NCBI GenBank assembly: GCA_965218095.1
Contig: OZ244587.1
Coordinates: 3,296,001 to 3,360,000 of the forward strand
Source of the DNA: Candidatus Poribacteria bacterium
Lineage (GTDB): Bacteria; Poribacteria; WGA-4E; PCPOR2b
Length of the DNA stretch: 64,000 nucleotides
Direction of reading: 5' to 3'
The notes under the pieces are model-generated. The model was not told the origin of the DNA. It saw only the letters and a list, made by a program, of their open reading frames with translations, and did not search any database. Of the stretch, positions 1 through 64,000 are shown one piece after another (positions within the stretch are counted from its first letter, which is position 1; each line of letters opens with the position of its first letter). Made by a program: the position numbers and the translations under genes.

Positions 1-78
1 GCGGTTGGCGTTCGGATTACCGAACTCCCGATTAAACCGGAAAGGGTTGTCAATGCGCTCCATAATAACGGAAAGTGA
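1..78 (+). CDS. 3' end of a xanthine dehydrogenase-family molybdopterin-binding subunit (partial)
   Basis: Frame 1 reads AVGVRITELPIKPERVVNALHNNGK*, the typical 'A.GVRI..LP..PE.V' C-terminus of this family. Confidence 0.75.
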   Translation, partial: AVGVRITELPIKPERVVNALHNNGK

Positions 79-147
79 GCCACGCACCCCATGAGGTGGC
101 TGTTCTTTTCGGCGGCAATTTCGGTTGGAGCATCTTCAGAACAGAGC

Positions 148-590
148 TCACGTGGGAACACGTGCCCACTTCGCCGAATTGCTCTGGTGCGCGGACAATT
201 GCAGGACCACTTCCCCCTGGTACAACGATGGGCTGTCATCGTTAAAAGATCGTGACAACAGCGTTGCCAGGTCGTGGAAAAGTAGGGGCGATCGATTCAC
301 ACGCGTTGTCGCCGTGCACAGTGAACGCGGCGAGGCCCAGTGCTCCGTGCTCTGCTTCGCGAGCATCTCGCTGATGCGGTCCACTATCTCGGTCATTAGC
401 GGCTGACGCTCACGTCCTGTCCCTTCCGGAAAGTAGCCGTGGTCGCGGAAACATAGCTCCAGTCCGTCAACGTCAAACCGGTCCACGATCCCTTTGGCGG
501 CGGTAAACACGTAGTTTCACACCTCGGCAAAGATAAAGTCCATGTGGGTACCGAGCTTCGTGCGAACGCTGCCTGCCTGTTGTTTGATAT
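148..590 (-). pseudogene. Fragment of a GH10-like/family-10 glycosylhydrolase-type TIM-barrel protein
   Basis: Reads HMDFIFAEV*NYVF...VDRFDVDGLELCFRDHGYFP with an in-frame TGA, then degenerates. Confidence 0.45.
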
Positions 591-614
591 ACCACTGAGG
601 GTTATCGGTAATTC

Positions 615-2864
615 ATGCCCAAATCGATCTTCGTCATTTTTATCTTGATATTCATGTCCTTTCCGAATATCTTATCCGCGCGTGATGGAGGATTCGGGGC
701 GCATGTTATCGAAGCCTACCGTCTCAATGAAGACGTACCCCCGCCCAAAATTGATGGAAGATTAGATGACCCTGCTTGGCAGCGAGCACAACCAGTGAAC
801 GGGTTTATTCAACTTGTGCCAGATCGAGGGCAGCCCGCCACAGATGATACAGAATTCTATATCGTCTATGACCGACATCATCTCTACGTCGCATTTCGGT
901 GCTATGATGCCTCCCCTGATAAGATCGTCAACCGCCTCGTGTGGCGGGATGGGAGTATCTATGACTCAGATGTGATATCCTTCTTCATGGACCCACATCA
1001 TGACCATCGCACCGGATATAAGTTTGCCACCACCCCCGGCGGCGTTCAGAGTGATGCGTATCGTTTCGACGATATTCGGTCCGATTCAAGTTGGAGGGGA
1101 ATCTGGTGGTTAGAAACGGGGATTGATGCACAGGGGTGGGTTGCTGAGTTTAAAATCCCTTTCGCAAATTTCCGCTTCCCGGATAAGCCGGAACAGGTGT
1201 GGGGATTCGATGTTGAACGGGTGAGCCGGAGAAAAAATGAAGTCACGGTTTGGAAACAGATGACCCAGGCGGGAAGTATAACGCGGATGTCTGACCTGGG
1301 CCATCTGGTGAAACTCAGGAACATTAGAGGAGGCAAACCGTTTGAAATTTCTCCCTATTTCTTAAGAGGGAGTTCTGAAACGCACGATGAATCGCTAGAT
1401 GGTCAACTGGGAGTAGGACTAGATGTTCAGTACAACCTGACAGCTGCATTAAAGACAAACGTCACCGTTAACCCTGACTTCGCCCAGGTGGAAGCAGACC
1501 AACTGGAGATTAACCTGACTCGTTTCCCGACTCGCTTTCCGGAGCGGCGTCCTTTCTTCGTTGAGGGTAACAGTTTTTTTGAAACGCCCCTGGAGCTCTT
1601 TTTCAGTCGACGTATCGGCAGCCAGGGGGACATCCTCTGGGGCGGCAAGATGACCGGCAAGGTCGGAGATTATTCCATCGGTCTTCTCGGGAGTCAAATC
1701 GGCAGTTTCGACGCCCTGGAGATTGGTCAACAATCGGTGCTCAAAGAGGAGGCGTTGTATTCAGCGGTCCGGTTGAAGAAGGATATCCTTGAGCGCTCAA
1801 GCCTTGGGCTTATCTACGTTGATAAGGAGCAAATCGATGATAGGGAGGGAGATGAAAGCTACAGTCGGGTGGGAGGCCTGGATACGGATGTGTTCTTTCT
1901 AAAAACCTATCGATTATCGGGACAATATGCGAGGAGCTTTCATCCCGGCCGGGACACAAAAAACGGAGCCTATCTTATGGAACTTGCACAAAGCAATTAC
2001 CTCTGGAATGCCAGAGTGAGGCTGGAACGGGTTGAGCCCCTATTTGAAACCAATCAGACAGGATTCCTCCGAAAGGAGAGGTATCGCGGCTGGCAACAAA
2101 TGGATATCATGACGACTTATATTCCCCGATTGGGTCCGCATCGGGCGTCTTTGGAGATTGATAGCAGCGTCTTTCAGAGTCTTTACACTGATGCGTATTT
2201 CGCCAATTGGAGAGAGAGTAATCCAAATAGCACGCTTGCTCTAGAGTTTGAGGAGGATCTGATCGCCTGGGATGTCAACATCTCGGCAGATTTTCGTCCC
2301 ACCGAATCCTTCTGGGATGGCGTCGGCGTGTTTTATCGACGTGGCCGGGAAGTCGAACTGACGGATATATTCACGGCAGACGGATACGGATTTTCCATCG
2401 AAACGAACACCGCGCGCCCCATTGCGGTAGGTGTGGATGGAGAGATAGCGGATTTTTTCAATTTCTCAAGACAGGCTGTGGGGAAGCAGCAGCAGCTTTC
2501 TTTCTCTAGCGCCATACGGCCTCAGAGCAATTTCGCCATGGAGTTTAAGGGCAGTTACGCCCAAAGCCTCGATCAAACAGATGTCATTGATGGACGTTTT
2601 TTCGTCAGCTCTCTGCGCGTCACCTATCTGTTTACCCGCGATCTATTTCTGAGGGTTTTTACGCAAGCCGGATGTGAACGCACCTCCTTCCACGAGATAG
2701 AGGCCAATGAGAACTACTTGGTCAGCGCCCTCTTCGGGTGGGAATATAGCCCCAAAAGCCATATTTTCGTTGCGTATAACGAAGATTGGAGGACCGCTGA
2801 GGAGGAATTACGGCTGGATAACAGGGTTGTCGTATTCAAGATTTCCTATCTCTGGAATCTCTAA
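615..2864 (+). CDS. Secreted CBM9-like + DUF5916 putative outer-membrane protein
   Basis: Signal peptide; PKIDGRLDDPAW; GWVAEFKIPF; NPDFAQVEAD...NLTRF...FPERRPFFVEG; C-terminal KISYLWNL beta-signal. Confidence 0.85.
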   Translation: MPKSIFVIFILIFMSFPNILSARDGGFGAHVIEAYRLNEDVPPPKIDGRLDDPAWQRAQPVNGFIQLVPDRGQPATDDTEFYIVYDRHHLYVAFRCYDASPDKIVNRLVWRDGSIYDSDVISFFMDPHHDHRTGYKFATTPGGVQSDAYRFDDIRSDSSWRGIWWLETGIDAQGWVAEFKIPFANFRFPDKPEQVWGFDVERVSRRKNEVTVWKQMTQAGSITRMSDLGHLVKLRNIRGGKPFEISPYFLRGSSETHDESLDGQLGVGLDVQYNLTAALKTNVTVNPDFAQVEADQLEINLTRFPTRFPERRPFFVEGNSFFETPLELFFSRRIGSQGDILWGGKMTGKVGDYSIGLLGSQIGSFDALEIGQQSVLKEEALYSAVRLKKDILERSSLGLIYVDKEQIDDREGDESYSRVGGLDTDVFFLKTYRLSGQYARSFHPGRDTKNGAYLMELAQSNYLWNARVRLERVEPLFETNQTGFLRKERYRGWQQMDIMTTYIPRLGPHRASLEIDSSVFQSLYTDAYFANWRESNPNSTLALEFEEDLIAWDVNISADFRPTESFWDGVGVFYRRGREVELTDIFTADGYGFSIETNTARPIAVGVDGEIADFFNFSRQAVGKQQQLSFSSAIRPQSNFAMEFKGSYAQSLDQTDVIDGRFFVSSLRVTYLFTRDLFLRVFTQAGCERTSFHEIEANENYLVSALFGWEYSPKSHIFVAYNEDWRTAEEELRLDNRVVVFKISYLWNL

Positions 2865-3309
2865 CGAATCGAAAAGAAGTTCAACTCCCAGCGTCCCGGG
2901 GATGTCGTTGTACACATAAATTTGTTCTTGACATCAATAAACATCTCATGCTGACATTACACGACAGCACATGAATATGAAGGCTACACTTATCTGGTAA
3001 CGGAGCCAATACGGACCGGAAATGCGTCTGTCGTTTGGGTTGATTGATGATCTCCTGATTGCTAGCTTAGGAGAATCGACGATAAAAAAGGCTATTGATC
3101 TCTCTTAGGGCAAATCAGCGGAAAGCCTCGCCAACGACGCAGAATTTGCGGAAGTAATCGCACGTTTCCAGACTAACACCAGTCTGACAGACTGTCAATT
3201 CTAGCATTCTTCCAGAATTTCATGAACAACATCGAACCCGGGGCGGGAAAGGATACATTAGGACTCCTGTGAGACAGGTAACTTGACCGTGTCGACATTT
3301 CAGAGAAAG

Positions 3310-3504
3310 TTAAGTGCGTTTATAAAATCTCCGAGTTTCCTTCCCTTTCTTTATTGCCTCTCTTCGTTTCCGTTTCTTTTTTTCAGAAGGCTTTTCATGA
3401 AAGCGTCTCCTTCTGATCTCCTTGAAAAGACCTTCCTTCTGGAGTCGACGTTTTAAGGCTTGAAGTGCTTTTTCGACATTATTATCGTAAACTTTTATCT
3501 CCAA
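3310..3504 (-). CDS. rpsU: 30S ribosomal protein S21
   Basis: MEIKVYDNNVEKALQALKR...RFHEKPSEKKKRK; AAGGAG RBS; TTG start. Confidence 0.95.
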   Translation of the reverse strand: MEIKVYDNNVEKALQALKRRLQKEGLFKEIRRRRFHEKPSEKKKRKRREAIKKGKETRRFYKRT

Positions 3505-3720
3505 CTGGTTCTCCTTCTGTCGTCAAATGAGTAGCTATTATTAACTTCGGATATAAATTATACTTCACGTCGCCGGAAATTCAGCTTCCCGGACGAGCAC
3601 TGCTAGCTCGTTCCTGCTTCCACGATGAACAAATCCCTAGCAAAGCGAGATTCGGTGAAGCGGGGCTGGCAGCATCCACTACGACTGGATCGTGTTTCTA
3701 ATTTAACATTGTGGAGTTAC

Positions 3721-5394
3721 TTAAAGTTGTTTGGACAACCTTTCGGTGAGTCGCATCAGAGCCGGTGAGCGATCCAATTTGTCCAATTGCACATTGATGA
3801 TGGTAAAACTCTCCGTATGCCCCAACGCTTCCTTGAGTGCGGCATCCAGCTCACCTTCGGTTTGAACGACGAAGCCCTTGCCTGTGCCTAGCACCGCTGA
3901 CAGGTGGCTGTAACGCCACTCCCCGATGTCGTTGAACGCTCCTTCGTGCAGATGCCTTTCCGTGCTGTAGCCATCGTTATTCAACACGATGACAATGGGA
4001 TTGAGCCCGTAACGGACGCTGGTGGAGAGTTCCATCCCGGTCATCTGAAACGCGCCATCCCCGACGATGACCAGCGGTCTTCGATCAGAATGACCGAGTT
4101 GCGCGCCGATGGATGCCGGCACGGCGAACCCCATTGAGGCGTAATACGCCGGACTCAAAAAGTCGGTGCGCTGGTGCATTCTAAGATCAATCGCACCAAA
4201 AAGGCTATCGCCGATGTCTGCAATGACCATCATCTCGTCGGTAATGAACGCATTCAATCGCTCGAACATCCGAGACACTGTGATCGGCGTATCCGGATGA
4301 ACAGCAACCGACTCAGTGAACGGCTCGAGCCAATCTAGCACCGGCGGGCAGCGTTTACGAATCGGGGCATTGAGGAGGGAATCTAGGAAATCGCTGAAAG
4401 TGACATCTTCATAAGTGTGATACTTGATGGCAATCTTTTCTGATGTGGCGTAGAGATAGCGTCGCTGGTCGAGATTGGCAGTGTAAATGCCGAGGTTCAT
4501 ATCTGTCATAAACGCGCCGAGAATAATCGCGCAGTCGGAACTTTCAACACATTGACGCACCTCCTCACGGCCCATTGCGCCTTCATAAATCCCCAGGTAA
4601 AGAGGGTGTTCTTCTTGAATGACCGATTTGCCCAGCAGCGTGGCTGCTACGGGAATGTTCGTTGATTCGATCAACTTCAGCAACTTATCTTGAAATCCAA
4701 ATCGGTGGAGTTCGACACCCGCCAGGATGACGGGACTCTCACTTTCGTTGATGAACTCCACCGTCTCCTCAACGCTAGCACGAAGCACGTCCGGATCGCT
4801 CAACAGGTCACGAACAGTTGGGCGATGGTGCGGTTGTCCCTGCACATCAACCATATCGCGGGGGAGTTCGATATACCCCGGCCTTTTATAGCGATAGGCC
4901 GCATCAAACACCCGATCGATTTCACTGAAGGCAGTAATCGGATCGTCGAGCAGTGTGCTCGCTGCCGTGATTTGTTCGTAAATCCGCTTCTGTGTGAGGA
5001 AATCCCGCACCTTATGATGCAACAGTGGGTCTTTTTCCCGCTCTTTCATTCCCGGACCACCACTAATCACGAGCACGGGTGATTTCTCGGCATAAGCCCC
5101 CGCTATGGAATTGGTCATCGATAAGCCACCGACACAGTAGGTGATGCAAGCTGCCCCCATCCCGTTGACACGGGCGTAGGCGTCCGCTGCATATCCCGCG
5201 GCGTCCTCCCGTGTCATGCCAATATGTTGAATAGGGCTCTGCTCGATTAGATGATAAAACCGCAGCACGTAATCCCCCGGAATACCGAAAATATGTTTGA
5301 TGTTATACGTCTGCAACTTTTCCAGCAGATATTCGCCAATCGTCGCAGATGTTTGAATCTGTTTTGTTGTCGCAACAGGTTGGTCTTTCATCAT
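3721..5394 (-). CDS. ThDP-dependent alpha-keto-acid (pyruvate/indolepyruvate) decarboxylase family protein
   Basis: FGIPGDY, EDAAGYAADAYAR, LLHH, GDGAFQMTG...LNNDGY ThDP-binding motif. Confidence 0.92.
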   Translation of the reverse strand: MMKDQPVATTKQIQTSATIGEYLLEKLQTYNIKHIFGIPGDYVLRFYHLIEQSPIQHIGMTREDAAGYAADAYARVNGMGAACITYCVGGLSMTNSIAGAYAEKSPVLVISGGPGMKEREKDPLLHHKVRDFLTQKRIYEQITAASTLLDDPITAFSEIDRVFDAAYRYKRPGYIELPRDMVDVQGQPHHRPTVRDLLSDPDVLRASVEETVEFINESESPVILAGVELHRFGFQDKLLKLIESTNIPVAATLLGKSVIQEEHPLYLGIYEGAMGREEVRQCVESSDCAIILGAFMTDMNLGIYTANLDQRRYLYATSEKIAIKYHTYEDVTFSDFLDSLLNAPIRKRCPPVLDWLEPFTESVAVHPDTPITVSRMFERLNAFITDEMMVIADIGDSLFGAIDLRMHQRTDFLSPAYYASMGFAVPASIGAQLGHSDRRPLVIVGDGAFQMTGMELSTSVRYGLNPIVIVLNNDGYSTERHLHEGAFNDIGEWRYSHLSAVLGTGKGFVVQTEGELDAALKEALGHTESFTIINVQLDKLDRSPALMRLTERLSKQL

Positions 5395-5482
5395 TGATAC
5401 TTGCTTTCGGTCCGGTGTCCTCGAACCCTTTCACAGATTGGATTTCTCATTTCTGGCATTCGTTTAACACCGCTTCCGCGAA

Positions 5483-6250
5483 TCATGTCAGAGGGCTGTC
5501 AGAGGAAGTGGGATGGGAAAGTGAAGAGGTACCTTCGATTGGGCCATCTTCCGGTTCTCGGCGCTGATTTTCTTGGTGGCGGATGGCGGTAGCTATAATT
5601 CCTGCCGCTTGTTCAGTGTGCATTGAACCGGTATTTAGCACAAGGTCATAGTGCATTGCATCCGTCCAATCTGCATCATAGTACTGTTTGATGTAGTGAG
5701 CCCGTTGTTTGTAGATTGTTTCAATGCCTTTCGAGGCTTTCGGATGCGTGATGCCTTCCTCGTCCATAATCTGTTTGATGCGGTCTTCAATGGGCGCAAT
5801 AAAACGGACATGAAGTGTATTCGGCTTCCCGGCAAGAATCATCTGGCTGCCACGTCCGACGATGACGACATTATCACGCTTCCACAGTTTTTCGATGACA
5901 TGCTGGAAAAACGCGAGAACTTCTTCCCTCGTTGGAATCGGCTCATCCGCAATCGATAGCTGTCTCTCAACGGGATAGTATTCCATGAGAAACTCTGATG
6001 GGTAATAATAAGACGGTAACTCAAGGTATCTCGAAAAGTCCGGCAGAAAGAGTTTTTTCAGGAAACCACGAAGTCCGTGCTCATCCCTCTCGTCGTACCG
6101 ACTGATCTGTTCTTCCGTCATGTTGGCGGCGCGTGCTACCTCCGCGAGGATATCTTTATCAAAATAGCTATACCCTAAGTCTTGGGCAACCCGTTGGGCG
6201 ATTTGCTCGCCACGGCTTCCGTATTCTCTGGAAATTGTGATGACTGCCAT
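5483..6250 (-). CDS. Cytidylate kinase-like family protein (Cytidylate_kin2)
   Basis: MAVITISREYGSRG, VIVGRGSQ, YDLVLNT; start reset to ATG 6250 after AAGGAGGAG RBS. Confidence 0.88.
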   Translation of the reverse strand: MAVITISREYGSRGEQIAQRVAQDLGYSYFDKDILAEVARAANMTEEQISRYDERDEHGLRGFLKKLFLPDFSRYLELPSYYYPSEFLMEYYPVERQLSIADEPIPTREEVLAFFQHVIEKLWKRDNVVIVGRGSQMILAGKPNTLHVRFIAPIEDRIKQIMDEEGITHPKASKGIETIYKQRAHYIKQYYDADWTDAMHYDLVLNTGSMHTEQAAGIIATAIRHQENQRREPEDGPIEGTSSLSHPTSSDSPLT

Positions 6251-6654
6251 AAGCGTTCTCCTCCTTGTGTCTGAGAGGGTATGAGACAAGCACCCTCCCA
6301 CGAAAATGAGCGAATGGCACATAATAACCTTTGGTGCTAGTTTTGGAATGTGGATTCAATAACGACGGGCATAAAGTCCTGGACTACGGAGAATCGTGTC
6401 GTGGCCGAGTCCCTTGTGGGCGTTGAGTTTGGTACGAACAAGCACCATTAGTTAATACCAGTTCTAAATTAAAATCCGACATAACTTTGTAGGGACCATC
6501 CCCCCGATAAAACCGGAATTTCGCTTTGGTCAACCTTTGGTCTCCCATCATTGAGCGGGTGTTTGCATCCCACACAGCGGGGCACAAGTGCCTGCCCCTG
6601 CAGTTCATGCAGCCTCTTAAAATCGAACCGGTATAAGAAGTCATCGCTCTCTCT

Positions 6655-7012
6655 CATTCGCCCGGTGATTTTAACAATTCGAGCGCAGCATCCTCGTCCG
6701 TGATGAGGACATCAACGAAATGCTTCGTTTAGAGCAGCCCGAATACAGGTAACCTTCTCTTTTCCCCCAGGACTGCTGAATTATCTTTAACCATCACAGC
6801 GTCACGCAAACTAAACCGATTCATAAGGGTAATCTCCATGTTTCGGATATGACTCACCTTGATGCGAACCTCTACTAAACCATAGCGCCGTGCTGCTCGG
6901 ATGAAGCGGGAAACCTTGCTTGTAGATAAGCCGAGTTCTGCTGCAATTTTTGCCTGAGGCTGGTTATCTTCATAAAAAATTTTGCACAACGAATCATCAG
7001 TTTGAATCCATC
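6655..7012 (-). pseudogene. SorC/DeoR sugar-binding transcriptional regulator with a large internal deletion
   Basis: N-terminal HTH (QAKIAAELGLSTSKVSRFIRAARRYGLVEVRI) joined almost directly to the C-terminal KHFVDVLITDEDAA segment, with a stop between. Confidence 0.7.
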
Positions 7013-7154
7013 TTCTTGATTATACTAAATCACCTTGTCACGAGGGTTGAAATAAATTGCATCAATTGATATGACAGATAATTACCTGATAATGCTATCA
7101 CGATTTGAAATGTATGTCAAATCATTTGCAAATTTTTCCGCCCAACATTTTTGC

Positions 7155-7182
7155 TTGACACACCGCCGGAAAACCGTATAAT
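7155..7182 (+). promoter_or_regulatory. Sigma70-type promoter
   Basis: TTGACA-N16-TATAAT, both hexamers matching consensus. Confidence 0.6.
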
Positions 7183-7245
7183 TGAAACCGTAGTCAGCTA
7201 TAAGTCGGTAAAATTAACGATTTCACACCAAAAGAGTGAGGAGAA

Positions 7246-7573
7246 ACGTCGAAGGCGATAAGATGGCCGCCCGCTGGACAGGTTGCGGCACACACAAAGG
7301 GGAGCTATACCGCCACAGATCATAAGTGACATTGCTGCTACTTTGCATCTGGTATCATGAATCATGTATTGGTGCAAGATGCCAGATTCAGGATGCAAAA
7401 GCGTCATTTATCACCGTTTGCAGTATAATGGGCAGCTCCCCGACCAACAAACCTATGGCGGGGACAGGATCACTATCGACCGCATTGCTGGCGGGAAAAG
7501 CGTGGAAAGTTGGGTCGGATATGACCTGATGGGTATAATGCAACAGCTCGGCGTGATTCCCGCGCCAGGGTAG
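7246..7573 (+). pseudogene. Ester cyclase (SnoaL-like) pseudogene, N-terminally deleted and interrupted by a MITE
   Basis: VEGDKMAARWTGCGTHKGEL [insert] MGSSPTNKP...ITIDRIAGGKSVESW...MQQLGVIP*. Confidence 0.8.
7308..7425. mobile_element. 118-bp MITE with TA target-site duplication (IS630/Tc1-mariner-like ends) carrying a heptamer hairpin
   Basis: TA|TACCGCCACAGATCATAAGTGAC...GTCATTTATCACCGTTTGCAGTA|TA imperfect TIRs; removing the element plus one TA restores the in-frame GEL-MG junction. Confidence 0.8.
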
Positions 7574-7934
7574 GTTGAAGAGTAATCCCCATTCTCGGGC
7601 TATCCATCAGGCATACTGAATCCGGAGTGCAGGGCAAGTTCTCCACTCCAACTCTTGGTTCTCATTCATTGCTTCGTTGAGTCCTGCTCAAACGGTCAAG
7701 CTGAGCTCCTCCATAATCTGATAGACTTTCGATTCTGTGGTTGACTTCTTCTGAATGTACAGATAAACAGGACTTAGTGGATTCTTTTTCAGCGTAAAAG
7801 TAATGTCATCCATGGTTGCTTCCCCTTACCCGATTCTCAAAAGGGAGTGACTTCGGATAATATCATTATATCACCTGTCTCAACAGGCATCAACGCAAAA
7901 GAGCGTTGACTAGAAATTTCCAAAATGAGTTGAC

Positions 7935-9665
7935 ATGAAAATAGATCCAATCACCCTCGCCGTGATTCGTGGCAGCTTGGAGCAGATCGCCGACGAGATG
8001 GACGCCACCTTGGAGCGGATGGCGTTTTCACCGGTGATCTCCGATGGGTTTGACCGAGCCAGCGGCATCTACGACAAAACCAATGGTGAGGTTATCATGC
8101 AGGGCCCGCGCGGCCTCCCGAGTTTCATTTACGTCATGGAGTTCACCACCCGTACCGTGATTGAGCAGATTGAGGACATAGCGCCGGGAGACATCTACAT
8201 CATGAACGACCCCTATTTGGGTGGCACTCACCTGATGGATGTGAAGATGGTCAAGCCCGTTTTCTACAAGGGAAAACTGACTGCTTTTCTCGCCAACAGT
8301 GGTCACTGGCCCGACATCGGGGGACGGGTCCCCGGTGGATTCTCAAGCAAAGCCACAGAGATCTATCAAGAAGGACTTCGCCTCCCTCCGATACGGATTT
8401 TGGATCGGGGGAAGTTGAACAAAGAAGTCCTCGACATCATCCTGCACAACGTGCGAGTGCCGGATGAACGGCAGGGAGACATCATCGCCCAGGTGACCGC
8501 CCTCAACCTCGGTGCCGATCGCTTGACCCGGGTCCTTGACCGCTACGGGGAGGAGACGGTTTTTGCCGCTATCGCAGAACTGAAAGCCCGTTCGGAACAG
8601 TTGATACGGTGCCATATTGAGACCATTCCGGACGGAAAGTATGTGTTTGAAGACCATATTGACAGCGATGGGGTGGAATGGAAGCCGCTCACCATCCATA
8701 TAGAGATGGAAGTGAAAGGCAGCGATGTACACATTGATTTCTCCAGGAGCAGCCCGCCCTGTAAGGGACCGCTCAACAGCGTCCTCAGCACCACGATCGC
8801 TGGAGTCTACATCGCCTTTAAGCACGTCTTCCCTGATGTCCCCATCAATGCGGGCTGTTTTGCGCCCTTCTCTTTCAATCTTCCTGCGACAACCTTTATC
8901 AACGCCCAGCATCCACGTCCCGTATCCGGGTGCGCCTCCGAGGTTTGTCAACGTATCATTGATGTGGTGTTGGGTGCGCTCAGTCAGGCTATTCCGGAAA
9001 AGAGCTACGCTGCCCCGATGGGGACGGTGACAAATCTTTCCGTGGGTGGAGAGGATCCGGAGAAGGGATATTACGTCTTTTACTCTTTTATCGGCGGTGG
9101 GTACGGGGGAAATTATCTCACCGACGGGCTGATCAACGGCAATCCGACCATTGCCCTTGCCCGAACTCAAGCCCTGGAGATCTTTGAGTCCCGCTACCCT
9201 GTCCTTTTTACCCGTTACACCATCCGGGAGGGGTCGGGCGGGGCTGGGATGCGTCGCGGCGGTCTTGGTGTGATTTTTGAGTTTCAGATTCGGCGAGGTG
9301 AGGCGAGCGCTTCGATGCTTGGGGAGCGGGGCCGTTTTGCACCCTTCGGCATTCTGGGAGGAAAATCCGCCAAACCGGCAAAACACACTTTCATTCTCCG
9401 GGGAAAGGACTACTGTCCGCCTCATATCTCCAAAGACGAAGGCGTCCCCATGCAGGCGGGGGATGTGCTGCGGCTGGAGACGCCGGGCGGCGGGGGATAT
9501 GGCGCTCCCTTGGATCGCCCGCCGGAGCTGGTCTCACAGGATGTCAAACGTGGATACTACGACCGGGGAACCGCAGAACGAGAATACGGCGTCCTGATTA
9601 AGGGAGATGACTGGGAAGTCGATGCCGAAGGAACCGCGCAACTGCGGGCATCTCTTCGCGCTTAA
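7935..9665 (+). CDS. Hydantoinase B/5-oxoprolinase family protein
   Basis: DPITLAVI, NDPYLGGTHLMD, HWPDIGGRVPG, EIYQEGLRLPP, ETPGGGGYG. Confidence 0.93.
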   Translation: MKIDPITLAVIRGSLEQIADEMDATLERMAFSPVISDGFDRASGIYDKTNGEVIMQGPRGLPSFIYVMEFTTRTVIEQIEDIAPGDIYIMNDPYLGGTHLMDVKMVKPVFYKGKLTAFLANSGHWPDIGGRVPGGFSSKATEIYQEGLRLPPIRILDRGKLNKEVLDIILHNVRVPDERQGDIIAQVTALNLGADRLTRVLDRYGEETVFAAIAELKARSEQLIRCHIETIPDGKYVFEDHIDSDGVEWKPLTIHIEMEVKGSDVHIDFSRSSPPCKGPLNSVLSTTIAGVYIAFKHVFPDVPINAGCFAPFSFNLPATTFINAQHPRPVSGCASEVCQRIIDVVLGALSQAIPEKSYAAPMGTVTNLSVGGEDPEKGYYVFYSFIGGGYGGNYLTDGLINGNPTIALARTQALEIFESRYPVLFTRYTIREGSGGAGMRRGGLGVIFEFQIRRGEASASMLGERGRFAPFGILGGKSAKPAKHTFILRGKDYCPPHISKDEGVPMQAGDVLRLETPGGGGYGAPLDRPPELVSQDVKRGYYDRGTAEREYGVLIKGDDWEVDAEGTAQLRASLRA

Positions 9666-9960
9666 TTTTGCTGAGAGGTGTGAACAATGTCAGTTGCTGT
9701 TAAACTGCCGATTAGTGACCGATATTGCTTTAACCCAAGGCAGGACATGTGGGGTGAACCCACAAGAACAGGCATCCCGCATGAATATATTGACTATTTT
9801 TCTTTTGCCTTTATAGCTTACCACTGTTATCATAATAGTGATTACAACATAGACAAGGACAATTGACCGTACGTAGTGTTGATTGGCTGGATTGTATAAT
9901 TTGGTGCTGATGGCTTGACCACTTCAATGGCAAATCGGTATTAGATAAACGAGGAACGCG

Positions 9961-10896
9961 ATGAAAAATTTCAAAACAATCTCTTTGATGAACCTTATCT
10001 TCCTGATACTGCCAATCTTCACGGGTTGCAATATGACCAAACTCACCGTCAACCAAACCGTTAAGGTTTTCGCCGAGGCGTCCCAAACTTTCGACAAGGA
10101 GACAGATCTTGTGTTGGCAGATGCGGGTATCATGTCAAACCTCAAGATATTTGAGGGGCTGCTAGAGATCGCGCCGGATAACGAGGAACTACTAACCCTG
10201 ACGGCGAGGTCTTTCGCGCTGTATGCCTTCGCGTTTGTTGAGGATAAGATGGAAAGCGCGGCAGCAGCAGGGGACTTCGAGACAGAAGCTGAAATGCGAG
10301 CGCGCGCAATCGATTATTACGGGCGAGGCAAACGATACGGACTAAAGCTCCTATCGAAGGCGAATAAGGTGTTTCCCCAAGTGCTTAATGAAGATACGGA
10401 AGCGCTGGAATCCGCGTTAAAGAAACTGAAGAAAAAACACCTCCCCGGGCTCTTCTGGGCAGCTTACACTTGGGGAGGCTTGATCAACTTACAGCAAGAT
10501 GATCCGATGCAGGTCGTCGATCTCGCGAAAGTCGAATTAATGATGAAGCGCGTAATTGAGATGGATGAGGCATTCTTTTTGGGTAGTGCGCACATGTTTT
10601 ATGGGGTTTACTATGGGAGCCGCTCACCACAGCTTGGCGGGGAACCTGAGAAGGCAAAGATGCATCTGCAGAAGGTGGATGCAATCAATGGTGACAAATT
10701 TCTCCTCAGCAAGCTGTTCCTCGCCCTTCACTATGCTTATCCGACTCAAGATCGCGATCTCTACCAAAGGACATTGCAGGGAATTATTGACGCCCCCATT
10801 GACATTTTTCCCGAACAGCGGATCGTGACTGCTGTTGCTAAAGCCCGTGCCAAACGTTGGCTTGCTCAAATCGATAATCTTTTCGATGAAGAATAA
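9961..10896 (+). CDS. TRAP transporter TatT-component family lipoprotein
   Basis: Lipobox IFTGC; ETDLVLA...LEIAPDN; LFWAAY.WG; GSAHMFYG.YY...PQLGGEPEKAK.H. Confidence 0.8.
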   Translation: MKNFKTISLMNLIFLILPIFTGCNMTKLTVNQTVKVFAEASQTFDKETDLVLADAGIMSNLKIFEGLLEIAPDNEELLTLTARSFALYAFAFVEDKMESAAAAGDFETEAEMRARAIDYYGRGKRYGLKLLSKANKVFPQVLNEDTEALESALKKLKKKHLPGLFWAAYTWGGLINLQQDDPMQVVDLAKVELMMKRVIEMDEAFFLGSAHMFYGVYYGSRSPQLGGEPEKAKMHLQKVDAINGDKFLLSKLFLALHYAYPTQDRDLYQRTLQGIIDAPIDIFPEQRIVTAVAKARAKRWLAQIDNLFDEE

Positions 10897-10940
10897 TCCG
10901 CAGATTTTTGAGTGAAGGGACTTACTTTTTCTCAAGCGCT

Positions 10941-11280
10941 ATGCCAAATCAGGACAGATATTGAACATATTTCGATGAGGCGTGGAAGAAAGTCATAGAA
11001 CGCTTTTTCCCGGATCTCTTACGCTTCTTTATGCCTCAACTTTATGCGGATGTCGATTTCTCCAAACCGATTGTCTTCCTCGATAAGGAGATAGAGCGAC
11101 TTGGCATGCAGAGCGTTAAAGGAGCGAGGTTTGTTGATAAGCTGGTAAAAGCCCACCTCACGAATGGGAACGAGCAATGGATTCTGATTCATATTGAAGT
11201 GTAAAGCGATCCGGACAGAGAATTCTCAATCCGGATGTTTCGCTACTTCTACCGAATTTTCGACCGGCACGGCAAGCCAA
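10941..11280 (+). pseudogene. Rpn-family PD-(D/E)XK nuclease/putative transposase remnant
   Basis: FDEAWKKVIERFFPDLLRFFMP...FLDKE...VDKLVK...WILIHIEV*...RMFRYFYRIFDR; in-frame TGA and TAA; truncated. Confidence 0.75.
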
Positions 11281-11329
11281 CGAAAAACTCCTTCTTGCCT
11301 ATCCACAAAGCGGATCACGAGAGGAGGCA

Positions 11330-12102
11330 ATGGATCAGCTTCAAAAGATGCTCAATCGAGAGGCATCGCCGAATGGCTACAACACCGCTGGAATGATGTA
11401 CTATCTAAAGTCAGACGATCGACAAAGCCATTGACGTTCCAAAGAGCGCTTCAGATCAACCCTCGTTATCAGCCCCAAAAATAATCTGCACCAACTCTAT
11501 CGTGAGCAGGGGATCGCTGCATTAGCAGATGAAACTTATCCGAAAGCAATTTCGTTTTTTTTACAGGCGCTCAAGTTCAATCCGACAGATTCTACACTGT
11601 ATAATCTGACAGGCAAGGTGTATGCAAGAAGCGGGGACCACCAACTCCACATTCGGCGTGGGAATGATTTGCTAAATCGGAAGAAATATACGTCCGCGCT
11701 GAAGGCGTTGCCGGCTTTTGAGGCCGCCCTCGCGGATGACCTACAGGACAAAGTGGCTTACCAAAATCTCCTGAGTATTGAGTCACGATTTGACGCACAG
11801 CTTAATCGCGCCGATGATTCCTAGACGGTGAAAGATAACCTCGCGCTGATGCGAAACAGCCTCGTGCTTTGCCTCATTGGTCGCGGTGAACACCTCAACA
11901 CGAAAGCCAAATACCGCTCTGCATTAGATCTCGACCCAGAAGAACCGTCGGTTAAAGTATCGCTAATCAACACTGCCATTTGTCTTGCGCAAGCGTTCCA
12001 GAAAAAAAATGGCCCAAAAATATGAAGGAGGTAATCCGGTGGATTCAGGAGCAAGCCCCCGACAATTCAGTAGCCAAAAAGTTGCTTGAGGAAGTGCCGT
12101 AA
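11330..12102 (+). pseudogene. Degraded TPR-repeat protein
   Basis: TPR-like pieces in shifting frames (FQRALQINPRY, KAISFFLQALKFNP, YRSALDLDPE). Confidence 0.6.
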
Positions 12103-12150
12103 TTCTCCTGAGTAACTCATCAGATCTTGTCTTTGGTCCACCGTAATGAT

Positions 12151-14376
12151 ATGCTCAAAAAAGCATCGTTCACTCTATTTCTTCTACTGTCTATTGTTGT
12201 CAGTACTTGTATAATTTCACAGATGCCTGCGGATGCCGCGTTCACAGCGGCACTTGCGCTTGTCGATCAGGGAAACTACGTTCAGGCAGCCCAGCGTTTA
12301 GAATCTTTGCTCCAAACGAAGACTGGAAAGGCGCATCCAGAGAAACAGGAAATCCATCACGTCCTCGCCTACTGTTATGAGAAGCAGAAAAAATGGGAGG
12401 AAGCAATTGAACATTATAAAGAAGCAGTTTCGTCCTCCTATAACCTGGCAGATTATGTCATTTACCGCTTGGCAAGATCGTATGGACACATGAAAGATTA
12501 TCCAAACGCCGTGATCTGGTATCAGCATTTGGTCGATGCACATCCGCAGAGTTTTCATCTCGCTAGAGCAAAGTATGAGATTGCCAAAGCCCATCAGCAG
12601 CAAGGTAATTACGCCAAGGCACTGCAAGACTTTGCGGCGCTCATTGCCCAGCCACAAAATGGTTATGTCAGGCAGGCAACCTATGAGGCCGCAAAGGCTT
12701 ATGAGGGAATGAGTAACTGGAAGGAAGCCCAACTCACCTACCAACGGTTAATCAATGCAAACGATGCTGATAAGATTGCGAAGAACGCGCTTAAGGGCAT
12801 CCAAAGACTCACCAAAGAACATACAGAACTACAAATCACTCGCAGTCAACACATGACGCATGGCATGGTGCTTTATAATGACGGCAAGCTGAAAGATGCT
12901 CGCGCAAAATTTCGTAAAGCCGTCGCAGGCTATAAAGACAAACTGACAGGACGTGCGATCTACTATATTGGCCGTTCATACTACCGCCAGCGGAAATATG
13001 ACCTAGCAGTCAAGGAATACAACAAAATCGTCTCTCTTTACCCGGCGAGTGGTTATCTCACACGCGCGCTTTACCAAACGACACTTTGCTATCGTCGTAA
13101 GGGACAACCTGACCTTGCTCAGAAACATCTGAAGGTTTTTATCAAAACCTACGATTGGAGCGCATTAGCGGATAATGCAATGTATGATCTCGGTTGGGTG
13201 CAAGAGAACCAGAAGCAGTATGATGAAGCAATTGCTTCCTACCGTCGCTTGATGCGCGAATACCGCCGAAACGACCTATTGCCTCAAGCTTACTGGCGGA
13301 TCGGTTGGATTCAGTTTAAGAATAAGCGATATGCGGAGAGCATTGAAACCTTCGGTCTCTTGATGAAACTTTTTCCGAGGGATAGCCTTGCCATGGCGGC
13401 GCACTTCTGGATGGCAAAAAGTCATGAACGCCAGAATCAGTGGGAAGTTGCGCAAAACATATATGGTGAAATTGTGGAAGCCAATTACTGGTACTACAGC
13501 AGCCGGGCAAAGGAACAGCTCAAGCGTCGCACCTCAAAAAAGCAGGCAGGCACGACACCAGTGGCTCTGAATCACCCCCGCGCCCGCGTCATTTCTGACA
13601 GTCCGATCTGGAAAGACATTGGATCAAAGAAAACACCCCGTGTGGAAAAATTGATGCGTCTCAAAATCTTTGAGGATGCGCTTACTGAACTCAAGGGGAC
13701 CGTCAAACACGATCGATCAAACCTTCGAGATGATTATTACAACCTCGTCGTCTGCTACCAGAAACTCAAAAAATTTCAGCAGGCTTGCCAGTATGCGGAT
13801 AGGCTGTCACAAATCCAATCCTTGCGCGATGAAAACCAGGCGATTCCAGTAAAACTCTACCAGCTCCTGTACCCTGTTTACTTTACGGATCTCGTAGGCA
13901 AGCATTCAAAGAAGTATGAGATTGACCCACTGTTTGTGGCTTCGATGATTCGTGAGGAAAGCCGCTACAATGCAGAGATCATTTCCAGCGCGGGTGCAGT
14001 GGGCTTGATGCAGATTATGCCGGCAACAGGACGTGATCTTGCGCGTCGTCTCAAAATTCGTCGATTTCACCGGGGCATGCTCTTTAATCCAGACATCAAC
14101 ATCCGGATGGGAACGTGGTACATGAAGGATCTGATGAACCGGTTTGAAAACAACCACGCGCTCGTCGCAGGAGCGTACAATGGCGGTCCCGGCCGCATGC
14201 AGCGATGGTTAGATGCAAAGAAAATCTCTGATCTGGATGAGTTCATCGAAGATATTGGGCTGACCCAAACGCGCCGTCACATCAAAAAAGTCCTCGATAG
14301 CTATGCCATCTATCAGGAACTTTACCCAAAACCGAAGTCATCCGCCGCAGAAAAATCACAGCAAACTGGTAGTTGA
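12151..14376 (+). CDS. TPR-repeat soluble lytic murein transglycosylase (Slt70-like)
   Basis: Signal peptide, many TPRs, C-terminal SLT motifs IREESRY, GAVGLMQIMP, AYNGGPG. Confidence 0.92.
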   Translation: MLKKASFTLFLLLSIVVSTCIISQMPADAAFTAALALVDQGNYVQAAQRLESLLQTKTGKAHPEKQEIHHVLAYCYEKQKKWEEAIEHYKEAVSSSYNLADYVIYRLARSYGHMKDYPNAVIWYQHLVDAHPQSFHLARAKYEIAKAHQQQGNYAKALQDFAALIAQPQNGYVRQATYEAAKAYEGMSNWKEAQLTYQRLINANDADKIAKNALKGIQRLTKEHTELQITRSQHMTHGMVLYNDGKLKDARAKFRKAVAGYKDKLTGRAIYYIGRSYYRQRKYDLAVKEYNKIVSLYPASGYLTRALYQTTLCYRRKGQPDLAQKHLKVFIKTYDWSALADNAMYDLGWVQENQKQYDEAIASYRRLMREYRRNDLLPQAYWRIGWIQFKNKRYAESIETFGLLMKLFPRDSLAMAAHFWMAKSHERQNQWEVAQNIYGEIVEANYWYYSSRAKEQLKRRTSKKQAGTTPVALNHPRARVISDSPIWKDIGSKKTPRVEKLMRLKIFEDALTELKGTVKHDRSNLRDDYYNLVVCYQKLKKFQQACQYADRLSQIQSLRDENQAIPVKLYQLLYPVYFTDLVGKHSKKYEIDPLFVASMIREESRYNAEIISSAGAVGLMQIMPATGRDLARRLKIRRFHRGMLFNPDINIRMGTWYMKDLMNRFENNHALVAGAYNGGPGRMQRWLDAKKISDLDEFIEDIGLTQTRRHIKKVLDSYAIYQELYPKPKSSAAEKSQQTGS

Positions 14377-14425
14377 ATCCCATCCATGATAGAAGTTGCG
14401 CAGTTGATTACCATGAGTCTACGAT

Positions 14426-14474
14426 TATCTGCATCTTGCATCTCGTATCTTGATCAGGATTCATGATGCAGGTA
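14426..14474. repeat. Heptamer (ATCTTGC/GATGCAG-type) inverted-array hairpin
   Basis: TATCTGCATCTTGCATCTCGTATCTTGATCAGGATTCATGATGCAGGTA. Confidence 0.7.
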
Positions 14475-14523
14475 TCATACAGTATGGAGTTCGTAACCGA
14501 CACAAATAGAAAAGGATAATTCC

Positions 14524-15315
14524 ATGAAACACACAATCGGCTGTACAACCCGTCCTTATGGTTCGCTCACATTCGCAGAAGCGTGCGAACACATCGCGGC
14601 TGCCGGATATACCGATGTCGCAGTCTTCACCAACGCCGGTCAGGTCCCTGTGAGGGCTGATAGCACGAGAGCGGAAATCGTTGCAACCCGCGAAGTCGCC
14701 GGCGATGTTGGGCTGATCCCCTCAATGCTGATCGGCGGCACGAAATTGAATCTTGGCTTGGAAGCCGCCATCGAAGATTATAAGCAGCTCATCGACAACG
14801 CCGCCGCACTCGGTACAAAGTGGCTGCTCGATTGCGGCACGGGAAATGAGGCGCACTACGCGGACTACTTCGAGTTGATGCGTCAAGTGGCGCCACACGC
14901 GGGGGAAGCAGGCGTCAATATCACGATGAAACCGCATGGCGGAATTAGCCTCACCGTCCAGGACCTCATTGAGGCTGATGATGAGGTGAATCACCCTGCG
15001 TTTGGGCTCTGCTACGATCCGGGCAACATTATCTACTACACCAAAGGCGACCTTCGCCCTGAAACCGATGTGGCCGCCGTTGCACCGAAAGTGACGACGA
15101 CGATTATCAAGGATTGCGTGGTCGAAGACGGGGCACCTGATGTGATGGTCACGCCGGGCGAAGGGCTGGTGGATTTTGAGAAGGTGCTTGGCGGGCTTGT
15201 CGCCGGTGGATTTGACGGGCCATTATATGTCGAATGCGTTGGCGGGAAAGCCGTGGACGAAATCAACGCAAACGTTGAATCGACGCTGAAATTTGTAAGT
15301 AATATTTTGGCGTAA
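14524..15315 (+). CDS. Sugar phosphate isomerase/epimerase (xylose isomerase-like TIM barrel)
   Basis: KPHGG, CYDPGN, IKD, PGEGLVDF, GFDGPLYVE; GGA-type RBS. Confidence 0.85.
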   Translation: MKHTIGCTTRPYGSLTFAEACEHIAAAGYTDVAVFTNAGQVPVRADSTRAEIVATREVAGDVGLIPSMLIGGTKLNLGLEAAIEDYKQLIDNAAALGTKWLLDCGTGNEAHYADYFELMRQVAPHAGEAGVNITMKPHGGISLTVQDLIEADDEVNHPAFGLCYDPGNIIYYTKGDLRPETDVAAVAPKVTTTIIKDCVVEDGAPDVMVTPGEGLVDFEKVLGGLVAGGFDGPLYVECVGGKAVDEINANVESTLKFVSNILA

Positions 15316-15449
15316 AACGTAATGGTTTATCGGAGATTTTTGTTCTGAGAGATGTATTGAATAGGGACAGTGTGCATCAAAAATTATGGGGTTTTCAGTT
15401 CTCATCGTCACCGAAGTCTCCTCACCCAAGTCTGGATAAAGCGTATTGA

Positions 15450-16454
15450 TCAAGAATTGGTATAAGAAATCACCCGAACTTTCGTGCCATGCGTCATCGC
15501 TTCCTCAATGGCAAGGCACGTTTCAACAGTGGCAATCCCTTTGGACAACGGACAAACCGACTCTCCATCCCCCAGGATACTATCGACGAAGTTTTCCATT
15601 TCATATTGCCATTCGGGTGAACCCCGCCCATGCAGCAGCGTTGTCTTCAACCGATCCGGATTCCATTCCGCTGATTTGTGCAGATAGCCGTGCAGAATCT
15701 CCTCCTCCCACCAACAGACAATCGTCCCCGCATGTCCATAGACGGACAACGATATGATGTATGGACACACCACCGATGCGCTGCTAAACACTTTCCCCAT
15801 CGCACCATTTTTGAACTTCAGGATGGCGATTCGCGCATGTTCTGTATAATCCCCTGATACTTCCTCAACATCGCCGGCGATCCAACGCAGCAAATCCACA
15901 GAATGATATGCAATGCCGAGTCGAACTTGCGCACGCGGGCTGCGCCCCCATGTCAGATGGCTTGGATATTCATTCGGATCTGGCTTATGGGCGTAGTTGG
16001 ACGAAAGGTAGAAGACATCGCCGATTTCACCGCGGGCAGTGATCTTCCTGGCATGCGCGTATGTGGGCCAAGAGCGGCAGATGTGTCCGGTGGCTGCCTT
16101 CTGATTTGGGTGTTCAAACAGGGCAATGCGGAGGGCTTGGCACTCCTCAATCGTGAGGCAGGCTGGCGTTTCGCCGATCACATGCTTCCCGGCTTGCAGG
16201 CATGTAAGTAGTTGTTCGGCATGCAGGTAGTGCGGCGTGCAAAGATCGAATGCGTCGATCTCGTCATCCTTCAAGGCTTCGTCGAATGAGCGGTAGATCT
16301 TTGGAACACTCCACATTTCCGCCTTCGCCTTTGAGGCATCGGAATGCGCGACGACAGCAAGAACCGTCGCTTTTTCAGGAATGGCTTGATAACCGTTAAA
16401 ATGGTTCGTACCGGTCCAGCCTGTACCGACCAGGCAGACTTTGACTTTTTCCAT
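15450..16454 (-). CDS. Gfo/Idh/MocA family oxidoreductase
   Basis: LVGTGWTG Rossmann motif; CTPHYLH; AGKHVIGETP; GEIGDV; HSVDLLRW. Confidence 0.9.
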   Translation of the reverse strand: MEKVKVCLVGTGWTGTNHFNGYQAIPEKATVLAVVAHSDASKAKAEMWSVPKIYRSFDEALKDDEIDAFDLCTPHYLHAEQLLTCLQAGKHVIGETPACLTIEECQALRIALFEHPNQKAATGHICRSWPTYAHARKITARGEIGDVFYLSSNYAHKPDPNEYPSHLTWGRSPRAQVRLGIAYHSVDLLRWIAGDVEEVSGDYTEHARIAILKFKNGAMGKVFSSASVVCPYIISLSVYGHAGTIVCWWEEEILHGYLHKSAEWNPDRLKTTLLHGRGSPEWQYEMENFVDSILGDGESVCPLSKGIATVETCLAIEEAMTHGTKVRVISYTNS

Positions 16455-16622
16455 CGTAATCTCCTTTTTTTGATCCCAAGCTCTTTATGAGAACGGGATG
16501 CTTATACATCTAGACAGCCTCTATTGGGTATGGTAAAATATTAGTATTGCCAAAGAAGCATTTTTCGCTTTAGCGATCTTTTGAAATGCTTCATTCGGAA
16601 TGATAATCCCCGGAAGCCCTCT

Positions 16623-18107
16623 ATGAAAGAAATTCAGTGGCATACGCACGGATTTCCCATTGCGCTTTCCACGCTGTTGATTTGGTTGGTTGCTGTTTTT
16701 TGCTCGCAGGCAATCAGCGATGCGGCGCTGCCCCTTGATGAAATTATACTGCCGCCGGGCTTTCAAATTAGCGTCTATGCGGAAAACGTCCCCGGTGCGC
16801 GTTCGATGAACCGGAGCCCCAATGGAACGCTGTTTGTTGGAACGAGGGGTACGGGAAAAGTCTACGCAGTTTTAGAGCACGATGAGGACAACAAAGCCGA
16901 TGAGGTGATTACGCTCGCACAGGGATTGAATACACCCAATGGCGTTGCCTTCCACGATGGCGTGCTCTATGTGGCTGAGGTCAATCGTGTGCTGCGATAC
17001 GACAATATCGAAGCCAATCTGCACAACCCGCCTGCACCTGTTGTGGTCAATAATAGTTTTCCGCGGGATGCGCATCACGGCTGGAAGTTTATCCGCTTCG
17101 GTCCAGATGGGATGCTCTACGTTCCGGTGGGCGCACCGTGTAACGTCTGCAAGCGCGATGACCAACGCTATGCAACGATCATGCGGATGAAACCTGATGG
17201 CGCCGGCCTGGAAATCTTTGCTCATGGGGTACGTAACTCCGTTGGTTTTGATTGGCATCCGGAGACCCAGGAGCTCTGGTTCACCGACAACGGGCGTGAT
17301 CTGATGGGCGACAATCTTCCCCCCGACGAACTGAATCGTGTAGCAGAGAAAGGACTACACTTCGGCTTCCCCTATTGTCACGGCGGGGATATTCTTGACC
17401 CACGCTTCGGTCAGCAACACAAGTGTGAGGAGTTTACGCCACCGGCAATGAAATTGGGACCGCATGTGGCGTCGCTCGGCATGCGCTTTTACACCGGTTC
17501 AATGTTCCCCGAAGAATACCACAACCACATCTTCATCGCCGAGCACGGTTCGTGGAATCGTACTGTGCCGATTGGCTATCGTGTGACCCTTGTGCGGCTG
17601 AAAGGGGATAAAGCGGTGTCCTATGAAGTCTTTGCGGAGGGTTGGCTGCGAGAGAACGGTCAGGCGTGGGGGCGTCCCGTGGATCTGCTCGTGATGGCCG
17701 ATGGCGCGCTCCTCGTCTCCGATGACCGCGTGGGCGCAATTTACCGCATCAGCAAGTCTGCCGCCGTCCCGGTCAATCCGGAAGGGAAGCAACAAGTCTT
17801 GTTGGGGGAAATCAAGCGGAATGCGCTGTTTCAAAACTACCCTAACCCCTTTAATCCAGAAACGTGGATTCCCTTCCAACTGGCGGAAAAGGCGTATGTT
17901 CGCATCCGCATCTACGACGCTTCAGGACATCTTGTGCGCGAATTAGACCTTGGTGAACAGCCTAAGGGTAACTACCGGGAGCAGCAAAAAGCGGCTCACT
18001 GGGACGGGCGAGATCGCTTCGGCGAGTTTGTCAGCAGCGGTATCTATTTCTACACTTTGGAAGCCGGTGATTTCCGCGCTACGCGGCGAATGAGTGTGGT
18101 GCGATAG
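16623..18107 (+). CDS. Secreted PQQ-dependent sugar/L-sorbosone dehydrogenase-like beta-propeller with a C-terminal FlgD-Ig/T9SS-A-like domain
   Basis: LPPGFQISVYA, HHGWKFIRFGPDG, GVRNSVGFDWHP, EHGSWNR, GRPVD; tail NYPNPFNPETWIPFQL...WDGRD..GE.VSSGIYFY. Confidence 0.9.
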   Translation: MKEIQWHTHGFPIALSTLLIWLVAVFCSQAISDAALPLDEIILPPGFQISVYAENVPGARSMNRSPNGTLFVGTRGTGKVYAVLEHDEDNKADEVITLAQGLNTPNGVAFHDGVLYVAEVNRVLRYDNIEANLHNPPAPVVVNNSFPRDAHHGWKFIRFGPDGMLYVPVGAPCNVCKRDDQRYATIMRMKPDGAGLEIFAHGVRNSVGFDWHPETQELWFTDNGRDLMGDNLPPDELNRVAEKGLHFGFPYCHGGDILDPRFGQQHKCEEFTPPAMKLGPHVASLGMRFYTGSMFPEEYHNHIFIAEHGSWNRTVPIGYRVTLVRLKGDKAVSYEVFAEGWLRENGQAWGRPVDLLVMADGALLVSDDRVGAIYRISKSAAVPVNPEGKQQVLLGEIKRNALFQNYPNPFNPETWIPFQLAEKAYVRIRIYDASGHLVRELDLGEQPKGNYREQQKAAHWDGRDRFGEFVSSGIYFYTLEAGDFRATRRMSVVR

Positions 18108-18417
18108 GCGTAGAATATGTCCGATTCTCGGACAAGCACTGCCAGCTTGTTCCCTCGTTAATGTCAACAGTAGTAGGAGTTACGCACTTCATATTCAGCG
18201 AGTCCCTCTACGCCTACATCTTGAATCTTGAATCCCGCTACAGATGCAGAATTCACGTGTAATCTGTTGTATTTGCTCGGAGGTAAAGCAGATTTTGTGG
18301 ATTTTTTGACACTGCTAGAAAACAGAATCCCCGAAATCCTATCTCCGTTCTATAATTCTCACCATCCGTAATCAAAAAGTGAAAGAATTTCCACCCCAAA
18401 ATTGATGGAGGCTAATT

Positions 18418-19145
18418 ATGAAGATAAACAAGAGGACAAGCTGGAAAATTACAGCATTATTTGCTGTGTGCGTGACTTCAAGTGTGATGTTTCTCAACAG
18501 TTGTGCGGTAATTGAGGGACTGAGTTTCTCAAGGGAAAAAAGGATGAGGAAGTTGAAATCCCATCCAACGGCGAGAATACGATTCAGCTCCCGCTCTTCT
18601 TACGTTTTGTAGACCTTTACCAGGGAATTCAGAGTCTACGAAATCAGGATGAATCGACGTACGAAATGAACTGTGGTTTCTCGTTTAATCTACCGGTTCT
18701 GGGGGCTGTGCGCGTGCCGGTCAGTAAGGATGGGAAATTTCCTTCGCTCAAGCTCCCAACAGTGAATGTGGACGCACTTAAACTCACACATCTGGAGTTC
18801 ACGGGGACGGACCTAAAACTCGGTGTACGGCTAAAGAATCCCAACGCTTTGTCAATGATCCTTGATCGTTTCCAGTATCAGTTTGAAATCAATGGAAACT
18901 GCTGGGTTGTTGGGGAAGCCAAAGAGAAAACACAGGTTGCGGAAAAAGGCGAAGGTCTGATTGAAATTCCGATCCCCCTTAATTTTCTTGAGATGGGGAA
19001 ATCGGTTCCTCAGTTGCTCAGGGGTGGCAAAAACTTAGACTATCAATTTAGAGGCAGTCTTGATCTGACGACTTCACTTCCCCTTTTGGGCAAGGTGACT
19101 CTGCCTTTTGATCGTTTGGGAAAGATCAAAGCGCTTCGGAAGTGA
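18418..19145 (+). pseudogene. LEA_2/WHy-domain lipoprotein with a disrupted N-terminal half
   Basis: Lipoprotein signal (FLNSC) in the 18418 frame; LEA_2 domain (LKNPNALSMILDRFQYQFEING) in the 18666 frame; deletion or frameshift between them. Confidence 0.65.
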
Positions 19146-19212
19146 ATTACCAGTATGTCAGCGTGAACAAAAATTGTTGACCCTTTCCTTCAAAAACAAG
19201 TTTTGGGCCCGA

Positions 19213-19521
19213 TTAGCAATTGACCTTAACCTCATCGTCTTCAACGAGGACTTGGTAGGATCGGACGCGAAGTCTGGCATCCGTCTGGCATTCACCGCTT
19301 TTGAGGTCATAAGCATAGCTGTGAACGGGACAGATCGCCAGTCCGTTTCTTACACGTCCTCTACCAAGCGGCCCCAGCGCGTGGGCACATGTATTGTCAA
19401 GGGCATAGAAATTCTCCCCATCAACATTAAAAACCGCAATCCGTTTCCCTTTGACGGTAAATGCTTTCCCCCGTCCTTCCTTAATATCCGATGTTTTTGC
19501 GACAGTCACATAAGATGGCAT
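19213..19521 (-). CDS. Rieske [2Fe-2S] ferredoxin
   Basis: CAHALGPL...CPVHSYAYDLKSG; start MPSYV after GAGGAAGGAG RBS. Confidence 0.9.
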   Translation of the reverse strand: MPSYVTVAKTSDIKEGRGKAFTVKGKRIAVFNVDGENFYALDNTCAHALGPLGRGRVRNGLAICPVHSYAYDLKSGECQTDARLRVRSYQVLVEDDEVKVNC

Positions 19522-19602
19522 TTGTTCTCCTTCCTCTTGCGCAAAACGTGAAACGTGATGCATATTGCGAAAGTATCCCCATGAGCTTTTGAACTCATGA
19601 AT

Positions 19603-21280
19603 TCATTCCTTGACACTGCCCAACGTGATGCCTTGCACAAATTCACGCTGCATGGCTAAAAAGAGAATGATAATCGGCATGAGCGACAGGAGCGTTCCCG
19701 CCATCAGCATGCCGTATTCCTGCCGATAAACGCCAACCAGGTTGGCTAAACCGAGTGGTAGAGTGTATTTCGATTCATCGCGCAAAATGATCAGGGGCCA
19801 CAAATAGCTGTTCCACGATCCGAGGAACGCGTAGATCGTCAGTGCACCAAGCGCGGGCTTGATAATGGGAAGGATGATCCGCCAGTAGATACCGAACTCC
19901 GAGCAGTCGTCAATCCGAGCCGCGTCAATCAGGTCAGACGGGATGCCAACGATAAACTGACGCATCAGGAAAATCCCAAACGCCCCGACGGAAAACGGGA
20001 TAATAATCGCTTTGTAGCTATCGAGCCAGCGAATTTTGTACATCATGCCAAACAGCGGAACCAGCAAAACCTGAAAAGGGATCATCATCAACGCCAACAG
20101 AATGCCGAACAGGATCTTTTGTCCACGAAAACGGTACTTCGCAAAGGCGTAACCGGCAAGTGAACAGAAAAACAGGGTCAGCAGCGTCGACGCGGTGGAG
20201 ATGAATATACTGTTGATGAAGTATCGACTATACGGCGCCGCCTCCCACAGACGACGGTAGTTATAGGTGAACTTATCCCAACAGATGGCGAGGTAAGGTG
20301 GGCGATAGATTTCCACCTTCAGGCGTAACTCGTTTGATAGGTTTGCCTCCGATAACTCGCCCACTTCACGCGACATCATGATCTGATCGGATTCTAACTG
20401 CCCGGTCTGTCCATGAAGTCGCCAGACGGATTTCCGCCAGAGTGAATCGCTCAATACAAACGATCGACTTGAACGGTAGGTGATGCCTCCCGCCTCGATG
20501 GTTAAGCGTAGATGGTGATAAGACGCAATCCCCACGCACAGGAATACTGATGAGGCGGATGAGGTTGATTGGAATGGGGAACCGAATCAAAGTGGCGATC
20601 TGCGCTCTGTTATCCTGATTAAAATGGTAGGAGAGGCGGGTGCCGTTGGAGTTTCCGGTGAATTCACGCAGGCTTTTCACATTTTCAGATGCCCCTTCCC
20701 ACTTCGACATCCCCACCGAAATATGATTGAAGTTCGTATCCTCGATCTGGATACTTCCCAACGCAACTTCGTAATAGAGGGAATCCCAGAGGCTGTCAAT
20801 GGTTTCAGAGATAATTGCAGGTCGGATCATCTCCAAGATCTCCGCTGTTGAACCCTCCCAGACTTCACCGGGAAGCCCAGCGATTAGTTGTTTCCAAAGC
20901 CCCTCAACCATTTCGTTTTGCAGTTCGGCATTCAACTCCCGGTCATAATTCTCCATCCGATTGTTCGCCGCGATATGCTTCTGGGCTTCCTTCCAGATCA
21001 ACGCTGAGATCTGTGGTTGCAAATCTGCCCAAACGCTTTGCTCGAGGGTGTCTGGCTTCCGGATTGGTGGATAAGCATCCTGATCAATATACGGCGAGGA
21101 TTTCACATTCGGCGGTGCCTCAGGAAACCATTTGAGTGGCACGGCGAAGAGCTCATTAGCCGTCTTGAACGACGAAGTCACAAGCCACAGCAACGGTATC
21201 ATCGTAGCAATCGCTGCACCGACGAGGATAACGTATCCAATGAGCTTGGCGATCAGCGTTGTTTGTGTTGATAGGTTCAT
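19603..21280 (-). pseudogene. Carbohydrate ABC transporter permease (MalG-like) with a large periplasmic insertion; single frameshift
   Basis: N-terminal PLLWLVTSSFKT; C-terminal DAARIDDCS EAA-like loop and SWNSYLWPL; frames join at PVRGD(t)ASYHH near 20530. Confidence 0.75.
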
Positions 21281-21362
21281 CGGCTTGCCTCGAGCGTATG
21301 ACAGGTTGTGTGATTAAGTGAGGCGTAACCTTGGAAGGTTTCTTACATTTACGCATCACATA

Positions 21363-21896
21363 TTACAACTCCCGAATCCGAATGTCGCGAAACTGAACGG
21401 GCCCGTGATCCCCCTGCAACATGAGCGGGCCCTTGGGCGAATTGTCGTCGCCCAAGGGCCCACCTGTTGGTCCTTTGACGGTCACGTTATCGTGGATCTT
21501 GGTTCCATTCAAAAACACTGTCAGAGTCATGCCCTTGAGCGTCGCATCCACTGTTTGCCACTGCCCTGCTGGTTTGCTCGCCTCGACATCCACATGTTTC
21601 TGATTATAAAGGGCGCCGTTCTCAGCCGGGTAGTTGTAGGTCTTTCCCAGGCTGTCGAGGATCTGAAGTTCATAACGACCGCGGAGATAAATGCCGCTGT
21701 TGCTGTCCTTCGGTACCAGGTATTCGATGTGCAACTCGAAATCGCCGAACTCCCCCTCGGTGATGATGTCCACGCCTTTATCGGTGTTGTCGAGAATGCC
21801 GTCGCGGACAACCCACCTGTGTTCCCGATCCGGATGCCGCATCCGCCAGCTAGTGAGGTCCTTCCCATTAAAAAGCTCAATCCATTCGTTTGCCAT
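21363..21896 (-). CDS. DUF1080 / 3-keto-disaccharide hydrolase family protein
   Basis: LFNGKDLTSW, FGDFELHIEY, NSGIYLRGRYELQILDS, LQGDHGPVQFRDIRIREL; start at ATG 21896 after AAGGAG. Confidence 0.9.
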   Translation of the reverse strand: MANEWIELFNGKDLTSWRMRHPDREHRWVVRDGILDNTDKGVDIITEGEFGDFELHIEYLVPKDSNSGIYLRGRYELQILDSLGKTYNYPAENGALYNQKHVDVEASKPAGQWQTVDATLKGMTLTVFLNGTKIHDNVTVKGPTGGPLGDDNSPKGPLMLQGDHGPVQFRDIRIREL

Positions 21897-22034
21897 GAGG
21901 GTTATCTCCTTTGTTATGGTTGATCGAATCGTGCGAATTATAACAAAACATGGACGCACTAGCAAGCCGAAAGGTTCACCTGTTCTCAAAGCAGTGTACG
22001 TGCAACGCAACAGAGGAGGCGTAAACCCGGAGGA

Positions 22035-24449
22035 TCAACTGCGGAGTTCCGCTCCCAACTCCCGTTCCAACTGTTTTAAAATCTCTCCGTGAACCTTATC
22101 AACAATTTCATCCGTGAGCGTCTCCGTTTTCGAGTGGTATTCAATTGCGAAGGCAAGGCTTTTCTTTCCTTCGGGGACCTGCTCACCCGTGTACACATCG
22201 AACAGACGGGTCGAACGGACTAACTCACCGCCGGCAGATTGAATAATTTCACCCTGACGACTGGCGGGAATATCGGCGTCCAGCACAATCGCGAGATCAC
22301 GGTTAACGCTAGGGTAGATGGAGATGGATTCAAATTCCTTCACCGGTTCAGCCACGGCGATCAATGTGTCGAAATCGAGCTCGAACAGATACGCCTTGTC
22401 CGGGAGATCATACTTCTCCAGCACCTCCGGGTGGGCTTCCCCGAAGACGCACAGTTTTTCGTCTTCGATGCGGATTTCCGCCTGGCGTCCAGGATGGAAG
22501 GCTGGATGGTCGGTGCGGGTAATGGTATAATCTGAGAAACCGCATCGATCTAGCACGCCTTCGACAACTCCTTTGATGTCGAAGAAGTCTGCCGGACGGA
22601 ACGGATCGCCGTATACACCCGCGCCGAGATTGCCAGCGATGATGCCCGCCACACGCTCAGGCTCATTTGGGAATTCACCCGCTTCAGTTGGTATAAAGAC
22701 TTTGCTGAACTCGAAGAACTGTACGTCGTTGATCTGGTGATTCCGGTTGTGTTGGGCGTTTGCAAGCAAGCTGGGAAGCAGCGTTGTTCGCATAATCGAC
22801 TGATCTTCGCTCAATGGGTTGTGAAGTCGGATGGCTTGACGGAGCGCATCCGTCGACGCGAGGCGAATGCGATCGAAAACGCCCGGATGATAGAAAGCGT
22901 AGTTCATCGCCTCCATCATGCCGCATCCCAGCAGATACGTTTTTACGCGCTCACGCAGCGCTTCCTTCGGGTCAACCTCTGGAATAGGAATGTCGCCCCT
23001 CGGCAGCGTCATTGGGATGTTGTCGAAGCCGTAGACACGCGCAATTTCCTCAATCAGGTCAATCTCTCGTTCCACATCGGGACGGAAGGTGGGCACCGTG
23101 ACGTCAAACTTGGTAACGGCATCAGCGCTATCAGACACAGCAAAACCAAGGCGAGTGAGAATATCACGCATTTCCTCCGCTGAAATCTCCGTTCCCAGTA
23201 CAAAGTTGCCCCGATCGGGTCGGAGCTTAATTCGGACAGCTTGTCGCTTCTCCGGATAGGCATCGACAATCCCCGCACAGACCTCTCCACCGGCGATTTC
23301 CGCGATAAGTTGTGCCGCACGGTTGATAGCTGGAATAACGCCTTCGGGGTCCGCGCCACGTTCAAATCGGTGAGAGGCTTCGGTGTGCATGCCTAAAGCC
23401 TTTGACGTTTTCCGAATGGTTGGTGGGTGGAAGTACGCACTTTCAAGCAGCACATCAACTGTCTGATCGGTAATCTCCGAATCGAAGCCACCCATCACAC
23501 CAGCCAGCGCAACCGGCTTCTCCGCGTCGGCAATGACAAGCATGTCAGGCGTCAACTTCTGTTCTTCCGTATCGATCGTCTTCAACGTCTCACCCGGCTT
23601 AGCGCGGCGGACAACGATCCGGTTCTCAGCCAGTCCATGATAATCGAAAGCGTGCAAGGGGTGTCCGTATTCCATAAGAACATAATTGGTAATATCAACA
23701 ATGTTGTTAATCGTCCCGACGCCGATGGCTTCGAGCCGACGCTGTAGCCAGGATGGCGAAGGCGCGATTTTGACCCCTTGAATGACTCGTGCCGCGTAGC
23801 GTGGACAGAGCTCTGGGGCATCAATCGTCACGCGGGTGAGATTGTGAATATCTGCCATTCCCTCCTGGACGTTCACCTCGGGCAGCCTTAATGGATTTCC
23901 CGTGGTCACGCTCGTTTCCCTGGCGACCCCAATCGTGCTGAGGCAATCCGGACGATTGGGCGTGATCTCCAGTTCCAGCACAACATCGTCCAAACCGAGG
24001 ACCTCGACAAGCGGTGCGCCAATTTGCAGGTCGCTGGGAAGTTCCATCAAGCCTGATGCCTCATCAGAAATCGCCAACTCCTTCTCCGAGCAGAGTATCC
24101 CTTGCGATTCCTCGCCCCGAATTTTTGCCCGCTTGATTGTCAACCTGTTGGGCAGCTGCGCACCGACGAGCGCAACGGGGGCAACCAACCCTTCACGCGC
24201 ATTTGGGGCACCGCAGACGATTTGTGCGTCTGTGCCCGACCCGACATCAACGTTGCATAGCACTAGTTTGTCCGCCTTCGGGTGCTTCCTCACGGCGTTG
24301 ATTCTGCCAACGACCACCTGATCCAGTCCCTCTCCAAGCCGTTTAATTGATTCGATTTCAATGCCAAGCATCAGCAAACGATCCGCGAGCGCTTCGGGAG
24401 ATAGGTCGAAATCGACATATTCTTTTAACCACTTGATGCTTACGTTCAT
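22035..24449 (-). CDS. pheT: Phenylalanine--tRNA ligase beta subunit
   Basis: MNVSIKWLKEY, CGAPN, TPNRPDCLS, HRFERG, RTTLLPSLL, FDX-ACB RDLAIV. Confidence 0.98.
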   Translation of the reverse strand: MNVSIKWLKEYVDFDLSPEALADRLLMLGIEIESIKRLGEGLDQVVVGRINAVRKHPKADKLVLCNVDVGSGTDAQIVCGAPNAREGLVAPVALVGAQLPNRLTIKRAKIRGEESQGILCSEKELAISDEASGLMELPSDLQIGAPLVEVLGLDDVVLELEITPNRPDCLSTIGVARETSVTTGNPLRLPEVNVQEGMADIHNLTRVTIDAPELCPRYAARVIQGVKIAPSPSWLQRRLEAIGVGTINNIVDITNYVLMEYGHPLHAFDYHGLAENRIVVRRAKPGETLKTIDTEEQKLTPDMLVIADAEKPVALAGVMGGFDSEITDQTVDVLLESAYFHPPTIRKTSKALGMHTEASHRFERGADPEGVIPAINRAAQLIAEIAGGEVCAGIVDAYPEKRQAVRIKLRPDRGNFVLGTEISAEEMRDILTRLGFAVSDSADAVTKFDVTVPTFRPDVEREIDLIEEIARVYGFDNIPMTLPRGDIPIPEVDPKEALRERVKTYLLGCGMMEAMNYAFYHPGVFDRIRLASTDALRQAIRLHNPLSEDQSIMRTTLLPSLLANAQHNRNHQINDVQFFEFSKVFIPTEAGEFPNEPERVAGIIAGNLGAGVYGDPFRPADFFDIKGVVEGVLDRCGFSDYTITRTDHPAFHPGRQAEIRIEDEKLCVFGEAHPEVLEKYDLPDKAYLFELDFDTLIAVAEPVKEFESISIYPSVNRDLAIVLDADIPASRQGEIIQSAGGELVRSTRLFDVYTGEQVPEGKKSLAFAIEYHSKTETLTDEIVDKVHGEILKQLERELGAELRS

Positions 24450-24452
24450 TCT

Positions 24453-25194
24453 TTAATTTCCTCCGTAGACTAACTGACACAGATAATCTCCGCTACTGTT
24501 CTAACCAATTAATGTGGGGTTCCATCCATGTTTCAGAGTTATTTTTGATAAAGTGTCAAAATCCACATGAAGCCAACCAAATTCTGGGCCAACAACATCT
24601 TTATATTTGAGTTGAAATCGCATTTCACCGACATAGGCACCGGCCCGTATTTGGGTTTGTAGGTATTTAAGGTGAACGATTTTTTGTGTCCTTCTCGCAT
24701 CTAAAGAATCCCCGATAATCTGTCCGCCAGGGGCAATGATCTTGGAAACTTGTTTCAGCAACTTTCCTAAGCCATCAAGATCTGCGACTATCCCAAGGCC
24801 ATGATCTAACATCAGCACGGTGTCAAATTTGCCTTCGTTATATTCAAAGATGTTGGCATGCTTAACGTTCCTGACGCCCCTCTCCTTCATGATTTCCACG
24901 GATCGGGCGGAGATGTCAATTGCCGTTAAATCAAAACCCCTTTCTTGTAGGATTAAACTATGACGCCCGGCACCCGCCCCGACATCAAGGATTTTGCCTC
25001 GGCACAGATCTAGCGTCTTCTTCGTCCCAGGGTAGACTCAGGTCATTAGCGAAGAAGCCTTCAATCAATTGCTTGTCGGCATAGCCATCGTCTCGCACAA
25101 TAAATAGTTCTCCTGGCTGCCTCCGGTGGTAATAATCCCAAGGTGCCATACCTAACGGTTCCATCGGTTCTACATCCAGATTTTCATTCGACAT
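24453..25194 (-). pseudogene. Class I SAM-dependent methyltransferase inserted between pheS and pheT
   Basis: KILDVGAGAGRHSLILQERG...AIDIS motif I; frameshift near 25020; probable premature TAG at 24501. Confidence 0.8.
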
Positions 25195-25243
25195 CTCTAA
25201 CACCTTCTTTGAAATGTGACCGTCTGTTACACCTTTCACCCAT

Positions 25244-26260
25244 TTAAAATTGCTGTGCGAACCGCATATCGTTTTCAAAGAATATTCGCAGATCCGGAAT
25301 GCCGTATTTCAAAGCTGCAATCCGATCGACACCCATGCCAAACGCAAAGCCGGTAACCTGTTCCGGATCGTAATTGACATAACGGAAGACGTTTGGATGC
25401 ACCGAGCCCGCCCCCAAGATCTCGAGCCAACCGGTGCCTGAGCAGAGGCGACACCCTCTGCCGTGACAAGTCGTGCAGGAGATATCGACCTCCGCACTCG
25501 GCTCTGTGAATGGGAAGAAATGGGGGCGGAATCGAGTCCGTGTTCCCTCCCCGAACATCTGTTGCGCGAAAGCGTATAATACACCCTTCAACTCACTGAA
25601 AGTGACGTGATGATCGACCAGCAAACCTTCGATCTGATGGAACATCGGCGTGTGGGAAGCATCGGAGTCGCATCGATACACCCGCCCCGGAACGATAATC
25701 CGCACAGGAGGCTTCTGTTTTTCCATGTAGCGTATTTGAACCGGCGAGGTATGCGTCCGCAACAGCAGGCTATCGGTGACGTAAAATGTATCGTGTGCAT
25801 CTCGCGCGGGGTGGTCTGCTGGTGTGTTCAGCGCATTGAAGTTGTAGTATTCATGCTCAATCTCCGGCCCTTGAGCGATCTGGAATCCCATGCCCCGGAA
25901 GATCTCCTGAACTTGGTCAAAGGTTTGTGTCACCGGATGCTTTTTCCCAAGCTGCGGCAGTCGACCGGGAAGCGTAATATCCACAGCCTCCGTTGCAAGC
26001 TGTTGTTTTTGTTCTTGTCGGGTCAGGGTTTGCTCGACTTGATCAAAAGCCTCCGTGAGGTTGGCCCGCACTTCATTTGCGAGTTTGCCAACAACCGGCC
26101 GCTCCGCTTTGGAGAGTTTGCCCATCCCTCGCATCACTGCGGAGAGCAAACCTTTGCGTCCGAAGTACTTAATCCGTAGGGATTCGAGTTCGCGCAAGTC
26201 GTTCACAGTTTTAAGTTCTGTCAACGCTTCAGTTTTGATCTGTTTCAGTTGTCCTTGCAT
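25244..26260 (-). CDS. pheS: Phenylalanine--tRNA ligase alpha subunit
   Basis: HPARDAHDTFY, LLRTHTSPVQIR, FPFTEPSAEVD, GFAFGMGVDR. Confidence 0.98.
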   Translation of the reverse strand: MQGQLKQIKTEALTELKTVNDLRELESLRIKYFGRKGLLSAVMRGMGKLSKAERPVVGKLANEVRANLTEAFDQVEQTLTRQEQKQQLATEAVDITLPGRLPQLGKKHPVTQTFDQVQEIFRGMGFQIAQGPEIEHEYYNFNALNTPADHPARDAHDTFYVTDSLLLRTHTSPVQIRYMEKQKPPVRIIVPGRVYRCDSDASHTPMFHQIEGLLVDHHVTFSELKGVLYAFAQQMFGEGTRTRFRPHFFPFTEPSAEVDISCTTCHGRGCRLCSGTGWLEILGAGSVHPNVFRYVNYDPEQVTGFAFGMGVDRIAALKYGIPDLRIFFENDMRFAQQF

Positions 26261-26361
26261 GTTAACCTCCAGAATTCGAGTGCCAAACCTTCAGAAGGTT
26301 CCAAACCTCCCGAAGATTATACCATTTCCGAATTCAGAATTGGAATATAAATACGTTGCAA

Positions 26362-26407
26362 TAAAAAACGCCTGTCAATTCGTCCTAGGGACGAAAGTGA
26401 CAGGCGT
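26362..26407 (-). terminator. Intrinsic terminator of the T-box leader
   Basis: ACGCCTGTCA/TGACAGGCGT stem followed by a U-tract on the minus strand. Confidence 0.85.
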
Positions 26408-26640
26408 CAAAACCTTCCGCGGTACCACCCTAATTGGCAAATATAGCATTTGCCCACTTCATTGGTCGTTTCGATAACGGTGAAACTCCCGGCACGAGCC
26501 TACTTGCCTGCAATCGGCGTTCAACTCGGCGGCTCCAGGATGAAATTCGGTGGCTCGTTCCAAAGATACGCTTTCAGCCGGTGACGCATCCTCTCTGCTT
26601 GGAAGCCTCCAACCGCTTACTGTGTCCCTTCACAACCTTT
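26362..26640 (-). promoter_or_regulatory. Phe T-box riboswitch (tRNA-dependent antitermination leader of pheS)
   Basis: Minus strand shows an AGTA box, CAGAGAG and GGCTGAAA stem-I loops, specifier GAATTTCATCC (UUC/UUU), T-box AATTAGGGTGGTACCGCGG (26417-26435), then the terminator ACGCCTGTCA...TGACAGGCGT-TTTTT. Confidence 0.92.
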
Positions 26641-26693
26641 ACACAAACTCAATTTTATAATGTAGCCCCGAGCGTGGTCGGGATTTGAGTCCA

Positions 26694-27041
26694 TTAACCT
26701 TTCGCAAGTTCCGCAATACGGGCAAATCCAGCTTCATCATAAACAGCCATGTCCGCAAGAACCTTACGATTAAGTTCGATTCCTGCTTTTTTCAATCCGT
26801 TCATGAAGCGGCTGTAAGATAAGCCATGCATCCGTGCGGCGGCATTGATACGAGCAATCCACAACCGTCTGAATTCCCGTTTCCGCGCCCGGCGGTGGGC
26901 ATAGGCATAGTTCCAACCTTTTTCGACGGCTTCCATCGCAGATCGCTTCAAATTATTACGCCCACCGCGATAGCCCTTCGAGTGCTTCATGATTCTTTTT
27001 CGACGTTTGCTGCGGACAACACCTGTTTTTACTCTTGCCAT
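26694..27041 (-). CDS. rplT: 50S ribosomal protein L20
   Basis: MARVKTG...KGYRG...[14 protein letters not shown]...[10 protein letters not shown]; AAGGAG RBS before ATG 27041. Confidence 0.98.
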
Positions 27042-27071
27042 TTTTAGCTCCTTGAACAAACCACGTTAATT

Positions 27072-27266
27072 CTAATCGGGAAGCAAGCGACGCAGCCTTT
27101 TCGTGTTTGTCTTATCCACAAGGGCACTTTTCCTGAGATTCCGCTTCCGTTTTGCTGTCTTCGATAGAAACAAGTGGTTGGAATAAGCTTTGTGTCTACG
27201 AATTTTCCCTTTGCCTGTGAACTTAAAACGCTTGGCTGCGCCCTTATGGGTCTTAATTTTCGGCAT
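27072..27266 (-). CDS. rpmI: 50S ribosomal protein L35
   Basis: MPKIKTHKGAAKRFKFTGKGK. Confidence 0.98.
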   Translation of the reverse strand: MPKIKTHKGAAKRFKFTGKGKIRRHKAYSNHLFLSKTAKRKRNLRKSALVDKTNTKRLRRLLPD

Positions 27267-27281
27267 TTTACTGTTGCTCCT

Positions 27282-27836
27282 CTATTTATCCGACTTTGGC
27301 GCCAAGATCATAAACATTGATCGACTTTCCATCCGTGGTGGTAACTCAATCTCACCGACATCAGCTACATCTGCTGCGAGTCGTTGCAGCATTTCTTTGC
27401 CGAGGTCGGTGTGCAACATCTCACGCCCACTGAATCTAACTGCTGTTTTGACTTTCCAACCATTCAATAAAAACTCACGGGCATGACGCATCTTGAATTG
27501 AAAGTCGTGATCCGCGGTTCTTACGGATTTAAACTTTATTTCTTTCAGGACAACTTTGGCTTGTTTCTTCTTAGCTTCTTTCGCCCGTTTGCTTTTCTCA
27601 TACTGGAATTTACCATAATCCATAATTTTGCAAACAGGTGGATCCGAATTTGGTGAAACTTCCACTAAGTCGAGCCCTTCTTCCATAGCCCGATCTAACG
27701 CTTCATAGGTAGACATCACGCCGAGTTTTTCGTTCTCTAGACTTATCACCAAAACTTGCTTTGCCCGGATCTGCCGATTCACTCGGTTTTGTTGCTGCTG
27801 CACTATTTGATAGGAACGGCGGCCTCTGCTTTGAAT
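27282..27836 (-). CDS. infC: Translation initiation factor IF-3, probable AUU start
   Basis: NRQIRA, GLDLVEVSPN..PPVCKIMDYGKF; in-frame ATT at 27836 preceded by a GGGGGTG SD-like sequence. Confidence 0.95.
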   Translation of the reverse strand: MQSRGRRSYQIVQQQQNRVNRQIRAKQVLVISLENEKLGVMSTYEALDRAMEEGLDLVEVSPNSDPPVCKIMDYGKFQYEKSKRAKEAKKKQAKVVLKEIKFKSVRTADHDFQFKMRHAREFLLNGWKVKTAVRFSGREMLHTDLGKEMLQRLAADVADVGEIELPPRMESRSMFMILAPKSDK

Positions 27837-28069
27837 CTTTTACACCCCCAAATATGTATCAATGTACATCGAAGGAGTTAATTCCTACAATATACAGTTA
27901 ATTCTTTCGCTAACCGTAACCTCAATAAAACGGTAGGGTATTTTAGCATATCCTAATCTGTGAATGCAAGAGAAAATCCCTGTCAATCATATACTTTTCT
28001 CATAGATATACACACCTCCCAATGCAGACATGCCGGACTCTTCCGCCAACACCGTCCCTCGGCTTTTGA

Positions 28070-28426
28070 TCAAAAGTACCCAATCGTCCATAGAGTGCGC
28101 AAAACAATCAAACCGCCTCCCATGCCGCCAAAGACTAGGATTAGCAGAATACTCACGATCAGCGCCAATCGGACGATTTGTTCTCCCAATGGGGGTTGTT
28201 CGATTGACCAAGCGTGTGCCAGCCAGAAGGTCAAGGCGACGCTGATAAGGATCAAAATTGATGCCCCCAAGATACCAAGCAGAAGCTCTGTGAAATCAAC
28301 CATCATCATCGTTTCAATCAAAGAACCACTCGGCGACCAACGTTTGATAACACCAATCAGAACCCCGATGAGCGCCAGAATGAAAATTAAGAAAGCAATT
28401 AGCGTTTTTTTGAATGCTGTTTTCAT
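28070..28426 (-). CDS. Small hypothetical membrane protein (about 3 TM helices)
   Basis: Hydrophobic 118-aa ORF; no recognised family. Confidence 0.45.
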   Translation of the reverse strand: MKTAFKKTLIAFLIFILALIGVLIGVIKRWSPSGSLIETMMMVDFTELLLGILGASILILISVALTFWLAHAWSIEQPPLGEQIVRLALIVSILLILVFGGMGGGLIVLRTLWTIGYF

Positions 28427-28802
28427 TTCATTTTCAAGATGGCGTATAAATTCGACCTGGGTTTGGATGAGATTAAATCAACCGGAATATGTACTATCAC
28501 TAAATGCGTGGTGTGCTCTGTTCTATTTGGCGTATTGAGAAAACAACGAACAATTTGAGTTCAGGGGTTCAAAAGTTCAATGAACCCTTTGAACTTTTGA
28601 ACTCCCCGATAGATTGAGGCAGGCTCTGTAGGCTTGCGACGTTAACTGTCCAGTTCCGGTGTGGGTTCTCAAAGGTTTAGTAATAGAACACACCATCCCG
28701 AGATATACCAATAAAAAATATATCACATTCAACGCTTTTTCACAACACCTTTACAATGACTTTGTTAGATTAAAAGAGCTCATCGGCAGATCCACTGGTG
28801 GC

Positions 28803-28891
28803 TTACCCCCCGGCCCCCGCCCCTCAATCCCCCAACTTTGGGGGGAAGGGGAGAATCGCAAAAACTCCCCCAGAATTGGGGGACGGGGGAC
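28803..28891. repeat. GC-rich REP-like palindromic element (CCCCAACTTTGGGGG...CCCCAGAATTGGGGG)
   Basis: Nested inverted repeats; related copies at about 58310-58400 and 58615-58640. Confidence 0.7.
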
Positions 28892-28998
28892 GAATGACTA
28901 ACAAGAAAGGGTTCATTGAGAAAGCGTGTGATGACAGCATGCTAAAGGTTCAACCATCAACGCTGTTCCTTGATTTTCGGCGTCACGAGCATCGGGCA

Positions 28999-29205
28999 TC
29001 ATACGGTGAAGCCGTGCGCTTTCCCGTAGCGGGGTAACCAGTAATCAAACCAGATCTGTTCGCACCGATCGTCGCAAAACTTCAGCGATTTGCCCCCGTA
29101 TTCAACACGCCACAGATGCTTCACCATCATCTTTCCACAGAAGTCGCAGCGGTGAATCTGCGTTGCATACAGCGCCTCAGAAATCGGTTCCCACTGACCT
29201 GTCAG
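28999..29205 (-). CDS. Small putative metal-binding protein (CDFC...CDDRC, TRASH/zinc-ribbon-like), not in the ORF track
   Basis: AAAGGAGG RBS then CTG overlapping the upstream TGA; reads (M)TGQWEPISEALYATQIHRCDFCGKMMVKHLWRVEYGGKSLKFCDDRCEQIWFDYWLPRYG. Confidence 0.6.
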   Translation of the reverse strand: MTGQWEPISEALYATQIHRCDFCGKMMVKHLWRVEYGGKSLKFCDDRCEQIWFDYWLPRYGKAHGFTV

Positions 29206-30990
29206 GATATCCTCCTTTCGTGGCGTAGGCGCTTCGTGGCATCTTCATCAACATGCCAGTCTCCATCCTCGTTCCGGACGAGGAACACGGTGTACACGTC
29301 ACGGGCTTCTTCAGGAGAGACGAAGCCCTCGCGGACATCCTCCAGAACCTGGGTAGCCTCGCGCGCTTCAGGTGGTCCATACCCGCCGCCGCCCGGACTG
29401 GCGATCATGATTTCATCGCCTGCTTGGATCTGAATATCAGCGAATTTGTTGGGCGAGGCGGTCCCGTACACTTCGGAGAACGTCCGCTATTGGTCATCTT
29501 TCTTTTTTCGAATCCGTACCGTTCCGCTCCCGCCTTCTTTCCCCCCCAAGAGCCCCCACGCCCGTGTTTCATGGCGGTCCATGAAGTTAGAAACGGTGAT
29601 TTCCGGAGCGAGCGCCTGGATGATTCTTTCGCTGCCACACCCACCGCGGTGCCGACCGTGCCCTCCCGAATTCTCGACAATGCGATACGTTTTCGTCAAC
29701 CAGGGGTAGCGCGTCTCAAAGACCTCCACCGGCGTATTCCGACAATTTCCATTAATCGGGCATTGGGTGTGGTTTCCGTCGCCGGTTGCCTTGCCGCCCC
29801 AGCCACATCCATCAATATGGTAGTTCGCGTAATACTGGCCCGTACTCGGGTGCATCCCCCCGAAAAGAAAGTTGCACGAACTGGCACCAGTCGCTGCAGC
29901 GACTCGCTCGGGCACGGCTTGCGAAAGGCAACCGAACAAAACATCGACAACCCGCTCGTGGATCTCAGAGTTGCCGCCGACGCTGGGCCCTGGGTGTTCC
30001 ACGTTCATGACAGTGCCGGGCGGAACGATGAGTTGAATTGGTCGATAGCAGCTGGAGTTGCGGGGGATGGTCTGATCGGTGATGTTGAGCATCGCGTTGA
30101 ACGTCGCCGATGCGGTCACGCCATACGTGCAGTTGCAGGGCCCCCGCGCTTGGGGACTCGACCCGGTGTAATCAAAGAGCATCTCCTCGTCTCGCACGAT
30201 GACCGTGCAGTTGATTCGGTACCGTTTGTCGGGGACGACGCCGTCATTTTCGATCCAGTCGTCAAGTTGATACTCACCGTTGGGAATGTCTCGAATCTCT
30301 GCCCGCATACGCGCTTCTGAGTAGTCCATGAGTTGCTTCCCGGCGGTGAGGATCTCATCAAATCCATAACGGTCAAGCAGTTGTGTGGAGTCGTCGCTCC
30401 GCCACGTTGAGTGAACCAATCATCGCGTGAAAGTCACCCCAGGAGGTTCGAGGTGTGCGGTGGTTGGAGAGAATAATCTTCCAGATGTCGTCCACATACT
30501 CCCCCTCGCGGATAATCTTGACCGGCGGCAATCGCAACCCCTTTTGATACACCTCCTTTGCGTCCGCCGCAAAACCGCCCACCGCCTTCCCGCCAATCTC
30601 CGTGACATGCGCGATATTGCCAATGAATCCGTACAATTCACCGTTGTGGTAGACCGCCTTTATCACCGTGTGCTCCGGCATGTGGCAACCGCCGCGATAG
30701 GGGTCGTTGTGCATCACCACATCGCCGGGTTTGAAATTCTCCAGACCGACTTCGGCGATAGTCCACTGCATAGTGTACAGAATTGCGCCGATCTGGGCAG
30801 GACAGAACTCCGCATACGCCACCATTTCGCCGTCACGGTCAAAGATGACGCAAGAGAAATCGAGCCCTTCATTAAAGATAGACGAATACGAGGTCTTCAT
30901 CATCGCCAATCCCATCTCACGACAGGTGTTGACGAGGTAGTTGTTGATGATGGTGAGGGTCACGCTGTCTAGTGATTTTTCCGTTGTCAT
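29202..30990 (-). pseudogene. Second hydantoinase B/oxoprolinase gene with two frameshifts
   Basis: Three consecutive ORFs carry NDPYRGGCHMPE, NTPVEVFETRYP and SPGGGGYGPP; shifts near 30385 and 29490. Confidence 0.85.
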
Positions 30991-31032
30991 AGATTTTTCG
31001 CAGTGGAACTGATGGTTTCCAAGCAGGATACA

Positions 31033-31252
31033 TCAGACATTCAGAAACTCATCGAAGCGTTTGAAGAGTTTGTCTTCCTCTTGAGGAGAAACATCTGTAA
31101 GTTCTCTATCTTTTGAGAAAACATCCCCAAACTCTCCTGCAGCCAATAAATTGTCGATTGTTTCACAGATAGCCTTTTCGGTGAGTCTTTGGACAATAAT
31201 CATGTTAGATACCCAGAAATATAGACCACCAACGCACTCTCCAGTCTTTTTA
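31033..31252 (-). pseudogene. C-terminal part of a hypothetical protein truncated at the IS5 remnant
   Basis: KTGECVGGLYFWVSNMIIVQRLTEKAICETIDNLLAAGEF; open frame stops at the IS end. Confidence 0.55.
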
Positions 31253-31253
31253 T

Positions 31254-31510
31254 AAGCCGGTTGAAACTTTTAACAGATGCAAAAGCAATACAAACCGCAA
31301 GCAGAAAAAACGAGGACGGCCGCGCCTGTTGGATGTGGGGATTTATGCCAAGCGGTTTTGCGTTGAGCGCAGCTTCGCTTGGGTGGACAAATACAAGCGA
31401 TTACTGATTCGATTTGAGAGGACCGATGCCAACTTTTTCGGCTTCCATTGTATTGCTTTTGCTATGATTAACCTACGCCATTTACTAGCGTGAAAAGTTT
31501 CAACCGGTTC
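31254..31510 (+). mobile_element. Internally deleted IS5-family element retaining both TIRs and the transposase C-terminus
   Basis: TIR core CCGGTTGAAACTTTT / AAAAGTTTCAACCGG; internal frame KRGRPRLLDVGIYAKRFCVERSFAWVDKYKRLLIRFERTDANFFGFHCIAFAMINLR*. Confidence 0.82.
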
Positions 31511-31802
31511 AATTGCTAAATAGTCAGAAGGATGCTTGACACTACTCCTAACTATCACAATTATAGCACGATTGCCAAAAAAAAAGAAATCAAAAAGAAT
31601 CTGAGGCTCGATCAACAGGAACTTACTGACTTCGTATGAAAAGTTAGAAAGTATAGAGGAATGGCGTATTGAGACCAACGCCCGGCCCGATAGATCGGGA
31701 TGCAAGCAGCTTCGCTCAACTTGATTTCGATACGGCTATGCCTACTCAATCGGCGCTTATTAATCCGAAAACTAAATGACCCTGGCAAGAAATCCGTATC
31801 CC

Positions 31803-31832
31803 TTGACAGATAAGCTCTGATTATGTGATAAT
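31803..31832 (+). promoter_or_regulatory. Sigma70-type promoter candidate
   Basis: TTGACA-N18-GATAAT upstream of the helicase pseudogene. Confidence 0.4.
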
Positions 31833-31967
31833 AGCTCTATCCTGAAAGGAAGATGGGGAAAGACGATGGGTGACTGGACGGAAAGAAAGATAGAAGCGGG
31901 AAGAACGGAAGGAAGAAAAGGAATATTACGTTTCATGTTTTATGCATCATGTCTGCAATTTCAACTT

Positions 31968-34336
31968 ATGCCAATGAAGGAAATAGAGCTCCCAATCACA
32001 TCACTGCACGCGGCGTTTCAAACAGCCTTCGCAAAGCAGCCGGTCATTATTACAGCCCTCACCGGCAGTGGAAAGTCCACAATGGTCCCGCTCTGGTGCG
32101 CAGAATTGTCAGAAGTCCCGATCCTGGTTATGGAGCCGCGTCGCATCGCGTGCCGTTCACTTACCCGTTAGCTCTCAAAACTCTGGGGGGACCCGCTAGG
32201 AACTTCAGTCGGTTACACAGTGAGGTTTGAGGATGTTAGTTCTGAAGCAACCCGCATCCGATTTGTGACGCCGGGCGTTGCGTTACGCTATGCAGCTAAC
32301 GGAGAACTTGACAGGTACGAGACAATCATACTTGACGAATTTCATGAACGTGGGCTGGAATCTGATCTCTTTCTGGCGATTTGTCAAAAAAAGCACGCAG
32401 GTGCCCGGCTCGTCGTGATGTCTGCGACAATAGATGCTCCGCGACTCGGTCGATTCATCGGTGGGGAATCGCTATCCGCAGAAGGAAGGGGCTGCCCGGT
32501 TGATATGCGTTACCTTGGTGATGTTACTGTCCCTACGTCGTGGCGGTTGGCGGAGCGTGTGGAGCGTGGTGTACATCGAGCGTTGAGAGAAACAGATGGA
32601 AACATATTGGTCTTCTTGCCGGGCAAGAAGGAAATTTCCGCGTGTCTGGATCAACTACGCTGTCTGAGAAATGTGGATGTTTTGCCGTTGCACGGCGATC
32701 TGCCAACGGCGGAACAGGATCGGGTTTTTGAGGAAACCTCACGCTGTCGCGTCATTTTGGCAACGAATGTCGCCGAAACTTCCGTCACACTGCCGGGCAT
32801 AACGGCGGTTGTAGATTCGGGCTTAGTGCGTCAGCGCATCCATCAGGCATAACGGGGTGTTCTGGCGTTATGTTCCATATCGCAAGCCTCGGCTGAACAA
32901 CGACGCGGACGGGCGGGAAGGCTGATGCCGGGTGTCTGCTTCCGGCTGTGGGAAGCACACGGACACCTCGAAACGGAGACACCACCTGAGCTCATACGGG
33001 AAGATTTGGCGCAATTTGTGGCGGTTGCCGCAGCGGGATTTTGTCCGCAGGACCTGGAATTTCTTGATGCACCGCCGGCTTTCGCCGTTGAACGCGCCCA
33101 AGAACAATTGAAGCGATGGGGCGTCCTCTCTCAGGAAGAGGTTCTGACGGATTTTGGGCGGAAGCTGTCCTTACTCCCTGTAGACGTTTCCTATGCACGG
33201 TTGCTGGTCAAGGCGCCGTCTGCTATTCGCCGCTTGTGGACCTGATTGCGACACTGGAACATCCTGCACCGTTGTGGCGGAGATTGGATGTGCTTCCATC
33301 GGTTGAGACCGCAGCCATTTCTGAAGCACGACGGAAGGATTTAGTGCGATCTCATTGTGATGCCACCGCGATGATTCTGACGTTGCGGTGCGGCAACCCC
33401 AAACGTCATTATCTTCACGGTGCGGCTGTCGCAGAATGCCGACGAGTTGCTTCTCAACTCCGCTCGCTCTTTGGCTTACCTTCCCTTGACGGAGATCAAG
33501 CGCCTGCTCAACCGGATCGGCCTGCACTGATACGCTATCTGTTGCGGGAATGGTCGGATTGCGCTTACGTCCGACGGCGCAAAGGGGATGCGTGGGGGAA
33601 TAGTCAGGACGAGGTGCTGTTGGATGCCAGTTCACTGATTCGCCCGGAAACAAATGCTGCGTTCATTCTCGAAAGAGAAGGGCTTGCAAAAGGGATGCGG
33701 GTTCAACTCTTGGGGCGTACTGCTCTCCCCTGTACCTTTGCGGATTTATAGGCAGCCGGATTAGGGATGCTGCATTTGAAGGAACCGAAAGTTAGTTGGA
33801 GATGAAGTAATTGGGGAGGTTAGCTTCGTATACGCCGGTCGAGAAATTGGACGCGAACGCCAACCTTTGACCGGTGCGCTGCTCAGAGCGGCTGTCGCAG
33901 ATCTTATCCTTTCAGGAAGGCTCTTCCCGAAGTTGGGAGAGCGCCTGATTGAGCGTATCAACACTTATAATCTCTATGCTGCGATAAAAAGGATATGGTT
34001 GGTGTGGAACCTCGTGCGTGGCTACTTTCACACCTCGCCGATTGGGGCGTCGAGGCTGAACAGGATTGGCTGTTGTTGTCGCCTGATGATTTTTCATTTA
34101 CGCTGATTGATGAAGAAACATTCGCAGAAATCAACAGAAGTTACCCGCAGAGGTTCTCCATGAATGGCGCAAAGTTCCGTGTTGAATATAAACCGCGGGA
34201 ACGGTTGGTTACGCTGAAGTGGGTTAGTGGCGTTCGGCAGCCACTCCTGAGCCCGTGGATGCTGCCCTATTGGGACGGTTGGAAGGTACAAGCTGATATT
34301 CGTGGGCAACTGAGAACGCTGCGTCCTGAGAATTGA
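31968..34336 (+). pseudogene. hrpB: HrpB-like DEAH ATP-dependent RNA helicase pseudogene
   Basis: TGSGKST, EPRRIAC, VGYTVRFE, ILDEFHER, MSAT, LATNVAETSVT, QRRGRAGR; in-frame TAG (32169), TAA (32850), TAG (33749) plus frameshifts. Confidence 0.88.
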
Positions 34337-34567
34337 GCTTGAACTTTCTCAGGGGAATGATTTCACTGACCTGTACTACAAGTTTTCAGCGATTGACGTC
34401 TCGGCGCTCAGAATGAAAACCATGAAACTGCTGCGATTTGAGTCGCGTTAAAGAATTTGCCGGATAGTATGTCATTCAAGAATGAGTCGGTTATTGTCAA
34501 CAAAATTTTTCAGTGGAAAACACGGGTGCTAGATAGAATTTTCCAAAGCGGGTTGAAAACAAAACGC

Positions 34568-34596
34568 TTGCTTCAATTCTGCATCTGTGCTATACT
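34568..34596 (+). promoter_or_regulatory. Sigma70-type promoter candidate for the M23 peptidase
   Basis: TTGCTT-N17-TATACT with extended -10 TG. Confidence 0.45.
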
Positions 34597-34778
34597 ATTA
34601 CTTCATCTTTCGCTGTTTTGGATCGTGAGTTTTTTAAGGGATGACCCACAAGATCTGATATGAATAGATGCGGATTCGGAAAAAATAAGCGAACGGTGGG
34701 TATCACGGTTTATCATCATAAAATAAGTAAACTCCAAATCGCAACAGTTAGGCGGCAGCCTAAGAATGTCACTGTAAT

Positions 34779-35750
34779 ATGAGGGGGAATTCGTTGAAAA
34801 ACATATACACGGTTGTAATTATGTCATCCGCTCAAGATTCAGTACGCCAATTCTCGGTTGGACATTGGTCCTTGCTGTTCTTATGTCTTTTATTTCTTAT
34901 GACAATCGGTGCCGCTGCCATAGGCGTTGGCTATGGTATCCGCTACAAGACCGAGTTACAAGATGAAATCGCAGCCAACAAACAGCTTGGGAAAAAAGTT
35001 GAAAGGTATGATGAAGAAATGCGGGGCATCCAGAAAGAAATGCGAGATGTCCGTGAAATGGCAGGGACGGTGCGTCATGCTTTAGGCTTTGATCGAGAGA
35101 AAGGTATCATTGGGCAAGGAGGGGACGGTTTCGACGCTGAGGAAGTTAACCATAATGAACAGACAAATTCGATTTCCGAAACCCAACCTGCTATTATGGC
35201 TATCCATACCGATCTCAGCGGTGATTCTCCAATCGCTCGAATTGTCCAGTTAAAAAGCGAGATCGAACCGATCTATAGACACGTAAAAAGCAATATCAAA
35301 GAGGTCAGTGAAAAACCCTTGATTTTGCCGATCGACGTGCCAACCGATAGCGAAACGCCGTTGTACTGGTATTCCTCCCTGTTTGGATGGCGGCCACATC
35401 CGCTAACGAAAAAACGTCACTTTCATCGTGGATTGGACATTTCGACCCGTAAGGGAACCCCGGTGATTGCCACAGCTAATGGTGTTGTTACTCAAGCCGA
35501 GTATGACCGATATCTGGGAAATATGGTTCAGATAACACATCAGTCCACACAGACAAAGACGCTATACGGACACCTGAAAAAGCACGCTGATGGCATTCGT
35601 GTTGGGAAAAAAGTAAAGCGCGGTGAAACTATCGGTTACGTGGGAAATACCGGCAAAAGCACAGGCACTCATTTGCATTACGGCGTCTATACCAAAGGCA
35701 AGTGGCAGAATCCGAAGAACTACATCTTTGATGATTCTCAGGTTCGTTAG
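34779..35750 (+). CDS. Membrane-anchored M23 family metallopeptidase (murein endopeptidase)
   Basis: TM helix, coiled coil, HRGLD, YGHL, STGTHLHY. Confidence 0.92.
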   Translation: MRGNSLKNIYTVVIMSSAQDSVRQFSVGHWSLLFLCLLFLMTIGAAAIGVGYGIRYKTELQDEIAANKQLGKKVERYDEEMRGIQKEMRDVREMAGTVRHALGFDREKGIIGQGGDGFDAEEVNHNEQTNSISETQPAIMAIHTDLSGDSPIARIVQLKSEIEPIYRHVKSNIKEVSEKPLILPIDVPTDSETPLYWYSSLFGWRPHPLTKKRHFHRGLDISTRKGTPVIATANGVVTQAEYDRYLGNMVQITHQSTQTKTLYGHLKKHADGIRVGKKVKRGETIGYVGNTGKSTGTHLHYGVYTKGKWQNPKNYIFDDSQVR

Positions 35751-36543
35751 ACCATACAAAATTTGAGGCTCCTGAGATTTTCGCAACTTGGTGTGACGCC
35801 AGAACTGGTGAGCGATTGCGCCACAGGCGCGATAAAAATGCTCCGAGACTCAGCCACCAAGCGAGTTGTCGACAATCGGCACGGCTCCTGCGCACTCAAC
35901 GGTGGAACCGCCGAACAGGGTCGGAATTTTGGGATAAAACCTCACAGCGGCGAGTCGGGAACGGAGTCAACAAGAAGATTGGGAGAGACCGCATTGAACT
36001 GAAATTCCCTTCTTTTAGTCACCACAGCGATTTCTTATACGATATTTCTATAATGAATCGGGCATTCCCTTGTTACATCGTATATTACGTTGGGAAAGCC
36101 CGTTTTCTATTTAACGAAGATTTTCACAATTCAAATGTATTTTTAGCAGTGTCAGTTTGCGCGACGATCTTGCTTAAACTTAAACCCATTATCATTCGCA
36201 ACGTCCAATTTTTTATCAATCCGAACCTTCCTTCCAGTGAATCCCATATCGATTATCAAATCACATTGAAATTTCATCAAGTTGAAGGTTATATTGGTGG
36301 ATTCACAGTCTCATTCCACAAATCACGCTTCTTCTTCAAAAAACGATCAATCAGATTCAACCTCACAAGAACGGTGGACACCCTTGTTTTGCGTTTTACG
36401 TTAAAATCCTGGAAACGTAATTGGAGGGTCGGCATATGAAGAACCCATTTCGGCAGTTTCTGGTTCGTTCTGCATTCGGAATGTTAAAGATAGGCACCAG
36501 GTTGAACTGGGCAATTTGCCTCATTTCCCCATCGTGCCCACAC

Positions 36544-37938
36544 ATGAAGTGGGAGCACCGTTTTCTCGTCCTTTCTCTCCTCATCACGGATCTGTGCTCG
36601 GGTGGAATTTCAGCGGAGTGGATAAAGGATACGAATCAAAACATGCCGGTCTGCACTGCAAAGGATGAGCAGCATTTTCCCGACCTGATTTCCGATGGTC
36701 ACGGTGGCATCATCGTTGCTTGGCAAGATGTAAGAAACAAAAATCGGGATGTCTTCGCGCAGCGGGTCAGTGAAGATGGCGAGATGCTTTGGGGGAATGA
36801 TGGCGTTCCTGTTTGTAATCTGACCAGTCCACAAGTCGTGCCTATTGTTGTGACCGACGCACAGGGGGGCGCAAGCATTGTCTTTGGAGATTCTCGTCAC
36901 GGAAACCAGGACATCTACGCGCAGCGGATCGACGCTAAGGGTAAGTTGCTTTGGGATAAAGATAGCATTCCCGTCTGCGTAGAAACTTCGCAGCAGGGCG
37001 ATGTCAAAGCCATTTCCGATGGGCGAGGGGGTATGATCGTCGTGTGGGAAGATTGGCGGAATGAAAATCAAGATATCTATGCCCAACGGATCAGCAGCGA
37101 TGGAAAGCCGGCCTGGAAGGTGAATGGCGTTCCTGTCTATCGAGGGGACGGCGATCAGTATGACCCTTTTTTGACGACAGATGAAAACGGTGGCGCAATC
37201 ATCGTCTGGTGGGACATCAGCACACCGGATTGGAACATCTTCGTTCAACGCATCAATGCCGCGGGAGAACCTGTTTGGGGAACTGAAGGCGTTCCTGTAT
37301 GTACAGCCCTCGGCAATCAAGGCGGTCCATTCATTGTCGCTGATGGTTCAGGCGGTGCGTTTGTTGTCTGGTCGGACTATCGCAACGATCCAAATATCTA
37401 TACCAGCGCAGATCTTTACGCCCAGCGAATCAATTCCGACGGACAACCGTTGTGGAAAAACGACGGAATCAGTATCTGTAACGATCCGTCAAATCAACAG
37501 CAACCAGAGGGCATCAGCGACGGCATGGGCGGGGTGATTGTTGTCTGGTGGGATGATCGCGATATTTTCTCCGACATTTACGCGCAGCGAATCCGTCCGG
37601 ACGGGACCCTGGCGTGGGAGATTAACGGGATCCCAATATGCGTTGCGGGAGGCGTGCAGCGTGAGCCGCGCCTTGTCTCCGACGGTTCACGAGGAGCTGT
37701 TGTCTACTGGATGGATTATCGCGACGATTACGGGGATGTCACCGTTGATGCGATTTATGCCCAACGGATCAACGCAAGCGGCAAATCCCTTTGGGCGTTC
37801 AACGGTATCCCTGTATGCATGGCTGACGGGGCTCAGAGGACGCCGCGTGCGATTTCCAATGGTAACGGTGGTGCTTTTGTTGTTTGGGGTGATCAACGGA
37901 ACGAAGATCCGGACATATATCTCCATCAGATTCCTTGA
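36544..37938 (+). CDS. Secreted repeat (beta-propeller-like) protein
   Basis: Signal-like N-terminus; about 8 repeats of ~57 aa: Q..P....DG.GG.IVVW.D.R....DIYAQRI...G...W...G.PVC; start could lie further upstream (36421/36436). Confidence 0.85.
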   Translation: MKWEHRFLVLSLLITDLCSGGISAEWIKDTNQNMPVCTAKDEQHFPDLISDGHGGIIVAWQDVRNKNRDVFAQRVSEDGEMLWGNDGVPVCNLTSPQVVPIVVTDAQGGASIVFGDSRHGNQDIYAQRIDAKGKLLWDKDSIPVCVETSQQGDVKAISDGRGGMIVVWEDWRNENQDIYAQRISSDGKPAWKVNGVPVYRGDGDQYDPFLTTDENGGAIIVWWDISTPDWNIFVQRINAAGEPVWGTEGVPVCTALGNQGGPFIVADGSGGAFVVWSDYRNDPNIYTSADLYAQRINSDGQPLWKNDGISICNDPSNQQQPEGISDGMGGVIVVWWDDRDIFSDIYAQRIRPDGTLAWEINGIPICVAGGVQREPRLVSDGSRGAVVYWMDYRDDYGDVTVDAIYAQRINASGKSLWAFNGIPVCMADGAQRTPRAISNGNGGAFVVWGDQRNEDPDIYLHQIP

Positions 37939-38065
37939 GCTTCGTGAGAAATTTTTGTGCTGCACAGCTAGGCTTGGTGAACAAAAACTCCACCGCCGAA
38001 GTCGGACGGTAAAATTCTGACCACGAAACCTAGGAGATGGTAAATTTCTGGATTCGTTGATTCGT

Positions 38066-39865
38066 CTATTTTTTGGCACGAAAGACGCCACTGCCGTTGG
38101 TCCCTGCATAGAGCATCTTCCCGGAAGCCACCAATGCTGTGACACTCGGATTTGTCAATCCCGCGTTGACAGACAGCCAAATATTTCCCCCATCCCCAGA
38201 CTGAAAGATTCCACTGCCCAAAGAGCCCGCGTAAAGGGTCGTTCCGGAAGCCACCAAAGATCTGATGTCGGGATTCGTCAATCCTGTGTTAATCGGTGCC
38301 CACGTATCGCCGCCATCCTCAGAACGAAAAACTCCGCTGTCCAAGGTGCCCGCATAGAGCGCCATATCCACAGCCAACAGTGCATAGATGTCTGCCTTTG
38401 TCAACTCCGTTTTGACCCAGGTGTTTCCCCTATCTTCGGAACGAAAGACCCCACCGCCCAGTGTGCTCACATACACTACTTTGCCCAAAACCGCAAAAGA
38501 CGTCACACTAAAACTGATCAACCCGGTGTTGACCCAGGTGTTTTTCTGTTTGTCAAAACGAAAAACACCGCCGTCGGTGCCTGCATAGAGTGTGGTGTCC
38601 AAAACCCACAATGCGTAGATACTAAAATTCGTCAAGCCCATTTCTATCCATATCCGCCCTCTGTCCTCAGAACGAAAGACCCCATTCCCTAGTGTACTTA
38701 CATAGAGCCTCCCGTTTGAAGCGACCAACGAAAAAACATCGGGACTAGCCAAGCCGGTGTTGATCCATGTGTCCCCTCTATCTTTGGAACGAAAAACCCC
38801 GCTGCCCAAAGTGCTCGCATAGAGCATTGTATCATCAATTACCAGAGAGGTGACCTGGGGGGACGTTAAGCCTGTACTGACTTGTGTCCAAGTAGCGCCG
38901 CCATCTTCGGAACGAAAAATTCCACTGCCACTGGTGCCTGCATAGAGCGCGGTGTCCAGAACCAATAATGAGAAAATATTGGTTCTGGACAATCCGGTAT
39001 TGATCGCGTGCCAGGTGTCCTTCTCACTCCCTAATCGAAAAATACCACCGGAGGTCGCCACATAGAGGTTTATATCCAGAAACGAAAACGACCAAATGCT
39101 GAGATTCAGTAATCCCATATTGCGCCAGGTCTCCTGCGCCGCATCGTAGCGAAAAACCCCCTTCATATCACTACCCGCATAGAGCGTCCCCTCAGAAACC
39201 GCCAAAGACATGACATCAACATCTGTCAACCCTGTGTTGCGCCAGGTATTCCCTTCATCGTCCGAGCGATAAACTCCGCCCCCCAAAGTGCCCGCGTAAA
39301 GCGCGGTGTCCCAGATCGATAACGCCAAAACGCTTGTGTGTCTCAATCCCATGTTGACTTGGGTCCAGGTATCTCCTCCATCTTCAGAGCGATAGACCCC
39401 ACCACGCAAAGTGCCTGCGTAGAGCGTCGTGTCCAAAGCAGACAATGCCCTGACGTCGGGACTCATCAATCCCGTGTTGACTTGGGTCCAGGCGTCCCCC
39501 GCATCCACCGACCGAAAAACCCCGCTCGGCGTGCCTGCATAGAGCGTTGCGTCCACGACCAACAGTGCAGTGATATTATGATTCTTCAAGCCTGTGTTGA
39601 TCGGTTTCCAGGTCTGCCCTCCATCCTTGGAACGGAAAACTCCGCCCAGAATGCCGGCATAAAGTGTACCGTTGGCGGTCGCCCGGAGGACGCGGATTTC
39701 ACCGCCGTAGGGACCATTTGTCTGCTCCCATATCAACCCCCTTGCGGAGGAGGATAACGTGCCACGGAGGAAACCGCAACTTTGACAACTGAGTAACGCG
39801 ACTATCAACGCAAAGATATGGACAGCGCGTCCTGCCTGTCGCAGCAAAAAATCGAAGTGTACCAT
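38066..39865 (-). CDS. BNR/Asp-box (WD40/YVTN-like) beta-propeller, probable lipoprotein
   Basis: GPYGGEI followed by about 14 repeats of ~39 aa LYAGT.GGGVFRS.DGG.TW...NTGL; LLSC lipobox-like. Confidence 0.88.
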   Translation of the reverse strand: MVHFDFLLRQAGRAVHIFALIVALLSCQSCGFLRGTLSSSARGLIWEQTNGPYGGEIRVLRATANGTLYAGILGGVFRSKDGGQTWKPINTGLKNHNITALLVVDATLYAGTPSGVFRSVDAGDAWTQVNTGLMSPDVRALSALDTTLYAGTLRGGVYRSEDGGDTWTQVNMGLRHTSVLALSIWDTALYAGTLGGGVYRSDDEGNTWRNTGLTDVDVMSLAVSEGTLYAGSDMKGVFRYDAAQETWRNMGLLNLSIWSFSFLDINLYVATSGGIFRLGSEKDTWHAINTGLSRTNIFSLLVLDTALYAGTSGSGIFRSEDGGATWTQVSTGLTSPQVTSLVIDDTMLYASTLGSGVFRSKDRGDTWINTGLASPDVFSLVASNGRLYVSTLGNGVFRSEDRGRIWIEMGLTNFSIYALWVLDTTLYAGTDGGVFRFDKQKNTWVNTGLISFSVTSFAVLGKVVYVSTLGGGVFRSEDRGNTWVKTELTKADIYALLAVDMALYAGTLDSGVFRSEDGGDTWAPINTGLTNPDIRSLVASGTTLYAGSLGSGIFQSGDGGNIWLSVNAGLTNPSVTALVASGKMLYAGTNGSGVFRAKK

Positions 39866-40209
39866 CGTTTTTAGCCTATTTCTACATCTGAATTTTTTGT
39901 GATTTAACCTTGAATTTAGAGCGAACTTCTGTGACAATACTTACAGTTAAACCACTAATATCCTTGTAAAATAGTGTATTAGTGAGCACGATGGTTTACA
40001 CTTTTTTCACCGCCGAGGCGCAGAGAACACAGAGGGCGCCCCGAGTCAAGGTGGGCGATTCGTCCGCTTCTGTTCTCGTTTTCCTCGTTTTTTCAACTGT
40101 AAGCCATCACCTTGACCAATACAATCTTTGTAAAATAGGAGTGGATAATCAAGGGGGGTTTCAGGCAAAGATAGCTTTCTAACTCAACGCTGAAAGGAGA
40201 GAAACCACG

Positions 40210-40569
40210 ATGAGACAATTTGGAATCGCAATGCTAGTCGTAGTCTTATTTCTGTTTAGCTGTTCCCAAAAGCAAGACACATCGTCGGCGGGTTTAGCGG
40301 GGATCGCCGTCGCACCGGCGCTGGAAACGATAACGCTTGAAGTCGACGGCATCGCTTGAGGTGGGTGCGTCCATACAGTGCAGTTAGCACTGAAAGAAGT
40401 TCCGGGCGTTTCCTCGGTTCACATGGATATGACTACCAGAAAGGCCGTCGTTCAAGTTGAAAAGGGGAAGGCTACTGAAGATCAACTCGTGGATGCGATC
40501 AGTAACGCAAATGGCATGCACGAATATCGCGCAACTGTTGTTAAGCCAGACCCAAAATTTGGCGATTGA
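40210..40569 (+). CDS. Heavy-metal-associated (HMA, MerP/CopZ-like) lipoprotein; candidate selenoprotein with Sec at codon 50 (UGGC)
   Basis: AAGGAG RBS; lipobox LFSC; ITLEVDGIA-TGA-GGCVHTVQLALKEVPGV matches HMA 'GMxCxxC'; hairpin CAGTGC-AGTTA-GCACTG at 40376-40392. Confidence 0.85.
40376..40392 (+). promoter_or_regulatory. Putative bacterial SECIS hairpin
   Basis: 6-bp stem CAGTGC/GCACTG; loop AGTTA with G at position 2; loop begins 22 nt after the UGA. Confidence 0.65.
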
Positions 40570-40582
40570 GACCAACTCGTTA

Positions 40583-42016
40583 TTATAAATCCAGCCTATG
40601 CCGAGCCTCTTGTTGAGATACCGGTGTCAACGCATTGGACACTTTAAGTGTAATATATATCTCTTTCGAGTGGGGGTGAGACGCCAGAATCTCAACATTG
40701 ATGTGGTCTACATCAGCAATACTATCGCGGTGGTATTTAACCCAAGTTGCTAGTAATTGAAAATCCATGGGTTTTCCGTTAAAGTAGAGGTAATCCAAAC
40801 CATAATACCTCAAAGGAGAAACCCATGGACATCCAAATTGCAACCATTTTCTATCTCTGTGACAAGCTCTTAGAAGCACTCAACTCAAAACCACACCCAC
40901 AAACGCAGATGTCTGATGCCGAAGTGATGACCACCGGCATCGTCGCTGCGTTGTTCTTCGGGGCAAACTTGCAAACCACTTGTGACTTTCTAAAGACTCA
41001 TGGCTATATACCCAAGATGCTTTCAAAAAGTCGATTCAACCGACGACTTCATCGAATTAAACCGATGTTCACCACATTGTTCAAAATCTTGGGACGAAGC
41101 TATGTGCAACTTAATCAACAGAAAATCTATGCACTGGATACCATACCAATTGCTGTTTGTTCCGCATTCGTCGGTCAAAAATCTACACCGATAAGGCATA
41201 TCGAGGCTATCAAGCGTCCAAACGTCGGTATTTCTATGGCTTGAAAGTTCATCTGCTAGTGACTGCGAGTCGACACCCTGTTGAATTTTTTGTGACCCCA
41301 GCCAGTACAGGGGACGTTGAAGGGTTACAGTGGTTTGACTTCGACTTGCCACCGGGCTATGGTGACAAAGCATACAATAATTATGAGATAGAAGATATTG
41401 TTACATCAGTCGGAGTCGAATTAAAGCCAGTACGCAAGAAGAATTCCAAGCGGCTGTATCCACCATGGGAGACCTACTTGGCTAATTACCATCGTAAGTC
41501 TGTTGAGACGGCTGGCAGTTTGATTAACAAACTGCTTCCACGTTCAATCCATGCAGTAACGCAACACGGATTTGAATTGAAAGTGGTCTTGTTTGTATTG
41601 GCTAGCAGTATCAATCAGCTCTGAGTTCACTCACATATTCGATGAATAGGTCGCAACTTGGGTTATTTAAGAAAAAAATGAACCTAGTAGTCGATCTCCG
41701 TTTCACTCACACTCAATTGAATTTTACCATTGAACATGGTCATCGCCGCTCTCTCTGATGCCGAAAGTTGTTGATCTTTTTGGATAGCTAATTTGAAGGA
41801 GGCACTTCGATTAGAGATAATAAGTGACTCTATCAAATCCTCCTTTAGCTGACATAAACCCAGATACCAGTCTGCAACGGAATGAGCCCCAAAATCAATC
41901 AAAACTGATTTTTGATCGGCAAGATTCTCCACACGAATTTCAACAGGTAACTTCAAAAACATCTTCATTTGGACGTTTTGCAATATTTCCCCAGTTTCTG
42001 GATTCAGTTGTTCCAA
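40583..42016 (-). pseudogene. Hypothetical protein split by IS982 and carrying a TAG stop
   Basis: Removing the IS and one TSD gives the continuous frame ...SETEIDY*VHFFLKYHRDSIADVDHINVEIL...RHRLDL*. Confidence 0.7.
40740..41663 (+). mobile_element. IS982-family insertion sequence (924 bp) with a frameshifted transposase
   Basis: TIRs ACCCAAGTTGC / GCAACTTGGGT; TATTTA duplication at 40734-39 and 41664-69; MSDAEVMTT, LSKSRFNRRLH, YFYGLKVHL, GDKAY, RSIHAVT..GFELK; frameshift near 41160. Confidence 0.92.
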
Positions 42017-42158
42017 ATGAAGATGGTTATCTTTTAAATCTGCGGGTTTCGCCCTGTATTGCCACTGAACATCTTGACTGCGCTACTTTCCGGGTTCGAC
42101 CTCTACCGGATTTCTCCCCCATTTTTCTCTTGCCAGTGCCCTTGCTTCACGTCCATTC

Positions 42159-42611
42159 TCAAGTTTCCGCCCCAGATTTCGCCAACTTATCAACCTCTTT
42201 GAAGAATTTACCGATCGTCATCTTAGATGCTCCACCGATGATTCTCTGTCCCACACGGGCAAGTTTGCCGCCAACCGTCAATTCCCCGTCAAGTGCGACC
42301 GCTGTTTGATCCGTCTCGTTCTCCTCCAGGGTAAAATCACAAGCCCCCTTGAGAAACCCGATTTTGCTTTCACCTTGAACGACCAGGCGATACGCTGAAG
42401 GCGGCTGTTTATTCTCGATTTTCACTGAGCCTGTATACGTTCCTTTAATTGAGGCAATTCCTACCTTAATGGTCGCTTCAAAGGTATCGTCACCAAGCGG
42501 TTTAAGTTCTTCGCAACCGGGGATACATTGTTGTAAGAGTTCAGCCTCCGTAAAATACTCCCATACCTTTTCACGGGGGGCAGGTACTGTGTAATCGCCT
42601 TTGATCTGCAT
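42159..42611 (-). CDS. coxG: CoxG / SRPBCC-family accessory protein
   Basis: VPAPREKVW...LQQCIPGCE...VGGKLARVGQRII. Confidence 0.88.
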   Translation of the reverse strand: MQIKGDYTVPAPREKVWEYFTEAELLQQCIPGCEELKPLGDDTFEATIKVGIASIKGTYTGSVKIENKQPPSAYRLVVQGESKIGFLKGACDFTLEENETDQTAVALDGELTVGGKLARVGQRIIGGASKMTIGKFFKEVDKLAKSGAET

Positions 42612-43005
42612 TTCTTATTTCCTCATATTGTTAGTAAAGTTTACTTTGTCAAAAAGATTAATCAGTTTTACGGCGATCTTTTCCATAGTGCTTAAATGCC
42701 TCTGCCAGTCTTCTCCAATCGTCCTTGTCCTCGAATATTTCCTTTAGGAAAACCATATCATCAATCTCAACAAACTCGGGCCAGAAAAGCCTGCTATAGA
42801 AGAGCGCATAAAATCCGGATCCTTCTGCGTGAAGGAGGTCAGGTCAAAGAAGTTAAATCCCGTTGTATCACGATTTGAGTACATCGTATGAAGTCGTTTA
42901 ATCCATGACCTGACCAAAGCGAGCAGAATAGACATTCTCAATCTTGGTACCGGGCATTGTTAGAATGTCGTCTACAATTTTTTGAGCCACTGTGTTGATA
43001 TCGGA

Positions 43006-43121
43006 CTAGCACGTTGGCAGAAATAATTGAACAGTTGGAAGAAACCGAGTTTTTGCCAAAAACTCGGTTTCTAACCCCAACGGTTTCTAAATGGTAAAGG
43101 ACTTCCGCCACGCTGTACTAG
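43006..43121. mobile_element. MITE-like element bounded by CTAG, with an internal perfect palindrome
   Basis: CTAGCACGTTGGCAGAA...TTCCGCCACGCTGTACTAG imperfect TIRs; internal AGAAACCGAGTTTTT-GCC-AAAAACTCGGTTTCT. Confidence 0.65.
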
Positions 43122-43325
43122 CTACCTTTCGGTTGGCCAATTCCCGTGCTTCTGTAAAGCACGTCCCGCCTTAGTTAAGCCTCCACTTCGATCTGCTTGG
43201 TCGATAATGCGGGCACCATCAAATAACGCCCTTATTCAGTCTTTATTCACGATCCAAACCCTAACATGAATAAAACGTAAAACGCAAGGTATCACCTTTT
43301 ACGTTTTACGCATTACGATTCCTGA

Positions 43326-44180
43326 TCAAGACGCTGCCTGTTCAATCGCTCGACGGGTGTAGACCTTCGCTAGGTTCTCACGGTACGCCTGACTTGCATG
43401 GATGTCTTCCAAAGCATCTACCCCATCAACAGCTTTCTCAGCCGCTGCGGCGATGTTCTCGGTGGTGAGCGCCTTGCTCGTCAACTCGGATTCGACGCCC
43501 GTTGCGCGATAAGCCACATCGGCGACGCCGGTAATGCTGATGGCAATTTTCTGGCAGGTGTGTCCAGATTTTGTCAGGACAACCGCCACGCCGGTGAGGG
43601 CAAATCCTGATGCCACCTGATGCAGCTTGAGGTATGTTCCTTTCGTGTTAGCATCCGGAATTGGCACATGAATTGCGGTAAGGATCTCTTCGTCTCCGAG
43701 ATCGGTTTCGTACAGCCCCTGAAAGAAATCCGTGGCATTGACAACGCGCTCACCATCAGGGCCAGCAACATGGATTCCAGCATCGAGCGCCAGAATTGTC
43801 GCGGGCCAATCGGCAGCTGGATCGGCGTGCGCCAGACTTCCGCCAATGGTGCCTTTGTTGCGTACTTGTACGTCACCGATTTCACCAGCTGTCTGAGCGA
43901 GGACCGGAACTTTCTGCTGAACCAGACCTGACCCCTCTAGTTCATAGTGGGTGGTCAATGCGCCGATAACCAGTTTTCCATCAGACTCAGAAATTCCTTT
44001 CAAGTCGTTGATATGTCCAATATCGACGATGACCGCTGGTTCAGCCAACCGCAGCTTCATCGTCGGAATCAAGCTATGTCCACCAGCAAGCACCTTTGCA
44101 TCGTCCCCATGTGCCTGTAAGAGCGACAACGCTTCATCGAGTGATGTCGGTGCAAAGTATTCAAAACTCCCCGGGATCAT
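43326..44180 (-). CDS. coxM: FAD-binding medium subunit, CO dehydrogenase/xanthine dehydrogenase family
   Basis: MIPGSFEY.AP, LAGGHSLIP.MKLR, QVRNKGTIGGSLAHADPAAD. Confidence 0.9.
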   Translation of the reverse strand: MIPGSFEYFAPTSLDEALSLLQAHGDDAKVLAGGHSLIPTMKLRLAEPAVIVDIGHINDLKGISESDGKLVIGALTTHYELEGSGLVQQKVPVLAQTAGEIGDVQVRNKGTIGGSLAHADPAADWPATILALDAGIHVAGPDGERVVNATDFFQGLYETDLGDEEILTAIHVPIPDANTKGTYLKLHQVASGFALTGVAVVLTKSGHTCQKIAISITGVADVAYRATGVESELTSKALTTENIAAAAEKAVDGVDALEDIHASQAYRENLAKVYTRRAIEQAAS

Positions 44181-46528
44181 GAGTTGTTCCCTCCTTTCGC
44201 GTCTTGGATCGCCTGCCACACGTGGTTCGGCGTTAGAGGCATATCAATATGCGTAATCCCCAACGGCGATAAGGCATCCACAACCGCATTGACGAGGCAC
44301 GGCGACGAGGCAATCGTTCCGGCTTCACCAACCCCTTTGACCCCCATCGGATTCACAGGAGATGGCGTCACCGTATGGTCCGTTTCAAAGCGGGGCAACT
44401 GCGTCGCCTTGGGAACGGCATAATCCATCAATGAACCGGTCAAAAGTTGCCCGTTTTCATCGTAAACCGCGCCTTCATACAAGGCCTGCCCTAAGCCTTG
44501 TGCAATGCCGCCATGTACCTGTCCGGCGACCAGTAAGGGGTTAATAATATTCCCGCAATCATCAACGGCGACATATCGCTGCATATCGATCTCGCCGGTG
44601 TCGGGGTCAACCTCAACCACTGCGATGTGCGCGCCAAATGGATAGGTGAAGTTCGACGGTTCAAAGAAATGCGTCGCTTCAAGTCCGGGTTCGGTATCCG
44701 GGGGGAGATTCTTGGCGACGTGCGCTTCCAGCGATACCGTTGTGAAATCAACGGCTTGATTCGGCGAACCTTCCACAAAGATCTTTCCATCTTCAAAAAC
44801 GAGGTCATCGGGGTTCGCTTCCATCAAATGCGCCGCGAATTTTGCCATTTTTTCCTTCACCTGACCCGCGGCGATAACCATCGCAGTTCCACCGACAGCC
44901 GTCGCACGGCTACCGAATGTCCCGATGCCGTAAGGCTGCCGTCCCGTGTCGCCATGGATAACCACAACATCGTCAATGTCCACCCCCAACTCATCGGCGA
45001 TAATCTGCGCAAAGCTGGTCTCTTGACCCTGGCCGTGTGGCGAAACGCCGCTCAACACCGTAATTTTTCCAGTCGGCTCGACCCGGACAGTACTACTTTC
45101 CCAACCGCCGGCAGGCATGGCTATTGATGGCCCCATTCCGCAGATTTCGGCATAGGTAGAGATGCCAATTCCCAGGTATCTTCCCTGCTGACGAAGTTCC
45201 GCTTGCTGATTCCGCAACCCATCGTAGTCGACAATTCCCAATGCCTTGTTAAAGCTTTCCTGGTAATTGCCACTGTCGTAGATAATGCCAGTAGGGATTT
45301 CAAGCGGAAATTCTTCTGGCTGCGGGAAGTTCTTAAATCGAATATCCTTCGCATCCATCCCCAGCTCCTGCGCCGCCAGATCTACAATGCGTTCAATGAT
45401 GTAGGTCGCTTCTGGGCGTCCTGCACCACGGTAGGCATCTGTCGCCATCTTATTCGTCAAGACGCCGATCAATTCCAATTTGACATTTGTAATCTTATAG
45501 GCCCCCACAATCATGAGGTTCGTCAATGTGGGAATGAGCGGGGTGAGCAATTGATAGGATGCCCCGAGATTGGCGAGTATTTTCGCGCGAATCCCTGTGA
45601 TTGTCCCATCGTTTTTGACCGCGAGATCAACGTAGTTGACCTGATCTCGCCCATGAATCGTCGTCGTAAAGTTCTCCGTCCGCTTTTCGACCCATTTCAC
45701 AGGTTTACGTAATTGAATCGACAAATGTGAGACAATAACCTCTTCAGGGTAAACGTTCAATTTGCTGCCAAAACCGCCGCCAACTTCCGGGGCGATGACG
45801 CGGACTTTCTGTTCAGGAACGTTGACAGCAAGAGACAACTGAGTTTTGAGAATGTGTGGAACCTGTGTTGATGACCACACGGTTAATGTCCCTTCGCCCG
45901 GAAGGTATTCAGCCAAGACTCCACGTGTCTCCATCGCGTTTGGAATCAGACGCTGGTTCACGAACCGCTGAGAAACAATGTGGTCGGCTTCAGCAAAAGC
46001 CCCATCCACATCTCCCGCCTCTAACGGCATTGTAAAGCCAATATTGTCGCCAAAGTCTTCGTAAATCAGCGGAGAATCCGGCTCCACTGCCTGATCCAGA
46101 TCAACGACAGCAGGTAGTTCTGCATATTCAACTTCAATCAGATCCAGTGCATCTCGGGCGATATACGGATCGATTGCCACAACCGCGGCAACCGGCTCCC
46201 CAACGAAGCGCACTCGTCCCGCCGCTAGCGCGGGGTGATCGGGAGCCTTGAGGTCCGGAATCTCCGCACCGCAGGGAATCCCGCCAACCTTCCCCTCAAG
46301 ATCTTCAGCGGTAACCACAGTAACGACGTCGGGCAGATTCTTCGCGGCTTCTGTATCAATGCTTTTGATCTCTGCGTGCGCATAATCGCTGCGCAGGAAC
46401 GTACAGTGAAGGGTTCCCACCAGCTTAATGTCATCGACATAGTGGGATAACCCTTGAATTAACCTCGGATCTTCGCGCCGTTTAATCGGGGCGCCCATCA
46501 TCCGAGTCGGTGCCGCCATTGTTGCCAT
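44177..46528 (-). CDS. coxL: Molybdopterin large subunit, form II CoxL-like
   Basis: RREDPRLI, VGGGFGSK, active-site loop AYRGAGR (form II), GQGQETSFAQI, KGVGEAG. Confidence 0.9.
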   Translation of the reverse strand: MATMAAPTRMMGAPIKRREDPRLIQGLSHYVDDIKLVGTLHCTFLRSDYAHAEIKSIDTEAAKNLPDVVTVVTAEDLEGKVGGIPCGAEIPDLKAPDHPALAAGRVRFVGEPVAAVVAIDPYIARDALDLIEVEYAELPAVVDLDQAVEPDSPLIYEDFGDNIGFTMPLEAGDVDGAFAEADHIVSQRFVNQRLIPNAMETRGVLAEYLPGEGTLTVWSSTQVPHILKTQLSLAVNVPEQKVRVIAPEVGGGFGSKLNVYPEEVIVSHLSIQLRKPVKWVEKRTENFTTTIHGRDQVNYVDLAVKNDGTITGIRAKILANLGASYQLLTPLIPTLTNLMIVGAYKITNVKLELIGVLTNKMATDAYRGAGRPEATYIIERIVDLAAQELGMDAKDIRFKNFPQPEEFPLEIPTGIIYDSGNYQESFNKALGIVDYDGLRNQQAELRQQGRYLGIGISTYAEICGMGPSIAMPAGGWESSTVRVEPTGKITVLSGVSPHGQGQETSFAQIIADELGVDIDDVVVIHGDTGRQPYGIGTFGSRATAVGGTAMVIAAGQVKEKMAKFAAHLMEANPDDLVFEDGKIFVEGSPNQAVDFTTVSLEAHVAKNLPPDTEPGLEATHFFEPSNFTYPFGAHIAVVEVDPDTGEIDMQRYVAVDDCGNIINPLLVAGQVHGGIAQGLGQALYEGAVYDENGQLLTGSLMDYAVPKATQLPRFETDHTVTPSPVNPMGVKGVGEAGTIASSPCLVNAVVDALSPLGITHIDMPLTPNHVWQAIQDAKGGNNS

Positions 46529-46590
46529 AATTAAGGTTCCTCCTTATTTGCATGATAAGGGTTCAAAGATTCAGAGATACGGTTCAGAAT

Positions 46591-47167
46591 TCAAGATTCA
46601 GGTACGTATTCACGGAGCCATGTTTCCCAGTCATCACCATCGTCAATGCCATAAACCGCTTGCGATTCACGGGTAGTGCGATTATTAGCTTTTGTCTGTG
46701 GGAAACCGGCTTGATGGCTCTCCGCGACGCTTTGTGTGTAGCGATACAGGTCTCTTCCGGGTTGTTCGTACTCACGGAGGAAGTATTCACCACGCGCCTG
46801 GGCCAACGAACCTGTATCTGTGAGCAGTTCTATGTGTTCCTTCGTCTCATCGCAAGAAGCAATAGAGTAGGTCAGGAAACGGAGATAGTCTCCCTTGTAG
46901 AACCATCGCCCGTAGCCTTCAACGAAGTTGGAAACAATCGCCAGAAACTGCGCTTTTCGGCTGTCATTCTGAGACTTTGCGAAGAATCTCAGCGTCAGAG
47001 ATCCTTCACTTCGTTCCGGATGACAGTCACCGCTAAAAGCGCAATTTTACCCGACGCCGGGTATACATTTCAAACTTGGGCAACTCCTCAAGGGTCATTC
47101 GATGAACTTCTACCGCCAGCCGATGGGCCGACTGATATACGCCTATCGTTTTGTAACCCTTTGCCAT
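46591..47167 (-). pseudogene. Four-helix-bundle protein (23S rRNA-IVS/bAvd-like, TIGR02436-type) interrupted by a palindromic insertion
   Basis: MAKGYKTIGVYQSAHRLAVEVHRMTLEELPKFEMY [insert] IVSNFVEGYGRWFYKGDYLRFLTYSIASCDETKEHIELL; GGAGG RBS. Confidence 0.85.
46940..47064. mobile_element. Palindromic REP/MITE-like insertion (GTCATTCTGAG...GAAGAATCTC...GAGATCCTTC...GATGAC core)
   Basis: Nested inverted repeats AAACTGCGCTTTT...AAAAGCGCAATTT; starts at a TATA on the gene's strand; replaces conserved residues of the four-helix-bundle gene. Confidence 0.75.
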
Positions 47168-47179
47168 GAAACTATCCTC

Positions 47180-47220
47180 CCTTCATCCTTGCATCTTGTA
47201 TCTTGCATCCTGCATCTTTG
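47180..47220. repeat. Heptamer tandem array (ATCTTGC/ATCTTGT/ATCCTGC) upstream of the four-helix-bundle gene
   Basis: CATCCTTGCATCTTGTATCTTGCATCCTGCATC; inverted-type array GATTCAG/AATTCAA at 46560-46602 on the other side. Confidence 0.75.
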
Positions 47221-47694
47221 TTATCCTTGCAATTGTTCAGCGGCATATTGAACCGCATCGACGATGTGCTGATAACCTGTACAGCGGCAGAGATTCCCTT
47301 CCAACCCGTGCCGAATCTCATCTTCCGTCGGGTTGGGATTCCGCTGTAGCAACTGATGCGCAGCCATAATCATCCCCGGTGTGCAGAAACCACACTGCAA
47401 TCCATGACGCTCCCAGAACCCCTCCTGGATTGGGTGGAGTTCTTCGCCCTGCGCCAAGCCTTCAATGGTTGTGATTTCTGTGCCATCCGCCTGAACTGCC
47501 AGCATCGTACACGATTTGACAGCCTGTCCATCAATCATAAGTGTACAGGCGCCACACAAGCTGGTTTCGCAGCCGACGTGTGAGCCGGTCAAACCGACGA
47601 CATCCCGAATGTAGTGAATCAAAAGCATCCGCGGCTCAACTTCATGCGTGTGCACCTGTCCATTGATTGTCGTATGAATGACTTTCTTAGCCAA
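47221..47694 (-). CDS. coxS: [2Fe-2S] small subunit, CO dehydrogenase/xanthine dehydrogenase family
   Basis: [28 protein letters not shown]; GGAGG RBS; TTG start. Confidence 0.92.
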
Positions 47695-47821
47695 GTGTAT
47701 TACCTCCCTATAGACATCTCGCCCCTAACGGGGCGGAAGAAAACCTTACTTTTCCTGAAGTTAAATGGCATTATATCAGAACCGGGTTTTTACTGCAACA
47801 AAAAAAACTGTGGGCTGTGAC

Positions 47822-47850
47822 TTGACAGTTTCACCCGCCTGTCGTATAGT
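47822..47850 (+). promoter_or_regulatory. Sigma70-type promoter candidate for the ECF-Kelch gene
   Basis: TTGACA-N17-TATAGT. Confidence 0.55.
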
Positions 47851-48028
47851 AGAGCGAGCAGCACCATTTTCGATCTATCGGGCCTCTACCAGTGAAAAAC
47901 GTCTATTTTTCAAAAAATTCGCTCGGATGAAAGTTTTTTGACATGAGCGGTGTCATACAGGATGCAAGATTCAGGGTGGAAGTGCTGAATTCTTGAATCC
48001 TAAATCTCTTAATCACCGGAGCCAAACC

Positions 48029-49888
48029 GTGCGTACGGAAGATGGATATCTCATTGATAAATGCCTCAACGGCGAACCGGAAGCGTTTGGCTTGCTGGTT
48101 GATACATACAAATCCAGCCTCTATGCGTTGGCGTATGCCAGAGTGCGGAACCTCCACGACGTGGAAGACATCACCCAAGAGGCGTTTATCAAAGCGTACA
48201 AGAACCTTCGTACCTTGAAACGCGGGGACAGCTTTAAGGCGTGGCTCTATTCGATTACGTCGAATCTGTGCAAGAACTTTTTGCGCTCGAAATCTCGGCG
48301 TCCGGACGACGAATTTATCGACAATCCGGGCGTAGATGTCGCGGAACCGACGGTGGTGGATGACGCGCTTGATGACCCAATGCACGAAATGCTCCATGAA
48401 TCCTTAGCGGCGCTGCCGGCGATGTATCGAGAAGTCTTGACGCTCCACTATCTGGGCGGCATGAAAAGTCGAGAGATTGCCCAGTTTCTTGGAACATCGA
48501 AGAACACGATCGATACCCGCCTGAGACGCGCCAAATCATATCTAAAAGAGGAGATGCTTACCATGATGAGTACAACGTTTGAACAATACCGCTTACAACC
48601 GAGTTTCACTTTCCGCATTATGGAAATGATCAAAGAGACGAAGATCCAGTCTGCCCCACACAAGACGACTCTCCCCTGGGGACTTTCAATCGCAGCAGGA
48701 CTGGTTGCTATTTTTATCAGTTTCACCGTTCCCTTCAGCCCACTTTTCCCTATTGGGACGCTGATTGGTTCAGCGCTTCCCACTCAAACGCAGGTCGCGG
48801 AGTTTGGCGAGATCCCTGTTGATACCATAGAAATTACGGAGATTACTGTCCTTTCCACTAAAAAAGGGGATAGAGATTTCGGACAGAAGCCCAGGCCCAA
48901 TCCGATAAGCGCCTTCGCTCCTGCGAGACAAGAGGGGAAGTGGAGAGGGAGAGCTCGTATGCGAACTAAAAGATGGATGTTGGCTGCCACTGTTGTGAAC
49001 GGGAAGATTTATGCCATCGGCGGGTTTGGGCCTACTAGGTTTAACGCAAAGACTCTCCCAACGGTGGAGGAGTATGACCCCGTAGCGGATAAATGGACAA
49101 AGAAAGCGGACATGCCAACCCCAAGATATGTTCTGTCGGCGAGTAGCGTGAACGGGAAGATTTATGCCATCGGCGGGTGGGCGGGACGTGCGAAGGGCAC
49201 TCGTTCAACAGTGGAGGAATATGACCCAGTAACAGATACATGGACCCAGAAAGCGGACATGCCAACCTGGAGATCCTCCCTTTCCACCAGTGTGGTGAAT
49301 GGGAAGATTTATGCCATTGGCGGAGGGGAACCTGGTAAAGTATTTTCGACCGTGGAGATGTACGATCCTGTGACGGACAAATGGACCCAGAAAGCTGATA
49401 TGCTGACCGCAAGATCGGGTTTGTCCACAGACGTGGTGAATGGAAAGATTTATGCCATTGGCGGGAGTGATTCTGTTGAGGATTTTCCGACCGTGGAGAT
49501 GTACGATCCGGCGACAGATATGTGGGTGAAGAAAGCGGACATGCCAACCCCTAGATCCGATTTCGCTACAGGCGTGGCAAGGGGAGGGATTCATGCCATT
49601 GGTGGTACGGCAATGATCAGACGCGGTGAACTGGGTATATGGGAAACCATTTCAAAAGTTGAAGTGTATCAGCCGGCAAGGGACAGATGGACAAAGGAGG
49701 TCGACATGCGGGTGCCACGCGGCTATATTGCCGCCGGTACGGTCAATGGAAAGATTTATGTCATCGGCGGCACGTCAGTACGCCCTGGCCTGCCGCTTGC
49801 AAAAGTGGAAGAATTTGACACCGGATTCGCCGTCAACCCCGCAGGAAAACTCGCCACATTGTGGGGGCAAATCAAATCCGCGCGCTAG
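48029..49888 (+). CDS. ECF sigma factor fused to a TM segment and a Kelch beta-propeller, ending in a GKLATLWGQIK motif
   Basis: Region 2 (VEDITQEAFIKAY, SFKAWLYSI), region 4 (LPAMYREVL...EIAQFLG...RLRRAK), hydrophobic segment, 6 Kelch repeats (VNGKIYAIGG...VE.YDP.TD.WT.KADM); probable GTG start at 48029. Confidence 0.92.
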   Translation: MRTEDGYLIDKCLNGEPEAFGLLVDTYKSSLYALAYARVRNLHDVEDITQEAFIKAYKNLRTLKRGDSFKAWLYSITSNLCKNFLRSKSRRPDDEFIDNPGVDVAEPTVVDDALDDPMHEMLHESLAALPAMYREVLTLHYLGGMKSREIAQFLGTSKNTIDTRLRRAKSYLKEEMLTMMSTTFEQYRLQPSFTFRIMEMIKETKIQSAPHKTTLPWGLSIAAGLVAIFISFTVPFSPLFPIGTLIGSALPTQTQVAEFGEIPVDTIEITEITVLSTKKGDRDFGQKPRPNPISAFAPARQEGKWRGRARMRTKRWMLAATVVNGKIYAIGGFGPTRFNAKTLPTVEEYDPVADKWTKKADMPTPRYVLSASSVNGKIYAIGGWAGRAKGTRSTVEEYDPVTDTWTQKADMPTWRSSLSTSVVNGKIYAIGGGEPGKVFSTVEMYDPVTDKWTQKADMLTARSGLSTDVVNGKIYAIGGSDSVEDFPTVEMYDPATDMWVKKADMPTPRSDFATGVARGGIHAIGGTAMIRRGELGIWETISKVEVYQPARDRWTKEVDMRVPRGYIAAGTVNGKIYVIGGTSVRPGLPLAKVEEFDTGFAVNPAGKLATLWGQIKSAR

Positions 49889-49921
49889 AACAAACCCACT
49901 TTCTCACCTCCTTCCCTTTCC

Positions 49922-49960
49922 AAAGCCTCGTGTGACTTCGGTTACATGGGGCTTTTTATT
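49922..49960 (+). terminator. Intrinsic terminator
   Basis: AAGCCTCGTGTGAC-TTCG-GTTACATGGGGCTT followed by a T-tract. Confidence 0.8.
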
Positions 49961-50276
49961 TTATGCGCCCCCGTGCGAATCCAAAGCTGGCTTTAACTCA
50001 GTAAACGCAGATTATTCAAAATCAATTCGCTGCTGGATGACATTTTTGAGCCACTCTTCCGCGCTGGACATCTTATGCAACTGAGCGAGAAAAGCGGGTT
50101 GCGTGGCTAACTCATTGGGAAAGGGAATATAGCATACACCATATCTTTTGTCTAGAAAGTGATTTGCCTTTCAGGGGTATCCAGTTTTCGGGCCTAATCA
50201 GCAAAACGTTCGGTCTTTGAGGCGCCATTGGTCAATCTCCATTCATGGGACGATAAGGGTTGATAAAGGTTATAGC

Positions 50277-51488
50277 TCAGGCCGCCAAAATTCGCTCGTA
50301 TACGCTTATGTGTTCGCCCTCCTTCTCCTCCGAATCGACCAGTTTGAGCCATACCGCCTGATCCTTTCTGTCGCCGCTGAGTTGCTGGACGTCGCCCGCA
50401 TTCTCCGGATGGACGCCACTCCAGATCACTTCCCCATCTTGCAGGTAGATGAACACGCCAGCGTAATGCTCCACTAGCCGGTCCCGATTATCCCGAAAAA
50501 ACAGCCCCTGTTGGCATGCGGTTCGACGCAGATTGGCGATTTTTTCATTGGGGTCCATCTCTGCGGAGTCAAACTCCGCCAGGGGCGGCTTTAGCCCACC
50601 CATGTCAAAATCGATCTCGTCCAAATCCACTGTACCAAAACCGTGCTCCGCAGCCACCGCGATGGGACTGCGATCGCGACGGTAGGGCGGGTGTGGCCAG
50701 TCGAGGCGAGGGGCGGTACCCATCAGATAGGTCCCGCAAGCATCGGTGGCAATGACATGATCGCCGGCAACTAACGCATCACAGATGCGTCCCTCCCCGC
50801 CCCACTCCCGTTTTGATTGACCCGTCAAGCCGTCGATGATGTTAAGGCAGGGCTGGGTGATTAAACCGAGGTCGGGTAGCACGTAGGAGAGCCGAATAGC
50901 ATGATGAAAGTAGGTCCGAACCCGGCCGTGGGGTGGTATGGGTGGTAAACCAAAAAGGTTCTTGAGACATAACGTGATGCCCATAAAGGCATGGTTTTTC
51001 ATCTTGGCGATGGAGACAAAGGCGTCGGCCTCGCCAAGGGCAGCAGAAAGCTGGTATTCAGAGAACATCAAGCCGCCGCCGGGAACCTTGTACCGCTCGA
51101 AGGGCGGATCGCCGGCTTCGACATAAGGGATATCAAACTCCTCGAAGATTGGGCCGGTATTAAAATCGTCCCCAGGACGCTGACCAGCAGGTACCATGCT
51201 GGTATCGATAACAAAAATATGTGCGTCGGTGCGCTCCTGCAAGAGACGCAACGATGCACACAGCACATCCTCATCCACCAGTTCTTGGCGCCGCCCGCCA
51301 ATGCGACGGATGTTATCGGTACGCATCTGCATGTTTACCTTGATACCGATTTTGCGGGCTTTTTCTATCTTTTCCCAGGATCGGGTTAGGGGGGTGGTAA
51401 TCGCCTTGAGCTTTTCGTAGATTTCCTCCTGGGATGCCTTGTGACTGCATGGAATGGCACGGACTTTGTAGGCTTTTTCTTGAATCAT
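50277..51488 (-). CDS. DUF362 domain protein
   Basis: IGIKVN, SIAKMKNH...ITLCLKNLFG, LNIIDG, DHVIATD; start MIQEK after AAGGAGG. Confidence 0.85.
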   Translation of the reverse strand: MIQEKAYKVRAIPCSHKASQEEIYEKLKAITTPLTRSWEKIEKARKIGIKVNMQMRTDNIRRIGGRRQELVDEDVLCASLRLLQERTDAHIFVIDTSMVPAGQRPGDDFNTGPIFEEFDIPYVEAGDPPFERYKVPGGGLMFSEYQLSAALGEADAFVSIAKMKNHAFMGITLCLKNLFGLPPIPPHGRVRTYFHHAIRLSYVLPDLGLITQPCLNIIDGLTGQSKREWGGEGRICDALVAGDHVIATDACGTYLMGTAPRLDWPHPPYRRDRSPIAVAAEHGFGTVDLDEIDFDMGGLKPPLAEFDSAEMDPNEKIANLRRTACQQGLFFRDNRDRLVEHYAGVFIYLQDGEVIWSGVHPENAGDVQQLSGDRKDQAVWLKLVDSEEKEGEHISVYERILAA

Positions 51489-51927
51489 GCTGAAAACCTC
51501 CTTCGATTGCGGATTGTTGCGATTCAGCGTCACGAATGAATTCGAAGGCATTCTCGTAGCGTATTTCGTAAACGGTTTTATTCGCCATTTTCAGGAATTG
51601 CCTGTCAAAACTCTATACACATGCTGTGTAAGTTGTCAAGGAATACTATTTAGAAGATTGCGCGAGGGCTAAGGATTATGGTAAAATGAAATGTGCATCA
51701 ATTGGGTTTATTGTTGCATTCGCACCCTGGCCCGGGCTTTCTCCCTCCTTGATATAGTTGGCGTCAGCAGGTATTATAGCATAGGACTTTATTCCTTTGA
51801 AAGCAAAATGGCATCAAACTGTAGTGGTCAGGAAGATGGCAGACAATTTGCGGCTTGGATTTACCGAGCAAAAGTGTCGATTGACCATTACAAAAATGGT
51901 ATCAAGCTCAGAATTTGAGGAATTACG

Positions 51928-52926
51928 ATGGCACAAACCGAAATAGCGACGAAAGGCACACAGGTTGTTGTCAGACTAGACAACAGCGTCGGAACAGACG
52001 TTTTTGAGATTCGCCATCCGGGCAGGGGGGAAGTGCTTGTTGAAACGGTGCGCACGCTGATTAGCGCAGGAACGGAACTCGGCACGCAAGCGCAGCAGCG
52101 GACACACAATCTCACCCTCGGTTATTCTAATACTGGACGGATTATCGGCCTGGGTGAAGGAGTTGAAGGCTACGAAATTGGGGACCGTGTGCTGTGCCTG
52201 GGGCGTCATGCAAGCCACGTAACGGTTTCCGCTGCGCCACAATCGCTGGCGAAGCTGCCCGACAGCGTCTCCTTTGAGGATGGCGCTTTTGGCGTACTCG
52301 GGAGTGTCTCGATGCACGGCGTCCGAAAAGCGCGGATTGAACTTGGGGAATTCGCAGCGATTACGGGGATGGGCCTCGTCGGTCAATTGGCGCTGCAACT
52401 TTCGGCGCAAACAGGCTGCGACTTGCTCATCGCAATTGATCTGAGCGATCGACGTTTGGGGCTCGCAAAGGCTGTGGGAGCGACCCACGTCCTGAACCCA
52501 GGCTGCTGCGATCTCCGTTCTGAAGTTGAAAGAATCACCGAAGGTCGTGGGTTGGACGTAATCATCGAAGCATCGGGGTATCCTGAACTCCTGCCAATTG
52601 CGTTTGATATGGCACGAATCGGTGGACGTATCATGGCGTTGGGTTCGATCTGGCATCGCAAGGTCGAGATAGATTTCATGGATTTCCATTTGAAGGAACT
52701 GGTGCTCGTCGGCTGCCATCAGCCGAAATGCCCAACAGTTGCGACGCCTGCCTTTCCGTGGACGCAGCAGTACAACCGTCGCCAGATTCTGAAGATGATT
52801 GAACGTGGTGGACTCAACGTGAGTCGTTTAATCACCCACCGTCTGCCTTACACAGAAGCGGGTGAAGCCTATCGGCTGCTGCGTGATGAACGCGATAAAT
52901 CGCTGGGAGCCATGTTGATATGGTAG
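51928..52926 (+). CDS. Zinc-binding alcohol dehydrogenase-family (MDR) oxidoreductase
   Basis: TLISAGTE, GYSNTG, GMGLVGQL, IEASG, LITHR. Confidence 0.88.
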   Translation: MAQTEIATKGTQVVVRLDNSVGTDVFEIRHPGRGEVLVETVRTLISAGTELGTQAQQRTHNLTLGYSNTGRIIGLGEGVEGYEIGDRVLCLGRHASHVTVSAAPQSLAKLPDSVSFEDGAFGVLGSVSMHGVRKARIELGEFAAITGMGLVGQLALQLSAQTGCDLLIAIDLSDRRLGLAKAVGATHVLNPGCCDLRSEVERITEGRGLDVIIEASGYPELLPIAFDMARIGGRIMALGSIWHRKVEIDFMDFHLKELVLVGCHQPKCPTVATPAFPWTQQYNRRQILKMIERGGLNVSRLITHRLPYTEAGEAYRLLRDERDKSLGAMLIW

Positions 52927-52933
52927 GAGTACA

Positions 52934-53128
52934 ATGAACAGACGCATTGTCGGTTACGATTTTGCACGGTCGCTCGCGGTGTTGGGAATGGTGGTCGTGA
53001 ATTTTAAGGTCGTCATGGGTGCTGAAAAAGCTGGATCTCATTATAAAAATCCGGGGAGCCGGAGTTCGTGGGATCTTTACGCCTATAACCTTGTGGAAAA
53101 AAGAGAGTTCCGGATAACAACAGATTGA
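52934..53128 (+). pseudogene. Remnant: DUF418-type N-terminus joined to an unrelated fragment
   Basis: MNRRIVGYDFARSLAVLGMVVVNF, then a WDLYAYNL...RITTD fragment. Confidence 0.5.
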
Positions 53129-53283
53129 ATGGAATTACAACATGGACGTTCAGATTGTGGACGTCGTTGGATTCGCTGCCTTTCGGTGTATCTACGATTG
53201 TTCGCTTGCCCAAGTGCTTTGGAAGCTGTCACGAAATTTGCAAAGTACACTTCTCAATTTTCTTAAACAGGAGGAAATAAAAC

Positions 53284-54222
53284 TTGAGGAAATACGTTGA
53301 GGTGCTCATCGCGCTAGTCTGCATCATCGGTTATCTGAGGTGTACTCAGGATAAAACGCAGCTTGGTTGGCAGAAGATCGAATCGGGAACAGAGGCGCAC
53401 TTATACGGTGTCCACTTCGTTGACGCCAAACACGGTTGGGCGGTCGGCGCAGACGGTGTGGTTTTAGTCACAGAAGATGGTGGTTTGAAATGGAAGGTGC
53501 AATCACCGAAAAAAGCCATTTCCAAGAATGCACTCAATAAGGTCCACTTCTCTACCCCAACCCACGGTTGGTCAGTCAGTCTCAGGGGACGCATCCACTA
53601 TACAGGAAGCGGCGGCAAATCGTGGACAGAGCAACAGGGTCACACGCAGAGCGGATTACTTGACCTCTATTTTACAAGTCCAACAGAAGGCTGGGCAGTC
53701 GGTGGGAGTGGCATCATCCTCCACACGGATAATGGTGGTGGTTTGTGGAGTCGCCAAGATGCGCCGTCGGCCGGTCACTTGTGGGCTGTTCACTTCGCTG
53801 ACGCGAAGAACGGTTGGGTTGTCGGCAGGGAGGGGAAGATTCTTCACACTGAAAACGGCGGCAAATTCTGGCGTGAACAGCGGAGCAATACCGATCAACC
53901 GCTGCTGGACGTTTATTTCGTTGACCCACAGAACGGCTGGGCTGTTGGGACAAACGGGCAGGTCTTACATACAACGGATGGTGGTGCAAACTGGAGACGG
54001 CAGAAAAGTAACACACAGAAGACCTTGCGTGGCGTTGCATTCCCAGGCGCCGAGCAGGGCTGGGCAATCGGCGAAGATGGATTAATCTTGCATACAACCG
54101 ACGGTGGGCAAACGTGGATGCCCCAACCGAGTGGATCAGAAGAACACCTTCTGGACATCTGTCTGTATAAAGATCGCAGTTGGATCGTTGGGGCAAAAGG
54201 CACAATTCTACGTCTCGGTTAG
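53284..54222 (+). CDS. YCF48-like BNR-repeat beta-propeller, probable lipoprotein
   Basis: Repeats L..V.F.D...GWAVG..G.ILHT.DGG..W..Q.S; GAGGA RBS. Confidence 0.88.
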   Translation: MRKYVEVLIALVCIIGYLRCTQDKTQLGWQKIESGTEAHLYGVHFVDAKHGWAVGADGVVLVTEDGGLKWKVQSPKKAISKNALNKVHFSTPTHGWSVSLRGRIHYTGSGGKSWTEQQGHTQSGLLDLYFTSPTEGWAVGGSGIILHTDNGGGLWSRQDAPSAGHLWAVHFADAKNGWVVGREGKILHTENGGKFWREQRSNTDQPLLDVYFVDPQNGWAVGTNGQVLHTTDGGANWRRQKSNTQKTLRGVAFPGAEQGWAIGEDGLILHTTDGGQTWMPQPSGSEEHLLDICLYKDRSWIVGAKGTILRLG

Positions 54223-54383
54223 TTTTCCAAAACCGGTCAGAAAAAGCCGCCACTTTGAAGTTTTTGAGCCTTACCGGAGACAAATATAGCGTATGGCGGG
54301 GTACGGAGTTTGCCCGATATGGTGCAATTCCGATATCTAGGAACTGACCAGAATGTGCTAAAAATGTAATCGAAATTGCATTT

Positions 54384-54429
54384 GGCGTCATTCTGGCTGC
54401 ACCGTAGGCGTCATTCTGGCTGCACCGTA
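54384..54429. repeat. Exact 23-bp tandem duplication
   Basis: GGCGTCATTCTGGCTGCACCGTA twice. Confidence 0.85.
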
Positions 54430-54676
54430 ATAGATGAATAATGAGCTTCTTCTTTTGCACAGAATGCGGCATAGAAGTTGCTTTAGCTTCAGCCGTATCC
54501 AATTGACCGGAGAAGCTCTCGAAGCCCTGTGATAAAATTGGCAGGCGTTATCGTCGTACTTGACGGGCTCTGGGTTGGGTGCCCCTTCGTGATTGTCAAA
54601 AGCTAAAAAGGGGAAAGCGTCACGAAACGCCGTTACGCATTACGTTTTACGCATCACGCATGAGGAGGTATATGAT

Positions 54677-55231
54677 ATGTGTTGGAGACAGATTCGCGTG
54701 TTAAGTCTGATCCTCTGTTTTCTGGTAGTTTTGGGCTGTTCAGACGACGACGGTGACGAGATAATAGAGATTGATGAGCCAACAGTTGACAATACAACAC
54801 CCCCCGATGCAAATGAAGATTCTTCGTTACCGCTCGCGCCCAACTTTACGTTACCAGATACAGAGCTTGAGGAGGTCAGCCTCTCAGACTACGAAGGCAA
54901 GGTCGTCCTTTTAGATTTTTGGGCGACGTATTGTAAACCGTGCGAAGAGGAGATTCCGCTTTTCGTCGAACTCTATGATGAGTATCGGGGGCAAGGGTTT
55001 GAGATGATTGGTATCTCCCTGGATGATGGGCTGGACGTCGTCGATCCCTTTATTCAGAGACTGGGCGTCAACTACACCATTTTACTGGCAGTCCCTGGAC
55101 TTGTTCAGAAATATAACATACCTGGGCTACCTGCTGCGTTCCTTATTAATCGTAGGGGAAGAATTGTGAAAGTATTCGATGGCGAACAAGAAAAAGCAAC
55201 CTATGAAAGTGAGTTGAAGAAATGGCTATAA
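54677..55231 (+). CDS. TlpA/ResA-family thiol-disulfide oxidoreductase lipoprotein
   Basis: GAGGAGG RBS; lipobox VLGC; APNFTLPD, VVLLDFWATYCKPC, GLPAAFLINR.G. Confidence 0.9.
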   Translation: MCWRQIRVLSLILCFLVVLGCSDDDGDEIIEIDEPTVDNTTPPDANEDSSLPLAPNFTLPDTELEEVSLSDYEGKVVLLDFWATYCKPCEEEIPLFVELYDEYRGQGFEMIGISLDDGLDVVDPFIQRLGVNYTILLAVPGLVQKYNIPGLPAAFLINRRGRIVKVFDGEQEKATYESELKKWL

Positions 55232-56415
55232 GGAATAAACCGATTTATCAAGCTTTGGCACTGATCTTCCTGGGAGCTGCGCTGATTGTGTGGTCCGGTT
55301 GTGGCAGTGACGATAATCCTATAGTAACAGAAGATACACTAGACGACGATTCGACCCCTACAATCGATGATCCGACTCCCGTAGTCTTGACCGGTAGCCT
55401 GAAAGGGCAAGTGGAAACCATTGAAGGCGTACCGATTAACATCCAGGTCCTGCAAAATGGCAAAGTGATCGCCTCCACCCAAACCAATGCCGATGGAAAT
55501 TACCAAATCGATAGCGTTGAACCGGGAACTTACACCGTTCAAATCACAGCGAAAGGCTATCGAGCCGCCGACCTGACCGTACAAGTTATCGCTGATCAGG
55601 TTAAGCCACTTGATAAGGTGGCGCTTGAGGCATTAGAAATTCCTGTTTCTCACATTCGAGGACGCTTATCAGACCAAGCGACGAAGAAACCCCTTGACCG
55701 GGTTCGTGTTCAACTTATCGATGACGCGGGCAATATCCGTGAGGCGCTGACAAAGGCAACAGGCGTCTTTGAATTTGAAAATGTCCCCGCAAATCAGCCA
55801 TTCACCGTACTGATCGATCACGATGGATACGAGCAGCAGGAAATTAAAATCGATCCAGTCCCGGCCGCTGAAGCCGCAAAGATCACAAACGAACTTGTGC
55901 CAGTTCAGCAAGGGGAACAACCCCCGGTCGGTGAGGGTCTGGCAATCGGCGCGAAAGCGCCAGATTTTCGTCTGCCCGATGGGGATGGGAAGATTCACGC
56001 CCTCGCCGATTATGCGGTGGAAAAAAAGATTGTGCTGGTGTTTTATCGAGGGATCTGGTGACCGCATTGCATCAATCAACTCGGAGAGTTGCAGAAAAAC
56101 TATAAAAGGATTCGAGCAGAAGGGGCGGAAGTTATCGCGATTAGTTCGGATACACAGGCGGAGACGAGACGGACTATTGAGAAGGTCGAAAGGCGCTTTG
56201 GTGCCGAAATACGGTTTCCTGTGCTTTCCGATGCGGAGACACAGACCATCGCCGCCTATAATGTAACCGATCCCCTCAATCACCGGCTTGCACGTCCGGT
56301 GACCTACATCATCAATGAGAGCGGGACGATTCGGTGGAAGTTCCTTGATGTGCGGGTCGGCAATCGGATAGCGCCCGACAAGGTTATTGATAAGTTGAAA
56401 AAATTTAATAAGTAA
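55222..56415 (+). CDS. Lipoprotein with two carboxypeptidase-regulatory-like domains plus an AhpC/TSA (peroxiredoxin-like) domain; candidate selenoprotein with Sec at codon 280 (UPHC)
   Basis: Lipobox WSGC; APDFRLPD...VLVFYRGIW-TGA-PHCINQLGELQ continues in frame to AISSD, FPVLSD, PVTYIINESGTIRW; hairpin CAACTC-GGA-GAGTTG. Confidence 0.88.
56077..56091 (+). promoter_or_regulatory. Putative bacterial SECIS hairpin
   Basis: Stem CAACTC/GAGTTG; loop GGA begins 21 nt after the UGA. Confidence 0.65.
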
Positions 56416-56431
56416 AGGTGACAAACGAGCT

Positions 56432-56653
56432 TTGCTCGCCACTTTCAAATGTCCAATCTTCCATGTAGAGATGTATGAAAATTTCCGTATTGCCGCATTG
56501 GATATTGATCTTCTTAAAGTTGCAGCGAACATTGGTGGTAACTTGGAAATGCACGATAAACTGATTGTAGCGACCGCGCTTTATTTTGATGCGCCTCTGA
56601 TTACCAGGGACGGAAAAATCACTCAAAGTGAAATCGTAAGCACTGTTTGGTAG
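56432..56653 (+). pseudogene. C-terminal remnant of a PIN-domain (VapC-like) toxin
   Basis: EMHDKLIVATALYFDAPLITRDGKI...TVW; N-terminal half absent. Confidence 0.65.
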
Positions 56654-56673
56654 CGTTAGAATTAACCAATCCA

Positions 56674-57855
56674 ATGGCAAGAACAACATCTTCAGTTAAT
56701 CAACCCGTATCAGATCCAATTGTGGAACAAATTCGAGCGGATTGCGATCAGATTTCACACATCAAAGCAACCGAGCCCCGATCGGTGAGTCGGCGGCGTT
56801 TTTTGCGTCAAACATCGCAAGGCGTGATTGGGGCGGGATTTGCCCTGGGGAGCCTATACTCAGCGACAAACAACGCTTTCGCTCAATTGGGTACGCCGCG
56901 CGGCACACTTCCAGAAGATCAGCTTCAAGATCAAGGGACGCCCGTGGTCGAAGCCACAAGTGAAAAGGCCTGGGAGGGTGATATACTCAATGAGCAGGTC
57001 GTCAGTGAGATGATCGATCGCGCGATAATGAAACTGACGGGACTCGACTCGGCGAAGGAGGCGTGGAAGGATTTTGTCCTGCCCAACGACATTGTCGGGA
57101 TTAAGATAAATCCCATCGGTGGGAAGCTGTTGAGTACGCATCGAATCATCGTCGATAAGATCGTCGATGGATTATACGGGGCGGGCGTCCTCAAAAATCA
57201 GATCATCATCTGGGATCGGTTTGAATCCCACCTGATTAACGCAGGTTACGAGATTAATCAAAGCGATCAAGGGGTGCGTTGCTTCGCATCGGACAGTCAA
57301 GGCGTTGGCTACGACGACGAAGTTTACTATGAAACCGAAAAGGATGTCGAGGTGCGCCGTGAGAACGAGAGCATCAGATCTCAATATACGAAGATACTCA
57401 CTCAAGAGGTGACGGCGATCATCAACGTTCCGGTGATGAAACATCACGGGATCACCGGCGTTAGCGGATGCCTGAAAAACCTTGCCTTTGGCAGCGTCGA
57501 TAACACCCGCCGCTTCCACTCAAATCCCCTGAATTGCAATCCTGCTATTGGCGACATTTTCGCGCACGCTATCCTGAAAGATAAAGTTGCTCTGAATGTC
57601 GTTGATGGGTTGCTCGCTTCGTTTGATGGTGGCCCCACATATGACCCCGATGGGGTGTGGAAGTATGGCGGCATCCTCATGAGTGTGGATCCAGTGGTGT
57701 TGGATCAGATCATTCTTCAAACGATTGAAGAGAAACGGAAGGAGCTCAAATTAGGGTCAATCACTCGATTGGAGAAATATATCCGCTCATCGTTCCAGCT
57801 AGGACTTGGCACGAATAACCTCGACGAAATCGATTATCGAGAAGTGAAGGTGTAG
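56674..57855 (+). CDS. DUF362 domain protein with a twin-arginine signal
   Basis: SRRRFL Tat motif; VGIKIN; INVPVMKHH...SGCLKNLAFG; SVDPVVLD. Confidence 0.85.
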   Translation: MARTTSSVNQPVSDPIVEQIRADCDQISHIKATEPRSVSRRRFLRQTSQGVIGAGFALGSLYSATNNAFAQLGTPRGTLPEDQLQDQGTPVVEATSEKAWEGDILNEQVVSEMIDRAIMKLTGLDSAKEAWKDFVLPNDIVGIKINPIGGKLLSTHRIIVDKIVDGLYGAGVLKNQIIIWDRFESHLINAGYEINQSDQGVRCFASDSQGVGYDDEVYYETEKDVEVRRENESIRSQYTKILTQEVTAIINVPVMKHHGITGVSGCLKNLAFGSVDNTRRFHSNPLNCNPAIGDIFAHAILKDKVALNVVDGLLASFDGGPTYDPDGVWKYGGILMSVDPVVLDQIILQTIEEKRKELKLGSITRLEKYIRSSFQLGLGTNNLDEIDYREVKV

Positions 57856-58047
57856 AAGGATGGAAGAAAAGTGAAGTCGATGGAAGAATGGAAGGAAGGG
57901 AAGAAAGGAAGGATGGAGGGATTCATTTCACATTTTACGTTTCACAGCTCCGTTCCGAGAGTCCGAGAATCGGAGTCTGTTACGCGAGACTAGGCTCTGC
58001 CCCGATCTATTGGGGTTTCACGCATCACGCAAGAGGAGGTCAGCCTC

Positions 58048-58287
58048 ATGAAGAGATTTTGGTTGGGCTGCATAGTTTTGGGGATACTTTTGGCATTAAT
58101 CAGTTTTTCCGGCTGCGTTACCACTTTTACACCGAGTGGACAACTTCAGCTTGGACTGTCTGCGTCGGCAAATGAAACGGCTGAAGTGCTTACGGACTTT
58201 GAAGCCAGCGAAGATAGAGCCATCGCGGGCGACGTCACCAAAAAGGCGGGCAGCAGTTGCGCGGGTGGCGTCTGCACAATCTACTAA
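58048..58287 (+). CDS. Small lipoprotein with a C-terminal CAGGVC motif
   Basis: GAGGAGG RBS; lipobox FSGC; ends SSCAGGVCTIY. Confidence 0.7.
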   Translation: MKRFWLGCIVLGILLALISFSGCVTTFTPSGQLQLGLSASANETAEVLTDFEASEDRAIAGDVTKKAGSSCAGGVCTIY

Positions 58288-58309
58288 CAAGTGATCTAAC
58301 TTTCGGCTT

Positions 58310-58745
58310 GCCCCCCCCCGGCCCCCCAATTCCCCGATGGATCGGGGCAGGCTTCAGGAATTTTGGCGATTCTCCCTTGCCCCCAAGGTTTCAGGGGCGG
58401 ATAGGCAATGCAAAACGCTCGGTGATGAACTCACCGAGCTACAGAACGGTGCCCGATAAAATCGGGCTAGAACCGAATCCGAGGTCTGATTCATCGGACG
58501 CCGCCTTGTAGCCTCCGATGGATCGGAGCAGAGCCTGCCCTCACGTAGCGGGGCTCTGCGATTTATCGCGGGGCGCCAATGCCCGTCATCACTCGTTTTT
58601 CCAACAAGGTGTCCGCCCCTGAACCCCCAAGGTTGGGGGATTAAGAAGGGCTGGGCAATTTACCAAAGTCAAACTAAAATTACCGATTCTAATTCATTGG
58701 GGCACGGTACGCTGCAAATTCGTTTTGCGGGCTGTGCCCCTATTT
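58310..58745. repeat. Cluster of nested REP-like palindromes
   Basis: CCCCGATGGATCGGGG, CTCCGATGGATCGGAG, CCCCCAAGGTTGGGGG, GGGGCAC...GTGCCCCTA. Confidence 0.65.
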
Positions 58746-58765
58746 CGTGAACAAGGAGAGCGCAA

Positions 58766-59989
58766 TTGCAACGACAGTCTCATCAATTACGACTCAAATC
58801 CCTCCTCTGGATCTACGCCATACTCTTTTTGTTGGTGAATGCGCCAATCACACCCGCCCAGCTCCAACGCCAATATGGTCGGGAGTTATTTCAACAGGAG
58901 GCGGAAGAACCAGCAGCCTTTGAATCTGATCTGACAATCGATTATCAGGCGAGCAACGTCTTTAATGATCACGTCGAATTTGGACTGAGTATTGATCCGA
59001 GTACAAGCAGCCTTGCCGGACGTGAAGACCCTCAACTTCAAGGCGTAATCAATCTTGCTGGCGTCAACTTTCAGGGAACTTTACCCCTTGGGAGACATTT
59101 CGGACTCAAGCTGCAATACTATCCGCAATTTGAAAATTATATCGGTGAAGATGGTCAACTCAACGAATTCGATGCGTTCACAGATCTCTTTTTGACAGAA
59201 CTCAGTTTTCGGCCAACGCTTCAACTGCCTGCCTTGACCGTATCACACCAGCTTCAGCGATTAGATCGGAAAGACGATGCTTTCGACAGCCTTCAACGTC
59301 AAATCGGTGTCCGCTTCGGCAGGCTAGTGGAGTATAATCTGCGCCTCCTGCGTTTCGATGACGATCAGACGCGGCGTGAAGATTTTCTACTCGTTGGCGC
59401 GACGAGCCACCAGGGACGCGCCCGGATACAGTTGGGGGTTCTAAAGAACGTGTTGGGGAAGTTGGAGTATTCAATCGAGCGGGAGAACTATAAGGATAAC
59501 CTGAATAACCTTGTGCTGGGTATCGCTGGGATAGAGCCGGAAGAATCTCGAACTGATGTGCGAAACTTTGCATCTGCGAAACTGATTGAAATCCCCACCA
59601 GTCGGCTTGTCTTGCAGCAGGAATTCAATCTGTTTCTAAACAGTTCAAATGTCGATTTCTATGACTTTTCCACGATTGAGGCGGCGGTCGGTACGTTTTA
59701 CAAAATCAACGGTGAGAGTTGGGCGCGTCTGCGGTTATCACGTTTGGATATAATTTTCGATGGACGCCGGGTGCGAGGTGTAGACGGCTTTGTTGATGCA
59801 AACGCGAAGAAGCGAAAGGATAATCAGTTCGGCTTAAAATTCCGGCTTAACTGGCAGTTCCGCAATTTCCTGACACTTTTTGCGGATTATCAACTCACGA
59901 CAAACGACACCAATGAAGAGAATGAAATCTTTGACTTTTTGAATTACACCAACAACATTGCGTCGCTGACTATCCAGGCGACCTATTAG
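58766..59989 (+). CDS. Putative outer-membrane beta-barrel protein
   Basis: Signal peptide, alternating amphipathic strands, C-terminal LTIQATY; AAGGAG RBS. Confidence 0.7.
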   Translation: MQRQSHQLRLKSLLWIYAILFLLVNAPITPAQLQRQYGRELFQQEAEEPAAFESDLTIDYQASNVFNDHVEFGLSIDPSTSSLAGREDPQLQGVINLAGVNFQGTLPLGRHFGLKLQYYPQFENYIGEDGQLNEFDAFTDLFLTELSFRPTLQLPALTVSHQLQRLDRKDDAFDSLQRQIGVRFGRLVEYNLRLLRFDDDQTRREDFLLVGATSHQGRARIQLGVLKNVLGKLEYSIERENYKDNLNNLVLGIAGIEPEESRTDVRNFASAKLIEIPTSRLVLQQEFNLFLNSSNVDFYDFSTIEAAVGTFYKINGESWARLRLSRLDIIFDGRRVRGVDGFVDANAKKRKDNQFGLKFRLNWQFRNFLTLFADYQLTTNDTNEENEIFDFLNYTNNIASLTIQATY

Positions 59990-60082
59990 AGCACGTCAGT
60001 CTCATTGAATAGGAAAATGTTGTCCTTTACGGAGAATACTTCATCGACCAAAACATTGACGAATTTTGAGGAAGGCAGGTAA

Positions 60083-60955
60083 ATGACGGACTTCACTACA
60101 ACCCTTAGCCAGATTAAGACACTGCTGGGAATCGCTGTTTTGCTGATTCTCTGGTGTTTAGAAACTTGGCTGCCTTTATTCGGAGCGCACCGGATGAATC
60201 GTCTGAGGCACGCCGGACGGAATCTAGCGATTACAGGATTCAACACCGTGACCGTTGGGCTGATGTTTTCCAGCCTCATTGCGGTGGTTGCCACTTGGAG
60301 CGGAAACCAAAAAGCCGGATTACTGCACCTTTTAGGCTGGCCTCTTTGGATAGAAACGCCGATCGCGATTCTTTTGTTTGATGGCTGGATGTATCTCTGG
60401 CACCGCGCTAACCACGTCATTCCGTTCCTCTGGCGATTTCATCGCATGCACCATACCGACTATGAAATGGATGTCACGACCGCAACACGATTTCACACCG
60501 GTGAACTCATCCTCTCGTCAGTCTTGAGACTGGTGCTCATTCCACTGTTGGGCCTCAATCTGTGGCAGGTCGTTCTGTATGAGGTGATTCTGCTGCCGGT
60601 GATCCAATTCCATCACAGCAATGTCAACTTGCCAGAAAGGTGGGATCGGTGTCTGAGGGCGCTGATCGTTTCTCCCAACATGCACCGGGTTCACCACTCG
60701 TGTTTTCAACCGGAAACGGACTCTAACTTTTCGAGTATCTTTTCGGTTTGGGATCGATTGGCGCACACGTTTCGCTGGCGGGAGGACGCGAGGACAATCG
60801 AGTTGGGATTGTCCGAGTTTGGCGACTCGCAATGGCAAACAATTTGGGGCATGCTGAAAACTCCCTTTCTGACACCGAAGAAGATAGTCAATAGACAGAA
60901 CGGGTTACCGTTCACGACACAGAGCAACCCCTTATCTCATGAGGAGAAATTGTAA
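60083..60955 (+). CDS. Sterol desaturase/fatty-acid hydroxylase family protein
   Basis: His boxes HRANH, HRMHH, HHSN, HRVHH; RFHTGE. Confidence 0.9.
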   Translation: MTDFTTTLSQIKTLLGIAVLLILWCLETWLPLFGAHRMNRLRHAGRNLAITGFNTVTVGLMFSSLIAVVATWSGNQKAGLLHLLGWPLWIETPIAILLFDGWMYLWHRANHVIPFLWRFHRMHHTDYEMDVTTATRFHTGELILSSVLRLVLIPLLGLNLWQVVLYEVILLPVIQFHHSNVNLPERWDRCLRALIVSPNMHRVHHSCFQPETDSNFSSIFSVWDRLAHTFRWREDARTIELGLSEFGDSQWQTIWGMLKTPFLTPKKIVNRQNGLPFTTQSNPLSHEEKL

Positions 60956-61482
60956 TGGCAGATGAAATTTCTCAAGTAGAGGGGAGGTTGCAACCCCACT
61001 CTACCTTACCAGAACGTATCTCCAACTGTCCAGAAACCCGCTCCGCTCGATGGCGACGGTGGGACTTCTGGTGTTTGGGGACAGGCAGCCTGACCGGGTT
61101 TCTTTTTCTTCGTCCCTGTTTGTCCCTAGAAGCGCTTCAGCAATCTATTGGCAGGGAGAAGGAAAGGGCTCTCTCACAAATCTCAGCTTGGCTTCATCCC
61201 CACTGCTCATTTTTACGTGGATAGAACAACTTTACAACTTGCCTGCTCATGTCATTGCCATTCATTATAGCATACCCTGAAAATACGGGGAATAGAAAAA
61301 TGATAGTTGAGCATAACTACGCAACCGTTCTAATGCCGGGCAGAGCGTGGAAATAAGCAGTGAAAATTTACGAAACTTCAACGGGATAGATACGTTGAGT
61401 TTGGTGAGAGAAGTTCTCAAAACTCCTTGTCAACCAAGTATTGTACAATTGATGAAAATTACCTAGGCGCCAAGCCGCTCGA

Positions 61483-63828
61483 TTATTGATGCGGCTTGGC
61501 TTTTTTCTTTTTTGGTTTGATAATTTGTTCACGCGCCCATTCGCACCGTTCAATCCAATCCTCCGCGCTGTGAATCACCCCAAGGGGCAATGTGTTATCT
61601 GCGGCAATCCGGTGAAACTTCTCAATGGCTTGGTCATATTGTCCGAGCCGATACGAATTGACCCCGATGAGCCTCGTATTTTCAAGGAGCAAGAGTTGGT
61701 GCGGCAGCCCGAAAGCAACCGCTTTCAGCAGATAATGATTTGATGAGGCGTAGGCTTGATCAAAATGGAGTTGTCGTCCAATTAGATAGTACGCCGGCCC
61801 CCACGTTGGCGCCGCGTTGATGACCTCATGGAGCAATGTCATTCTGAGTCGGCTTGATGATTGGCCGATGAGCACCTGCTTGATTTTATCCTCTACATCG
61901 GCAAAGTCGAGCGCCAGCGTTGCTAGCTTGATCTGGACTTCCCGGTCGAGGGCATCAGATGGGTGAAGGGCAAAGACCTCTTGATAGCGTGAACGGGCGC
62001 CCTCATGCTCTCTCTGCTGCCAATAGACATTCCCCTCCACATTTTTCGCTTCTGCGATCTGCCTCACGCTTGCTTTGGGGTGCGCGATGATTCTCGCTGC
62101 CCACTCTAATGTTGAAAGATAATCTCCCATCTGATAATGCGTATACATTAGCCCATGCAGGTAGCGCGGATTATCGGGGTTAAATTGGTAGATCTGTTCA
62201 AATAAGTGGCTCCCAGCGCTGAAATTCGATCGGCGATACGCCCTCCACGCCTTTGCAGAAAGTTCAGCGATTTCATGGGCGCACGGTTTCTGGAAGATGC
62301 TTGGGCGTTTGAAACGGTGCTCCGCAATCGCCAGATCGACTGCCGGCAGAGAGACCGTATCCAGAAATGCCTCCCATTCTTGAACCAGCGCGGCCAGGGG
62401 TTTGCCGTAAACCTTCTCGAAATTTCCCTTTGGAAAGACACGCTTGAATTTCTCGATTCCATAAGTATCGACGAGGAAGCGCACAAAAGAACCCGCCAAC
62501 GTATAGCTCCGCGATGAGGCTTGTGTCCAGAAACCGAGCCCCATGATCCGCTGCATCCTTGGGGCAATCCGTAACTGCCGCATCGCCTGACTCCATTGAT
62601 GCGCTGTGAGCTTGCCTTCATCCCACTCTGCAGCAACAGCGAGCCCCTCATGCAGTCCGAGTTTGAGGCTCACTTTCAAGATCGGATGCCAATCCGTCGT
62701 CAATGCATGTGCTAACTCATGTTTCATGACCGGATGGGGGAAGTCCTCGTCATTAATGTGGAAGCCGTATCCAAGCGGGTCTTCAATCGATGTGCCTCGC
62801 GCTCCGATTAGCCGTTTTTTCTGTTCAGGAGATGTGTAGATATAGGATCTAACCTTCTTCGTTGGCTGGATTTGGAAGTAATGGATTAACTGCGCATAGC
62901 GGAACTCATGATCTTGCGCAATCCACTCAATCTCCCGTTCAACCCGCGAGCCCTTCTCGTAGTAAATTTTGAAATGCTCCGTCTCCTTCAACCCACCCAG
63001 TTTTTTCTCAATATACCCCCGTGTCGGACGCAAACCCAGATCTCCGCGACACAGATAGATCAGCGCGAATACCATCACCAGCGCAATGAGACGAATTCGA
63101 TGGTTTAGATCGTCAAAACGCGGCTTGAATCGACAAAGCTTCTGCCAATGGAGCATCAGTGTGAGTCGGGTATGCCTGCCAACCTCCAGTGTGTTGATCG
63201 CAAGCGACAGGAAGATCCACGCCAATAGCAATGTCGTTCCGCGTGCGATGAGCAGTATACCGGATATCACGATGCGTTCGTCATAAATGGGACCCGGGAA
63301 ATAACCGAAGGTCGAGTGATAGCCAAAGACCGGTGGGTGAAAGATGAGGTTGTAGGCAAGTGCCAGAAGCGTGACGAAGATGTAGGCAAGATAAGTGAGG
63401 TAAGCCGTCCAACGTCTCTTCAACCATAATCCGAAGAACACGCCTGCGGCGGTTGCATAGGCGCAACTGACCACCGGCAGAAGGAGGAAGAAAGCGAAAC
63501 CTTCCAAGAAATCGCAGTTTTTGACACGAAATGCGTTCAGCAGGATAATGATCAGGGGCAAGACCAGCAGTGTCAAGCCGTCCCCAAATACTCGCCAGAA
63601 CAGCGCCATGACGACCTGAGAGGCAGCGCCTCTGACAGCTTGTGTGCGACATCTGAGGTGTTGCACACCCGTTACGGCGATATGGGCCCCCGCAAATGAA
63701 ATACCGATAGCGAAGACCGTGCAGAATTCAAATGCCAGGAGGTTAAACAGTGGAAGATTTGCTAAAACCAACGCAAGGAGCGTAAACGCTATGAACCAGA
63801 TCCAGTAGGAGAAGGATTTGAAGGTCAT
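61483..63828 (-). CDS. Membrane protein with N-terminal TM helices, a zinc-peptidase-like domain and TPRs
   Basis: GYFPGPIYDE; ETEHFKIYY; HELAH...EGLAVA gluzincin pattern; C-terminal TPRs. Confidence 0.8.
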   Translation of the reverse strand: MTFKSFSYWIWFIAFTLLALVLANLPLFNLLAFEFCTVFAIGISFAGAHIAVTGVQHLRCRTQAVRGAASQVVMALFWRVFGDGLTLLVLPLIIILLNAFRVKNCDFLEGFAFFLLLPVVSCAYATAAGVFFGLWLKRRWTAYLTYLAYIFVTLLALAYNLIFHPPVFGYHSTFGYFPGPIYDERIVISGILLIARGTTLLLAWIFLSLAINTLEVGRHTRLTLMLHWQKLCRFKPRFDDLNHRIRLIALVMVFALIYLCRGDLGLRPTRGYIEKKLGGLKETEHFKIYYEKGSRVEREIEWIAQDHEFRYAQLIHYFQIQPTKKVRSYIYTSPEQKKRLIGARGTSIEDPLGYGFHINDEDFPHPVMKHELAHALTTDWHPILKVSLKLGLHEGLAVAAEWDEGKLTAHQWSQAMRQLRIAPRMQRIMGLGFWTQASSRSYTLAGSFVRFLVDTYGIEKFKRVFPKGNFEKVYGKPLAALVQEWEAFLDTVSLPAVDLAIAEHRFKRPSIFQKPCAHEIAELSAKAWRAYRRSNFSAGSHLFEQIYQFNPDNPRYLHGLMYTHYQMGDYLSTLEWAARIIAHPKASVRQIAEAKNVEGNVYWQQREHEGARSRYQEVFALHPSDALDREVQIKLATLALDFADVEDKIKQVLIGQSSSRLRMTLLHEVINAAPTWGPAYYLIGRQLHFDQAYASSNHYLLKAVAFGLPHQLLLLENTRLIGVNSYRLGQYDQAIEKFHRIAADNTLPLGVIHSAEDWIERCEWAREQIIKPKKKKAKPHQ

Positions 63829-64000
63829 AAAATATAAACATTAGAAAGCAGAAAAACGAAAGATTAAGCCGATTGACAAGTTAGCATGTGAAACGCCAAA
63901 TCCATGGATAAGATATTTACGTTTCACGTATCAAGCCTCACACAAGCATTGATTCATTTTGCATAGTGTGGGGAAAATAAAACCCCAATAATTCACTTGA

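Follow-up and report, generated by a model that had tools for sequence, protein, structure and literature searches.

A probable selenocysteine-containing HMA lipoprotein gene, split by an in-frame TGA, in Candidatus Poribacteria

Gene layout at the locus

The window, i.e. the whole stretch of 64,000 nt that was analysed, corresponds to C1:3296001-3360000 in a genome that consists of one contig of 6.35 Mb. On the plus strand of the window, positions 40210-40569 make a single frame of 119 codons with an in-frame TGA at codon 50. With this TGA shown as U, the translation reads MRQFGIAMLVVVLFLFSCSQKQDTSSAGLAGIAVAPALETITLEVDGIA-U-GGCVHTVQLALKEVPGV...KFGD-stop. The list of open reading frames splits the gene into 40210-40359 (49 aa) and 40378-40569 (63 aa) and has nothing longer.

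A Shine-Dalgarno-like AAAGGAG, read from the sequence, is located at 40193-40199, and the ATG at 40210 starts 10 nt downstream. The start codon opens a lipoprotein signal peptide (40210-40263) with the letters MRQFGIAMLVVVLFLFS-C, where 12 hydrophobic residues form the core between MRQ and the lipobox L-F-S-C; Cys18 is encoded at 40261-40263. A low-complexity linker of residues 19-37 (40264-40320) leads from the lipid anchor to an HMA metal-binding domain of residues 38-111 (40321-40542). The in-frame TGA, the putative selenocysteine codon 50, is positioned at 40357-40359 in the context ...ITLEVDGIA-TGA-GGC-VHTVQLALKEVPGV. It stands for the first ligand of a U-G-G-C motif, and the second ligand, Cys53, is encoded at 40366-40368. 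The TGA is followed by a SECIS-like hairpin CAGUGC-AGUUA-GCACUG at 40376-40392, with the arms CAGTGC (40376-40381) and GCACTG (40387-40392) around the loop AGTTA (40382-40386), which starts 22 nt after the UGA. The true stop at 40567-40569 is also a TGA and has no hairpin of the codon-50 type behind it.

The ribosome binding site, the start codon, the lipobox, the peptide leading into the TGA and the hairpin with its spacing had all been named in the original prediction, and each of them is present. The prediction had also called the spacing almost the same as at position 56059, where the window has a second candidate, and the hairpin loop there indeed begins 21 nt after the UGA.

The gene is flanked by a BNR/sortilin-like gene (38066-39937, minus strand), a fragment of a DDE transposase and CoxG/M/L-like genes. 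When these flanks were compared with those in relatives, no conserved neighbour, metal-related ones included, was found, and the neighbours in the relatives were unrelated. A consensus scan produced two promoter-like sites, the number expected from shuffles; it had no promoter-like site upstream of the 40210-40569 gene and no terminator-like site on the plus strand.

Parts of the stretch were recovered in four metatranscriptome runs of a single sponge study. Two contigs from these RNA libraries, covering 40321-40515 and 40284-40447, run across the TGA and extend 31 letters or more to either side of it; a third covers 40193-40382. The contigs came without a reported difference at 40357-40359; since they keep the TGA unchanged, it is not an assembly error. 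The presence of the locus in RNA libraries is at low depth and from one study, with DNA carry-over possible.

Domain, fold and export of the product

A search of the read-through product with the Pfam HMA profile PF00403, one of the checks proposed with the original prediction, gave a single match that spans the TGA and covers residues 42-100 (E 3e-12, 47.2 bits, cut-off 24.8). This places the TGA within the HMA domain, where the metal-binding motif would have its first Cys.

The AlphaFold2 model, built on an alignment of 19 sequences, had a mean pLDDT of 79.4, with block means of 92-97 over residues 41-100 and of 47-51 over residues 1-30. Residues 1-37, i.e. the signal peptide and the linker, were disordered, with no secondary structure appearing before residue 38. 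The modelled strands (38-46, 67-73, 78-84 and 107-111) and helices (51-62 and 90-99) make up a ferredoxin-like beta-alpha-beta-beta-alpha-beta fold, where the TGA falls between strand 1 and helix 1, and where U50 and C53 are at the start of helix 51-62. The product thus combines a score above the gathering cut-off with the fold expected of an HMA domain.

The list of Foldseek matches was filled with HMA structures. The top solved one was MerP of Ralstonia metallidurans (1osd_A; E 2.3e-7, TM 0.92 on the target, 36% identity), with PacS, CopZ and ATP7 domains ranked after it. The PDB sequence search agreed with Foldseek in favouring MerP.

We observed that the linker varies in both length and sequence between the homologs in the 19-sequence alignment, and that the column of the lipobox Cys18 is invariant in 19 of 19. 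This invariant +1 Cys and the signal-peptide pattern support the classification of the predicted product as a bacterial lipoprotein, and with it the export proposed originally.

Conservation of the in-frame TGA among relatives

In a six-frame search, all 41 related genomes matched, and each had at least one small frame marked as having one TGA (the rows were read by eye). These TGA-bearing frames were about 110-170 codons long. The rows free of TGA were mostly long frames, presumed to be transporters or WD40 fusions, along with a few small Cys forms. In 20 of the 20 best loci (L010-L029), a lipoprotein signal was followed by the pattern [D/N/T/E]-G-[I/L/M]-x-TGA-G-[G/S/A]-C, and the true stop was TAG or TAA in 19 of them. 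The next loci (L030-L049) added about 28 more Sec forms (UGSC, UGAC, UASC, UGGC and UGNC), many of them arranged as tandem gene pairs.

A search for Cys/Sec pairs had been suggested as a further check, and such pairs do exist: the loci L040-L043 hold five Cys forms (CGSC, CGNC, CGAC and CGKC) with Cys in the same column as the TGA of codon 50. As judged from the alignment, the 40210 gene carries an in-frame UGA aligned with a Cys of its homologs, as is characteristic of a selenoprotein gene. The reading would have been in trouble if all close homologs had Cys and no hairpin; instead, both close and distant homologs keep the TGA and the hairpin.

In a phylum-wide sample of Candidatus Poribacteria, 95 of the 101 genomes had a match at E<=1e-7, and a TGA-bearing small frame was present in at least 90 of the 101, among the matches listed. 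Two matching genomes (G052 and G062) were without a row among the matches listed, one (G027) had just a Cys form at E<=1e-7, and two (G041 and G042) had long Cys frames only. The six genomes with no match at E<=1e-7 were mostly of other classes. Since the genomes are related, these counts do not represent independent events. In a FastTree tree of 218 short domain sequences over 74 columns, a set contaminated by chance regex hits, the nearest relatives of the 40210 gene were L011 and L012.

A conserved hairpin downstream of the UGA codon

Taken by itself, the hairpin of the 40210 gene was not significant: the 71-nt fold had z = -1.13, and 31 of 200 shuffles were as good. The support for the hairpin comes from the comparison with relatives rather than from the single-sequence fold. 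For this comparison, we used 66 nt around the codon from 43 distinct Sec-type sequences, which align without gaps and were collected by similarity of the protein and not by the hairpin.

RNAalifold found in the 43 sequences one helix of 7 bp (columns 26-32/36-42) with a 3-nt loop and with compensatory changes in three pairs; the version in the 40210 gene has 6 bp and a 5-nt loop. In a count over nine pairs, 79.1% of the cells were paired compared to 73.2% in shuffles, and none of 500 shuffles reached 79.1%. When the 3' partner was slid by 1-3 columns, the paired cells dropped to 20.9-54.5%. The covariation score (0.212 versus 0.113) was also reached by none of 500 shuffles. For example, pair 32:36 was A-U in 26 sequences and G-C in 13, pair 26:42 was A-U in 28, C-G in 4 and U-A in 2, and pair 30:38 was G-C in 39, G-U in 3 and A-U in 1. 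Two-sided changes occurred in four of the nine pairs, a weaker measure on which 68 of 500 shuffles did as well. The SECIS covariance among homologs that had been called for is thus visible as a consensus helix with compensatory changes by either method. The 43 sequences are related, so these counts overstate their independence.

The arms of the hairpin encode K-V-Q-x-A-L, a conserved HMA peptide, and therefore part of the nucleotide conservation is driven by the protein. For this reason, we compared the choice of codons between Sec and Cys forms, with 27 Cys-type HMA domains from the same genomes as the control. The codon of Val7 was GTG in 42 of 43 Sec forms, the lone GTA being compensated, versus 8 of 21 in the Cys type. 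Similarly, GCA made up 38 of the 39 Ala codons at Ala10 in Sec forms versus 2 of 19 in the Cys type. The total minimum free energy downstream of the codon did not separate the Sec and Cys forms (mean -9.4 versus -9.3 kcal/mol, with three false regex hits included in the Sec set). A weaker hairpin was found at the same place in some Cys-type domains with the peptide (L043, L169, L170 and L175).

Rfam gave no SECIS-type match for the entire window at gathering thresholds, nor for 40300-40460 at E<=10. The apical loop of bacterial SECIS elements has a G early on, often as GU. The apical loops of the 40210 gene, of the SelD gene of this genome and of the hairpin at 56059 all carry an early G. Overall, the stem-loop appears to be conserved as a structure, with two caveats, namely the peptide-coding arms and the z value of the single sequence.

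Selenocysteine machinery and genetic code of the genome

The original prediction would have failed in a genome without tRNA-Sec and SelB. Both were found: tRNA-Sec scored 76.6 bits (cut-off 47) directly after a 646-aa SelB-type frame, in which the SelB wing domain scored 75 bits (cut-off 23.2). The genome also has SelA (605.7 bits, cut-off 267.9) and SelD (371.1 bits, cut-off 125). The SelD frame itself has an in-frame TGA, and the hairpin in this gene has the loop AGUU 17 nt after the UGA. The geometries of the hairpins in SelD and at 56059 resemble that of the 40376-40392 hairpin.

The genome has 1373 stop-to-stop frames with 400 codons or more, and 536 of them end in TGA. This codon is otherwise an ordinary stop here, and the 40210 gene itself also ends in it.

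The encoded Sec machinery, the TGA kept in homologs and the conserved hairpin support the selenoprotein reading of the original prediction. On these grounds the 40210-40569 gene is very probably decoded with selenocysteine, although we infer the insertion itself.

Relation to known families

None of the NCBIfam models reached its cut-off for the 40210 product or for any of the 19 aligned homologs. The top score was that of CopZ_AFE_1862 (52.1 bits, cut-off 85), followed by UxxU_metal_bind NF041115 (48.8 bits, cut-off 95, profile positions 4-65 of 74), MerP TIGR02052 (48.4 bits, cut-off 92.55) and MerT_CopZ_Se NF045683 (35.2 bits, cut-off 375).

NF041115, like the 40210 product, describes a small HMA-type domain with selenocysteine as a ligand in place of a Cys of CxxC. 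It differs in having two Sec (UxxU) over 74 positions and no signal peptide, whereas the 40210 product has UxxC, a lipoprotein signal and a linker. On the 19 homologs this model remained far below 95 bits in all cases (best E 5.2e-18). Membership in the UxxU family was rejected, given 48.8 bits against 95 and a UxxC motif.

MerP (TIGR02052; PDB 1osd and 1afi) is, like the 40210 product, an exported single HMA domain. Unlike MerP, the product is predicted to be lipid-anchored, its score is below the TIGR02052 cut-off and its genome has no MerT match. Membership in the MerP family was rejected as well, on the score, the missing MerT, a MerA match below the cut-off and the lack of mer neighbours.

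The CopZ/Atx1-type chaperones (NF047957, NF033795 and TIGR00003) have the HMA fold and the motif in common with the 40210 product. All their scores were below the cut-offs (85, 91 and 62 bits), and the product is predicted to be exported and to use Sec. CopZ itself is a protein of the cytosol with Cys in its motif.

Membrane transporters with a Sec-HMA domain, as tabulated in PMC13188914 and PMC9312934, likewise have Sec in place of the first Cys of this motif, giving UxxC. The Sec-HMA domain described there is part of a membrane transporter, while the 40210 product would be a free-standing exported lipoprotein. Selenoprotein families named in PMC13188914, PMC9312934, PMC1976440 and PMC2398784 include a 'Putative mercuric transport protein' and a 'Putative mercuric reductase / metal-binding protein' (UxxU, NF041115). 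Because selenoproteome papers and NCBIfam list HMA proteins with Sec, the occurrence of Sec in the HMA motif is established.

A literature search found no description of a family of exported UxxC HMA lipoproteins or of its abundance in Poribacteria; supplementary tables may list such proteins. In a collection of 5.8 billion proteins, no full-length product was found: the 40210 query returned one fragment of 69 aa, and the homolog from Rohdeia, used as a query, returned only a 'hypothetical protein' of 101 aa at 47% coverage. To call the gene hidden, as was done originally, is fair.

Other HMA genes, architectures and taxonomic spread

The genome has five HMA matches, two of them stand-alone and three inside two long frames of 915 and 707 aa. 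These long frames with Cys-type HMA domains are probably P-type ATPases. The stand-alone genes both encode predicted Sec lipoproteins, one being the 40210 gene and the other its paralog at C1:2246304-2246483 (L044). The paralog adjoins a gene of a multihaem cytochrome c. In many Poribacteria, the same Sec-HMA domain is fused to PSCyt1, which carries the haem-c motif, and a WD40 propeller.

A degenerate DNA pattern that combined the motif and the hairpin core, searched in one genome per species, collected at least 119 stretches (L050-L168). Since the pattern contains the hairpin core, they were used for spread and architecture and never for conservation of the hairpin. Among the matches listed, the taxa were mostly Candidatus Poribacteria; others were Nitrospira/Nitrospirota, Acidobacteriota (Acidiferrales, Terriglobia and Bryobacteraceae), Planctomycetota, Akkermansiaceae and Latescibacterota. 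The cultured planctomycete Rohdeia mirabilis Pla163 carries a homolog with a U-A-S-C site (L064:650-991, minus strand). Judging by sequence patterns, comparable forms with an export signal are present in Acidobacteriota, Nitrospirota, Planctomycetota and Verrucomicrobiota.

Among the 149 pattern matches listed, 87 were small frames with a lipobox, while another 18 small frames lacked it; in the latter group, the N-termini of the Acidobacteriota and Nitrospira frames resemble ordinary signal peptides when inspected by eye. A further 39 of the 149 were C-terminal HMA domains of long proteins, a count that includes the Rohdeia homolog, which is in fact a small lipoprotein whose gene is preceded by a long stretch of open frame. 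The remaining matches were N-terminal domains of larger proteins (2) and chance or cut cases (3). We also observed a C-terminal 'GM..Y.A' ending common to the 40210 product and the Acidobacteriota and Nitrospira forms.

Alternative explanations

The codon could be a genuine stop, leaving a pseudogene or two small ORFs and no full-length protein. Standard ORF calling does yield two halves, public protein sets contain fragments only and a transposase fragment is nearby, but the TGA falls at the exact ligand column in at least 90 of 101 genomes of the phylum as well as in other phyla, the frame is open on both sides of it in all relatives, the two halves make one HMA fold, the codon has its hairpin and the genome its Sec machinery. 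We consider this explanation extremely improbable. No more credence is due to a selenium-free readthrough, where near-cognate decoding or a local change of the code would have UGA read as Cys, Trp or Gly. Against it, TGA is the commonest terminator of long frames in the genome and terminates the 40210 gene itself, the hairpin after codon 50 matches the SelD hairpin in geometry, and a complete Sec pathway is encoded.

Two other explanations accept selenocysteine and differ in what the protein would do. The product could be MerP proper in a Sec version, i.e. the component of a mer system that binds Hg(II) in the periplasm. MerP was the best structural match and a good sequence match, and 'Mercuric transport protein MerP' stands among the selenoprotein families in the table for the GOS ocean metagenome in PMC2398784. 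The score against TIGR02052 is nevertheless little more than half of the cut-off, the genome (93.9% complete) has no MerT match, its top match to the MerA model has 400.4 bits with a cut-off of 454.45, and no mer genes are near the locus. MerP is moreover a soluble protein, and the 40210 product a predicted lipoprotein; this identity is very improbable. The main rival takes the gene for a real selenoprotein with U-x-x-C as a redox centre of the envelope (selenenylsulfide/selenol) rather than a passive metal binder, which would, e.g., reduce metal ions or pass electrons to them or to partner proteins together with c-type cytochromes. The fusions to PSCyt1 and WD40 in many Poribacteria, the paralog beside the multihaem cytochrome c and the title of the top solved entry, an oxidised MerP with a disulfide, speak for such a role. 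The CxxC HMA domains are established as metal binders, though, the 40210 copy is without a cytochrome neighbour, and fusion and neighbourhood are associations. PMC1976440 describes the majority of UxxC selenoproteins in bacteria as thiol oxidoreductases, which also favours redox function. We regard the redox role as unlikely.

Discussion

We prefer the reading in which one gene encodes a 119-residue selenoprotein of the cell envelope with a U-G-G-C site for soft metals, and as a whole this explanation is likely. The lipoprotein signal peptide would take the product across the inner membrane, where it would be lipid-anchored at Cys18, and a flexible linker of about 20 residues would hold one HMA domain in the periplasm or at the cell surface. 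SelB and Sec-tRNA(Sec), directed by the 40376-40392 hairpin, would decode UGA-50 as selenocysteine. With codon 50 read in this way, the metal-binding loop would be U50-G-G-C53 and not C-x-x-C. The pair of selenolate and thiolate would then most likely bind a soft metal ion linearly, be it Cu(I), Hg(II), Ag(I) or Cd(II), and the bound metal would be buffered or handed over in the cell envelope of the sponge symbiont.

The HMA fold and the chemistry of selenolates point, on balance, to soft-metal binding in the envelope as the job of the product. The candidate metals, and the role of chaperone or scavenger put forward in the original prediction, are likewise suggested by this fold.

A wider reading would see the exported U-x-x-C HMA proteins as an unannotated system that spans the phylum, with single genes, tandem pairs and haem-c/WD40 fusions, where envelope selenolates would capture or redox-process Cu, Hg, Ag or Cd together with c-type cytochromes. 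On that reading, the sponge symbionts would need selenium because their hosts concentrate soft metals. This is speculative and rather doubtful; if true, it would constitute a distinct extracytoplasmic module of selenium-based metal handling, beyond Sec MerP or CopZ.

The gene at 40210 is real and was previously unannotated, while the type of substitution, Sec in the HMA motif, is already known. With Sec in HMA motifs on record, the general picture of Sec use is unchanged. On the other hand, annotation pipelines split or drop the gene, and therefore the selenoproteome and the extracytoplasmic handling of metals are under-counted in Poribacteria and in some Acidobacteriota, Nitrospirota, Planctomycetota and Verrucomicrobiota. 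The homolog in the cultured Rohdeia mirabilis Pla163 makes the prediction testable at the bench, and the natural Sec/Cys pairs of a simple metal site could be used to gauge the contribution of selenium to the binding of soft metals.

Other predicted selenoprotein genes of the genome and features of the window

Besides the predicted Sec-HMA lipoprotein gene, the window has a second in-frame TGA at 56059-56061 (context 56020-56120), in a frame reading ...VLVFYRGIW-U-PHC-INQLGELQ, where U stands for a TGA read as selenocysteine. A hairpin, CAACTC-GGA-GAGTTG, begins 15 nt 3' of this TGA, and by its appearance the frame looks like a UxxC selenoprotein of the redoxin/peroxiredoxin type. Judging from its sequence, the selenophosphate synthetase (SelD) of this genome is itself a selenoprotein, because its frame (C1:5447425-5448348, minus strand) has an in-frame TGA (KTCG-U-AAKV) with a hairpin behind it whose loop is AGUU.

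The same genome also carries a paralogous Sec lipoprotein with the motif U-G-A-C on the minus strand (L044:1987-2349, about C1:2246286-2246648). It is adjoined, in divergent orientation, by a multihaem cytochrome c gene (L044:2399-4300), an arrangement that recurs at L048, a locus from another genus.

Just 3' of the Sec-HMA gene of the window is a DDE transposase fragment (41157-41624), beyond which CoxG-, CoxM- and CoxL-like (molybdenum hydroxylase) genes occupy the minus strand within the span 42159-46528. A T-box leader (97.2 bits) was found at 26384-26642, also on the minus strand.

Architectures and sequence variants of the Sec-HMA family

Tandem pairs of Sec-HMA lipoprotein genes, separated by 100-200 nt, were observed in most genomes of f2 and f3, two families within the same order (L030-L039). 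In many Poribacteria an HMA domain with U-G-A-C forms the C-terminal part of a larger exported protein (about 540 aa), behind a PSCyt1 domain (haem-c motif) and a WD40 propeller; one example is at L050:144-1766 (minus strand), and 37-39 among the 149 pattern matches listed (L050-L168) were counted with this type. Genus g4 has Cys versions of the fusion, of about 580 aa, that retain a weakened hairpin.

The Sec-HMA proteins from Acidobacteriota and Nitrospira (L051, L052, L055, L087, L116, L161 and L164) appear, by eye, to have ordinary signal peptides. They share with the window protein the C-terminal ending G-M-x-x-Y-x-A, whereas most Poribacteria forms end in G-F-S-A; the tree was too weak to tell whether the shared ending reflects gene transfer.

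Small HMA lipoproteins of the Cys type number five in L040-L043, and in the alignment four of them (the exception is L043:1939-2277) have an extra C-terminal K-S-C-C-P motif, which is absent from the Sec-type proteins. This motif may provide the Cys-type forms with a compensating extra ligand pair.

Follow-up and report, generated by a model that had tools for sequence, protein, structure and literature searches.

The selenoproteins closest to the locus described here are the Prx-like thiol:disulfide oxidoreductases, whose AhpC/TSA domain (PF00578) carries UxxC or UxxU and which appear as 'Prx-like 1' in Table 2 of the GOS survey (PMC2398784). Prx-like selenoproteins are placed under 'predicted with high confidence' in the lists of PMC9312934 and PMC13188914. 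For the accompanying RNA signal, the legend of Fig. 2 in PMC13188914 gives a bSECIS model with a loop of 3-9 nt that has a G in its first two positions, a stem of 4-16 bp and a UGA-to-loop distance of 16-37 nt.

A gene resembling these systems was examined in a 64,000-nucleotide stretch of a Candidatus Poribacteria genome, referred to below as the window. We put at roughly 0.8 the probability that positions 55222..56415 of the forward strand are a single gene for a genuine exported UxxC selenoprotein with a stalk and a head. The product is predicted to be a redox enzyme that a sponge-associated bacterium exports and tethers to its membrane, and databases split its gene at the in-frame TGA.

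Gene structure and conservation of the in-frame TGA

The ORF list places a 279-aa ORF with an ATG start at 55222-56061 (+), ending at TGA 56059-61, and a 108-aa ORF with a TTG start at 56089-56415 (+). As the original prediction had it, the two share one frame and the TGA is the sole in-frame stop between them. Translation through this TGA yields 397 codons followed by TAA 56413-15, the length that had been proposed, and reproduces the proposed context VFYRGIW-*-PHC as VLVFYRGIW-U-PHC-INQLGELQ. The TGA (56059..56061, +) would encode Sec280, the first residue of UxxC, directly N-terminal to helix 281-292 of the structural model. Cys283 (TGC, 56068..56070, +) is invariant and lies opposite the peroxidatic Cys or Sec of this genome's true peroxiredoxins. 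A single Pfam AhpC-TSA match spans the TGA (residues 242-372, E 4.3e-32).

The same stop recurs among relatives. In all 25 tblastn matches that span residue 280 (loci L024-L043, 20 genomes), that residue is a stop and residue 283 is Cys. Because one domain match crosses the TGA and 25/25 homologous matches have the stop in the same column, its presence in frame is beyond chance. Two further members from another family of the same order, only 29-30% identical, have the same build with a U-PVC motif, so that the U..C motif is found in 27/27 homologs. In a sample of the phylum, the gene was detected in 129 of 151 genomes at E<=1e-40. Among the matches listed for that sample, every match that reaches residue 280 has exactly one TGA (139/139), and the 11 stop-free matches all end by residue 228. 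There are 47 further matches beyond those listed, and the column position of the TGA was checked for the 27 homologs only. Restriction of the TGA to one strain, an outcome that had been named as fatal to the original prediction, was thus not observed.

Another such outcome, a degenerating downstream half, was likewise not seen. After U280 there are 15 invariant columns, encoded by mixed synonymous codons (four codons each for L335 and R382), and C283, Q286 and L287, encoded in the gap that separates the TGA from the TTG start, are invariant among the homologs. This pattern of retained amino acids despite synonymous change indicates that the sequence 3' of the TGA is under selection at the protein level.

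These data bear on the reading in which the TGA is a true stop and the locus is a split gene or pseudogene, consisting of a stalk-only lipoprotein and a separate or decaying 108-aa gene. Public gene calls do end at the TGA, both in P0002 (279 aa) and in about 100 truncated homologs, a decayed paralog with extra stops exists at G000:C1:4602490-4602711, and the hairpin of this copy, described below, is thermodynamically weak. Termination would however cut through the active site of one AhpC-TSA domain, and it is at odds with the invariant residues ahead of the TTG start, with the one TGA kept in every match counted above and with the preserved downstream half. We consider a true stop very improbable.

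Cysteine at column 280 was found in distant homologs only. P0272, a 'peroxiredoxin-like family protein' of Brevibacillus, aligns with 35% identity (E 6e-32). Its segment opposite the U280 region reads VLVFYRGIWCPFC, with a Cys facing U280, and Cys is found opposite U280 likewise in P0208, P0119, P0270 and P0220. The FYRGxWCPxC relatives that had been anticipated therefore exist. Of the tBLASTn pattern expected across the TGA, conservation on both sides was observed, whereas the exchange with Cys is confined to these distant homologs, and all 25 matches spanning residue 280 keep the stop. No Cys-bearing ortholog with the stalked lipoprotein build was found among public proteins, in the homolog searches or in the phylum sample. 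P0269, encoded on a contig of 793 nt, is 47% identical. Aligned without gaps it has Trp opposite U280, and this Trp might reflect a TGA translated with a different genetic code; BLAST prefers a gapped alignment. When the whole protein was used as query against protein representatives, mostly giant CarboxypepD_reg repeat proteins and few informative Cys relatives were retrieved. Among genome contigs, three loci gave weak matches, all confined to the beta-sandwich part, in Balneolaceae, Cyclobacteriaceae and a Bryobacteraceae MAG.

A SECIS-like hairpin downstream of the TGA

A SECIS-like hairpin, CAACUC-GGA-GAGUUG, occupies 56077..56091 (+), inside the codons for Q-L-G-E-L. Positions 56077-56082 pair with 56086-56091 in a 6-bp stem around the loop GGA (56083-85). 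The 6 bp and the G-starting loop had been described correctly; the 21 nt that had been given for the start of the hairpin is the distance from TGA to loop, and the stem begins 15 nt after the TGA. With its GGA loop, 6 bp and 21 nt, the hairpin satisfies the loop, stem, G and spacing rules in the figure legend of PMC13188914. This copy misses the bSECIS limit of -7.5 kcal/mol on minimum free energy (MFE): its 42 nt fold at -5.0 and the isolated hairpin at -4.8. The MFE of the 42 nt does not differ from that of shuffled sequences (z 0.06) and its structure differs from the hairpin; folding of 81 nt gave a z of 0.77 against shuffles. The corresponding regions of two relatives, L026 and L036, reach -10.6 and -9.2 kcal/mol. 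No SECIS family gave an Rfam match at the gathering threshold in the whole window. The only match of that scan was a T-box leader.

Since folding of a single sequence can neither support nor reject the hairpin, comparative tests were used. In 22 of 27 homologs the stem is one pair longer than here, 7 bp instead of 6 bp, and 97.4% of cells are paired across homologs, compared with 14-53% in slid controls. Both sides are altered in compensation in three of the seven pairs, a level reached by 0 of 500 shuffles. Codons of the stem are frozen (L290 TTG in 23/23, E289 GAG in 21/21, Q286 CAA in 22/23), while the loop codon varies (GGA 12, GGT 5, GGC 3); in ten other conserved Leu columns the top codon accounts for just 0.32-0.73 of sequences. 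Covariation and frozen synonymous sites in these alignments indicate that the hairpin is under selection at the RNA level. In the same genome, the TGAs of selD and of two other Sec genes are followed by a CC-AGUU-GG apical motif, which the GGA triloop here does not resemble.

Selenocysteine machinery and possible other decodings of the TGA

The absence of Sec machinery had been named as a further ground for rejection, and all four genes are in the genome. Matches to selA (605.7 bits), selB (353.7 bits), selD (371.1 bits) and tRNA-Sec (selC, 76.6 bits) all exceed their curated cut-offs, selC lies 94 nt after selB, and selD carries a TGA of its own. At least four other intact genes of the AhpC/TSA fold with an in-frame TGA are encoded in the same genome. 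A Sec-containing TxxU peroxiredoxin is encoded around G000:C1:6294430.

A decoding of the TGA by an ordinary suppressor tRNA, which would place Arg at residue 280, was also considered. ARAGORN predicts a cloverleaf tRNA(UCA) of 75 nt in a tRNA cluster (G000:C1:4577829-4577903, minus strand), with an Rfam tRNA score of 58.3 bits. In 4/4 relatives checked, the ortholog is tRNA-Arg(UCG) and the same TGA is retained, and the suppressor was rejected as an explanation for the family as a whole. For this genome itself, the tRNA(UCA) has an A·C mismatch in its anticodon stem, the hairpin is conserved as RNA, and with Arg in place of the nucleophile a CxxC-type site would lose its redox chemistry. Suppression thus appears highly unlikely here.

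Assembly error, with TGA standing for TGC or TGT, is a general possibility in any metagenome-assembled genome, and no other point favours it. The same TGA occurs in 20 genomes, and contig X11 record 8, from an RNA library of another sample, bridges it unchanged (55884-56116), so that the TGA is not an assembly slip of this genome. Nine further runs from three studies hold 0.67-1.00 of the stretch's sampled words. An error of this kind is exceedingly improbable. Contig X10 record 3 bridges the junction between the selenoprotein gene and the gene upstream of it, and RNA-library contigs also cover the 3' half of the gene; these contigs, X11 record 8 included, may derive from DNA in the libraries and are therefore no evidence of transcript or translation. 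X12 record 12 has 25 nt upstream of the TGA only and was excluded from the bridging contigs, and several parts of the stretch are without cover. From its conservation in homologs, the preserved sequence 3' of it, the hairpin, the Sec genes and the distant Cys homologs, TGA 56059-61 is almost certainly a selenocysteine codon.

Export signal, tether and stalk

The N-terminus has the features of a lipoprotein signal peptide (55222..55302, +), with a basic N-terminal region, a hydrophobic stretch at residues 7-25 that is helical in the structural model, and a lipobox that ends in Cys27. The lipobox reads ...VWSG-C27, has an unusual Trp at position -3, and its Cys27 is kept in 22/23 aligned homologs; as a motif, it bears out the lipoprotein assignment of the original prediction. 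Cleavage by signal peptidase II would be expected at this site. An acidic, Pro/Thr-rich and flexible tether follows at residues 28-57 (55303..55392, +). The AlphaFold2 (AF2) model has pLDDT below 50 at residues 26-50, and tether length differs widely between homologs, three of which contain long Pro/Asp repeats in this region.

The stalk consists of two CarboxypepD_reg beta-sandwich domains, as had been proposed, and each alone scores above the PF13620 gathering score of 32.3 bits. Domain 1 (residues 63-131; 55408..55614, +) scores 51.5 bits and has strands at 58-129 in the AF2 model, and domain 2 (residues 145-216; 55654..55869, +) scores 42.2 bits with strands at 142-225. Across relatives the stalk comprises one, two or three such domains.

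The redox head

The head is an AhpC/TSA domain of the peroxiredoxin fold (residues 242-372; 55945..56337, +), with a PF00578 score of 111.1 bits against a cut-off of 26, and the fold extends to about residue 396. The AF2 model has a mean pLDDT of 85.7, and U280 immediately precedes helix 281-292. In Foldseek searches, Bcp4 and AhpE were recovered with target-normalised TM-scores of 0.86-0.89 and an rmsd of about 2.1-2.3, and the nearest solved folds are all peroxiredoxins. By sequence, the best matches among solved structures are chains of ResA (3c71_A, E 1.5e-13), versus 3e-9 for the best peroxiredoxin.

The active site combines features of both groups. In alignment with true peroxiredoxins of the same genome, R276 lies opposite Pro, U280 opposite Thr/Ser, C283 opposite the peroxidatic Cys/Sec and R358 opposite Arg; the Pro and the Thr/Ser of the canonical PxxxT/SxxC motif are absent, replaced by R276 and U280. 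In alignment with TlpA-like paralogs of the genome, 280 and 283 lie opposite Cys and Cys and 359 opposite Pro, and these paralogs have Leu at the position of Arg358. C283 is conserved in 23/23 homologs, and Arg358 and Pro359 (codons 56293..56298, +) in 22/23 each. This mixed site of UxxC, cis-Pro and peroxiredoxin Arg looks new.

No curated NCBIfam model covers this selenoprotein family, and none reaches its cut-off. The top match is the ResA subfamily (NF002854, 60.7 vs 170), and TlpA scores 23.6 vs 230. All peroxiredoxin models stay below cut-off (best 48.9 vs 261 and 43.9 vs 140, PrxU 36.2 vs 270), as do the selenoprotein models SelL_rel_redox (38.8 vs 120) and WAxxUGC_long (24.3 vs 300). 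The original prediction had called the head a peroxiredoxin. An AhpC/TSA domain with UxxC is confirmed, but it is no canonical peroxiredoxin; U280 occupies the Thr/Ser position and C283 the peroxidatic one. The head is of the UxxC selenoprotein kind already known as Prx-like thiol:disulfide oxidoreductases.

Instead of reducing peroxides, the same selenoprotein may work on protein thiols and disulfides as a ResA/TlpA/DsbE-type reductase or isomerase, and could for example maintain proteins of the envelope or surface in their reduced state. UxxC stands in the CxxC register, Pro359 lies opposite the cis-Pro of ResA, and the best sequence match among solved structures and the top NCBIfam match both point to ResA. 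The loss of the peroxiredoxin Pro and Thr to R276 and U280 agrees with such a role, and so does the literature name of the family, thiol:disulfide oxidoreductase. The ResA score is nevertheless under its cut-off, the nearest folds are those of peroxiredoxins, Arg358 takes the place of the peroxiredoxin Arg where the genome's own TlpA-like paralogs have Leu, and a dedicated TlpA-like protein is already encoded next door. A thiol-disulfide role is accordingly a serious possibility, though somewhat doubtful.

Neighbouring genes

Immediately upstream lies a gene for a ResA/TlpA-like thioredoxin-fold lipoprotein with a CxxC motif, CKPC (54593..55231, +). In Pfam it matches Thioredoxin as well as AhpC-TSA (84.8 bits), and its product scores 114.3 bits against the NCBIfam ResA subfamily, under the cut-off of 170. 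The selenoprotein gene starts before this one ends, with an overlap of 10 nt. The true start of the upstream gene is probably an internal ATG at residue 29, just before the lipobox. A TlpA-like gene is immediately upstream in 10 of 19 other loci and was not found beside the remaining 9/19. Downstream, a DUF362 protein (56647..57855, +; PF04015, 72.3 bits) has a twin-arginine-like N-terminus (RRRFLRQ), a Tat motif that was read by eye; its gene is a conserved neighbour, located downstream in 9/19 other loci. The genome also encodes a DsbD_TM protein. The wider window holds genes for a xanthine-dehydrogenase-like protein, a sigma70-Kelch fusion, the DUF362 protein, a Zn-dehydrogenase and a fatty-acid hydroxylase. 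No substrate clue was found among these wider window genes.

Proposed mechanism and implications

For the synthesis of the enzyme, SelB with Sec-tRNA(Sec) would very likely bind the hairpin 15 nt past UGA 56059-61 and put Sec at residue 280. The 397-aa protein, judged from its N-terminal motif, would probably be exported and lipid-modified at Cys27, and the flexible acidic tether and the two rigid beta-sandwich domains would keep the head away from the membrane. In the likely chemistry, the exposed selenolate of Sec280 would attack an oxidised substrate, and Cys283 would resolve the adduct to give a Sec280-Cys283 selenenylsulfide.

Glutathione peroxidases have Sec at the N-terminus of a helix. 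A hydroperoxide is favoured as the substrate because Sec280 has this same placement and Arg358 lies opposite the catalytic Arg of peroxiredoxins; we give the hydroperoxide about an even chance. The oxidised enzyme could be re-reduced by the upstream ResA/TlpA-like CxxC lipoprotein, predicted to be co-transcribed and itself fed by a DsbD-type membrane carrier, a partnership for which the odds seem evenly balanced.

A further proposal treats the stalk as a molecular ruler, in which one to three domains, with Pro/Asp repeats in some relatives, would fix how far the peroxide- or disulfide-reducing chemistry of a Sec-only head stands from the membrane. It adds that the hybrid site would run a glutathione-peroxidase-like selenolate mechanism on a peroxiredoxin scaffold, and that the enzyme and its TlpA-like reductant would together shield the cell, outside the cytoplasm and by means of selenium, from oxidants of the sponge host or of seawater. 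Taken as a whole, this combination is speculative and rather unlikely.

Public collections list this gene and its paralogs as truncated or split proteins, and do the same for the orthologs in most genomes of the order. Given these entries and the lack of an NCBIfam model at cut-off, current annotation misses a widespread selenoprotein of a major lineage of sponge symbionts. The mixed thioredoxin- and peroxiredoxin-type site, together with the failure to find a Cys version, suggests that selenium is needed for function. This gene and the at least four other TGA-bearing genes of the AhpC/TSA fold point to heavy use of selenium in the envelope redox defence of these uncultured symbionts.

Comparison with known systems

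The Cys-containing 'peroxiredoxin-like family proteins' P0272 (Brevibacillus reuszeri), P0208, P0119 and P0270, which we take to be members of CDD group PRX_like2 (cd02970), share the core of the head. Their FYRGxWCPxC lines up position by position with FYRGIWUPHC, and identity across the domain is 30-37%. They differ in having Cys for Sec, a length of about 220 aa, a helical N-terminus and no stalk. Some 22 extra residues precede their cis-Pro strand, and they have the motif (L/V)P(L/V)PATY, without Arg before the Pro.

With the ResA/TlpA/DsbE group (B. subtilis ResA; 3c71, 1st9), the selenoprotein has in common the CxxC register, the cis-Pro and a predicted anchorage outside the cytoplasm, besides the best sequence match among solved structures (E 1.5e-13). 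Unlike that group, it has Sec for the first Cys, a beta-sandwich stalk and a fold closer to peroxiredoxins, and it scores 60.7 bits against the 170 of the ResA model; a true member of the group is the one encoded directly upstream. The BCP/PrxQ and AhpE peroxiredoxins (3hjp, 1xvw), Sec-containing TxxU forms included, resemble it in fold (TM-score 0.86-0.89), in the peroxidatic position taken by Cys283 and in Arg358. They differ at the Pro and Thr of PxxxTxxC, for which the selenoprotein has Arg276 and Sec280, so that its Sec is located three residues before the peroxidatic position.

The closest likeness is to the Prx-like selenoproteins. In both, the AhpC/TSA domain exceeds its Pfam cut-off and UxxC opens with Sec, there are CxxC-type Cys homologs, and the function is a predicted one. 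This protein departs from them in Arg358 at the position of the peroxiredoxin Arg, in that no Cys ortholog of this build was found, and in the lipoprotein signal, tether and one to three CarboxypepD_reg domains that precede the head. The words 'carboxypeptidase', 'lipoprotein', 'periplasm' and 'Poribacteria' are absent from the text of PMC13188914. The original prediction did not recognise the architecture as described, which held within the literature searched; within those bounds, a lipid anchor and a stalk of one to three beta-sandwich domains on a Prx-like UxxC head look new. The locus thus adds an exported, lipid-anchored and stalk-mounted form to the Prx-like UxxC selenoproteins.

Gene Structure and Conservation of the In-Frame TGA

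The locus at 55222-56415 is a real selenoprotein gene that has been overlooked by public annotation. Two forward-strand ORFs of 279 aa (55222-56061) and 108 aa (56089-56415) share one frame and are separated by a single in-frame stop, TGA 56059-61. Reading this TGA as selenocysteine (U) gives a 397-aa protein terminated by TAA 56413-15, with VLVFYRGIW-U-PHC-INQLGELQ around Sec280. The ORF map and the read-through translation confirm the gene picture of the original prediction, in which two same-frame ORFs were split by a TGA between FYRGIW and PHC. An assembly error at this position was ruled out by X11 record 8 (55884-56116): in this contig, which derives from a different sample's sponge metatranscriptome library, the TGA is unaltered. 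Further RNA-library contigs span the 3' half and the junction with the upstream gene; since such libraries may contain DNA, they leave transcription unproven.

The host genome, a single contig of 6.35 Mb in which the window is C1:3296001-3360000, encodes selA (605.7 bits), selB (353.7 bits) and selD, which scores 371.1 bits and has an in-frame TGA of its own; a tRNA-Sec (76.6 bits) begins 94 nt past selB. With selA, selB, selC and selD all present, Sec would be inserted at residue 280 in a SelB-dependent manner. Homologs were found in 41/41 related genomes searched. When 20 loci were searched by tblastn with the AhpC/TSA head domain, with the count not conditioned on U in the pattern, all 25 matches spanning residue 280 had a stop there and Cys at 283, and one more match was clipped by a locus end. 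In two members of a more distant family, the lipobox, two beta domains and U-PVC are all retained at only 29-30% identity. Across the phylum, 129 of the 151 genomes sampled match at E<=1e-40; with the window's genome set aside, the families contribute 21/25 (f1), 98/100 (f2), 9/10 (f3) and 0/15 (f4-f9). Among the 150 matches listed (another 47 lie beyond the list), 139 reach residue 280, each with one TGA (139/139), and the 11 stop-free ones all finish by residue 228.

The original prediction had named three outcomes that would count against it: a genome lacking Sec machinery, a TGA unique to this strain and a degenerating downstream half. The first is contradicted by the sel genes and the second by the 25/25 tblastn and 139/139 listed matches. 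As for the third, 15 columns after U280 are invariant in an alignment of 23 sequences (C283, Q286, L287, L290, Q291, Y294, I297, E303, L335, D337, Y346, N347, G368, R382 and L392), and A357, R358 and P359 are nearly so. Conserved residues 3' of the TGA use mixed synonymous codons, a mark of protein-level selection after the TGA. The anticipated Cys/TGA exchange was also found: Cys sits exactly opposite U280 in the Brevibacillus 'peroxiredoxin-like family protein' P0272 (VLVFYRGIWCPFC at the aligned site; 35% identity, E 6e-32), in the database proteins P0208, P0119 and P0270, and in the double-domain lipoprotein P0220.

Another decoder of the TGA was considered, because ARAGORN identified a second tRNA with anticodon UCA outside the window (75 nt, normal cloverleaf, C1:4577829-4577903, minus strand). 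Its orthologs in the same tRNA cluster are tRNA-Arg(UCG) in 4/4 relatives checked, from which it differs by three clustered changes in the anticodon arm; its anticodon stem contains an A·C mismatch. Relatives with tRNA-Arg(UCG) also keep the TGA, so the UCA tRNA cannot explain the conserved codon and was rejected as an explanation for the family as a whole. Possible readings of this copy are an opal suppressor of weak activity, a tRNA gene in decay or an artefact of assembly.

SECIS-Like Hairpin

Downstream of the TGA, 56077-82 pairs perfectly with 56086-91 (6 bp) around a GGA loop (56083-85), as had been predicted for a 6-bp hairpin with a G-starting loop; the predicted distance of 21 nt is that from the TGA to the loop, and the stem starts at 15 nt. 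The isolated hairpin is weak (-4.8 kcal/mol), and the MFE of the 42-nt segment, -5.0 kcal/mol, is not better than that of shuffles. According to the legend of Fig. 2 in PMC13188914, the bSECIS model has a loop of 3-9 nt, a stem of 4-16 bp, G within the first two loop positions, a spacing of 16-37 nt and an MFE limit of -7.5. By that legend, the hairpin satisfies the loop, stem, G and spacing rules but fails the MFE limit. Two relatives with a seventh pair, G-C, reach -10.6 and -9.2 kcal/mol.

The alignments provide strong comparative evidence for the predicted hairpin. Codons in the stem are frozen (L290 TTG in 23/23, E289 GAG in 21/21, Q286 CAA in 22/23, L287 CTC in 19 and CTT in 4), while the top-codon share at ten other conserved Leu columns is only 0.32-0.73; the codon in the loop varies freely (GGA 12, GGT 5, GGC 3). 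Over 27 sequences, 97.4% of cells are paired, with changes on both sides in 3/7 pairs. These values were matched by 0/500 shuffles, and slid controls pair at 14-53%. Distant members form GCAGUUG/CAACUGC or GCAACUG/CAGUUGC stems despite an altered peptide. A caveat is that, in the same genome, a different apical motif, CC-AGUU-GG, lies ~17-19 nt after the TGA in selD and in the genes with UPKD and UPNT sites (G000:C1 around 5448321, 3538764 and 4427671). The stalked family has a GGN triloop instead, so the organism may use two SECIS styles.

Predicted Lipoprotein Stalk and Fold

In the whole protein, Pfam detects a single AhpC-TSA domain (E 4.3e-32) whose residues 242-372 bridge the TGA, together with two stretches of CarboxypepD_reg. 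Scanned separately, the two beta-sandwich domains (residues 63-131, 51.5 bits; residues 145-216, 42.2 bits) each exceed the gathering score of 32.3, which bears out the two carboxypeptidase-regulatory-like domains proposed originally. The lipoprotein claim likewise agrees with lipobox Cys27, present in 22/23 aligned homologs; the protein would be exported and lipidated at Cys27, and the stalk would keep the redox head off the membrane. An AlphaFold2 model, built with 23 homologs as the input alignment (mean pLDDT 85.7, pTM 0.49), places an N-terminal helix at residues 7-25, a disordered tether at 26-50 (pLDDT < 50), one all-beta domain at 58-129, another at 142-225 and a fold of thioredoxin type at 250-396, with U280 directly preceding helix 281-292.

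The 23-sequence alignment contains stalks of two (16), one (4) or three (3) beta-sandwich domains. Three of the 16 two-domain homologs also bear long Pro/Asp-rich repeats, and the four one-domain homologs have an acidic linker ahead of the domain. A three-domain paralog lies in the host genome at C1:4556619-4558025. A word-based search of proteins of 218-695 aa, which can miss relatives, found no Cys-bearing protein joining PF13620 to a Prx-like head, and its stalk-bearing hits all end at the TGA. A paper that names both Poribacteria and selenoproteins places the phylum solely among those with Sec hydrogenases. No literature was found for 'carboxypeptidase regulatory-like' together with selenocysteine, and none of the papers listed for CarboxypepD_reg, AhpC and lipoprotein together contains the word CarboxypepD_reg. 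The GOS survey does report Prx-like 2 and 3 fused with other domains (PMC2398784), and a fusion similar to this one may have been noticed earlier.

Genomic Neighborhood and Related Genes

Directly upstream, on the forward strand, is a gene for a ResA/TlpA-like CxxC lipoprotein whose 3' end overlaps the selenoprotein start by 10 nt; it holds this position in 10/19 other loci. A DUF362 protein with a twin-arginine-like N-terminus, RRRFLRQ (56647-57855, forward), follows downstream, as in 9/19 other loci, and a second one (50277-51551, reverse) lies within 7 kb of it. In another family of the order, tandem Sec paralogs replace the single gene arrangement. A gene for a DsbD-type membrane electron carrier is located elsewhere in the genome.

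Several other features of the window were recorded. Between the selenoprotein and DUF362 genes, a 73-aa ORF (56432-56653, forward) has no Pfam match, and two related loci, L041 and L043, conserve it at 69% identity; by eye it looks like the C-terminal portion of a PIN/VapC-type protein, so it may be what is left of a gene. A Ycf48/BNR-like beta-propeller lipoprotein (53284-54222, forward; PSII_BNR E 7.4e-43) is encoded upstream of the gene for the TlpA-like protein and recurs at the same position in 7/19 related loci; photosynthesis is not expected in this organism. An ORF of 631 aa (47993-49888, forward) has sigma-70 regions 2 and 4 (ECF-type) in an unusual fusion to a C-terminal Kelch beta-propeller. 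The sole Rfam family within the window is a T-box leader (26384-26642, reverse; 97.2 bits, gathering score 93).

Four more intact AhpC/TSA-fold genes with an active-site in-frame TGA, found in G000:C1 around 4557714, 4427671, 3538764 and 6294430 (a three-stalk UIFC paralog, UPNT, UPKD and a true peroxiredoxin with TxxU), suggest a large thioredoxin-fold selenoproteome. A paralog fragment (G000:C1:4602490-4602711, minus strand) that retains W-TGA-PPC, with an extra stop within the hairpin codons and flanking stops, is probably a decayed copy. Among metagenome proteins, P0246 (223 aa), a close head relative, has Ser at both redox positions (S-P-F-S) and may therefore be redox-dead. In P0269 (220 aa), Trp faces Sec when read ungapped; this may reflect a TGA that the gene caller translated under another genetic code.

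Active Site and Comparison with Known Enzymes

The active-site register was set by aligning the head with the host genome's own paralogs. True peroxiredoxin paralogs carry FYPKDFTRG-U-T and FYPLDFSPVC; their Pro aligns with R276, their Thr or Ser with U280, the peroxidatic residue with C283 and the catalytic Arg with R358. Against TlpA-like paralogs, U280 and C283 match the CxxC Cys pair, P359 the cis-Pro and R358 a Leu. Among solved structures, ResA chains are the closest in sequence (E 1.5e-13) and rank above the best peroxiredoxin (3e-9). By Foldseek, the nearest folds of the modeled head are the peroxiredoxins Bcp4 (3hjp) and AhpE (1xvw, 1xxu), with target-normalised TM-scores of 0.86-0.89 and rmsd of about 2.1-2.3. 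The head site, as aligned, is a hybrid in which a UxxC and a cis-Pro of thioredoxin type are set on the fold of a peroxiredoxin.

In the proposed cycle, the Sec280 selenolate would attack an oxidised substrate, Cys283 would resolve the adduct to a Sec280-Cys283 selenenylsulfide, and the neighboring TlpA-like protein, fed by DsbD, would re-reduce the enzyme. Glutathione peroxidases also have Sec at a helix N-terminus. We give a hydroperoxide substrate a probability of about one half, given that the Arg is conserved, the fold is that of a peroxiredoxin and Sec sits at the helix N-terminus. The main rival, a role as protein-disulfide reductase, is plausible as a second choice: the UxxC and cis-Pro are in the register of ResA/TlpA-type proteins, but R358 stands where the TlpA-like paralogs have Leu.

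Compared with canonical peroxiredoxins, the head retains the fold and the Arg without their Pro and Thr. The selenoprotein is neither a canonical peroxiredoxin nor a member of a curated NCBIfam model, as every model in the scan scored below its cut-off (ResA 60.7/170, putative peroxiredoxin 48.9/261, SelL-related 38.8/120 and PrxU 36.2/270 at the top). It fits the 'Prx-like thiol:disulfide oxidoreductase' selenoproteins, which PMC9312934 and PMC13188914 describe as predicted PF00578 proteins with UxxC or UxxU and of unknown function; 'Prx-like 1' numbers 225 sequences in Table 2 of the GOS survey (PMC2398784). The gene represents a variant of this known UxxC selenoprotein kind that occurs across the lineage and combines a stalk with a predicted lipid anchor.
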